Shown here: positions 1-42,817 of the stretch, in pieces | Position numbering within the stretch: position 1 is the stretch's first letter | Layout of the letters: every line of letters begins with the position of its first letter | IMG/VR virus record: IMGVR_UViG_3300021387_000091 | Coordinates: 133,979-176,795 of that record | Reading direction: 5' to 3' (one strand) | DNA length: 42,817 nucleotides | From: a virus | Lineage: Duplodnaviria; Heunggongvirae; Uroviricota; Caudoviricetes | The notes under the pieces: generated by a model | What the model was told of the DNA's origin: nothing | The model's input: the letters and a program-made list of their open reading frames with translations, nothing else | Database searches by the model: none | Made by a program: the position numbers and the translations under genes

Positions 1-413
1 TTGATTTGTTTTCTTTGTTGTCCAGAATTAGAATATAGACCTATATGAATTCATTCTGCAAAAGCAGAACGTTCTAGTAGACATTGATCCCATGAACAGT
101 TATTGTCTTTTAAATATTCAACAACAAACTTTTTGAATTCTTTCATTTGTCCGTTCATTGGTTGTAAATCAGCTGCATTACCTTTAAGATGAGCACTTGT
201 TTTAGAGCCTCCAACTGCAGAATTAAGTTTTGGACATCTGTATCCAGATGTTACTTTAATTGGAGAACCCCATGCTTCTCGTAAGTCATTTAAAAAATCA
301 ATAAGATTTAAAAGATTTTTCCTTACAAGTTCGGTAGGGGTATTATCTATATGTAACACTTTTGCAGTATCTGATTTACATAATTCATTAATTGTAAAAT
401 AAGATTTCGACAT
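1..413 (-). CDS. Peptidase M15 (M15_3-type) Zn peptidase, probable endolysin; C-terminus runs off the window
   Basis: Motifs SGYRCxxLNxAVGG, SxH and AAD. The track stop at 51-53 is TGA; read as Trp it gives WIHIG (expected last Zn-ligand His) and stays open to base 1. Confidence 0.85.
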
Positions 414-416
414 AAC

Positions 417-674
417 TTAAATAAGATCTTTAACAATTAAATTGCCAATAATTCCTCCAAATTTATGTTTCTTTTTAGATCAGCTTCTTGCATTTTGAGC
501 GAAGACTGCTTTCTTTCTTATCTTTGGATCTGAAGAATTTTTACCTCTTCTTATACACTCTTCTGTTACCTTTCCTCCACAATATGAAGTAAAAGATCCT
601 TTTTGAGACTCTTTTATGTGAATTTTAGAGCCTTTCTTCATTATTTCTACTAAATATTTAATTCTATCATCCAT
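417..674 (-). CDS. Small basic phage protein (IHIK...FTSYCGGKVTEECI...), 85 aa
   Basis: Track ORF 480-674 ends at TGA; read-through gives W-SKKKHKFGGIIGNLIVKDLI then TAA at 417-419. A promoter lies just upstream. Confidence 0.75.
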
Positions 675-699
675 AATTTATCTCCTTTTATAATTTTCT

Positions 700-732
700 G
701 CAAATATAGGAATTTTCTGGGAATTTTCCAAA
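700..732 (-). promoter_or_regulatory. Bacteroidota-type promoter TTTG-N20-TATATTTGC (leftward)
   Basis: Minus-strand TTTG (732-729), 20-nt spacer, TATATTTGC (708-700). Matches the Bacteroidota -33 TTTG / -7 TAnnTTTG consensus. Confidence 0.8.
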
Positions 733-737
733 TAAAA

Positions 738-770
738 TTTGCAATTGTCAAAATAAATTATTATATTTGC
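738..770 (+). promoter_or_regulatory. Bacteroidota-type promoter TTTG-N20-TATATTTGC (rightward)
   Basis: TTTG 738-741, 20-nt spacer, TATATTTGC 762-770, upstream of the long plus-strand operon. Confidence 0.8.
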
Positions 771-825
771 GCGGAAAATAATAAGACAATAAGGAATGAA
801 TAGTTTAACTTAAAATATTTATAAA

Positions 826-1230
826 ATGGATTGGGTTACATTAGTTACGGCACTAATCGCATCTTTAAGTGGAGGCGGATTAATATCGTTATTAACAATA
901 CGGGAAACAAGAAAAAAATTAAATGTAGAAAATAAAGAAAAAGAAGGAGAGGTATATGTCAAACTTATAGACGAACTTCAAGATCAAATCGAAAAACAAA
1001 ATGAACGACTTGATAAGAAGGATGCTATTATACAAGAGAAAGATGATATTATTGCTGATCTAAGACACAGATTAGATGAAGCAAATAGCGCTTTAATTAA
1101 AGCTACATTATTAAAGTGTAGCAAATTAGCATGTCCAGATAGACGTCCTCCTTTGGGGTTTACAGAACTTACTCCAGAAGAAATGTTGGTTGAACGTAAA
1201 CGTTTATCAATAGAATCTTCAGAAGAATAG
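826..1230 (+). CDS. N-terminal transmembrane + coiled-coil protein with C-terminal CxxxxCxxRxPP; candidate lysis accessory (holin-like)
   Basis: Hydrophobic N-terminus (WVTLVTALIASLSGGGLISLL), heptad coiled coil, ends at TAG, divergent from the endolysin. Function is inferred. Confidence 0.6.
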   Translation: MDWVTLVTALIASLSGGGLISLLTIRETRKKLNVENKEKEGEVYVKLIDELQDQIEKQNERLDKKDAIIQEKDDIIADLRHRLDEANSALIKATLLKCSKLACPDRRPPLGFTELTPEEMLVERKRLSIESSEE

Positions 1231-1262
1231 ATATAAAGTTAATGTTAAATGTTTAATGAATT

Positions 1263-2216
1263 ATGCCAAAATTAGAAGGATTAGAGTATAAAGAACTTTA
1301 TGGATTAAGTGTGGATAAAGAAAATTCCGAATTATTCTTTAATGATGCCAAACACTTATATGTTAACAAAAATGATGGTTCTAATTATATTTCAGTAACC
1401 ACGTTGATTGGAGAATACGAAAATAAATTTGACGAATACTTTTGATCACATTATAAAGCATTAGAACTGTTTTTAGATGGCGATGTATGATCAAATGTAA
1501 AAGTCAAGTTACAAAATACTAAAAAATGGAATCCTCAACTACTTACCATATATAATATAAACGAAGAGGATTTTCAAAAAGAAGTTGATAAAATTTTATC
1601 AGAATGGGCAGAAAATAGAGATGAAGCTTGTGAACATGGTACGTGAGTTCATTCTTTAATGGAAAACACATTCTATGGGAACACTCAATTCGATTTAAGT
1701 AAGTTCGGATATCCAGAGGCATCTGGATTATATGATTGCCCTAGAAACTATTTTGAATTAGATCTTGAAAATGCAATTTACCCAGAATTTTTAATGTCTT
1801 GAACATCTCCTGATGGAGTATTAAAGATTGCAGGACAGGCAGATTTAATTGTAAAGCATGGAAATGACATTCTTGTACTAGATTGGAAAACTAATAAAGA
1901 GATCAAAAAGAAAAGTTTCTATGATAAAGCAAGAAAGGATGTTGTGAAAATGAAATATCCTTTAAATAATTTTATGGATGTAAATTATTATCATTATCAA
2001 TTACAGATTAGTACATATGCTTGGATATTGCAGCAAATTCGTCCAGAATTTAATATTAAAGGATTGTCTATAATTCATATTGATAGATCCGGAAAACAAA
2101 CTGAATATCCATTAGAATACTGCAAGAATGATGTTGAAAGAATGATTAAACACTATCATCATAATCTTATTGTAAAACAGCAATTAGATAGAATAGAACC
2201 ATATAAAATAGGATAA
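1263..2216 (+). CDS. PD-(D/E)XK superfamily nuclease
   Basis: Track ORFs 1263 and 1944 are in the same frame and joined through TGA codons. Motifs SVTT, GTxVH, GQADL, DWKT, YQLQxSxY. Confidence 0.85.
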
Positions 2217-2217
2217 T

Positions 2218-2433
2218 ATGACACAGAAAGAAAGGTTGGATATTTGTGAACAATGTAAATTAGTGAAAATGGATCCTGTATATGGACCTATTTGTGATAG
2301 TTCAAAATATATGAATCCTGCAACTGGAGAAATATCAAGATTGCCAAAGGCAGGATGGATTAGAGGATGTGCATGTAGACTTAAATGAAAGTCTGCATCA
2401 CCTACAGCTCATTGTGTAGCAGGAAAGTGATAA
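2218..2433 (+). CDS. Small Cys-rich (Zn-binding-like) protein, 71 aa, ends HCVAGKW*
   Basis: MTQKERLDICEQC...GCACRLKW...CVAGKW; two in-frame TGA, final TGA-TAA. Absent from the track. Confidence 0.75.
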
Positions 2434-2434
2434 A

Positions 2435-2650
2435 ATGAAAATATTTAATTGAATTAAAAGAGTTATAATAGGTTGATACAATGTGTTAACCAATAGAATA
2501 TCACAACAAACTAAAGATAGATATGAAATTTGTAAAAAATGTGATAAAAATATAAAGATTGGAAAAGTACATATCTGTTCTGAGTGTGGATGCGTTTTGC
2601 CTCAGAAATGTGCAAGTCCAGAAGAAAAATGTTTAATGAATAAATGATAA
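2435..2650 (+). CDS. Small Cys-rich (Zn-binding-like) protein, 71 aa, ends KCLMNKW*
   Basis: MKIFNWIKR...RYEICKKC...CSECGC...CLMNKW; three in-frame TGA, final TGA-TAA. Fills the gap between neighbours exactly. Confidence 0.75.
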
Positions 2651-2651
2651 T

Positions 2652-3104
2652 ATGGAAATTAATGATTGGAATAAGTTAATGTCTGATACAGTTATATCAA
2701 AACAAATTGAAGGAATAAATACAGACGATGTAGATATAATCCCATGTAATACTGGAGTTTTAATTAAGTTTTATGAAGACAACCCCTATCGTTCAATAGA
2801 AAGAACTGAATCTGGATTAATATTTGGAATACAAAGCTCGCAAAAAGTTGTATCTGAAGATTCCGGAGAAGTTGAAGAAAACGATGAATATGTTGCTTGT
2901 GCAAAAGTTATTGCAGTTGGACCAAAATGTCAAAATGTACGACCTGGAGAAGACGTATATGTAATAAAACACATTGCACACCCAGTACCATTTCGGAAAA
3001 TGGGATATTATGAAATATCTGAACAAAATATATCTTGTAGACTTGTAAAAAAGGTTAGCAAGTTTAAATGTTTAATAAATAAAATATTTAAGAAAAATGT
3101 ATAA
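2652..3104 (+). CDS. GroES/Cpn10-like co-chaperonin
   Basis: TESGLI mobile-loop-like motif and AKVIAVGPKCQNVRPGEDV. Confidence 0.7.
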   Translation: MEINDWNKLMSDTVISKQIEGINTDDVDIIPCNTGVLIKFYEDNPYRSIERTESGLIFGIQSSQKVVSEDSGEVEENDEYVACAKVIAVGPKCQNVRPGEDVYVIKHIAHPVPFRKMGYYEISEQNISCRLVKKVSKFKCLINKIFKKNV

Positions 3105-3336
3105 TGAATTTGATGAAAGCCGTGTCTATTTTAATCCTGGCGATGTAGTTACAATTAGACACGATATAGAAAATAAACCTACAATGTTTGTTGTAGAAAA
3201 GTGTACAAGGTCTATGTACAATAAAGAGACCAATGAGAAAGAAAACATATTTCTTGGCATTAAATGTAGATGGTTTGATAAAAACCAAGTAATGCAGGAG
3301 GCTTTGTTTTCTACTAAAGATTTAATAAAGGCCTAA
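3097..3336 (+). CDS. YodC/DUF2158-like small SH3-like protein
   Basis: FNPGDVVT...PTMFV...CRWFD...EALFSTKDL pattern. Confidence 0.6.
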   Translation: MYNEFDESRVYFNPGDVVTIRHDIENKPTMFVVEKCTRSMYNKETNEKENIFLGIKCRWFDKNQVMQEALFSTKDLIKA

Positions 3337-3338
3337 TA

Positions 3339-5090
3339 ATGAATATTATAGAATTTTTTGCTAAAGGTGGTAAAACAACTGATTATGATATATTAACTGG
3401 AATACAAAATATTCTTGGTGTTGATGATAATCAAATGAACGAACTTTTACAAATTGGAATTAATAAGTATGGTTCGGAAGATGGTCTTATTTCCGCTATA
3501 AAAGATGCCACTAAAAATATAAACGAAGCTTCTACTGAAGAAGATCTTAAAGCAGCAATAGCGTCTGTATTTTCTACAGGTATGTTTAAGTGCGGTGGAA
3601 AAATGCAAAGCTTGGTTGATAGAATGTCTAAAGGTGGAAAATCAAAATGTGGCTGTAAAAAGAAGATTAAAAAAGGACGTTACGGTATTCCAAACGGCAT
3701 TCAGTATTATAATGAGAACGGTGTTCCTGTTGAATTAAACCAACAAACAACAAGACCTGGAAGAATGCTTTATAGTGAAGAACCATCTGCTAAGGGAATG
3801 TCAAACCTTATGTTTAATCAATTAAATAAAAACATTCCCGGAGGTTTAAATCTTCCTATTGAATATAATGTTTTTACACATAGTATGTTGGATGATCCAG
3901 AAAGAAGTGTTGGAATTCAACCATTAAGAGGTTTTGAAAGAGACAGATTTCAACAACTGAAAAATCAATGGCAGCCAAAAATGCAAGATGGTGGTTCTAT
4001 TGATGAGCCCGCTTATAATGTTCAATTATCAAGAAAACAAGCTAAACAATTAGCAAAGAAAAATAAAGGTTTTAACAGCTCTCAATATAATACAGCTTAT
4101 TGGAATGCTAAAAATGCATTACGAGAAAATTCTGATTTTCGTGGAAAAGACTTAAAAAATGCAGCTAGAGTTATGGCTTCTGGCTTAACTACACAAAGAC
4201 CTCAGTTTGGTCCAATTCAGACTAGCGCTCCCAAAATTAATACTCCTAAAGTAACAGGCCCTCGTAAATATACAGAAGGTATTATTGAAACAGGTCCGCT
4301 TACTGAAGTTGGAACACCGATTAGAAAAAGTGCACCTGTTAGAAAACCAGCTGTAGAAACACAACCAATAAGTAATGCTCCTTCTGTTTCTGATTCTATT
4401 GCCGCAAATAGAGCAAAAACAAACGCTTGGTATCAATATCAATACGAACGTGGATTATATGATCAGGCTAACGGAAATTATCGTCCAAATCAAGGTTCTG
4501 CAGCATATCAGCATTGAATGTGGAAAGACTTTAATGACGCCTGAGATAATAATACTGGAACAGTTAAAAGAGACTTCTTAATGAGAACTCCTACTCAAGA
4601 TGAACTTCTTGCATTTCAAAACGCTGGTGAATTTACACATGGTTCATTACCTTGGTCTCGTAGAGATAGAGAATCATATGGCGTTGATTATAACAAACGT
4701 CAATTCTATTTTAACGACGATTCTCGTTATCGTGCAGATGCAAGGGCCAAAGGAATTGCACCAACAAGTAATCTTTATAATGGCGTTGCTGGAATTATGG
4801 GTACAATGTTAGCTCCTGCTTTTGGAGAAGCTGCAGCACAAGCAATTAATGGCATTGCTGATCTTGCAGTTGGAGCTTATACTGGATTTAATCCAACTGG
4901 AATTGTGATGAAAAGACCTGGTGTTATTAGAAATCCTAAAACAGGAAAACCAATACAAGCTCGTTCTGCAAATGGCAGATTTGGAAATAACAAACAAGGA
5001 AGTTGGTTTATGGATATATTTAATGGTCAGAGAGTTCCTGGATATAAAGTTGGAGCTCTTAAAAATGGTGGAATTATTAAGAATTTATAA
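3339..5090 (+). CDS. 583-aa protein with recurring xxxGG[KSI] motifs; candidate virion-internal/cargo protein
   Basis: Track ORFs 3339 and 4581 are in the same frame, joined by two TGA codons. Ends LKNGGIIKNL-TAA. Confidence 0.7.
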
Positions 5091-5093
5091 TAT

Positions 5094-5666
5094 ATGCAAA
5101 TCTTTATATTTGATAATGTAACGAATACACTTCAAATAGACGATTACTCCATATTATTAATTAAAGAATTTGCAGACCTATGAGAACCAGAAAGAAATAA
5201 ATGTAAAGAAGATAAAACAGGTACTAAAAGACTTTTAGCATATAAAGAATTTACATACATTTATTTGGTTCTTGATTTCAAGTCTCCATATTTTAAATCA
5301 CCCATAAAGGATAGACAAGAAGCGGCTTTAATAGATTCCGGATTAAAAGAAAAAGATTTAGAAAATCCGGAATTTATTGCTGCTTATAAAAAATATGAGG
5401 AATTGCAAGATGCCGATCCAATTTTAACATCTATTAAAGTTGCATATAGAACTTTGTATAAATTTCAAGTTTATTTAGACAATATTGATTTTACTGAAAC
5501 TGATGTGGACGGTAAGCCTATTCATAAGGCTAAAGATATTTTAGACTCTATAAAACAAATTAGTGTAATGAGAACAACTCTTCAAGAGTTAGAACAAATT
5601 CACAAAACTGATTTGGCAGCAGAATCAAAGATTCGAGGTGATGTAGAGCAAGGTCTATTTGATTAA
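5094..5666 (+). CDS. Conserved hypothetical protein directly upstream of terL (terminase small subunit candidate by position only)
   Basis: ATG 5094 is in frame with track ORF 5265 through one TGA (DLWEPER). Confidence 0.65.
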
Positions 5667-5678
5667 TTGAGGAATAAT

Positions 5679-7955
5679 ATGTCAAAATATATCGTCGATC
5701 CGAAGGTATTAAATAAGGAGAAACCAAAGAAAACAAAAAACAAAGTTGAAACTCCTTTAGAAAAAAGAAATAAGAAACCAAAATTTTCGGATAAATATGA
5801 AGAGGATTTAATAAGACAATTGTTTGAGGAAAAGAAAAATAAAATTGAAGCAATGGATATTTCTTCTGTGCAAGAACAACAAGATGATATTTGAGTTCAC
5901 CACAAACGAAAAAATGCAGAATGAGATGTTCCTATTACTGAAAATATAAAATATTTTGACCCAGAATTGTCTTATGAACTTACTGGATATAGACCAATTA
6001 CAATGGAGCAGGGATTAGATTTTAATCCAACTCCATTTAGAGAAATGGCAATAACATTTCAGAATACTGGTAAATATACAGAATTCCCAAATGGCTCTGT
6101 TCCTAATAGAAAGTTCTGGAACAGAGAAATGGATAGGATTAAAAATGGACTTACTATTGGAAAGTATAGAATTACTGGAGACCATTATTATTTTCTAAAT
6201 TATTACCGTATGCAAACTGTTCTAGAAGATGCAACTGCTGGTACTGGTCGTGAATATAACTTTCCAACATTTCTATCTAAACAATATGAGTGGTTTCATT
6301 ATGTAGAAATGGCAGAAAAACTTGCATTAAACGCTGGAGCATTAAAAGGAAGAGGTACCGGTTGAAGTGAGATGACAGCTGCAATGTCAGTAAGGCCATA
6401 TACTTCAAATCCTAACTATAGGGTTGTTTTAACAGCATTTGATGACGGTAAATTACAACCACTAAGAGACAAATGCTGGTATCAGTTAAACTGATTGAAC
6501 GCTAATGCATATGGTTTTCGGCATATTAGGCAGGTTGTGGATAACGCTACAACAAAACGAGCTTCTAAACGAACAAAAGAAGGTGCTGAAGTAGGATGGA
6601 TGGCAGAAATACATTCTATTATTGCTGACAAAGCGTCAAAAATTCGTGGTGATCGTACAGATAGACTTATTTATGAAGAAGCTGGATCTAATACAATTCT
6701 TTCTAAATCTTGAATTCAAGGTGACGCACTTGTTGAATTGGGTGGTAAACACTTCGGTACAAAAATATTTCTCGGGACTGGAGGTGATGATGTAGCGCTT
6801 GAAGGATTGGCCACAATGTTCAAAAATCCAGCTGGAGCTAAAGTTTTAGCTTATAAAAACTATGATACTACTGATGGAAAACCAGAATTAAGCGCATTCT
6901 TCTGTCCTTCTCATAAATTTGCATTAGTTAGTACCTATCTTGATGAAAGAGGTGTAACAAATTGAGTAGAATTTAAAAAGCATTATGAGGAATATAGAAA
7001 AACTCTTCATGGCCAAGATTACTTAGACGAATGTGCAGAGCATTGTTTTACTCCAGAAGAAGCATTATCTAAAACTGGAGAAAATATGTTTGATGCAGAA
7101 CTAATAGCTGCAAGAATGGCTCAAATAATGGTTAAGAAGGATTGGATTGAACCAAAACGAATGATGCTATTATGGGATAAAACTGCAGAAAAGCAATGGT
7201 CTAAAATAAATGCGTTTGAATCACCTCATGGAAATGTTTTGGTTGTAGAGCCACCATTGGTTGATGATACAGGAACACCTTATAAAAATTTATATGTTGC
7301 CGGAATAGACTCAATTGATCAAGGTAAAGACGATTCAGCTACAGATAATGATGTTTCTGATTTCTGTATTGTTATTAAGAAGAGAGTCAGAGGAATGGAC
7401 GATCCTAAATATGTTGCCATATATAAAGATAGACCAAGAGACATTCGCCAAGCATATGAAACTGCACATAAATTATTAGTGTGATATAATTGCAATGCTA
7501 TGCTTGAATATACAAAGATTTCTATACAGAAATTTTTACAAGAAAGAAAAGCAGACGATCGTTTAATGAAACGCCCAGAATTTGCAGTATCAAATAAAGC
7601 AAGAAAGATTGTTACTAAAAAATTAATCGGTTTACCTGGAACAGAAGCTGTTATTAAACATGGATTGGAATTAATTAGTAACTTTCTTAACGATTATTGA
7701 TTTACAATAGATTTTCCAGAGATTCTTCAACAACTTTTAAAATATACTTATGCAAATAAACGTAAGTTTGATATTGTAGCTGCTTTACAAATGGCAGAAA
7801 TTGGAGATGAAGAGTTATTTGGAATAAATCCAACTAAGGTTGTTAATCAAAATGCCGTTTGAGAAGATTTTGGATATTATAGAGACGAAAATGGTCATAT
7901 GCGGCGTGGTGCAATTCCAAATAATAGTAAATACGAAACACGATGACGGACATAG
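5679..7955 (+). CDS. terL: Terminase large subunit
   Basis: Six track fragments share one frame and are joined by TGA. ATPase motif LKGRGTGWSE, Walker B IYEEAG, GTGG coupling motif, nuclease motifs GIDSID and D-CI; about 758 aa. Confidence 0.93.
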
Positions 7956-8236
7956 AAAAAGATATTAAACGGATAATTGAAGAAGTAACGGAACGAGAAT
8001 ATATTACAAAATTGCAAGTATCACATGAAGACGATATATGAACTTTATACTTGTTTTTGAATAGAGAGCTCGTTCCGTTAGTTATAAGCATTCAAGGTGA
8101 TGAAAAGCGATTTAAACAGTTTGTTGCTGAAGAAATGAAACGTCGTAGGTTACAAGAAGTTAAATACTGAAGAACAGAAAGAACGCTTCCTGCACTAGAA
8201 TGTAATGAGAACGGTGAATTTGAGTTAGGATGGTAA
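7943..8236 (+). CDS. 97-aa hypothetical protein between terL and portal
   Basis: MTDIEKDIKRIIEE...ELGW*, two in-frame TGA. Fills the gap exactly and overlaps both neighbours. Confidence 0.75.
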
Positions 8237-10809
8237 AGGAAAAAGAAATTGACAAAATCAATTCGTGTATTAGCGATTTGGTTTATGATAAAATAGCTCT
8301 TAAAAAGGCCTATAATTATTATCACGGCATCAGAGATGCTGAACAATTTAGACATATTGAGGAAAACTACGGTATTGGAGTCCCAACATCTGTCGGATTC
8401 ACTCCGTTAATCAAGAAACATATAGATGTCTTGGTTGGAGAATATCTTGAACTCGATCCAGATTTACAAGTAACCTGTAAGGATGATGAAACCGTCTCAA
8501 ATATATTAAGAGATAAACAATTAAAAATAGATAAAGCATTATATGATTTTTTAAAAAAATATTTGCAAAATACTATTATAAATATTCTTTTAAACAATCA
8601 GCAACCAGTTAATGATCCTTTTATAGAAAAGGAAATGCAGCGAATCAAAGAGGATATTGAAAATTCATTTGTATCTGATTATGAAATAGCTGCACAAAAT
8701 ATACTTGAGTATATAAAGCATTCAAGAGATATTGATTTAAAAAACAAAGCGAAGGAATTATTTACAGATCTATTAATTGGAGGTATTTGTTACTTTAGAA
8801 CAAGAAAAAAGAGTGACAACATTTGTTTAGAAATATTAAATCCTCTCGATACATTTATTGAAAGAAATCCTAATGAATTTTATTTAAATAAATCTAGAAG
8901 AGCTGTAGTAAGAAGATGGCTAACTAAAGAGCAAATTTTAAATGAGTATGCAGACGAACTTGGAAAAGATGCAATTGCTCGTTTAAATGGAATGTTTTCA
9001 AGAAGAGATAGAGGTGATAGAGCAATTGTAGTAAGATCTACTGGTGCTTTATATGCAGATGATGCTCAAATTCTTGGTGAACCACATGAGCCAAAACCAG
9101 GCATTCTTGCTGGTTTAGAAGTACATCCAATATTTCCTTGAGATGATGCCGGACAATATACACATATAAATTCTGAATTAATCCAAGTCTACGAATGCGA
9201 ATGAGTTGAATGAGACAATAATAAAAGAAGATCTGTATTACACCAGGGCATTAAAATCGGCGATGATATTTATATCACAAGAGGCGAAGCTGATTATTAT
9301 GTTCAAAGCAGAAGTAATCCGAGGGATGTATCACTATCGATAAACGGAATGTTTTTTAACGATAAAAACGGACAACCATATAGTCTAATGCTCGCTACAA
9401 TGGACTTACAGGATTAAATTTACTGGTCCTGTCTAAACCCCGTGAACTGCTGGAACGCTAAGTTGTAAGAATGTGACATCTTACAATATGCCAATCAGCA
9501 ACCAAGCTCTTATATAGAGAAGGCTCAACGACTATTATGTAAGATTCAAGTGAATCTGAAGTGCGGGGACGTTATAAATTAAAACAGCTGATAAAACCAC
9601 ATCTTTATCAGCCTAAAACATGAGCTAATAATAGTTCTACAGAATGCTTTGGTGTAGAATTATTAGAAATTGTAATAAATAATTTATAACGTATGATATA
9701 GTCTGATCTTATACGAAAGTATAAGCGGTTCTGACAGAACGGCTGTGAATTAACGACTCACAGTGAACAAAATGAAGTATGATTTACTATTATACTGCAG
9801 AGACAATCTCATTGCCACTAGTGGTACTGTTGGAGATTGGATTGACATTGCACACTTACCTGTAGCTTTAGGTGTAAAATTACCAGAAAGAATTATGAAA
9901 TGGCAGGCTTATAAAAAGAATGGCATTGCCTTATATGATTCTTCTCAAGAAGGTGCACAGATATTAAATACTACTTTTAATGGATTTGATGATACAATAA
10001 AAGCCCAATCCATTCAAGCTATTCAAATTGCAATTGATAGTGTAGAAGCACAAGCATCTGCTATTACCGGTGTATTTGCCGAAAAACTTGGACAAATCGA
10101 ACAACGAGACGCTGTATCAAACGTAAAAGTTGGAATACATCAATCAACACTTTTAACAAAACAATATTTTCACGCAATGGATTTAATGTATAAAGAAATG
10201 AATTATGATATGTTAAATCTTGCAAAATATGTCTATAAAGATGGTATCACAGGTACTATAATTCTTGGTGATAGATTGGTGAAAACATTTACAGCTCTTC
10301 CTAAGTATTATACAATGACTGATTTCGATATTCATATTGAAGATAGTTCAGAAACATATAAAATGCGAGATCAGCTTCAAGCAATAAATGTTGAATTTGT
10401 AAAAGCCGGTTTGGTTGATGCAAAGGATTCAATTGCTATAATTAGAGCTAAAAATATGACTCAGCTTAAGCAATATATGGATAAAGCCATTAAAGAAAAG
10501 AAAGCTGAAAATAATATGGTTAATCAACTTCAGCAACAAGTTGAACAAATGACTGCTGAGAAGAAACAATATGAACAACAGATTCAACAACTTAATTCTA
10601 AAGTTGAATCTCTTCAGAAACAATTGCTTAATAACTCTCAGCAAAAGCTTCAAATTGAACAGCAACGTGCTGATATTGAAGAAAAAGTTGCAAACGATAA
10701 GAAGGATTACAATGATAAGCTTATTGAAGTTAAAGAAAGACAACTTGAGGCTGAAATTCTGCAAATCAGAGATGGTAATCCATATAACGATCAAATAAAA
10801 GACGTATAA
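8230..10809 (+). CDS. Portal protein, spliced: exon 1 8230-9414, exon 2 9775-10809 (about 739 aa)
   Basis: Follows terL. crAss-type portal motifs AYNYYHG, KHIDVLVGE, LNPLDTF, VYECEWVEW (TGA-encoded Trp). Splicing restores ...TMDLQD|KYDLLLY... in frame. Confidence 0.9.
9415..9774 (+). mobile_element. Group I self-splicing intron (IA2-like) with no homing endonuclease ORF
   Basis: P1 caggaU pairs with gtcctg with a U.G at the 5' splice site; P4 tgctg/cagca; P3 ccccgt/gcgggg; P7 gactat/atagtc; P8 acgttataaatt/aatttataacgt; P9 cttatac-GAAA-gtataag; terminal G at 9774. Confidence 0.92.
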
Positions 10810-10810
10810 T

Positions 10811-11554
10811 ATGGCAGTAAATAGTAGACTTTTTATGGAAATTGGTTTTGTTAACGATTCTTTTCAAGCAATAGACAAAACACCATATGAAAGATGAATA
10901 AATGAAGGTTATCTAGATAACGAACATGAACATTTAGTTTTACAACGTATTGTGCAAATAGTAGATGGTGATGATAATCAGCTTGTTGGATTTGATATGA
11001 AACAGGCAGATACTGTAGAGAAATTAAGAGATCCATACGAGAAAGAAGGTCTTACAAACGGTCTATATTATTACCAAAAAATATTAATTCCATCTGAAGA
11101 ACACGTTACTACATCGAATGTAAAACTATACTTTGATTCAAATCTTTTAGTTCATTATGAAGATACAGATGAAGGTGTCGGTAAAATTTATAATCCTAAA
11201 TCTGATTTTGATGAAATATATGAAGTTTTAAGAGATGAATATCCTGATAATTGCTTTTACTTTGATGATTATGCTTTTACAATATACAGCTTAGTAGAAT
11301 GTTATATTCTCACTGAAAGAGAGAGAATTAACAACTATCTTAAAAATAATTGTAGAGCAAACTGCAATAATGGAATTTCTGATTTGGATACCAGAGCGGA
11401 TATTTTAATGGCCGCAATATATGTATTGAGAGATCTTATAGAGAAAAAAGATTTCTTTGAAGCACAAAGAATTCTTAACGGTTTAAATACCTGCGGAAAT
11501 CTCTGTAAGAAATATACAAAAACTCTAAAGGGTTGCGGCTGTGGAAAATCTTAA
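10811..11554 (+). CDS. Conserved crAss-type structural protein with Cys-rich C-terminus (CGNLC...GCGCGKS)
   Basis: ATG 10811 is in frame with track ORF 10952 via one TGA; located in the post-portal structural block. Confidence 0.7.
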
Positions 11555-11729
11555 AGAAACTTTATTTAAATTATTAAATGATGAGCTAAACGATTTAGCG
11601 CTTGGTCATCCATATAATATGAATAGATTATCGATGATGAGAGAGATTTGTCACTTATTGACATATTATCAGTATGTGGATATGAGTGATGATGATATTT
11701 TAAAGATTGTAAATTTCTATGAGTACTAA
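11541..11729 (+). CDS. Small hypothetical protein
   Basis: GTG-start ORF overlapping both neighbours, ends at TAA. Confidence 0.6.
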   Translation: MENLKETLFKLLNDELNDLALGHPYNMNRLSMMREICHLLTYYQYVDMSDDDILKIVNFYEY

Positions 11730-14700
11730 AAACAACCTTCCTTTTTCTAATCAATTTGAACGAGGACATTCGTTTAATTGAGCTGAAGAATGAGCAGTCG
11801 GTAAATATTATATGAATGATGAATATGTTACCGATTTTGTTCGATATGAAAATGCAATTCTTGCTTGTAGAAAAAATCATAAAGCTTCAGAAGAATTAAA
11901 GCCGATACTTGTTTTCTTAGATGGAAAGGTTGTTGATGTAGATTCTCCTTACTGGAGTTTTGTTGTAGCGGCAAAAGATGAAGGTGTTGTTACATCTTCT
12001 ACTTATATTGCAGCAGCTACACAAGAGGATGTTGAACAAGATTCCAGCGTTATTATCGGAGATCCTTACATTAAAATTGTATATTCTTCTGGAGCATATA
12101 CTTATGTTCCTGCAAAAGATCTGGTTGTTGGTGTCAATGTTGGTGTACCAATAATGACGCAAGAAATGTTAGATAATCTTCCAGAAAAAAGTATTCCTGA
12201 AGATTACATCTTAATGGCGCAGGAATCTGATATTACAGATGCTGTTGGAGGTAATTATTTATCAATTTTGTTCTCTGCCATAAGAAAACTTCAAGCAGAA
12301 GTTGCAAAGCTTCGAAACTCTTTTGAGTTTGGTATTGAATCATATACAAACAAACAGACAGCCGTTTCTGGAGTGGTATATGATACTACAGAGGATGAAG
12401 ATGAACCTTTATGAGCGATAGATGAAACAACACTATCTGAAATTCCAGAAGCAACTATTGATTTTTATGCTCCTACTATACCGCTTCTGCCAAATCTAAA
12501 TGTGCATTACACCGCAGAAGGTTATGCGGAAATTAACGGAAATGCATATTGAACAGATGTTGATGGCTTTTCAGAAATCGATGATACAAAAATCTTTTTA
12601 TATACTACAACAACTGGTACTAATATTAATGTGAGTCTTACTGGATTAACCTCTAATGAAGTTATAAGAATTCCTTTATATGATGTATTAAACGCTTTTG
12701 GAGGCAGTAAATATAATATTTGTGTTCTTGTGTCTAGAAAAATGCAAGTAGATGATGATGAACATGAATATGGCAAAAATTACATATGAATAACCGCTAG
12801 TGATTTTTACTCTAACATCACCATTGCTGAAGGTTATTATAATCCTAACAGCATGAAACTCCAAACGGAAATGTTTGAATTAGATGATAAATATACAATA
12901 TCTAATGTAGAGTTTATCGATCTAATTCTTACTAAGTTTAATGCTTATTCTCAATATCAGGATTTTAGTCATGAGGTTATTGCAGCAAAACCTACAGACC
13001 AAGATTATAAATATAAAGCAGCGCATCTTACTATTAGAAAAGTAGACACATTGGATGAGCTAGAAGAAGTAGAATCAAGATTATTAAATAACGAACTTAT
13101 CTACCAAGAAGATAAGGGTATTTTATGGATTAAAACTAAAAACGGACTCCGCGCTATTGGAAGTGGAGACCATTCTGAGGATACAGGTATGACAGTTACA
13201 GAAATGATTAAAGAACTCTCAGATAGAGGTCTTATTTATAAAGAAGGTAACACTTGAAAGCTTTCGTCTTTCTCAGATGTTACATTTGTTCATAATGATA
13301 CCGGAACTAAATTTAAGTTTGAGGTATCTGCTGATGGACAACTGAAAGGGCAAGAGCTCCCAGAAAAAACCCTACAACAAATAATGGATGGACTATCCAC
13401 TAAAGTTTCTACGGCAAATGAGCCCAGAGGTTTTATAGGAAAATTAAATTTAGCTAGAGTCGGAGAAACAGGTAGTTATGATAAAGATGCTAAATTGAAT
13501 TCCGATAGAGTTAAAATTGGAGCGGTTTATTGTCCTTTAAAAACAGATACAAAACACGGATGTTCTCATGGATACATCGAACTTGAGAATACATCGGAAC
13601 AAGACATTCCTTTAGAGGGTTGTTATCTACATTTTTTACATCCAAATGACAATAGAGTTAGTACTGTAGACTCTCTTGCTTTAACAGGAATTCTTCCAAA
13701 AGGTGGTACATATCTTATTAGATGTAAAAAATATGCAGATCCTGATACAGATGCAGATGTGTTTATTGATGTAAAAAATTATGATCAGGAATGGTATAAG
13801 AATCAAGCCTTACTGGATTTAACAATTGATCAAGAGTATGATACAGTAATAAGTGAAGGCAAAGAACAGAAGGTTGCAAAATACCCATATGCTTTTGCCT
13901 TAACTTATGGAAATACTGTTAATGATGCGGCTATTTCAGCAAGTACGGTGTTTATAACAAAGAAAGACGGTGTTACTGTATATGCGTGGAACTTTATTGA
14001 TGCCTTGTTAATTGATAGATTACCTAACAATGGCAGCGGCTGAGGTCCAAACTTTGCATCAAGTCGATCTAATACAATAATTAAAAACACTTTTGAGTTG
14101 GACCCAGCAAAACAAGCATATCAGGCATTATTTTCTAAAGACAGCTCAAGATTAAGACTGGCCAATATTAAAAACGATATTCAATATTTGGATTTATCTT
14201 TGGACAAAATCGAATTTCCGTTAACAGAGGATACATACATGATTTCCAAATTTACTCCTAAAGCATCGTTTGAACATAAGAACGTATGTACTGACAAATC
14301 TAAAATTGATTACAGCAAACCAAATATGGTTACATGTTCATTCGGTATAGACATGTATAAAACAAGATGTTTTAACTGGATTTCTGCTGGAGAGTTTGAT
14401 GAATATGTGTTTATAAAGATTAATAATACATGGCATAGTTTTCAGTCTTACACAGAACAAACTGGCCTTTTAGAACAGTCCGAAACATTTCCTAGAAGAA
14501 AAGAATTTGCTTCAAATATTGTAAATAGTATTTACAAACGGATTGTTGGTGATTTTCCTGGTGATGGAACACATTATACTGCACACAAATGTATAATTGA
14601 TATTGTTAGCGATGCGGTTCTAACTCCAACAACCTTCACATATATTGTTGGTCGCAAGGATGCTAACGGTAATCCGGATTTAGAACATTGTTCTGATGAA

Positions 14701-16263
14701 CAGACGTTTACATTATATCCAACATCTTATGTTCCAAGGATTTACCAGATTACAGATCAGCAAGGTTTCCACTGGATTGAATATCAAGTATGAGCAGCTG
14801 CTGCTAAAGCCATTAATGAAAAAATTAATGCAGATCTAACACAAGATCAAATCATTCCTGTACTTATAAATACTGGAGACATGACACAAAACGGAACCAG
14901 AATAAATGAATGGTTTGATTATTATCAAGCAGGACGGTGCTTATTTGATCATCTTGAGCAAATGAACGTAGTTGGCAATAACGATTTGTGCAATACTGAT
15001 GTTAAAGCGCTTGGTACCGGTGATGATAATGGTAAATCAAACGGATATTATTTCCATGTGTTTTATTGTTACGAAATAGATCCTAATAATGTGCCATTAA
15101 TTTCTAATGGTACAGAGGACGTTTATGTTCCATCACTTTATCACTTTGATTCGTTAACCTACAGTTTTATAATGATCAATAGTGAAATTACATATGTAAA
15201 CTGTGATAAATGGTTCAATAGACACAAGAACGAAAATGTTGTAAATGTTTATACTGGTTGGGAAGTACCGGCTAAAAAAGACGATCCTGTTACGTACGAT
15301 GACTCATTTACATCAATTTATACAATGATTTACAACATGATCAGTTCTGCAAAATCTAATAGTAAAAACGTAATTGCAGTTTGTCATGAAATGCCATTTA
15401 CTGTTATTACAAAGGACAGTCTTCAGGCAGTAGATGATGCTAGAGAAAATCCTAGATCTATTGGTGGAACAGGATCCTCTTTAATTGGAAGTCATACTAA
15501 TCAATTATCTTATGCAGATGGAACCGCCATGCACTGGTTAAGTCGATTACTTGAATACTTTGAAGTAAAATTAATGATCGGTGGACATAAACACACTTAT
15601 GCTTGTACATTCCCTTTAAGAGAGAATTATAAATATTATGATCTTAATGAGCAAGGTCAAATAGATACTTCAGTATTAAAATCTAGTTTAAACGGGCCTA
15701 TGACTATGTACAGCACTCTTGAAAAGGACAATAGAGTGGTGTGGTTAAGTCAAGATGGAGGTAATACATATCATACTTCTAAGCTTCCATATACTCCTTA
15801 TAAATGTGAGGGTGATTCTGAAACTGGAGCTATTTCTGGACTTTATGATATTTACACTCCTGCGAGATATGTCCCCGGTCTTACTGGAGGTGTAACCTAT
15901 TTAATGTGTCAAGCAACTGGTTATAAATTAACTTCTAACAAAGAGTTACCTACAAATTATCAATTGTTTTCTAACTTAATTCCGAAAACAACAGTAAAAG
16001 CAGATAAGAGCGATGGACCAGATGGTAATCAGAAGAGACCGATGTTTATAATCGTAGATATGAGTGGTAATACTTATACAGCACAATTGATTAGAATCAA
16101 TGGTATTTTAAATAATGACGCTGGTTTTACTCAAATTGATAATACTCCAAAAGATTCTGTTCCTTCATTTGAATGAGCAACTATTCCTCCAGTAGTTAAT
16201 AATGTTGCTTCTGGAAGATATGCGACATGGGTTTCCACAAAAAGTAATTTAATCTCAATTTAA
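11719..16263 (+). CDS. 1514-aa putative tail/structural protein with lamin-tail-like domain and calcineurin-like (purple acid phosphatase-type) metallophosphoesterase domain
   Basis: Five track ORFs share one frame with only TGA between them. YIELENTSEQDIPLEGCYL...ILPKGGTYLI (LTD-like); TDQQG, TGDMTQNG, GNND, CHEMP and GGHKH motifs. Confidence 0.8.
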
Positions 16264-16264
16264 T

Positions 16265-19200
16265 ATGAAGTTAAATGGTAAGACTAATATTATAACAGAT
16301 AACGATATAGTTACTACCGGTAGAAACGCCGGTAGTAACTTAAATACCGTTATTGAAAATATAGAAGATGACGTTACTAAATTAAAACGTAATCTGAAGT
16401 TTGTTTATGAACACGGTTCTGTTGGTGGCGGAGGTGGCAGCGGCAGCGGTGTTGGTAAATGGGCCATTACAGCAACACTTGGTGGAAAAACAATTTCCAA
16501 CGGAAATATAATCAGTTTAACACCTGGAGAAACTTCTTATACGTTAGTAATTTCAATATCTGGCGGATCTGGTGATTATAATGTATTATACTCATACGGC
16601 AAGTCAGAATACACCGTTAAATTAAATGCGGATAATAATTGGAGACATTCTATACCGTTGATACTTACAGATAATGGCACAATTTCTATTGAAGCAACCG
16701 ATAATATTCTTGTAAAAAATGTATATGCTGATTATATAACAAATCCTTATTCTTTTGGAGATCTTAAGATCGTAAATGAAAAATGGGAGGAATATCCAAC
16801 AAGCGATATATTTATAGAGGATGCTATTATTAATGGGCTTGGTATAAGTTGTACTTATAATATCGCAATTAATGCTAAAACAACATATGATTGGTACTTT
16901 AACGAAGTTCATCAAGATGATTACTCTGGAGAGTTAGATGGCATTAGTAGTGGTACATTTGTGTTACCAATAAGTGATGAATACTTAAAACCGGAGATGG
17001 CGAATGCTTATAATGTTAGATTTACTATAACAATACAGCCAGAAAATCAAGATTTTGAGGTTATTACAAAGAACGTATCTTTTAATCTAATTCCGAATAA
17101 CATTTATTTAAAGCTTGCACCACAAACAGGTATTGTGTACGATGCCATACAAGAAGAAGACTATTATGAGTTTAGTACTAATCGAGAGATTGCGTTTAAT
17201 TGTCGAATTTATAATGGTCCAAATACTGGAAAGACCGGTGGTATTATTTCTGCTGTAGCAGAAGGTGGAGACAGCGAAGAAATAACGGGTTACTCTGAAG
17301 GAACAACTGTTACTCTAAAAATCTTGTTTAAAACGCCAGGCTGGAAAGCTATAACGTTTAATTATAGTCTGGAAGATAACGGAAGTGTTACAAAATATTT
17401 GTATTGTAGACAAATTGAATCTGAATTTAATTGATTTAAACAAGCCGTTCCTACAAGACAAAATTATTATCGTGGCTGAGAAGAAACGACATGTGTTGGT
17501 ATGTCTGTTACAAATAACACATATGTACAAATGACTACTGCTTCTGAAGAAGTAAGCTATCCTTTTACATACTCTTCTGATGGTTGTAATCTTCTGTTAA
17601 ATCTTGGTATCCAGTATAATAATATTAATGATTATAGACAACCAATCGCGATATTTTATAACAATGCTGGAAATCCATTTGCTACAATTTATCAAAACAA
17701 AATTGAATTTGAAAGCGTTTATTCTTCGACAGCACCATGTCAATTCTTTTTAAACAAGGAAATGGATTTTACTCCTGGAGATCCAGACAAATATCATTTA
17801 ATTACAATTGCGTTATCCTCTGTGTGGAGAGATCGTGCGCACTCATTAGATTATAATGAAATCACTGTTTATTTGGATGGTAAATTAGAAGGCGCTGTAT
17901 CAGATTTTACGCCAGCCACCGTTATATTAGGTGGAATTACTTTATGTCCAGGTAGTTATTCTATAAATCATATAGACGCTTCGTACTTTGCTCCAACTTC
18001 AAATTACGAACGCATTTTATATGATACAGACGTAAATTACTACTTCTATTCGTATAAATCTAAATCTAGAAGTGTTACTATAGATGAAGATGCTACTTCA
18101 ATATTAAACTTTTTGTATGATGTTCAAACAAAGAAGGTAAATTACTCTGTAGAAAACAACTTAGTTAAAGTAGATTCCACGCTATATGACAATGTAGCAA
18201 AACATTGTGACATTCCTACACTTGTGTTTAAAACGAATCGAAGAAATACAGAATACAATGTCGATGTTATAGATTGGATGAATACTGGATATACAGATAC
18301 ATCTTCTTCTACAAGTCCATCTAAATATAAAATAGCTCTTACCGAAGTTAGGTGAGGTAGAAATAAAACAGCTACTAGTAAAATTGTAATTCCTGTATCT
18401 GTAGGTCAGAATACATACTTCTATCTCAAGCTTCAGGGTAGTTCTACAATGGGATATAAAGCTAAGAACTTTACATTTGGCATTGAAGCTGGTAGTGACT
18501 TGGCAGCTAATGTTACGCCAATATTTTCTCCAAACTTTAAAGCCGATGATCCAAAAACATTCTTACATGAAAAAGAATGAACATTAAAAGCGGATGCTGT
18601 AGACTCATCGCATACGAATAACGTTGCTATGGGTAGATTTATTAATGACTACAATAATTTCTCTTATGATATTGCACAAACTGGAGTAAGTGAAAACATT
18701 CTTAATCATGTAAGAAAATGTCTTGATGGATTTCCGGTACTTGTGTATTTAGAAACGCAATCTGCTAATGTTACCGATACGTATTTCTTAGGTATATACT
18801 CATTTAACTTAGGACGTGATTCTTATTTTAATTTAGGATATTCTGATTTAAGTCAATTAGATCCAAACTATTTAACTGATGCTTCTAATAATACATTTTC
18901 CTTTACTGTAGTTGGTACAGGAGATTCTCGTGGCATAGACCCTCTTGACGGGTTTGTTGCAGCTGAAGTTCAAGATAATATAAAGTTTTGGGACTTTTCT
19001 CAATACGATGATTCTGTATTGTTTTCCAGAAATAATGAAAATGCAAACTTTATGTTCGGAGACATTAAAACCTCAGCTGGATATGTAAATGCAGAACGAG
19101 ACATCAAAAACTTTGTAAAATCAGTTGCTGGTGCTGGTGGATTCCTGTTTAAATCAATGGGAAAAACATTAGACCCTGTACATTCTTATCTTGACGATAA

Positions 19201-22200
19201 TGATAACATTGTTGAGAATCATATGCAAGATAATCAGGTTGCGTATCATATTGCAGAACACGTACCTAGCTGTAAATGACAGTATAGCAGAATTAACGAT
19301 CAATATACACCATATCGTGGAGATTTGTGAAATAATAGTCTTAATATTGACTTACTTGAAAATTGTATTGGTTCTACAGATCCAGAATCAGAGATTGTTC
19401 CAACATTAAATTATCGAAGTCTTGCTTATTATTATACAACGTGTATGGTATTTGGCTTGGTCGACTCTGTTCAAAAGAACCTTACAATTAAGAAGTGAAA
19501 GGATTCTTTTGGAACTTTCTTCTATGATATTGATACTGCATTAGGTAGAGATAACGATGGTAACAAGAGTTCTTATTTTGCTTTCTCTGATTATTGGTTT
19601 TCCAATATAGATGAATACGATGCGGATGGAAATAAAATAGATAGAATTACTGGAGATACAACTCCTGCCGCAAGAACCGTTAATAGAGGTTGTACTGTAT
19701 ATAGAGATTATGCTCCTGTTAGAGCTGAAGGTCAAGATCCTGGATATGATATTCCATCATCTTATTTATTTGCTATTGCAAAATACGTAAACTGCGAAGG
19801 TATTGGCGGATATTCTGAAAACGCTAATTATATATCGCCACAAGATATTTATGCTACATGGAGACAGACTGGTAATATTTTATCTACAGCTGATAATTTC
19901 ATTGATACCTATTTTGCTTCTAATTTGGATGGAGTTCCTGAGTGTTTACTTAATTTGAACTACCGTAATAAGTATCTTTATAATACAACGGGCACTCAAT
20001 TTGATAAAATTTCTGGAAACCTGCATGGTCGCGGTGTAGAAGAGGTTAGAGATTGGTTAACTGGTAGACTTCATATTCTTGATGCTTATTTCAATCTTAG
20101 TTCTGAAGATATTAATATTACTAATACATATAAAGAACCTAAACCCACTGTAGTTGTAAATAATCCGGATATTTATATAATTAAAGATGTGTTTAGAAAT
20201 CCGAATGATACTAGATCCATTAGACGTAGTGGTTCAATTACATTTACGGTCACTGCAAATGATTATACACCTCTGGTAATAAGTATGGCGTCTGGTACAC
20301 AGCGTTTCTTGTTAGAAAAGAAAGAGGTGCCTTATGAAATTACTGTTAGTCCAAACAATGCTGATACAAACTTTGGTGGATCTCAGTTGTGAACAAGTCT
20401 TGATACAATTAATGGATTTGTGACATCTTTAACTGATAGAAGTACATTTAATTTCAATACAGATAGAATTGATACTTTGGTTGGAGACTCTGGCTCTGTT
20501 ACAACGACCTGAAATGTTAATGCTCCATTTGTTAAGGAAATTAAACTTAACAGTCCAAATTATTCCGGTGCTTTAAATATAGATAGTACAGCATATAATG
20601 TTGATAAAATTGATATTTCAAAATCTAAAATTGCTTTAACGGTTACGGATTCTAAAGTTTCTGAAATAAATTGTTCTAACTTGAATGGAGCAGCAGAATT
20701 GAATATTTTACGTTGCAAAAATTTGAAATCTGTAAATCTTACAAATGCAAATGCAACTAAATGTGAAATATCGCCTATTTGGACTTCTAGTATTAACTTG
20801 TCTAACAATAGAATTAAAGAGCTAACTGTTACTGGTAATATAGATCTTACATTAGGTAACTTAACCGTTCAAAATAACGGTTATTTGGAAAGATTAACAT
20901 TTGCCAGATTTGGAGCAGTAAACCTAAATAACGCATCAAATGTAAAGAAGATTACTTGTAACGACGATCCTAATTCTAGTATGTTAACATCGTTTACAGC
21001 ACAAAACTGTACAAAGTTAACAAGCATTGAATTACCAGTTGATAATTTGGTGACGCTCAATTTATCCGGATGTTCTAATCTTACTGAAATTGTTCTTAAA
21101 GGTTCTGATTTTTCAAAACTAAGCACACTTAATTTATCTGGCACAAAAGTTAGTTCTATTACATTTAATAATGAATCTCCAGCAAGTTATTTGGATTTAA
21201 CTAGATTCACAAATCTTGGAAAAGCATCTTCTGGTACATCTATTAATCTTTCTAAAGATGAAGCCGTTGTTGCTATTAAATTTAGAAATGATGAAAACAG
21301 TCCTGTAAGATTAACAAACAATTTTCAAGGATGCACTAATCTTGAAAGAGTCTATGGTAACGTTTCTATCTGTACAAATAGTTGTTTTTCTGGTTTAACT
21401 AAGTTCTCAATACATGGATCAGATTTAAGTAATCTTACTTGAAACGGAAGTAGTGTATTAAATGGAACAAAAGTAAAGCATCCGAATGACATTAAAACTG
21501 GAGGTCCTAGTACATATTTTGTAAGTGGTAATGGAAATATAACGAATATGACATTTGGAGCATCAAATGTAAGTAGCTGTTTCTCACAAACAAATTGTAC
21601 AATATTTGATTACTATTATGCTCTGGCAAATATAGGTTCTGCTGAGAATATAGATTACCTATTTGCATATAATCAAAACAGTACATATGGACGTTTCGAC
21701 GGAACTGTAAACAATAATCCGGATAAGAGAACTTTCTTATATTGCTCAAATATTACTTCTTGTGGCGGTTTATTTAGTTATCATTATTCTGGAAAAACAA
21801 TTTATTTAATATCTCCAACAGTTGTAAATGATTCTGTTACAGTTGATGATGGATTATTCTCATATTTGACTAAATCTACAAATATTGGAGCAATGTTTTA
21901 TGGAAGTTATTCTCTTATATTTGATAGATTTTTGTTTAGAAGAAGCATTGGCAACTATCTGTTTAGAAATATTGATTATTACACACCATTATATGTATTA
22001 AATACACCACCAAGCGATTTTAGTTGGGCCACAATATCTAATATTTATTCCAATGTCACAACGATGACTGGTAATATTACTGATATATTTAACAATGTTC
22101 CTAATCTAACATCAATGTCTGGTTTCTTGAGACAAGTTGAATATTTGGATTTAGATAGTGACTTTAAAATTCCGTCTGGTGTAGCAGTATTGAATAATGC

Positions 22201-24007
22201 ATTTAGTGCAAAGATTGCTGTTTGCAATAATTTTATGTTATCTAATTATTTTAGAACGCCTTCAAATGTACAATATCTAAGATCTAGTTTTAGAGTAACA
22301 AATACAAGTTCTTCGAATGTATATATGGAATTGAATAACGATTCTTTTAGTGCATTTACAAACTTAAAGGAATTTGGTTTAGCAACATCTCCATATGCAG
22401 AAACTTCAATTAATAGTTCTTGTTTCACAGGTTATAATAAAGTTATATCCGGAACGTTCCCGTTTGACATATTCTCTAGAAACACATTATTAGAAAAAGC
22501 AATTGGTGTATTTATAAATGTAACATCTACAGCATCAATTACAGATTTACAATTACCTGGAACCTTGTTTAAATATAATACGAGATTACAAGATGTTTCT
22601 GGTATATTCTTTGATTTTGGCGTAGATTATTCATTATCCGATGATGTTAACTTTAAAAATTGTCCAAATATTAAGACTCTTGATTATGCTTTCGGTTCAT
22701 CTATTGTAAATGGTTCTAAACCTCATTTAAGTGGGCAAATACCATATAAATTCTTATGACACGGAGAAAACGTGGATACATTCACTTATTATGGTACAGA
22801 TGAAAGAACTCCAATTTTAGACGATCAAGGACAAATAATTGGATATGATTACATCAATGTCGAGCCTTATACGGTTACTATCAAATCTGTTAATGCAGGA
22901 ATATCTTCTATGAAATATTGTTTTCAGCATTCTAATATAAATGCTTACGTAAATACAAATAATATTGAAATTGAAGACAATCCAAATTATCATCCTTATA
23001 GATATGTTAGTACGTCTCAAGACGGTCCATTTACTGACGAACTATCGAAAGTGGATACTAGAAAATGAACATTTATTTGGGCATTTGATGGAGACCATTA
23101 TCCTTCAGAATATACAAATACAAGTAAAGACGATTATGAGGTTCTTGATAGAACTAGGGGTGCAAGTTTTGAACTTCCTAGCACAACAATAAACTGCGTT
23201 AAAGTTTCACTTGGCGATGGTGGTATTGGAAACTACAGTTCAAATAATACATATATAGCACCTCCGGATTTATTAAGATATTGCAACAATAATTGTGAAA
23301 TTCGAGGTTTGTTCTCTGGTTCAGGACTTACTGGCTGAAGTAGATTAGTATTTACATCTATGGGAGAATTTAATATGTACGGATATGGTTTAACTGGAAG
23401 AATTTGTCCATATATGTTAAAACCAGTTCCAAATACTACAGATGTGTCTGAAATGTTTAAATATTGCAAGAAGTTAAGCTATTATAGAATATTAGATGGT
23501 GCTGGAACAATCGGTAAAGCATATATGATTCCAAATGAATTCTTTACATATGCTACAAAGATTACAGCACTTAATAATATGTTTGAAGATACACTTCAGC
23601 CGCAATATAGTGATATAAACGATGTGTTTAAACCACTAACAGGTACAATTAGTATTACAAGTATATTCTACTCTACTTATTGGGATAGTCAAGATAACGA
23701 TGTTAATGCTGGAGGAAACTATACTGATGTAGATGCTGCATTTAAAACAAATGAAGTTTCAAGTACAACAAATGCATTCTGTATAACAACCGCTACAACA
23801 ACTAATAATGGCCGTCCAATGAGTCAGAAAATTAGATTTAATGATGTATTTAATTCCAAGTATTCAAGAGAATTATACTCCAATAACTCTAATTACTTTA
23901 ATACATTTAGAGGCTACTATAAATTAGGTAGTGGAACAGATAATGAAAGATTTGGAACGAAAACACTGTATGATTCTTCGACAACCAATAATTATTATGC
24001 ATTTTAA
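16265..24007 (+). CDS. 2580-aa putative tail protein with CotH-kinase-like domain and leucine-rich-repeat (BspA-like) region
   Basis: Eight track ORFs share one frame joined by TGA. LQGSSTMGYKAKNF, WTLKADAVDSSH, DGFP, DSVQKN, YDIDTALG; LxxLNLSGCSNL-type repeats at about 20.5-22.7 kb. Confidence 0.8.
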
Positions 24008-24009
24008 AT

Positions 24010-27000
24010 ATGAAAAAAGTAAAGATTAACTATAATGATACTTTTGGAACTATGCATTCTCGTGATTATTATCGTGGTGCATCTTTCCATTTTTCTGGAA
24101 AATGAATTTCTGGAGCTCATTATGTTAGTGATGATTATAATATTGACTTTGTGGTACATGGCCAGACTCTTCTGGCCTGTGCCAAAAGTCATTTATCTTC
24201 ATTAGACAATGAACCAACGGAATTTATAACAGATGAAAGTGGCACTATTATTGGTGTTATATCAACATATTGGGATTTTGTTTTATCTGGAATTGTAGGA
24301 AATTCTCCAGGTGTTAAAATAATAGATAACTATTGGTACATTTGTAAAAACACTGGTGTTCCAGAAGAAGAACAAGTCTGGGAAAACACTGGCGTTAAAG
24401 CAAAGATGGAACTTAGTGACTTATCTCCTGAAGAGATTGCACTATTACAGGAACCTGGTAAGCAAGTAGTTACTGAATTTGTTAATAATACTATTACTCA
24501 GGAAACTGGTCAGAATATAGACAAAATTATGTCTCAAAAGGCTGTAACAGACGCACTAAATACAAAAGCTACTGTTTCACAAGTTACTTCTGCTATTGCT
24601 AATGAAGTACAACGTGCTGATCTTGCATATCAACCAAAAGGAGATTATGCCACCAATACTACTGTAAATACAAATAAAGAAGATGCTGATCGTAAGTTTA
24701 CAGCAGTAAATGAAAGAATCGATACAACAAACGAAAACGTATCTAATAATGCTGATGCAATACAAGAGGAAATAGAAAATAGAGAATCTGAAATAGAAAG
24801 AATTGAAGGTTTGATTTCTGCAGAAGAAACTGCTAGAGTTGAAAGTGACAATGCTTTATCTAATAGAATTTCTCAAGAGACTACTGCAAGAAGTACAGCC
24901 GATAATAATCTTGAACAATCTATTGCTAATATTAACTCTAAAATTCCTTCAGAAGCAAGTTCATCTAATCAATTAGCAGATAAAGATTTTGTTCATAACG
25001 AAATCTCAACAAGTAGCGCTACTTTTAGAGGAACTTATAATACATTAACAGAACTAGAAGCACAAGAAGCTGATAATAATGACTATGGTTTTGTAGTTCA
25101 CACAGATGCATTAGGAAATACTGTTTATTCCAGATATAAATATAATGGTACAGAGTGGTTATGAGAATATGATATTACTAGTACTGAATTTTCTCAATCT
25201 CAATGAGAAGCAGTTAATTCTGGTATTAATTCAACTTTAGTAACTAAACTATCTGATTTACCAACTAATGCAGATTTAACAACAACGTTAAATAGTAAAG
25301 TTGATAAAGTTGCAGGAAAACAGTTATCTACTGAAGATTATACTACTGCTGAAAAGAATAAACTCGCTGGTATCGCTTCAGGTGCTCAAGTTAATGTTCT
25401 TGAAGGAGTTAAAGTTGATGGTACAGAACTACCTATTACAGACAAGAAAGTTAATATTGATTTATCTGGTAAAGTAGATGTTGCTGATTCTGAAACTAAT
25501 TCTGATGAATTTGTTTATAGACAAACAGGTGATGGGCTTAATGTCGAAGCTAAGAATGCTAGAATAAGTAGCATTAAAGGCAATACGCTCGTGTGGAATC
25601 AGATGGTGGAGAACGGTAACTTTGTCGATAACTTGAATGGATGGAGTGTTATCACACCGGGAACGATAAGTGTTGCAAACAATGTCTTGTCTTATTCTTG
25701 GCAGAGTCCTTACTCTAACAACGGCATTGAACAAGTCAACTGTCCAATCATTGCCTCCCATAAGTATTACATCGCGGGGACGATTAAAAACACCGCAGAT
25801 GCCGAAAGGAAATATTATATAGGATACACATACGATTCAAGTTTTAGGGTACAAGACTCATTCTTAGCTGGTCAAACGAAACGAATCAGTGCAGTAACAG
25901 TTGCATCCTCAAACTCTGGCAAACAAGGAAAAAATTTAGCCATTGTCGGCCAAGTAAATATTAATAATAGCATAGAGGCAAGCAATATTGTATGCATCGA
26001 CCTCACCTTGATGTTCGGCGCGGGCAATGAGCCTTTGACCGTAGAGGAGTTCGAGGCGATGTTCCCCGATACATACTACCCTTATAACGCAGGCACGCTG
26101 ATTATCAACGATGCTTCTGCGCTGGAGACCGTTGGGTTCAACCAGTGGGACGAGGAATGGTTAAGAGGATATTATAATGTCGCTGGTCAATATCTTGAAG
26201 CCGATAATAGAATTTGCTCAAAAAATAGAATAAAAGTTTTTGGCGACACCGATTATTATATCAAATCGCCAAACGCAATGACAATCTTCTTTTTTGATGA
26301 AAATTTCAATAACCTCGGTAATGCAATCTCAGTAAATAACGCAATTTTTCATACGCCTCAATCGTGTTCTTATATCTTATTCTATGCATCTTTTACTGAT
26401 TATGGTAATGTGTATAACCACGACATCTGCATCAACCTTTCCGATGCCTCAAAGAATGGCACATACGAGCCGTACTGGAAGAGGACGCTGAACCTCGGCC
26501 TGAACAACATCAGGGTGAAGAGCCACAATATATGGGACGAGGAATGGGAAGTGGGAATGATTAGTCAATCTACTGGCGTTAATAAGGCTGATTCAACAAG
26601 GCTTCGTTCTAAAAACTATATATCCGTTAATCCTGGCGATAAGTTGTATTTCTACGGGGCAAGTAGGTATGTTTATTATTGGATATTCTATTATGATTCC
26701 AATATGCAATTTATTGTTGGTAGCATTGATGGCTCTACGGGGTATAAAAACAATATTGATATAAATAAAATCGGCATTGTTCCCGCTAATGCAAGGTATC
26801 TTCGCTTCTATTGTGCAACCCAAGTCAATACTTACCAGAACGACATCTGCATCAACCTTTCCGACTCTAATTTCAACGGTCAGTATGAGCCGCACGGGAT
26901 ACTGACATTCAATGGGGTAAAGAGTGCGCCGGGTTCTATCACTAAGATTGGTGGGACTCTTGGTGGAGCATACGATGAAATCAGCAATAAGTTCATCAAG

Positions 27001-30000
27001 AGAATCGAAAGGCTTGTCTTTGATGGAACCGAAAATTGGGGTAAGGCAAATGGCATCTTTAAACTTGTTGGCTGGTATGATGGTCATCCGCTCCCCTACT
27101 ATCATACTTATACAGACAACGTGGGCCAAGGTGGTGTTGGCATGTGTAGTGTTTTCGGCCAGTCATATTTTACAAGTGGTGCTGTGACTGGCACATATAG
27201 CCTGCTTATTGGTGAGGCTAACTGGGGCTTTGATATTTTGTCTACGAGAGTTCCGGGTGGCTCGGATACGACTGTTGACCAATTTAAAGCATGGCTTGCA
27301 TCTCTTTATGCGGCTGGAACTCCAATGACACTCGACTACGTCCTTGCCACCCCCATCGAGTACGAACTCGTAGAACCAATTCGCACAGATTATCCTGTAG
27401 ATAAATTAGGAACAGAAAGAATTATTTCTGACACAGTTCCTACTCCTCCATTCTGTGCTGATATTACTTATCATGAAGCAAATATTAAAGATATAGAGAT
27501 AGAAGGAATAACAGAATATCTAAAGAGAGAAGAACTTACTGATGAGTTAGATAAGTTAGATACTATTGAAGAAGGTGCTCAAGAAAATAAGATTGAACAT
27601 ATTACTCTTGGTGGAACTGAGCAAACTATTACTAATAAAACAGTAAATCTTCCTGCGTATCCTACTACTTTACCTGCAAGTGATGTATCAGCATGAGCTA
27701 AAGCAGCAACTAAGCCTAATTATAGTTTTAGTGAAATTGGAGGTACTGTAGCTGACTCTCAATTGCCAGATACTATTAGTTCTGATATTACTGGAACTGC
27801 TATGGGACTTAAAACTGAAAAGTTAACTGGTCAGGAGTTCGTCTACCGCATCAGCCCTGCGAGTATTAAAGCCAAGTCGCTTACCATCGACAGGATAAAG
27901 GGCAGGACTCTGGCGTGGAATCAATTGTGCCCTCTATTCTCTACTGTGGGTGAAGTGCCGCGTTGGAGTATAGAAACATTTATACGCGATGTATCTGCCG
28001 ATGGAAAAACTATAACGATAACTTTTACATCGGCCACAAACCCTCGATTCAGGCTATATCACGGACTATTGCCGACACACACTTTTTTTGTTTGTTATGA
28101 TTATCGTATAAACTCGTTGGCCTCAACGATTGGTTGGTCGGCTACTGGCGTTCTTCCACCACTTGTTCCCGAAGACTCACAAGTTGGTGTTTGGCAACAT
28201 AATAAAAAATTGATAAGTTATAACGACTCCGTCGACTACAGTGTGACATTCCCGGATATTGGTTCCAGTTATGAAGGGGCCCAAGTGTCCGTGCAAAATT
28301 ATAGGATAGTAGACCTTACTCTATTCTTTAACGGCAGTATTCCAGACGGATACACTGCTGAGGATTTTGAGAACGAGTATGGCTATTTGCTCCAAGATGC
28401 TGATGTTATATCCGGCACTCTCATCTCCAACGATGCTTCTGCGCTGGAGACCGTTGGGTTCAACCAGTGGGATGAGGAATGGAAAAGTGGTGGGTATGAT
28501 ATTTATGGAAACCCAGCACCTTCAAATGAATATATAAGAACAAAAAATAGAATTCCTATTGTCGCAGGCCAAACTTATTATATTCATTATAATGGAACGA
28601 TAGCGAGTGGTCAATTTGCAAGTTATATATTCGATTCCGCTGATAATTTACTCTTACGGGTCGAGGGCTATAATAAAACTGTTAACGCACCGGAAAATTC
28701 GTCCTATATGGTGTTTAACTATAAGGCAACAACCTACAACCACAACATCTGCATCAACCTCTCCGACCCTGCCAAGAACGGCACATACGAGCCGTACTGG
28801 AAGAGAACGATACACCTTGGACTGAACAACTTCAGGGTAAAGAGCCACAATATCTGGGACGAGGAATGGGAACTGGGATATTGGAACTCAACTGGCTGGC
28901 ACGCCAACAATAACTTCCTCGGTTCGAAGAATTATATCGCGGTATTCCCCTCTACTTCGTACTTCTTTAAGAGTCCCACAAATGTTAGGGAAATTGAATT
29001 TTGGGATGTTAACAAGAATTACATAGATAGGCTTACTTGGAATGAAGGAAGTGCAAATAGTGGCTTCACTACACCAGCGAATTGCCGTTATGTTACCTTT
29101 TATTTCGGAGGAACCTACGGCACCACTTACCAGAACGACATCTGCATCAACGTCTCTTCCTCCTTCAACGGACAGTATGAGCCGCACGGGATACTGACAT
29201 TCAATGGAGTGCCGAGTGCCGGAAGTGTCTATGACGAGATTGTCGGGAATAAGTATGTCAAGAGAGTGGGAAGTGTGGATTTGGGGAGTTTAAATTGGAC
29301 AAGAGCACAATATGGTGATATATATTGTTTTGTGTCAAGCATTTCTGGTAAGAAATTCGCGATAGAGAACATTCTTTCCGCAAAATATATTGTAGCCAAT
29401 AAACTTGCTTCTGAGTTATTAAAGGGTGAGAGTAGGGGAGACAATTCATCATCGGCAATCTATATTCGTGATGATGCCTACTCCGATGCAGCTTCCTTCA
29501 AAGCCGCCATGTCGGGCGTAATGCTGAACTACGAACTCGCCACCCCTGTAGAGTACGAGTTGGTGGAGCCTCTTGTGCCCACGGTGAAGGCCGGTACGAC
29601 CGAGGCAAGGATTAGTCCTAACGCTGACGGCCTGTCCGCTCCGTTCAGGGCAGACATAATTTATTCTGTTGCAGATTATATAGAATATGCTGATAGGGCT
29701 GGGACTCTTGTAAAAGGTGCTTCTGTTGATTTAACTGATATTACTGCAAATGGAGAGCTTTCTGGTAATGCTTTCAAAGTTATAGCTGAGCATATTGCTA
29801 AGTTAACATCAAGAGTTGAAGCATTAGAGAATGGAATTGGTGTTACTGATACTTTATCTTCTAATTCTGTAGATTCTGCTAATGGATACTATATAAATGG
29901 AGATAAAACTGTTATTATAGGTTCTGGAGCTCCTATAGTAGTTCCAGCATTTGCAGGACAGTTTTATATTAATACATCTGGTCCAGCATTGTATTATGCT

Positions 30001-30039
30001 GTTAATAATAGTGCAACAACAGATTGAAAACAAGCTTAA
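24010..30039 (+). CDS. 2009-aa tail fibre / receptor-binding protein with two duplicated modules
   Basis: Track ORFs 24151, 25591 and 27763 share one frame through TGA. Coiled-coil E..AR...D..L repeats, GKQLSTEDYTTAEKNKLAGI fibre motif, four WDEEW...ICIN domains. Confidence 0.82.
25572..29660 (+). repeat. Dispersed direct-repeat blocks between fibre module 1 (about 25575-27385) and module 2 (about 27830-29655)
   Basis: 26106-26160 vs 28428-28482 (55 nt, 1 mismatch); about 26414-26550 vs 28735-28872; about 26830-26918 vs 29125-29210; about 27337-27378 vs 29530-29570. Confidence 0.9.
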
Positions 30040-30042
30040 TAT

Positions 30043-31341
30043 ATGATTAAAAGTTATACAAATGAATCTGAGTGGGCTTCAGCAACGAAGCCCACTACAG
30101 AATCTACAGTTGGATTACTGTTAGATTCTAATACACCTGTTATTAATGGTGTTAATGTGTTGGTTACAATACCTAAATATGGAGATGCAGTAGTTCTGGA
30201 TGCAGATGGTAATATCCGTTTCATTGCTTTTGGAACTTTTAACAACGATACTTTCCCTAGTAGTTGGACTAAGGTAGGAGTAGTTTATCGTGTGAGAGGT
30301 AAGAAAGTTGATGTTATTTCATATACTTCTTTAGGTGGAATTAGATACTCTGCTATTTGAAGATTAAAAATTACAGGATATACTCTTGATTCTGCAGACC
30401 ATACTGCTGTATTAAGAAGTTATGATAACAATGGCGCTTATACTGATTTAAGTTTTACTTATAACGCTGCTTCTCCTTCTGATTTGATAAGTCAGTTTAA
30501 TACATGAGCAGAAACGTCTGGAAATGATCCAAATAACAGAGGTTTCTATATGTATTTAGATGGTTCTGGTGTAGTGCAGTTCTGTGAAGCTAATTATAAT
30601 CACTGGAGGCAACATTCAGATGGATGGGTAAGTGGTTTAACTTCTTCTCCAAGTGTTGCACAAGAAATTCCCAATATTACTTGGAATCCTGATATGGATG
30701 GTATTTCTCGTATTTACAATACTGTTAATATTGGTGCTGTTAAACGTTGAGGTGGTAGAACTTTAAGTTCTGTAGAAGTAATTACTGCTAATAATACTCC
30801 TATTTCAAAGGCCTCTTTTGAAAGCGAATACGGTATTAATTATCAAAATGCTTATGGAACTTATGATAATTATCTTGAACATAACTGTGCAAAGATTCCT
30901 GTAAATAAAGGCGTATGTTCGTGAACAAATGTTGGACATGAATATACTTACGCTTTAGCTGATTTAACTTATAAAACTAAAGCTGGAGAAACAGCTTATA
31001 TGTATAATGCTCCTCATCAAGTATCTACTTTTGGTTTTTCTACAAATAGTGATCTTGCTGCTGGGAAATGATATATTCCAGATGTAGAGGAAATGATCGT
31101 ATTAATGAGACCGATTACAGTAGGAAACAGCGGAATTAGTACAGTGGATCAGTATGATAAAGTAAACCAGACCATTTATGCTATGGGAGGAAATACTATA
31201 AGTACCAACGCCAGGCGTTGGTGTAGTTGTAGGTACGGTAGCGACGATGTGTGGGCTTGTGACTCCGGTGCTTATTTGTACAACAGCGGTTTCTACGGGA
31301 CATTGGCTGTTGTTCCTGTGTGCCGCCTCCGTATTGCTTAG
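30043..31341 (+). CDS. DGR target protein (432 aa) with C-terminal C-type-lectin-fold variable region
   Basis: Three track ORFs share one frame through TGA. KWYIPDVEEM motif followed by RRWCSCRYGSDDVW...VVPV, typical of DGR CLec/DUF1566-like C-termini. Confidence 0.8.
31205..31341 (+). other. DGR variable region (VR) and putative IMH
   Basis: Locally GC-rich run of NNY codons (tac ggt agc gac gat ... gct tgt gac tcc ggt gct tat ... tac aac agc ggt ttc tac), as expected from adenine mutagenesis of AAY template codons. No matching TR seen in the window. Confidence 0.7.
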
Positions 31342-31350
31342 ACGATAATC

Positions 31351-32004
31351 TTGTCTGGCCGCGTTTTGAGCGGCCAGACTATTCATCAAAAACTTATAAA
31401 TTATAATTTATCAGATAAAAAGTACAAAATTTCAGCACTTGGAACAAAGCCAAAACTAATAAAGAAGACATTAGATAAAACAGATATAAAACCGGTATTA
31501 GAAGATTTATTTGAGTTTGTAAGAGACATTTTAAAGTTAATGGGAAAATATGATAGAAGCACAACAGGCGCTTCATTATATAAATCTTTATTACAAGCGG
31601 AAAAGCATTTTGCTTTGTCATATTATCACGTAGGAATTACAGAAAAGAAATATGAAGAAGCGTATGATTTAGTTTGTGAATTAGAAACAATTAAATTTCT
31701 TTTAGAACAAATATTTAGATTAAATATGATTCATGATTCTAAACAACACGTTGAAGGATTTAGAAATAGAACATATTTAATAATAGCAGATATGCAAGAA
31801 CAGATTGATAAATGATATAATTGAATAGTTGCTGAATTGCAACAGTCTATGAACTCATATTTCGGAATGATGAAACGTCGTTCAGAGAAGAAAGCTATTT
31901 ATAGGATGATTTTTAGTTATATAAACAAAGAATGATGACATTATGTGAAGTTTAATAAAAATCGGTTATGTATTCAAGTAAGAAAACAATATAAAGAGTT
32001 TTAG
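31351..32004 (+). CDS. avd: Avd-like four-helix protein fused in frame (via TGA=Trp) to a DGR reverse transcriptase C-terminal remnant; start codon uncertain
   Basis: Helical Avd-like body (VLEDLFEFVRDILKLMGKY...LVCELETIKFLL...QIDKWYNW), then LQQSMNSYFGMMK...INKEWWHYV, resembling the Bacteroidota DGR-RT C-terminus; ends at TAG 32004. Confidence 0.65.
31353..31379 (+). promoter_or_regulatory. GC-rich hairpin/cruciform downstream of VR (DGR retrohoming cis element)
   Basis: Perfect 10-bp stem gtctggccgc / gcggccagac with a 7-nt loop, starting 12 nt after the target stop. Confidence 0.75.
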
Positions 32005-32032
32005 TAACATATTGCTAAAATTTTAAATTTAT

Positions 32033-32072
32033 AAATCCCTGTGACTCAATGAGTTACGGGGATTTTTGTTTT
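32033..32072 (+). terminator. Intrinsic terminator
   Basis: 15-bp stem aaatccctgtgactc / gagttacggggattt with two G.U pairs, followed by a T-rich tract. Confidence 0.85.
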
Positions 32073-32084
32073 ATATTAGCATCG

Positions 32085-32117
32085 TTAGGTTTCAGGTCGT
32101 TTATGTATTAACTTTGC
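32085..32117 (+). promoter_or_regulatory. Bacteroidota-type promoter (TTAG-N20-TAACTTTGC) heading the six-gene cassette
   Basis: -7 element TAnnTTTG at 32109; one-mismatch -33 element at the same 20-nt spacing as the other promoters. Confidence 0.6.
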
Positions 32118-32171
32118 ATCGTTGATCAACAAAAGTATAGTTTTTAGTTTAATTTTTAAAAGTAAAATAAA

Positions 32172-33047
32172 ATGGCAGAAGAAAAAACTTATGTATTTGG
32201 CAATGATGCCAATTCTCTTCCACTTGCTTACGCTCTTAACGGAAACGGATGGAATAATGGTGGCCTTGGTGGCTGAGGCGGCGGTATTGTTGGATTCCTT
32301 CTTGGCTTAGCTTTTGGCGGCTTTGGTGGAGGTTTCGGTGGTTTTGGTAACGGTTTTGGCGGTGGAGTTGGCAATTTAGTTAACTCTGATAGTAACCGCG
32401 ATGTTGTTCTCCAAGCTATTAATGGTACAGATGCAGATGTTCGTCAATTAGCTTCTACACTTGGAATGAATTATGAAACAATTAGTGCTGGTATTACTGA
32501 TGCACGTATTGCTCTTCAGAATGTAGGTTCTCAGGTTGGACTTTCTAGCTTACAAGTTCAAAACGCTATTCTATCTGGCGACGCTTCTATTGTTTCTAAA
32601 CTCCAGGAGTGTTGCTGCGAGAATCGCCTTTTAACAACCGAACAGGGTTATCAGGCTCAGATTCGTACTATCGAGCAAACTAATCAGCTTGGTTCTCAAG
32701 CAGATCGTAATACTGCTGCTCTTACTAGTGCAATTAATGCTTTCCACGATGACATGACTCGTGAATTCTGTGAAGTTCGTGAGCGTGAAATGCAAGATAA
32801 GATTAGCACTCTTACTGCTGCTAATGCTGCTCTTAAGAGTCAAATTGATAATGCTAACCAAACCGCTGCTGTTGCTGCTATGCTTGCTCCTATCCAGAAA
32901 GAAGTTTCTGAGATTAAAGCTGCACAGCCTGCAACCACAACAGTTACTTATCCTCAATTAACAGCTATCCCTTCTTATATGCTTTATGGAAATGGTAGCT
33001 ATTACGGATATCCTTTTTATAACGGAAATGGCTCAATCTGGGCTTAA
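32172..33047 (+). CDS. Gly-rich, membrane-segment and coiled-coil protein with a CCC motif (291 aa)
   Basis: ATG 32172 is in frame with track ORF 32466 via one TGA. GGIVGFLLGLAF hydrophobic segment, GGFGGGFGGF repeats, LQECCCENRL. Confidence 0.8.
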
Positions 33048-33072
33048 TTTAGCTTAGGAGGGGCTTTTTGTT

Positions 33073-33405
33073 ATGGCTACTAGTTTTTTATTTAACAGAG
33101 TAAACATAAATGGAATACCTTGTATTGAGGTAGCAAGCCTTACAGAAAGTGCAACAACTGTTACATATAATTTCAATCAATCTCCATCTGTAAATCCAAG
33201 ATTTTCTGGATTAATTGCAGTTAGAATTGATGAAACTCCTACAACTACAACATTGCCTGTAAATTTTAATGTTCCAAGTATTGCTGGTACAACTATTGCG
33301 CTAAGTCTACTTGGTGGAACACAGGCAACTGGCGCTGATTTAGAGGAAGGTATCCATTTAGTATTTTACGATAGATCAAACGGTATATTACAATTATTAG
33401 TTTAA
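33073..33405 (+). CDS. Hypothetical beta-rich protein, cassette gene 2
   Basis: Intact ORF, ends at TAA, tightly coupled to neighbours. Confidence 0.75.
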   Translation: MATSFLFNRVNINGIPCIEVASLTESATTVTYNFNQSPSVNPRFSGLIAVRIDETPTTTTLPVNFNVPSIAGTTIALSLLGGTQATGADLEEGIHLVFYDRSNGILQLLV

Positions 33406-33408
33406 TTT

Positions 33409-33933
33409 ATGTTTCAATCAGTAAGACCAAATAGTCCAATTTATGTATTACATAAAGGAGAAAATGCTAGGTTAGAAACAGGATATGTTGTAAATCAACC
33501 TATTCCAAAACCAAAGTATCAAATCCCACATACATTTGGACAACCTCAAGAAATGATTGTAGATTTAGTTGTAAAACTAAATGATTCTACATTTAATTAT
33601 AATTCATTACCTGCACAATCTGATATTTCAGATTCGTATAGTAATGGTGAAAATATTGTTATTTCCGATAGTAGAGATGCAATGAACGCAGAGATTATGA
33701 GTACTAAACAGAAGAGTTTAGATATCATAAATAGTATAGATTACCACAAATCACTTGTTAGTCAGTATGAAAAAATATTATCTGATTTTAATCCGGAAAT
33801 GGCGGAAAAACAAGCACAACAGCAAGAAATTGCATCTTTAAAAAATCAGATTAGCGAAATGAGCAAAAATATGGCCTTACTGATTGATCAGTTAAAAATA
33901 AATAAAGGATATGAACAGAATGTGGGAAATTAG
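33409..33933 (+). CDS. Hypothetical protein with C-terminal coiled coil, cassette gene 3
   Basis: MFQSVRPNSPIYVLHK...; intact ORF overlapping the next start. Confidence 0.75.
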   Translation: MFQSVRPNSPIYVLHKGENARLETGYVVNQPIPKPKYQIPHTFGQPQEMIVDLVVKLNDSTFNYNSLPAQSDISDSYSNGENIVISDSRDAMNAEIMSTKQKSLDIINSIDYHKSLVSQYEKILSDFNPEMAEKQAQQQEIASLKNQISEMSKNMALLIDQLKINKGYEQNVGN

Positions 33934-34102
33934 AGAAGGTTATGACCATAGAATGGGTCGGAGAGATAAGTCTGTAGACGAAGCATATGAATGCGGATAC
34001 GAAGACGGTTATAGAGACGCCATGGAAGAGATGGAAGAGATGAACGAAAGAAAGAGCATGTCTTCTTATAGAAAAAGAGATAGTAGAGGGAGATACATGT
34101 AA
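33911..34102 (+). CDS. Small charged protein ending RKRDSRGRYM, cassette gene 4
   Basis: Intact ORF with TAATG overlap to the next gene. Confidence 0.7.
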   Translation: MNRMWEIREGYDHRMGRRDKSVDEAYECGYEDGYRDAMEEMEEMNERKSMSSYRKRDSRGRYM

Positions 34103-34512
34103 TGAGATTAGATGCGAGAGATAGTTTTCCTTCTGGAATGGAAGAGTACTTGTCTATTTATGGATGGCATTTTAGCAAAAAGATGTGCGAATGAGCTACA
34201 TCAAATATGTATAAAGTAGATGCCACTGGTGCAAAGAATTATATTACACCAATGAAAAAAGAAGTAGTAGACGAGCTTTTGAAAAGATATAATATTAAAT
34301 TGGAGAATAAAGTATCCTATGATTATGTCTTTGCTGCAAACATGTGTTTTGCTGATTATATGGGTTCTTCCATAGAAGATGAAAGACATGTTGCACTATT
34401 TGTCAAGGATTACGTAGATGATGAAGATGGATATTCGGAATTACCGTTTACAAGATTCTTTGCAGATTGTATAGGTTCTGGAACTCCAATTAATTGGGAG
34501 GATATGATATAA
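34102..34512 (+). CDS. Hypothetical protein, cassette gene 5 (YGWHFSKKMCEW motif)
   Basis: ATG 34102 is in frame with track ORF 34207 via one TGA. Confidence 0.75.
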
Positions 34513-34937
34513 TGATAAAACAGAACATTTACCTTGATGATTGAGATTGATATGTTACTGTATTTTATGCAGTAGATACCTATTATTTAGATGATATTTT
34601 AGGAGAATTAGAAGAGATTGGATGTTCTGGCAGTAAATTAAATGATATTGAAGTCAGTTTAGCAACAGAACAGTATAATATAGGATTAACATATTCAAAC
34701 TTAAAAGGTAGATGTTCTGTTGTTGTTATCGGATTAACTTCATCTCCTGCAGAATTTCAAAATACATTCGACCATGAGAAAGGGCATTTAGCAATGCATA
34801 TTTGTGAAACAGATAACATTGACCCGTTTTCGGAAGAATTTCAATATTTAACCGGAGAAATAGGTCAAGCAATGTTTCCAGTTGCTAAAAATTTCCTTTG
34901 TGAGCATTGTCGAATTAAATTACAAGGTGGGGAATAA
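34512..34937 (+). CDS. 141-aa protein with HExxH motif (putative Zn metalloprotease), cassette gene 6
   Basis: Missing from the track because of TGA at codons 11 and 13 (DDWDWYV); contains FDHEKGHLAMH; ends at TAA. Confidence 0.72.
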
Positions 34938-34960
34938 AATTCTCCACCTTTTTTTGTTTT
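34924..34960 (+). terminator. Intrinsic terminator closing the cassette
   Basis: 12-bp stem aaggtggggaat / attctccacctt, 3-nt loop, T tract. Confidence 0.85.
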
Positions 34961-34985
34961 TATCAAAAATTATTATTATATTTGC
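34953..34985 (+). promoter_or_regulatory. Bacteroidota-type promoter TTTG-N20-TATATTTGC
   Basis: The -33 TTTG lies inside the terminator T tract; TATATTTGC at 34977-34985. Confidence 0.8.
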
Positions 34986-35010
34986 CGCGAAAATTAAAAA
35001 TTAGCAAAAT

Positions 35011-35232
35011 ATGGCACAAAATATAGTTAAGACAATTAAAACAGACCGCGAACCTAAACGGTTTAAATCCGGTTTAGATCGACTTCCGGAAGTGAAACAA
35101 ACATCACGTCCACCGAAAATTTTAAAGGTCTCAGATAAAGAAAAACAAAAAGTGAGGGCTGGATTTTTACCAGGAGGTATTAATCCAAAAGGAAAACCAA
35201 AATTAATTGAAGATGGAAAGAAACTTAAATAA
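35011..35232 (+). CDS. Small Lys/Pro-rich basic protein
   Basis: First ORF after the promoter; ends at TAA. Confidence 0.65.
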   Translation: MAQNIVKTIKTDREPKRFKSGLDRLPEVKQTSRPPKILKVSDKEKQKVRAGFLPGGINPKGKPKLIEDGKKLK

Positions 35233-35608
35233 GAAATTACTTTTAATTGTAACAAAATATGCTCCGTGATTTATTTCAATAGGATATGTAGTTGAATTAA
35301 TATTAGCGTATTTTGGATATAATTCTTTCTTATTGGCTTGTTTATTTTCTACTGGTATTATACCTATAATCTTAATACTTTTATTTTCTTTTCAATTTGG
35401 GTACTGTGTTTGACACAGGTTGCCATTGTATTATACTTTTACAACAAATATAATTAATGCCTTTGATTTTTATTTTGGAATTCCTGTTCCAAATAAATCA
35501 ATGCTGATTATATATCTTATTTTACTTGCAATCTTTGCTCTTATTGGAGCATATATTAAAAATAAACATAATGTTAGAAAAAGAAACACTAAAGAAAACA
35601 TTACTTAA
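35213..35608 (+). CDS. 131-aa multi-pass membrane protein (holin candidate)
   Basis: ATG 35213 is in frame with track ORF 35420 via two TGA; 3-4 hydrophobic segments; CVWHRLPLYY motif. Confidence 0.65.
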
Positions 35609-35900
35609 TCTGATAGATCTTATAGATACCGATAGTTCTAATTATACAAACGAAGAATATAATGAAATACTAGATTCTATAAATAGAATAACAAATACAC
35701 ATAACAGATTAAGTAAATACCAAGCTTGTCAATATTTAGGAATAAGTCGAGCTACATTTGATAATTATGTTAGAGATGGAAAATTACCAAGGGGCGAAAA
35801 AGCTCTTGGATTTAAAGAACTCTCTTGAGATTTAGGAACTATAAAGAAGTTTAAAAATGCCAAAACCAACAATACCAATATTAGGACAGATTCTAAGTAA
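35571..35900 (+). CDS. Helix-turn-helix protein (excisionase/AlpA/MerR-like)
   Basis: LSKYQACQYLGISRATFDNYVRDGKLPRG; TGA=Trp completes KELSW. Confidence 0.8.
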
Positions 35901-38211
35901 TGGATGAAGTACAGCTAAAGATCTATGAGATTATGGTAAACAACGGTATAAGTCATTAACTAGAGAACAAAAAGCAGAAGCTGTTAGAAAGGGAGATCAA
36001 TGAGTTAGAGATAATGTATTGCCAGTTGTGACTACAGCTGGAGAATTAATTCCACAAACAAGTATTCCTATGGCAGCTTATAATGCAAGTGAAGCTGCTA
36101 AGAATGGAAACTATGAAGAAGCCTTTCAACATGCTTTAACTCCAGTATTAACAGGAAGTGTTTCTAAAGGAGTTAATCTTGGATTAAAAGCTGGTGAAAA
36201 AGCAGTTGATACTGCTAGTAGTGCTTTGAAAACTGCGGATAACTATGTAACAATTCAAAATGCACTTAGAACTGGAAAATTGAGATTTGGAAAACCTACT
36301 ACATATAGAGGAATTCATCAATCCAAAACACCACTTACAAAAGTACAATTCCCGTTCCAGAGATGAGATGTTACTACGCATGGAGCAGATCCTAATGGAT
36401 TTTGACTTACTCTTGCAGATAGTCCTAATACTACTGGTACAATGGCGAGCAGACCATATGCAAGTAGGTGAAGTGCAACTTCACAAAAACCTTTAATTCA
36501 AACTGGAGAAGTTAAAGGTTTACTTGGTAAAAAGAATAATACACGAAACGCTATTGTAAAATATGGAAGAAAACATGGGGCTGATGCATTTGAGTTTAGA
36601 GGAATTGCAGACAACAGACTTCCTCAAACAGATGTTGTAATGGTTACTGAAGGAACTAATCCTCAATATTTAGGTGGCGTTGGCCAAGTAAGATATGCAG
36701 GCCCCACTACTGGGAAATCAACATTTATCAAAGCTAATCCAGACTCTGGATTAGTTGATTTGGATGTTGTTCCTGGTTATAAACAATTAAGAAAAGATAT
36801 TGCGAATCAGTTAGGATTAGATTGAAAGGATCCTAAAGTTACAGATAGTCCTGAATATCAGCAAGCTTTCAATAACTTTATTAGAGACTGGGCACAGAAC
36901 ACTGAGAACACTGGTAAAACTTTATTTGGCTCAGCTAAAGGATTATTACGTGGAGACAATCCCTTAACAGGACAGCCATTTATTCCAGATTTTGAAACAT
37001 TCGTAGCTAGAAATCAAGCAAGAGGATTTAAAGAAAATCCAGAACAATTAAGAGCATGGTATAATAGTATTGTTGATAGTTATCCTGAAATTAAAATCGA
37101 CAACAGATTTGTTGGAGAAATTCCTTTTTATAGTGCACCTAAAACTTCTGTAAAGTCTATACAATTAGAAGAACCGATAATGGGGCGTGGACCTGGAAGA
37201 CCTAAAAAATCTAGTACAGAGGCACTCATTTCTCCGGAAGCTTGAGATGAAATGCTATTTGAAGACATGATTGGCGAACAGGGTGCTATTAACGCAGCAC
37301 GTAAGGCATCTCAAGCAGGAAAGAGAGTATTGAAGCCAATAACAGACGCGGAAAAACTTGGCATTCCAAAAAGTTCAAGATCTGATCCAAGAGCTTTAGA
37401 AGACCCTTATTATTGGGGATATGAGCAGTGGAATCAAAGGTATAATGATGCTGTTAATTCCAGAAATGTAGGAGAAGCTCAGAGATTAAGAGATTTACAT
37501 TTTAAGCATAAATCCAACGCTGCTCCAGAGGTTGTATACAGAGGAGAATCAGAAGACGTAACAAATTTTATTTTAGGATCAGGAACTAAGCGGCCAGGTA
37601 TATCTTTTACTTCTGAAAGCCCCGCTGTTGCTGTATCTTATGCGGATATAACAAGTCCATATGGGAAAATAGAAGTTCTTCCACAACAAATAGACGCACG
37701 TCAAAAATGAATTGAAATGGCTAGAAAGCAAGGTATACTTACATCAGAACAAGAAATATTGGCCTTGCAAGATATAGAAAATAAAAAAGTAGCATTAACT
37801 GCCGCTTTACAGGAAGCAAATTCTTTTTCTCATCCACAATTAAGAAAGTTATATATTTATCCAAAAAATTCAAAAACAATTGATGCTATGGGTGCTAATT
37901 GAAAATATGTGACAGACACACAGAGTGGATTAAAAGGTGTGCCAACAGATATGCACGCATTTAATGCTAAGAATAATGGTTTTGATGCCTTAAGAATAAA
38001 AAATGTTTTTGATATAGGTAAAGGGGGATATAATATAAAATCAAACGATGTTGTCATATTAGATTCTAAAATTGCGAAACTAGCAGATCCAATTACTAAA
38101 ACAAATACAGGCGAAATAATTCCAATAGTAAAACGCGATAATTTTCATAATCCTGATATAAGATATAAACAAGGTGGAAAAATAAATTTAGTAAGAAAAT
38201 GTCAAAAGTAA
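35857..38211 (+). CDS. 784-aa polyvalent-type protein: two ART-like domains, P-loop NTPase/kinase, AT-hook-like motif, C-terminal KQGGKI
   Basis: Five track ORFs share one frame via TGA. AGPTTGKS Walker A; VYRG...GISFT...YA...GFDALRIKNVFD; GRGPGRPKK. Confidence 0.72.
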
Positions 38212-38537
38212 CAAATATAATTTGTATTGTAATAGGACTACTTGTTTGTGGATTGTTAATATTTTCACAAATAAAATGTAATAAATTGCAAAAACAATTA
38301 AATGAAGAGAGAATTAAGAATTTAGAACAAATTGACTCTCTAACTTACATAAATAAACAACATTTGGAAATAATAAAGACTTATGAATTAAAAGTTTCCG
38401 AGTTAAATTCGGAAATAGATTCGTTAGAAAAAGTCAAAAATAAAATTATTATTAAAAAAGATGAGATTATTGTATCTAATGATGCATCTTCAGCAGCTAA
38501 TCTATTGAAGAAAAATTTGGAGTTATGAGACGATTAA
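38199..38537 (+). CDS. N-terminal TM + coiled-coil protein (i-spanin-like)
   Basis: TM segment IICIVIGLLVCGLLIF then coiled coil. TGA at 38526-38528 overlaps the next ATG; read-through adds W-D-D then TAA. Confidence 0.6.
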
Positions 38538-38956
38538 TAATTGCTATTATTTGTTTGTTTATTCCTATTATGTGTTTTTCTCAACTTCCGGATTCTGTAA
38601 AACACTTAGAAATTGTTTCAGAAGTAAAGGATACAATGCTTTTAATAAATAAGAACGATGCTGATATAATTAATACTGTCTTTTATCAACATGATGTTCT
38701 TGATTCATTAAATGTTGTTAATGAACAAATTATAAACGGATTAAATACAAAAAATTCAGATTTAGAAAATATAATATCTGAGCAAAACATTATATTGAAC
38801 AATAAAGATACTCAGATATCTAATATAAAGCAACAAAATAAAGAGGTAATCTCCAATTTGGAGAAACAAGTAAAGAGAGCAAATATTGAGAAAACTGTTT
38901 GAGAGAGTTTAACAGGCGTTGGCATAATTGCAATAATTTTTTTAGCAATTTTTTAA
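38525..38956 (+). CDS. Signal peptide + coiled coil + C-terminal hydrophobic anchor (spanin partner-like)
   Basis: MRRLIIAIICLFIPIMCFSQ signal; the C-terminal WESLTGVGIIAIIFLAIF appears only through TGA read-through. Confidence 0.6.
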
Positions 38957-38962
38957 AATATT

Positions 38963-38995
38963 TTTGGAAATGTCAAAAAAAGTTTCTATATTTGC
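38963..38995 (+). promoter_or_regulatory. Bacteroidota-type promoter TTTG-N20-TATATTTGC for the capsid operon
   Basis: TTTG 38963-38966 and TATATTTGC 38987-38995, upstream of ATG 39023. Confidence 0.82.
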
Positions 38996-39022
38996 GGTGT
39001 TTAATGAGAAATAATAAGAACT

Positions 39023-40150
39023 ATGGAAATTAATGAACAAAACTTTAATGACCTTCTTTCTAATGATGATGTCCAAATAGATGAGGATATCAATGAAGAA
39101 GACATTCAAAATGAAGATCTCCTTGATTTAAGTGATTTTAATCATTCAGAATCAGATGACAATGACGATAATGATGACAATGACGATCACGATGGAGATG
39201 ATAACAATGAAGACAAGCAATCCGATTTTATAGCAGAGTATCTAAAGGGGTTTGGCATAGAAGATATGTCAAAAATCCAGATGGAAGATGAAAATGGAGA
39301 TATTCAAGAGGTTGATTTTAACACTCTTTCGGAAGATGAAAAACTAAATATCTTTAAAGAACTTTCTGATCCAGGATATTCTGATTATGAAAAAAGTGTT
39401 ATTACATATCTAAGACAAAATAATGCAACATTAGATGATGTTATTGAGTATTATAAACAACAAGCTGTTGAAGAATATTTAAGCGAACATCCAGAGGACG
39501 TACATCAAAAAGTCTATGATATTGATCAATATACGGATGATGAAATATATCTTGCGGATTTAAAAAACAAATATCCAGAATTTACGGATGAAGAGTTAAC
39601 ATCAAAACTCGATTCTGCTAAATTAAACTCTGAATTATTTGAAAAAGAAGTTGCTGCTATTCGTGCTTCAATTAAAGCCAATGAAGATGAAGAAGCAAAA
39701 CGACATGAAACAGAAGAAGCACAAAATTATCAAGAATTTCAAAACAATTTACAGTCTGTAATGGCTAGTTTTACGCAGATTGAACTTGATCCAGATGACA
39801 AGGAACAAGATGCATTAGCATTAGATGTAACTGATGAAGATCGTGCAGACATGATGAGATATTTAGTAGAACGAGATAAAGATGGAAAGAGTCAATTAAT
39901 AAGAGACTTAGAAGATCCAAAAGCTTTAATTGAACTTGCTTATTACAGAACCAGAGAAAGAGATAATCTTACTGGTCTTACAAGATATTGGAAAAATGAA
40001 TTGGCCAATGAACGTAAGGAAAAAGCAAAGCTCCAAAAAGAATTGGATAAGTATAAAAATAAAGAAAAGAATTCGTTTGTGGTATCTCCCGAAAATAAAG
40101 ATAATAAAACTGGAAAGAAAACCAGAAGTATTATGGATATTTACGGGTAA
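39023..40150 (+). CDS. Highly acidic protein upstream of MCP (scaffold/head-assembly candidate)
   Basis: D/E-rich with an Asp/Asn low-complexity tract; position immediately before MCP. Confidence 0.7.
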   Translation: MEINEQNFNDLLSNDDVQIDEDINEEDIQNEDLLDLSDFNHSESDDNDDNDDNDDHDGDDNNEDKQSDFIAEYLKGFGIEDMSKIQMEDENGDIQEVDFNTLSEDEKLNIFKELSDPGYSDYEKSVITYLRQNNATLDDVIEYYKQQAVEEYLSEHPEDVHQKVYDIDQYTDDEIYLADLKNKYPEFTDEELTSKLDSAKLNSELFEKEVAAIRASIKANEDEEAKRHETEEAQNYQEFQNNLQSVMASFTQIELDPDDKEQDALALDVTDEDRADMMRYLVERDKDGKSQLIRDLEDPKALIELAYYRTRERDNLTGLTRYWKNELANERKEKAKLQKELDKYKNKEKNSFVVSPENKDNKTGKKTRSIMDIYG

Positions 40151-40191
40151 TATCTAATATTATATAATAACTTTTTAAATTTTTAACTAAT

Positions 40192-41619
40192 ATGAGAATA
40201 TCTGGTTTTACAACTATTAGACCTAACATGGCTGATACTAGAACTGCAGAAGATTTTATGAAATTTCTCTCTGTTAAGCCTGCTCGTCTAGGTCTTGTAT
40301 CTACAATGTACGATCAGTACACAATTACGCATCTTACTGAAGCACTTCAGAATATCTATACAAAGGGCAAACCAAAGGATAGCTTTAAGAGCATTGATTC
40401 CTTCGTTGTTGAGTGGGATATTCAGGTTAAGAGAATTAAGAGAGTTCCTATTCTTCGTGTTGAAGGTGATGGATGCAATGGTTCTGACATCCTATTCTAC
40501 TTCCCTGAGAACTATTATCAGAAATTCGATACCTTTATTATCGAAAAGACTCGTGATCTTATCATTGTTATGAATCGTCCACAGAGACTTCGTGATAATG
40601 AATTCCTTGTAATTGGTAAGATTAACGATTCTGATTACACTTCTGCTATCGTTCCTGGTGATCTTACTAATGCAATGACAAGATTCGTCACTAACTATAT
40701 GCCAGAACTACACGAAGAAGGTTATACAAAATATCAAAGCAATTGCGAGAAGCATCGTAGCTTTATTGCAACACACAGAAATGATGTTGATCTTTCTGCT
40801 ATGTATAAACCTCTAGAGGATGTATTCATTCAGATTGGTGCTGGTAAAGATGGTGGAAAAGATGATCCTGTGTTTGTACTAAAGAAAGCCGAAGAGCAAG
40901 TAATTGAAAATTATCTTGAGGCTCGTGATATGGATCTCGTTTGGGGTAAAGCAAACGTTGATGCTAACGGAAAGCCTAAGATTTATGATGATGAAACTGG
41001 TCGTCCTATTATCTCTGGTGATGGACTTATTGCCCAACTTGAACGTTTTGCTACTAAGTTTGTTTTCTCAAAGCTTACTGTAGCTTACTTCCAGAAAGCT
41101 CTTGCTACTCTTGTTGCTAAGAGTGTTAAACCTACAGGTAACGAGTATCTATTCCTTGTAAATACTCGCCTATGGAACGAAATTAATACCGTTCTTGATC
41201 GTTGGCTTGCTGAACATAAGACTGATGGCGCTGTTCTTTATTCTAAAGCTGCAAATGGTTATGTTGAACTTGGTGCTACATATCATTCTTATGAATTTGC
41301 TGGTAACAAAGTTATCTTCAAAGTAGAACGTACATTTGATGTTGAGTTCCCTACCCGTAATTACGGTATTATGGTTGATCTCACAGCAGATGGTATTTCC
41401 AACAAACCTGCAATGGAAATGCTTACCTTTAAGGGTGGCCAATTCATTCACAACTGGATTGTTGGTGTTGGTGGTAAGGATGGCCTAAGCTCTGGTGAAG
41501 TTTCTAGCCGTGTTGCTGGCAGCCACATCGTTGCATGGGGTTATGCAGGTCTTGCAATGTACAATCCTTATCGTTCTGTTATCTTCATGGGTGAAGACAC
41601 TAACACATCACTATTTTAA
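40192..41619 (+). CDS. Major capsid protein (crAss type)
   Basis: 475 aa; KPARLGLVS, TEAL.NIY, SNCEKHRSFIATHR.D and GDGLIAQLE motifs; strongly optimised codon usage; followed by a terminator. Confidence 0.9.
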   Translation: MRISGFTTIRPNMADTRTAEDFMKFLSVKPARLGLVSTMYDQYTITHLTEALQNIYTKGKPKDSFKSIDSFVVEWDIQVKRIKRVPILRVEGDGCNGSDILFYFPENYYQKFDTFIIEKTRDLIIVMNRPQRLRDNEFLVIGKINDSDYTSAIVPGDLTNAMTRFVTNYMPELHEEGYTKYQSNCEKHRSFIATHRNDVDLSAMYKPLEDVFIQIGAGKDGGKDDPVFVLKKAEEQVIENYLEARDMDLVWGKANVDANGKPKIYDDETGRPIISGDGLIAQLERFATKFVFSKLTVAYFQKALATLVAKSVKPTGNEYLFLVNTRLWNEINTVLDRWLAEHKTDGAVLYSKAANGYVELGATYHSYEFAGNKVIFKVERTFDVEFPTRNYGIMVDLTADGISNKPAMEMLTFKGGQFIHNWIVGVGGKDGLSSGEVSSRVAGSHIVAWGYAGLAMYNPYRSVIFMGEDTNTSLF

Positions 41620-41640
41620 TATAGTATAGATATTTAGATT

Positions 41641-41677
41641 AAAGGCCCGTCTATTCGGGCGGGCCTTTTACTTTTCT
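41641..41677 (+). terminator. Intrinsic terminator after MCP
   Basis: Stem aaaggcccgtc / ggcgggccttt followed by a T-rich tract. Confidence 0.88.
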
Positions 41678-41710
41678 TAGATTTAATGTTTTAGATAATT
41701 GAGAAATAAT

Positions 41711-42556
41711 ATGGAAAATAAAATTATAACAATAAGATCTGTTTATAAAGTTAAAGAGTATCACTTTCAACCAACTAAACAAAAGAATGGACTAAATTGG
41801 CCTTGGGTAAAGCCTACTAGAATTGGTGCAGACGGACGTTCAGAAATGATTATGTCTGATGCAGAAAGAAATAATCCAGATTCTGCTTATTTTATTCCAG
41901 AAGATTTGGATATCGTTGTAGTAGACGGAACCACATTTAATCTTGGCGATAAACTTCAGTACAACAAATGGATGGCTATTAAAGATCATGATTTGTTTGC
42001 TCCTTCTAGAGATGCTCGTGATGAAGACGGTGTTCTTTTAATTGATGGTGATGCTAAAAAATATGGTACTGCTGAATTATATGTAGATGTTCCTGGCGAA
42101 GAGTCTGAAAGAAGTGTTAGTCGTAAGAAACTTATTATTCAAGCAATGAATCTTGTAGAACAAGATTCTGTTGAGGGCAGACTTACAAAATGTAAGCTTC
42201 TTGGTAAGAATATGAGATATGCGCCAGCCTCCGATGTTGAAGATTATCTTTATCAAATTGCAGAAAAAACTCCATCAAGAGTTATTGATCTTTATACAAA
42301 TGGAGATACTGCACTTCGTTTGCTTTTAATTGAAGCAAAAGATAAAAATATCATAAGAAAGAAAAATGGAGTATTTATGTATGGCGAATCTGTTTTAGGT
42401 ATGACAGACGATGCCGTAATTAATTTCTTTAAGATTGCATCTAATAATGCTGTATTTGAAGAAATTAAGAGAGAAACATTCCCTCAGTTTATTCAAAAAA
42501 TAGAACCCGGAACAGAAACAGGTCCAAAGTCTAAAACATCTAACACTAAGAATTAA
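41711..42556 (+). CDS. Conserved crAss-type protein immediately downstream of MCP
   Basis: ATG 41711 in the track frame; intact ORF ending at TAA. Confidence 0.75.
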   Translation: MENKIITIRSVYKVKEYHFQPTKQKNGLNWPWVKPTRIGADGRSEMIMSDAERNNPDSAYFIPEDLDIVVVDGTTFNLGDKLQYNKWMAIKDHDLFAPSRDARDEDGVLLIDGDAKKYGTAELYVDVPGEESERSVSRKKLIIQAMNLVEQDSVEGRLTKCKLLGKNMRYAPASDVEDYLYQIAEKTPSRVIDLYTNGDTALRLLLIEAKDKNIIRKKNGVFMYGESVLGMTDDAVINFFKIASNNAVFEEIKRETFPQFIQKIEPGTETGPKSKTSNTKN

Positions 42557-42578
42557 TTTGAAAACAATTAGATAGCCT

Positions 42579-42817
42579 ATGACAGAACTCGATCTTTATA
42601 CAGCAGCCTTAATTGAACAGAATAAGTTGGAGGCTCCTCCGTTAACTATTGAAGAGTACAATTACATGATCAATAAGGCTATCATTCAATATATCAATTT
42701 AACATATGCGAGATTTGATTTAAATCAACAATCATCAGACGATTTGCGTTGATTACAGAAAAGTGTAGAATTAGATGTTGCTAAACAAAGTAAATTGATT
42801 CATCCATTGGAAGAAGC
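42579..42817 (+). CDS. Probable head-tail connector/ring protein, 5' part only
   Basis: MTELDLYTAALIEQNKLEAPPLTIEEYNYMINKAI..YIN...NQQSSDDLRW...; open (one TGA) to the window end. Confidence 0.65.

Follow-up and report, generated by a model that had tools for sequence, protein, structure and literature searches.

The window analysed here, a stretch of 42,817 nucleotides, comes from a phage genome of 176.8 kb with terminal repeats and a GC content of 0.32. The closest named relatives of its large terminase subunit (terL, 5667-7955, with a match to the PHROG terminase large subunit) are crAss-like phages, at 27–44% amino acid identity; megablast of terL against 50,697 GenBank phage records gave no match. 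Judged by its sequence, this is probably a large, 177-kb, crAss-like phage of the rumen or gut. Its late open reading frames fuse under code 4, where coding density is restored with TGA as a sense codon, and ARAGORN predicted a tRNA(tca) with anticodon UCA at complement 80187-80280 of the genome. In ortholog pairs between the window and a related recoded phage, L069, 15 of the 23 mismatched TGA columns face TGG and five face Tyr or Phe. The fused frames, the tRNA and the pairing of TGA with TGG together indicate that the recoding of TGA to Trp is real in the late genes. In-frame TGA codons are concentrated in the late, structural and lysis genes of the phage, and terL has 10 TGA and 7 TGG codons, exactly the counts given in an earlier note on this DNA.

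Further along the window lies a long tail-fibre-type late gene, which under code 11 falls apart into several separate open reading frames. It is flanked by genes for 2580 and 432 amino acids, and the synteny is the same in L069 and in a second recoded relative, L080. We divided the gene into the following parts:

24010-30039, plus strand: the whole tail-fibre-type late gene (protein P0001), 2009 codons with TGA read as Trp.
24010-25520, plus strand: native N-terminal backbone, AT-rich, third-position GC (GC3) about 0.1, with Trp TGA codons at 24103, 25162 and 25204.
25570-27375, plus strand: GC3-rich core of module 1, with breakpoints in the family-conserved anchors IKGNTLVWNQ and LATPIEYELVEP.
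26413-26921, plus strand: domain B2 of module 1, an anchor-to-anchor block 92.1% identical in nucleotides to the fibre gene of contig L076.
27376-27550, plus strand: 3' tail of cassette 1, AT-rich, GC3 about 0.1, 81–87% identical in nucleotides to the TGA-recoded phages L072 and L078.
27551-27783, plus strand: native backbone linker, AT-rich, carrying the TGA at 27694, which encodes Trp1229 and is TGA in L069 as well.
27784-27793, plus strand: left copy of the 10-bp direct repeat GATATTACTG, at the 5' edge of the site-2 insert.
27832-29655, plus strand: GC3-rich core of module 2, with breakpoints in the anchors QEFVYR and APFRADI.
28855-29171, plus strand: domain B2 of module 2, an anchor-to-anchor block 86.9% identical in nucleotides to the fibre gene of contig L079.
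29737-29746, plus strand: right copy of GATATTACTG, at the 3' edge of the site-2 insert.
29738-30039, plus strand: native C-terminal backbone, AT-rich, with the Trp TGA at 30025, 91% identical in nucleotides to L069.

The two modules stand out from the rest of the gene in composition. GC content is about 0.32 across the window and rises to 0.41–0.42 only over 25.5–30 kb. In-frame GC3 is 0.05–0.15 in the backbone, the linker and the C-terminal tail versus 0.25–0.82 in the modules, with a step from about 0.11 to 0.45 at breakpoints near 25570, 27375, 27832 and 29655. Each step is completed within about ten codons, a true compositional discontinuity, and each of the four breakpoints falls in a motif that is nearly invariant across an alignment of 45 family members. 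The limits of 25575 and 29655 proposed in the earlier note lie within a few codons of the outer breakpoints, and the sliding GC3 profile bears out its impression of GC-richer codons. Within the modules, GC3 is highest where the motifs are best conserved and not where they vary most, and several stretches have a near-native GC3 of 0.12–0.3.

The same modules lack TGA. A recount found 13 TGG codons in module 1 (between 25594 and 27292) and 14 in module 2 (between 27916 and 29296), both stretches being free of TGA, precisely as first noticed, and all five TGA codons of the gene lie in AT-rich backbone, including the one in the linker. In the native late genes of the genome, TGA makes up 179 of 335 Trp codons (53%), and Fisher's test of the modules against these genes gave P = 5e-9. 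If all codons were independent, finding none in 27 would have P = 1e-9. The modules are paralogous, however (35% amino acid identity at an offset of 2322 nt), and share eight Trp columns, so that only about 19 Trp codons are independent; this correction gave P = 5e-7. When we adjusted the expected share of TGA to how often local Lys, Glu and Gln codons end in A rather than G, which lowered it to 0.22–0.27, P was 5e-4 for 27 codons and 4e-3 for 19. The deficit is therefore real, although the value of about 1e-8 first put on it was too small because it ignored both the paralogy and the GC3 confounder; a conservative P lies between 4e-3 and 5e-7. Pooled over four recoded phages, cassettes contain 1 TGA and 65 TGG, and backbones 27 TGA and 24 TGG (P = 2e-11).

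Comparison with orthologs places both cassettes as additions to a conserved backbone. The L069 ortholog, of 816 amino acids, has neither cassette, and the site-2 insert stands in place of about 7 nt of L069. L080 has a single cassette, at site 2 only; its ends are those seen in the window but its interior is another one, and module 1 is missing from L080. The N-terminal backbone (24010-25520) is 72–76% identical in nucleotides to its L069 and L080 orthologs. At site 2, the window and L080 have the slot, the AT-rich ends and a portion of the GC-rich 3' end in common, at 87–90% nucleotide identity. Since this identity equals that of the backbone, part of the GC-rich 3' end of module 2 is not younger than the split from L080, and the site-2 slot and cassette ends are older than that split. 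The word "recent" in the earlier note thus applies only in a relative sense.

Pfam has no family for the fibre protein or for five other large late proteins, and PHROGs matched the fibre protein with two unnamed families in the backbone only. Homologs of the fibre protein carry Peptidase_S74, collagen and Phage_fiber_2 domains. An AF2 model (mean pLDDT 75.6, domains above 90) divided module 1 into four CBM-like beta-sandwich domains, A, B1, B2 and C. Foldseek matched the model at probability 1.0 to CBM4, CBM16, CBM22, the B. thetaiotaomicron protein SGBP-B and phage receptor-binding proteins, with TM scores of 0.55–0.61 normalised to the single-domain CBM targets. The cassettes thus share a beta-sandwich fold with CBM4, CBM16, CBM22 and the CBM-like domains of phage receptor-binding proteins, but differ from those CBM families in sequence (only 9–14% identity, and no Pfam match). 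The models suggest that the cassettes are strings of carbohydrate-binding-module-like domains, putative sugar binders. A role in receptor binding is consistent with this fold, with the position of the gene in the late block and with the domains of its homologs.

We then considered where the modules came from. The block at 26413-26921 (509 nt) in module 1 and the block at 28855-29171 (about 320 nt) in module 2 have their best DNA relatives, over the whole block, in L076 and L079 (contig GC 0.48), both of standard code: 8 of 20 genes in L076 and 6 of 17 in L079 end in TGA, the L076 fibre gene among them, and TGA serves as the stop in ATGA overlaps of both contigs. With the best block relatives in standard-code contigs, a GC3 that differs from the flanks, and an ortholog in L069 without cassettes, the proposal of a code-11 phage source holds up in its main point. 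Among IMG/VR loci with relatives, 59 of 64 are compatible with the standard code (median GC 0.45). Cassette GC3 is 0.44–0.55 in every host, under that of neighbouring genes in GC-rich phages and over it in AT-rich ones. The domain-bounding anchors are short and keep 82–92% nucleotide identity between phages of GC 0.32 to 0.52.

No donor above 92% nucleotide identity, or spanning a whole module, was found in IMG/VR, the JGI metagenomes or a set of 5.8 billion proteins. The JGI metagenome scan yielded 80 relatives, none closer than those from the other searches, and the modules had no match when the 50,697 GenBank phage records were searched by megablast and tblastn. The best match to any whole module reaches about 50% amino acid identity at most, and the modules are a domain-by-domain patchwork, which does not agree with the idea that two modules were captured whole from one donor. 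The closest relative, L076, is itself AT-rich, at GC 0.38, and its fibre gene is richer in GC; it is probably another recipient and not the source. Some whole-cassette relatives (L071, L072 and L078) reside in recoded phages. P0126, the best long protein match, has fragmented gene calls upstream, one of them with a weak LRR_EndoS match, and the 2580-aa gene of the window has the same weak match; this suggests that P0126 is a recoded relative, not a donor. Prophages had also been named as possible donors. In 185,579 prokaryote species genomes, one per species, module homologs amounted to only three weak matches at 28–30% identity, and we dropped this idea for that reason.

On the composition break, the breakpoints in anchors, the absence of cassettes in orthologs, the standard-code DNA blocks and the reading of TGA as Trp, we consider it likely that the modules are foreign to the recoded backbone and that their interiors came from a mostly standard-code pool by recombination at anchors; the recombination mechanism and the direction of transfer are what we infer. 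A conserved AT-rich backbone holds two in-frame cassettes of CBM-like domains, members of a large receptor-binding family that appears to circulate among rumen and gut phages, mostly of standard code and with GC near 0.45. Homologous recombination at the anchors would swap single domains or whole cassette interiors. The present interiors, if drawn from the shared pool, would have kept its codon usage (GC3 of about 0.45–0.55) and its TGG-only Trp for that reason, while the resident backbone would have drifted to a GC3 of about 0.1 and to TGA at roughly half of its Trp codons.

An alternative, which we regard as improbable though the strongest of the rivals, is selection: the cassettes could be long-resident and kept free of TGA by purifying selection, for example because suppressor decoding is less accurate at Trp residues critical to the structure. 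In its favour, the L078 cassette has a GC3 of 0.23, close to the 0.21 of its backbone, yet TGA at 0 of 10 Trp codons versus 10 of 20 in the backbone; and in native late genes TGA takes its 53% of Trp codons although 80% of Lys, Glu and Gln codons end in A, which hints at a cost of TGA. However, 91% nucleotide patches of this AT-rich cassette occur in L088 (GC 0.30), whose long open reading frames are intact under the standard code, so an AT-rich standard-code source exists for it. TGA is also tolerated inside cassettes, at codon 861 in L080 and codon 449 in L071. The three upstream TGA codons must be read to make the same polypeptide, and avoiding TGA in the cassettes would therefore bring no expression benefit. 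Finally, selection leaves the GC3 jump, the anchor breakpoints and the absence of the cassettes from L069 unexplained.

Still less probable is a metagenome assembly chimera that joined GC-rich fibre sequence of co-occurring standard-code phages into this contig at the conserved anchors. The anchors are indeed inter-phage repeats at 82–92% nucleotide identity, the kind of site where assemblers can switch genomes, but this identity is too low for a de Bruijn graph to merge them. The reading frame is kept across all four junctions, modules 1 and 2 are separated by native AT-rich linker with a conserved TGA, and the site-2 junctions are common to L080 at 87–90% identity. Other samples, assembled independently, gave five more mosaics of this type (L071, L072, L078, L080 and L076).

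There is hardly any chance that the modules arrived as two genes of standard code, with the TGA codons at 27694 and 30025 as their original stops, and that readthrough of these stops now fuses them to the backbone. The code-11 open reading frames 25591-27696 and 27763-30027 do both end in TGA, but these codons lie in native AT-rich backbone away from the module ends, and the ortholog alignment refutes the reading: both are conserved in the cassette-free L069 (W686 and W813), in the motifs SAWAKA and TTDWKQA, and the first, the Trp of the conserved SAWAKA, is TGG in L080. We rejected, as having next to no probability, the writing of GC-rich TGA-free patches by a diversity-generating retroelement (DGR) with a variable-region signature: each module, at about 1.8 kb, is ten times the size of a DGR variable region (about 100–200 nt), GC3 peaks where motif conservation is strongest, and the 176.8-kb genome has no further template-like copy besides the two modules themselves.

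That tail-fibre domains are exchanged as modules is classical knowledge, and the domain exchange proposed here is a clear case of host-recognition module swapping, neither fundamentally new nor in need of a new mechanism. In T-even phages, conserved motifs of gp37 and gp38 reportedly act as recombination sites between variable segments, as described by Tetart and colleagues in 1996-1998. As in those adhesins, variable receptor-binding segments here alternate with short conserved motifs in which the breakpoints lie, and domains are duplicated within one fibre. Unlike in T-even phages, the units are whole CBM-like beta-sandwich domains of about 110–170 amino acids, which resemble neither gp37 nor gp38 in sequence. 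The cassettes occupy the interior of the shaft instead of the tip, with a conserved C-terminal domain downstream of them, and the proposed exchange takes place between phages of different genetic codes.

Borges et al. (bioRxiv 10.1101/2021.08.26.457843) described recoded phages of gut and rumen in which early genes are code-compatible and late genes are recoded, and explained stop-free genes by the timing of expression; the words "horizontal", "recombination" and "tail fiber" are absent from their text. Our phage resembles theirs in being AT-rich, in its suppressor tRNA and in having in-frame TGA mainly in late, structural and lysis genes. Unlike in their phages, the stop-free stretch is part of a late gene that is itself recoded, and we attribute it to a foreign source. 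In its features the phage (176.8 kb, terminal repeats, GC 0.32, tRNA UCA) also resembles the Zeta-group crAss-like phages with opal suppression (PMC12386605, Table 1; Yutin et al. 2021, PMC7886860). The passages of these two papers considered here report fibre diversification by DGRs and polymerase exchange, and hold no description of GC-rich TGA-free fibre cassettes.

If the modules did come from the shared pool, a phage with a changed genetic code still receives genes from ordinary-code phages, at the scale of single binding domains. The absence of recoded stops together with a foreign third-position composition is a simple sequence marker for such imports. It would aid the annotation of recoded phages, because code-11 callers would give two separate 700-aa proteins here, and the tracing of host-range evolution in crAss-like phages. 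As to the suggestion that Trp codon choice dates the mosaic, the codons do mark foreign origin but permit no fine dating, because blocks that have diverged by 8–13% from their standard-code relatives would not yet be expected to contain any TGA.

More speculatively, the code boundary may act as a one-way valve on the pool of receptor-binding domains, with cassette turnover outpacing the drift from TGG to TGA. Standard-code phages would feed recoded ones freely, a cassette that had acquired TGA could not return, and the circulating pool would therefore stay TGA-free. Were this so, Trp codon choice could become a clock for the replacement of host-recognition domains in uncultured recoded phages. 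Of the 39 Trp columns conserved among backbone orthologs, 15 (38%) have switched between TGG and TGA, to be compared with a single TGA among 66 cassette Trp codons.

The source IMG/VR record (176,795 bp, GC 0.32), of which the window covers 133979–176795, has direct terminal repeats and encodes a tRNA with anticodon UCA, and its plus-strand late genes merge into ORFs of up to 2580 codons once TGA is treated as sense. In alignments with L069, a related TGA-recoded phage, TGA faced a different codon in 23 columns; that codon was TGG in 15 and a Tyr or Phe codon in five. Because TGG faces TGA in these alignments, the predicted assignment of TGA to Trp in the window phage is well founded. The nearest named relatives of its TerL (PHROG terminase large subunit) are crAss-like phages, at 27–44% amino acid identity. 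In genome size, GC, opal suppression and UCA tRNA, the phage resembles the opal-suppressing Zeta crAss-like genomes as they are listed in Table 1 of PMC12386605; on these genome features a Zeta crAss-like placement is putative. The long ORFs of L069 contain 11 in-frame TGA versus 55 TGG, far less recoded than the window phage, and in the orthologs of a neighbouring 432-aa gene six Trp positions carry TGA in one phage and TGG in the other. The extent of recoding varies among close relatives.

The tail-fibre-type late gene of this phage has an AT-rich backbone and two cassettes, module 1 at site 1 and module 2 at site 2, separated by a linker.

24010–30039, plus strand: fibre gene, 2009 codons (P0001)
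24103, 25162, 25204, 27694, 30025: its five TGA codons
25594–27292: the 13 TGG of module 1, which has no TGA
27916–29296: the 14 TGG of module 2, which has no TGA
~25570, ~27375, ~27832, ~29655: GC3 steps at single-codon resolution

In-frame GC3 was 0.05–0.15 in the N-terminal 505 codons, the linker and the last 125 codons, and 0.25–0.82 across both modules. The terL gene holds 10 TGA and 7 TGG. Our recount agrees exactly with the Trp codon numbers of the earlier note, and the GC3 steps place the module edges at the limits it had drawn. The native late genes use TGA at 179 of 335 Trp codons, a rate that puts 0 of 27 at P = 1e-9. As paralogs (35% amino acid identity, registers 2322 nt apart), however, the modules have eight Trp columns in common, which leaves about 19 independent codons and P = 5e-7. 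GC-rich third positions alone also predict fewer TGA: scaled by the A/G choice at Lys, Glu and Gln codons, the expected TGA share was 0.22–0.27 and P = 5e-4 to 4e-3. The lack of TGA in the modules is a real signal, yet weaker than the 1e-8 first estimated, a value too strong given paralogy and GC3.

Comparison with L069 and with L080, a second related TGA-recoded phage, settles which parts belong to the backbone and which are inserted. Gene order in L069 is that of the window (2586-aa gene, fibre, 432-aa gene), but its fibre reaches just 816 aa, with five TGA, and lacks any GC-rich island. DNA identity to L069 along the backbone was as follows.

24013–24659: 76%
25068–25399: 72%
27551–27780: 86%
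29738–30039: 91%

Relative to L069, module 1 stands in place of ~120 nt, and module 2 is a clean insert in place of ~7 nt. The latter is bracketed by a perfect 10-bp direct repeat, GATATTACTG (27784–27793 and 29737–29746), a pattern that could reflect insertion through microhomology or, alternatively, loss of the segment between the two copies in the lineage of L069. The L080 fibre (1356 aa; L080:5253–9323) carries a cassette at site 2 only. It has both site-2 cassette ends of the window (27551–27846 at 89.5%, 29473–30100 at 86.8%) around a different, shorter interior; the site-2 slot thus predates the split from L080, and its interior was replaced later. Part of the fibre architecture is older than the nearest sequenced relative. 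The L080 interior has one TGA, at codon 861 (context EVTQWIPYNN) in a GC-richer cassette, so cassettes can hold the recoded codon; selection against TGA within them is much less likely than import as the origin of the pattern. Two of the window's TGA codons, 27694 and 30025, fall within motifs of the backbone that are conserved. L069 has TGA at both, and L080 has TGG in place of the first. Both are sense codons rather than imported stops, and readthrough of imported stops is a much less likely account of the gene.

No whole-module relative above ~50% amino acid identity was found in IMG/VR, a 5.8-billion-protein set or JGI metagenomes. An 80-residue sliding search revealed a mosaic, with some blocks at 85–95% amino acid identity to relatives and others at only 23–50%. 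At the nucleotide level, 26413–26921 matches the fibre gene of phage contig L076 at 92.1%, and 28855–29171 that of contig L079 at 86.9%. Each block runs from one anchor, a short conserved motif bounding a cassette domain, to the next, and equals one beta-sandwich domain. TGA ends 8 of 20 genes in L076 (fibre gene included, mostly in ATGA overlaps) and 6 of 17 in L079 (GC 0.48, BACON-domain neighbours), so both are standard-code. All four GC3 breakpoints fall inside anchors that are nearly invariant in an alignment of 45 sequences. Anchors keep 82–92% nucleotide identity among phages of GC 0.32–0.52 and both codes. Among IMG/VR loci with relatives, 59 of 64 are standard-code compatible (median GC 0.45). 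Bacterial genomes were nearly empty of cassette relatives, and prophages, which the earlier note had named as possible donors, are not supported as the source. The cassettes were probably built piecemeal, via recombination at the anchors, from a pool common to many phages rather than from one donor.

Cassette GC3 was 0.44–0.55 wherever the family was found (L077 is a further phage contig).

L079:8001–11747: cassette 0.49, neighbours ~0.6
L077:8001–11033: cassette 0.55, neighbours ~0.65
L076:3409–5070: cassette 0.44, neighbours ~0.3
Window: cassette 0.45, neighbours 0.11

The family looks compositionally foreign in AT-rich and GC-rich phages alike. Other genes of the L076, L077 and L079 hosts range in GC3 from 0.27 to 0.75. 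The same signature marks the cassette homologs of three more TGA-recoded phages (L071, L072, L078). When these are pooled with the window, Trp is encoded by 1 TGA and 65 TGG in cassettes, versus 27 and 24 in backbones (P = 2e-11). The L078 cassette is as AT-rich as its own backbone, yet none of its 10 Trp codons is TGA; the closest relative of this cassette in DNA is contig L088 (GC 0.30), where the standard code leaves the long ORFs unbroken. As a marker, TGG-only Trp is therefore partly independent of GC3. Backbone orthologs have switched between TGG and TGA at 15 of 39 conserved Trp columns, so long-resident sequence gains TGA. The proposed import holds: the modules are foreign sequence of standard-code type within a recoded gene, and both an assembly chimera and DGR action are much less likely origins. 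Trp codon choice, which had been put forward as a date for the mosaic, marks import without dating it finely. The fibre gene adds one more clean and well-documented case of stop-free, GC-richer fibre modules in recoded phages, without representing a new type of system.

The AlphaFold2 model of module 1 (mean pLDDT 75.6, three domains >90) consists of tandem beta-sandwiches. Foldseek matched it, at 9–14% sequence identity, to CBM4, CBM16 and CBM22 carbohydrate-binding modules, CBM-like domains of Cry/Vip3, B. thetaiotaomicron SGBP-B and phage receptor-binding proteins. Homologs of the modules elsewhere are joined to domains of the Peptidase_S74, collagen or Phage_fiber_2 type. Glycan binding in host recognition is a natural, if putative, role.

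One portal PHROG (phrog_6547) is spread over two adjacent ORFs, 8230–9417 and 9763–10809, which hit its N- and C-terminal halves; ~350 nt therefore interrupt the portal gene. Two window ORFs are milder compositional outliers; the one searched had no Pfam or PHROG assignment.

40192–41619: 475-aa ORF, GC 0.38, GC3 0.27, 0 TGA, 6 TGG
32172–33047: 291-aa ORF, GC 0.42

Upstream of the window, GC-rich islands at 102–108 kb and 122–128 kb of the genome (GC 0.37–0.42 versus 0.32) contain short ORFs on both strands.

Follow-up and report, generated by a model that had tools for sequence, protein, structure and literature searches.

An in-frame Avd::RT-tail reading frame as the probable scar of a DGR lost by deletion in a TGA-recoded phage

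Between positions 31351 and 32004 of the 42,817-nucleotide stretch of phage DNA analysed here (the window), a reading frame that starts out as an Avd-like protein continues directly into a segment resembling the end of the reverse transcriptase (RT) of a diversity-generating retroelement (DGR), a system for targeted mutation. This arrangement raises the question of whether the locus is the remains of a DGR that was switched off by deletion, or whether it encodes a chimeric protein, part Avd and part RT thumb, that has been retained and acts on other DGRs in trans. A reading of the sequence alone had put forward both. Our analysis indicates that the locus is the scar of a canonical DGR lost by one deletion between short repeats, and that the fused ORF is most likely a decaying, non-functional relic; we give this reading a probability of about 0.85.

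The genetic code of the phage and the intact DGRs of its relatives

The window comes from a large phage of the gut or rumen type with a TGA-recoded genome of ~177 kb (Table 1). In the standard code the ORFs of the window are fragmented; once TGA is read as Trp, tail genes of 1514, 2580 and 2009 aa appear as open frames. This reading is justified by the exchange of TGG and TGA at both Trp positions of the conserved Avd motif KWYxW (TGG in relatives such as L009, L015 and L022, TGA in others), together with the presence in the genome of a tRNA with the anticodon TCA, which is likely to be the opal suppressor behind the recoding. The RT genes of the relatives contain six to nine Trp codons written TGA. 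Translated with table 4, the frame 31351-32004 is open over 217 codons with four in-frame TGA, and reads ...QIDKWYNW-IVAELQQ-SMNSYFGMMK...EWWHYVKF...KQYKEF up to its stop, just as the sequence-only reading had described it. With table 11 the same frame ends at a stop at 31813-31815.

Relatives were found by searching a set of 5.8 billion proteins with the fused ORF. This search returned eight clusters of proteins of 139-158 aa, which matched only the first 64-71% of the fused ORF, and a metagenome scan for relatives added only L022. Scans of IMG/VR, whether started from the single protein, from the Avd alignment or from the target protein, yielded one related contig only, and an IMG/VR search for the exact junction pattern, in a set that possibly does not include the window's own record, gave no match. 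No match to window 30000-32200 was found among GenBank phages with blastn.

Intact cassettes with the order target-hairpin-Avd-TR-RT are present in L011, L012, L009/L010, L003-L006 and L015-L018. In these relatives a target protein of 432 aa is followed by an Avd of 154-158 aa, a spacer of ~215-255 nt that holds a copy of the target 3' end (the TR), and an RT of 383-388 aa. The RTs match PF00078 RVT_1 with E-values of about 1e-13 to 1e-16 (1.1e-13 for L012), and in the PDB the L012 RT is matched best by Bordetella bRT (8ub7, E 1.2e-11). Mismatches between TR and VR fall almost exclusively at TR adenines (19/19 in L012, 18/19 in L010 and 20/21 in L003), so that the intact relatives are bona fide DGRs and apparently active. 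They also share a gene of 291-294 aa downstream of the RT, homologous to window 32172-33047. The IMG/VR relatives that are closest by this downstream gene (L023-L029 and L045, 63-89% identical) have no target, Avd or RT within the 4.5 kb upstream of it, where unrelated genes are found instead. The DGR is thus an accessory module in a (hyper)variable region behind the tail-fibre genes.

One short contig (L014, ENA k141_902755, 602 nt) carries, at L014:500-602, an Avd allele with an in-frame TAG at the Tyr of KWYNW. The TAG may reflect another inactivating lesion or, the contig being short, an error of sequencing; P0019, which belongs to the same cluster, is intact.

The deletion and what remains of the cassette

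Table 1. Features of the DGR remnant and its genomic setting (window coordinates unless stated otherwise).
Feature	Coordinates	Strand	Description
Window	last 42.8 kb of 176,795-bp virus record		record with direct terminal repeats, rated complete genome
tRNA, anticodon TCA	G000:C1:80187-80280 (outside window)	minus	ARAGORN: tRNA-SeC; among 18 phage tRNAs
DGR target gene	30043-31341	+	432 aa, five TGA=Trp codons; directly after 2009-aa tail-fibre gene
VR with conserved 3' IMH-like end	31206-31334	+	gap-free alignment to TRs of L012, L011 and L010
Post-VR hairpin	31353-31379	+	perfect 10-bp GC-rich stem, 7-nt loop, just after target stop
Avd-derived part of fusion	31396-31845	+	150 codons; conserved core complete through KWYNW-IVAELQQ
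ATA replacing Avd start codon	31396-31398	+	ATG in 11/11 relatives compared
Deletion junction	31829-31845		17-nt imperfect microhomology, 15/17 identical; exact hexamer CAACAG at 31840-31845
RT gene remnant	31846-32004	+	last 52 codons (end of thumb/C-terminal tail) and TAG stop
Intrinsic terminator of former RT gene	32033 to about 32065-32075	+	15-pair stem followed by T-run

The second half of the fused frame derives from an RT gene. It is 97.5% identical at the nucleotide level to L012 2000-2158, and when the whole genome was searched by tblastn with the L012 RT the sole match was to window 31828-32001, with 91% aa identity to residues 327-384 (E 1.6e-26). The proposal that this segment is the thumb or C-terminal end of a DGR RT, which hinged on RT homology being present there, is thereby borne out. 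The RVT_1 domain, which spans residues 64-294 of the intact L012 RT, is wholly absent from the window, and the entire 176,795-bp record contains no RVT_1 and no RT match beyond the 58-aa tail. Likewise, the genome contains no second copy of the VR, the TRs of the relatives matching only the VR itself. The earlier observation that neither a TR nor an RT catalytic region lies between the two halves therefore extends to the whole record: both the catalytic domain of a functional DGR (RVT_1, with its YxDD-type motif) and a TR with adenine-specific differences, as seen in the intact relatives, are missing.

The first part of the fused ORF is an Avd-like accessory gene of a DGR. It has 92% nucleotide identity (488/529) to the Avd region of L011, and its counterparts lie between the target and the TR-RT in all intact relatives. 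An AlphaFold model predicts a four-helix bundle over residues 28-158 (helices 28-47, 51-77, 83-108 and 116-158), with pLDDT values of 74-94 in the core. The top Foldseek matches of this model were 2gsc, 2rld and Bordetella Avd (4dwl/8ubb), with a probability of 1.0 and TM(target) of 0.58-0.76, and all of its best 11 matches were Avd-family structures, such that the modelled fold resembles that of solved Avd proteins. At the sequence level neither the window protein nor the L012 Avd matched the PF05635 HMM at E-values up to 10, searches of NCBIfam and PHROGs gave no Avd match, and neither did a profile built from the Avd alignment (A1) against PDB sequences. The fused ORF as a whole gave nothing significant in Pfam, NCBIfam or PHROGs, the single hint being a match of the tail to phrog_1423 ('reverse transcriptase', E 0.12). 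The avd genes are known to be very poorly conserved (PMC5758913). The pI of the Avd part is 7.9, within the 7.1-8.7 of the relatives' Avd proteins, compared with 9.5 ± 0.7 for typical Avd (PMC5758913).

Alignment with L011 by blastn resolves the locus into two collinear blocks, window 31321-31849 corresponding to L011 1-529 (92%) and window 31835-32239 to L011 1772-2174, with 1257 nt (~1.26 kb) missing from the window between them. Gone with this segment are the last seven codons of Avd, the TR, and codons 1-332 of the RT gene, among them all those for the catalytic domain. What remains is a fusion of Avd codons 1-150 to RT codons 333-384, with 202 codons intact from the Avd start position. 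In L012 the two sequences that meet at the junction are TTGCTGAATTGCAACAG on the Avd side and TTGCTAAATTTCAACAG on the RT side, identical at 15 of 17 positions, and by comparison with L012 the window sequence switches from the Avd version to the RT version after CAACAG. The locus is thus orthologous to intact DGRs and carries a lesion that can be mapped; the alignment that had been suggested for locating the junction and any microhomology found both. Downstream of the fusion the stem and T-run at 32033-32065 (fold z -6.3) form a strong intrinsic terminator, the same element as the one found after the RT stop in L011 and L009. An Rfam search of window 29500-33000 gave only sub-threshold matches, on the terminator. 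The prediction that a single deletion took out TR and RT core and left frame and terminator in place is therefore supported.

We propose that the ancestor carried a canonical target-hairpin-avd-TR-RT cassette from which the ~1.26-kb segment was deleted. The deletion end-points lie in a pair of 17-nt near-repeats, of which one belongs to the variable 3' tail of avd and its partner to the stretch of the RT gene that codes for the thumb. The most likely mechanism would be recombination mediated by microhomology, or slippage during replication. Since the codon phase of the two repeats is the same (..AELQQ / ..KFQQ), the product is an in-frame Avd::RT-tail ORF, which still ends at the old RT stop and terminator; retention of the frame is a by-product of this phase. 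The opposite polarity, with an insertion of the TR and RT in the relatives in place of a deletion in the window, was considered and rejected, since the tail matches the 3' end of the RT ORF in frame, with 97.5% nucleotide identity, and the window VR bears a history of adenine mutagenesis.

Similarity to the two nearest relatives changes along the locus. Window 31720-32004, which holds the final third of Avd together with the RT tail, is ~97% identical to L012, whereas the flanks 31420-31719 (earlier Avd sequence) and 32005-32171 (beyond the RT stop) are closer to L011, and the pre-deletion ancestor was therefore already mosaic. This pattern of sequence similarity suggests that the DGR core was exchanged as a module between related phages before the deletion took place.

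That the junction is an assembly collapse between short repeats, with an intact DGR in the real phage, is very unlikely. Although the junction sits in a 17-nt near-repeat, the exact shared stretch in the nearest intact relative is 6 nt, far below assembler k-mers. The exact fused protein is found on three contigs, two of which, one assembled by SPAdes (81x coverage) and one from Logan (run SRR873601), have the same junction and are 100% identical across it. The record is a complete genome with terminal repeats, the independent change of ATG to ATA at the Avd start fits a dead locus, and analogous deletions occur in relatives from many samples (see below).

Upstream of the fusion the C-terminal VR, its conserved 3' end and the GC hairpin that follows are all still present, as expected of a DGR remnant. 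The target orthologues are 432 aa long and lie upstream of Avd in all relatives; in their alignment (A3) the variable columns cluster at the C-terminus, the only hypervariable part. No match to the target protein was found in Pfam, PHROG or NCBIfam, and an AlphaFold prediction with eight orthologues gave a mean pLDDT of 35.5, unusable as fold evidence. The window VR differs from the relatives' TRs at ~40 positions, of which 23 (L012), 23 (L011) and 22 (L010) are TR adenines, and it is now an orphan because no TR is left in the genome. DGR VRs are typically followed by a GC hairpin of the kind seen here. The hairpin has a DNA folding energy of -13.4 kcal/mol (z -6.1) and shows three compensatory pair changes, with GTCTGGCCGC/GCGGCCAGAC in the window and GCTTAGCCGC/GCGGCTAAGC in L003, L005 and L007. 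By sequence comparison these changes give good support to its probable role as a functional DGR target-recognition element. Across the lineages compared, which include L003, L005, L007 and L010, the structure of the hairpin is kept.

With the TR and RT gone the cassette cannot make mutagenic cDNA, and the receptor-binding tip of the target would therefore be frozen at its last variant. The alignment to intact DGRs thus agrees with the earlier claim that the deletion switched the DGR off, and the 'host-range lock-in' that was derived from this loss is plausible.

Deletions in related phages and the fate of the fused ORF

Further lesions came from members of the protein clusters and were mapped on the intact cassette of L005. 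A different in-frame Avd::RT-tail fusion is present in L007 and L008, with its junction at L005 728|1917 in a 3-nt microhomology, where Avd ...KWYQWI is joined to RT YRLLCK.... A second, independent fusion of this type answers the question of recurrence that the sequence-only reading had raised. In L068-L071 and at least four more contigs the 728|1917 junction is combined with an 8-nt deletion between tandem TATCATAT repeats; this later form of the L007-type fusion, seen in at least eight contigs from several runs, has its frame broken into pieces of 82 and 139 aa. L072 has a junction at 537|2107 that is out of frame, and in L073 a junction at 666|4894, with a 9-nt exact microhomology, joins Avd codon ~125 to an unrelated gene five genes downstream. 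These other deletion alleles cut Avd at codons ~84 and ~125. Altogether the cassette has undergone at least four independent deletions in one small clade, and the decay of one of the resulting fusions can be seen directly.

Three of the four alleles are in frame, and the probability of at least three in-frame alleles among four is ~0.11. The deletion alleles were found via their Avd similarity, which biases the sample towards retained Avd. The clustering of breakpoints at the end of Avd in two alleles was considered as a sign of selection and rejected, given this mode of ascertainment and the different breakpoints of the other alleles.

The L073 deletion (L073:4745-4760, Logan SRR3588547) spans 4.2 kb and runs in frame into a homologue of window ORF 34494-34937. 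Lost with it are the RT and all genes of the downstream set, the 291-aa gene among them. The allele is represented by a single assembly; if it is real, the downstream cassette is dispensable.

L007 (L007:7813-7930) and L068-L071 (L068-L071:5813-5930) have the same junction and different VRs; some of the differences are at TR adenines and others at non-adenine positions. Recombination either changed the target gene once the deletion was in place or spread the deletion allele itself.

The VRs also bear on whether the target could still be diversified in trans, a related phage or prophage in the same host supplying the RT, Avd and a matching TR. This we regard as very unlikely. The window has kept an intact VR with its conserved 3' end and an intact hairpin, a passage of PMC5758913 cites experiments with BPP-1 in which avd, TR and brt acted in trans, and the VRs of L007 and L068-L071, despite the shared junction, differ largely at TR-adenine positions. 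However, the L068-type VR differs at many non-adenine positions as well, which recombination of the target explains better than retrohoming does, and L068-L071, which come from four runs, have VRs that vary at a single base, the uniformity that a dead DGR should show. Similarly, the VR is the same (100% identity) in two assemblies of the window lineage, and between the window VR and the nearest known TRs there are 17 mismatches at non-adenine positions.

As to the fused ORF itself, the missing ATG start that the sequence-only reading had remarked on proves to be a substitution of the Avd start codon (Table 1). The surrounding sequence is 96% identical to the corresponding flank of L011, which has ATG. 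Since ATG is now ATA, the fused ORF has most likely begun to decay, as had been suspected. Other possible starts are the ATA itself or the upstream TTG codons at 31351 and 31366, and low-level translation might begin at any of these. The dN/dS values (0.15 for Avd against L011, and 0.18 for the tail against L012, with only four differences) mostly record the time before the deletion, the changes that arose after it being too few, and cannot show relaxation.

The alternative is that the Avd::RT-tail chimera is a retained functional protein, an Avd pentamer with basic thumb tails that would bind the DGR RNA or the RT of co-infecting relatives and so modulate or block their retrohoming, or an Avd with a role independent of DGRs. 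The frame is open through the junction, and two independent in-frame fusions, in the window and in L007, keep the whole conserved Avd core with all its conserved columns, which could be a hint of selection. The tail is also very basic (pI 10.2), the Bordetella thumb contacts DGR RNA elements (10.1101/2023.10.23.563531), and avd, TR and brt can act in trans, according to the same passage of PMC5758913. We nevertheless consider a functional chimera quite unlikely. Neither a usable start codon nor a frame kept in descendants is found: the window has lost its ATG, and the sister fusion of the L007 type is frameshifted in at least eight contigs. Where other alleles delete the cassette they break Avd elsewhere, within its coding region. 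The RT-derived portion amounts to just 52 of ~384 residues and is modelled with a pLDDT of only 51-67. In the Bordetella ribonucleoprotein Avd contacts the N-terminal extension of the RT, and the thumb contacts RNA (10.1101/2023.10.23.563531), so that there is no structural reason for a thumb stub to dock on Avd. The suggestion of a retained Avd-thumb chimera acting in trans is therefore not supported by these data.

A more specific version, slightly less probable still, is that the window and L007 fusions are expressed and serve as subunits with a dominant-negative or regulatory effect, either by poisoning Avd pentamers or by sequestering DGR RNA from co-infecting relatives. If this were true, phages without a DGR of their own could freeze the host range of their competitors, or stabilise their own after recombination. 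Our preferred reading remains that of a scar whose ORF is decaying.

Comparison with known DGRs

Read as a scar, the locus is a base-resolved natural example of a phage switching off the targeted hypermutation of its receptor-binding protein. The clade in which at least four independent lesions have accumulated is one of TGA-recoded phages of ~170 kb, and this number suggests that DGRs are often lost, and that their loss may be favoured after a good receptor-binding variant has become fixed. The locus also holds a warning for annotation. With the standard code it yields a normal-looking avd of 154 aa, and with code 4 a novel protein of 212-217 aa; neither is correct.

The closest well-characterised system is the DGR of Bordetella phage BPP-1 (mtd-VR, avd, TR, brt), architecture B1 of Wu et al. 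2018 (PMC5758913), whose gene order the intact relatives share. They resemble it further in their C-terminal VR, the GC hairpin after the VR and the adenine-specific differences between TR and VR, and bRT is the nearest to their RT among solved structures (8ub7, E 1.2e-11). The Avd part of the window is predicted to have the same four-helix-bundle fold as Avd. In contrast to BPP-1, the window has no TR and no RT residues 1-332, its avd is fused to the RT tail and the element cannot function; its Avd is too divergent to be matched by PF05635 and, at pI 7.1-8.7, less basic than typical Avd (9.5 ± 0.7, PMC5758913), and its genes use TGA as Trp. With the Avd/23S rRNA-intervening-sequence family (PF05635; 4dwl, 2gsc, 2rld) the window protein shares a predicted four-helix bundle of ~110-120 residues. 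It differs from this family in having no sequence-level match to Pfam, NCBIfam or PHROGs nor, with a profile, to PDB sequences, and in its additional N-terminal ~25 residues (of low model confidence) and 52-residue RT-derived tail.

In earlier surveys inactivated or incomplete DGRs were very common. Wu et al. 2018 (PMC5758913) discarded more than half of their candidate DGRs because these were truncated or inactivated, and in a study of crAss-like genus I phages incomplete cassettes were present in 66 of 91 crAss-like genomes (Morozova et al. 2020, PMC7290462). No report of an Avd::RT-tail fusion was found in either survey, and PMC5758913 uses neither 'fused' nor 'fusion'. As in these surveyed elements (PMC5758913, PMC7290462), essential parts of the window cassette have been lost and the target gene and some other elements remain. 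Unlike them, its lesion is mapped to the base against intact relatives, the deletion left behind an Avd::RT-tail ORF that is in frame, and independent deletions, at least four of them, fall within one small clade. DGR decay is well documented, and the window is a clean example of an inactivated DGR that involves no new mechanism.
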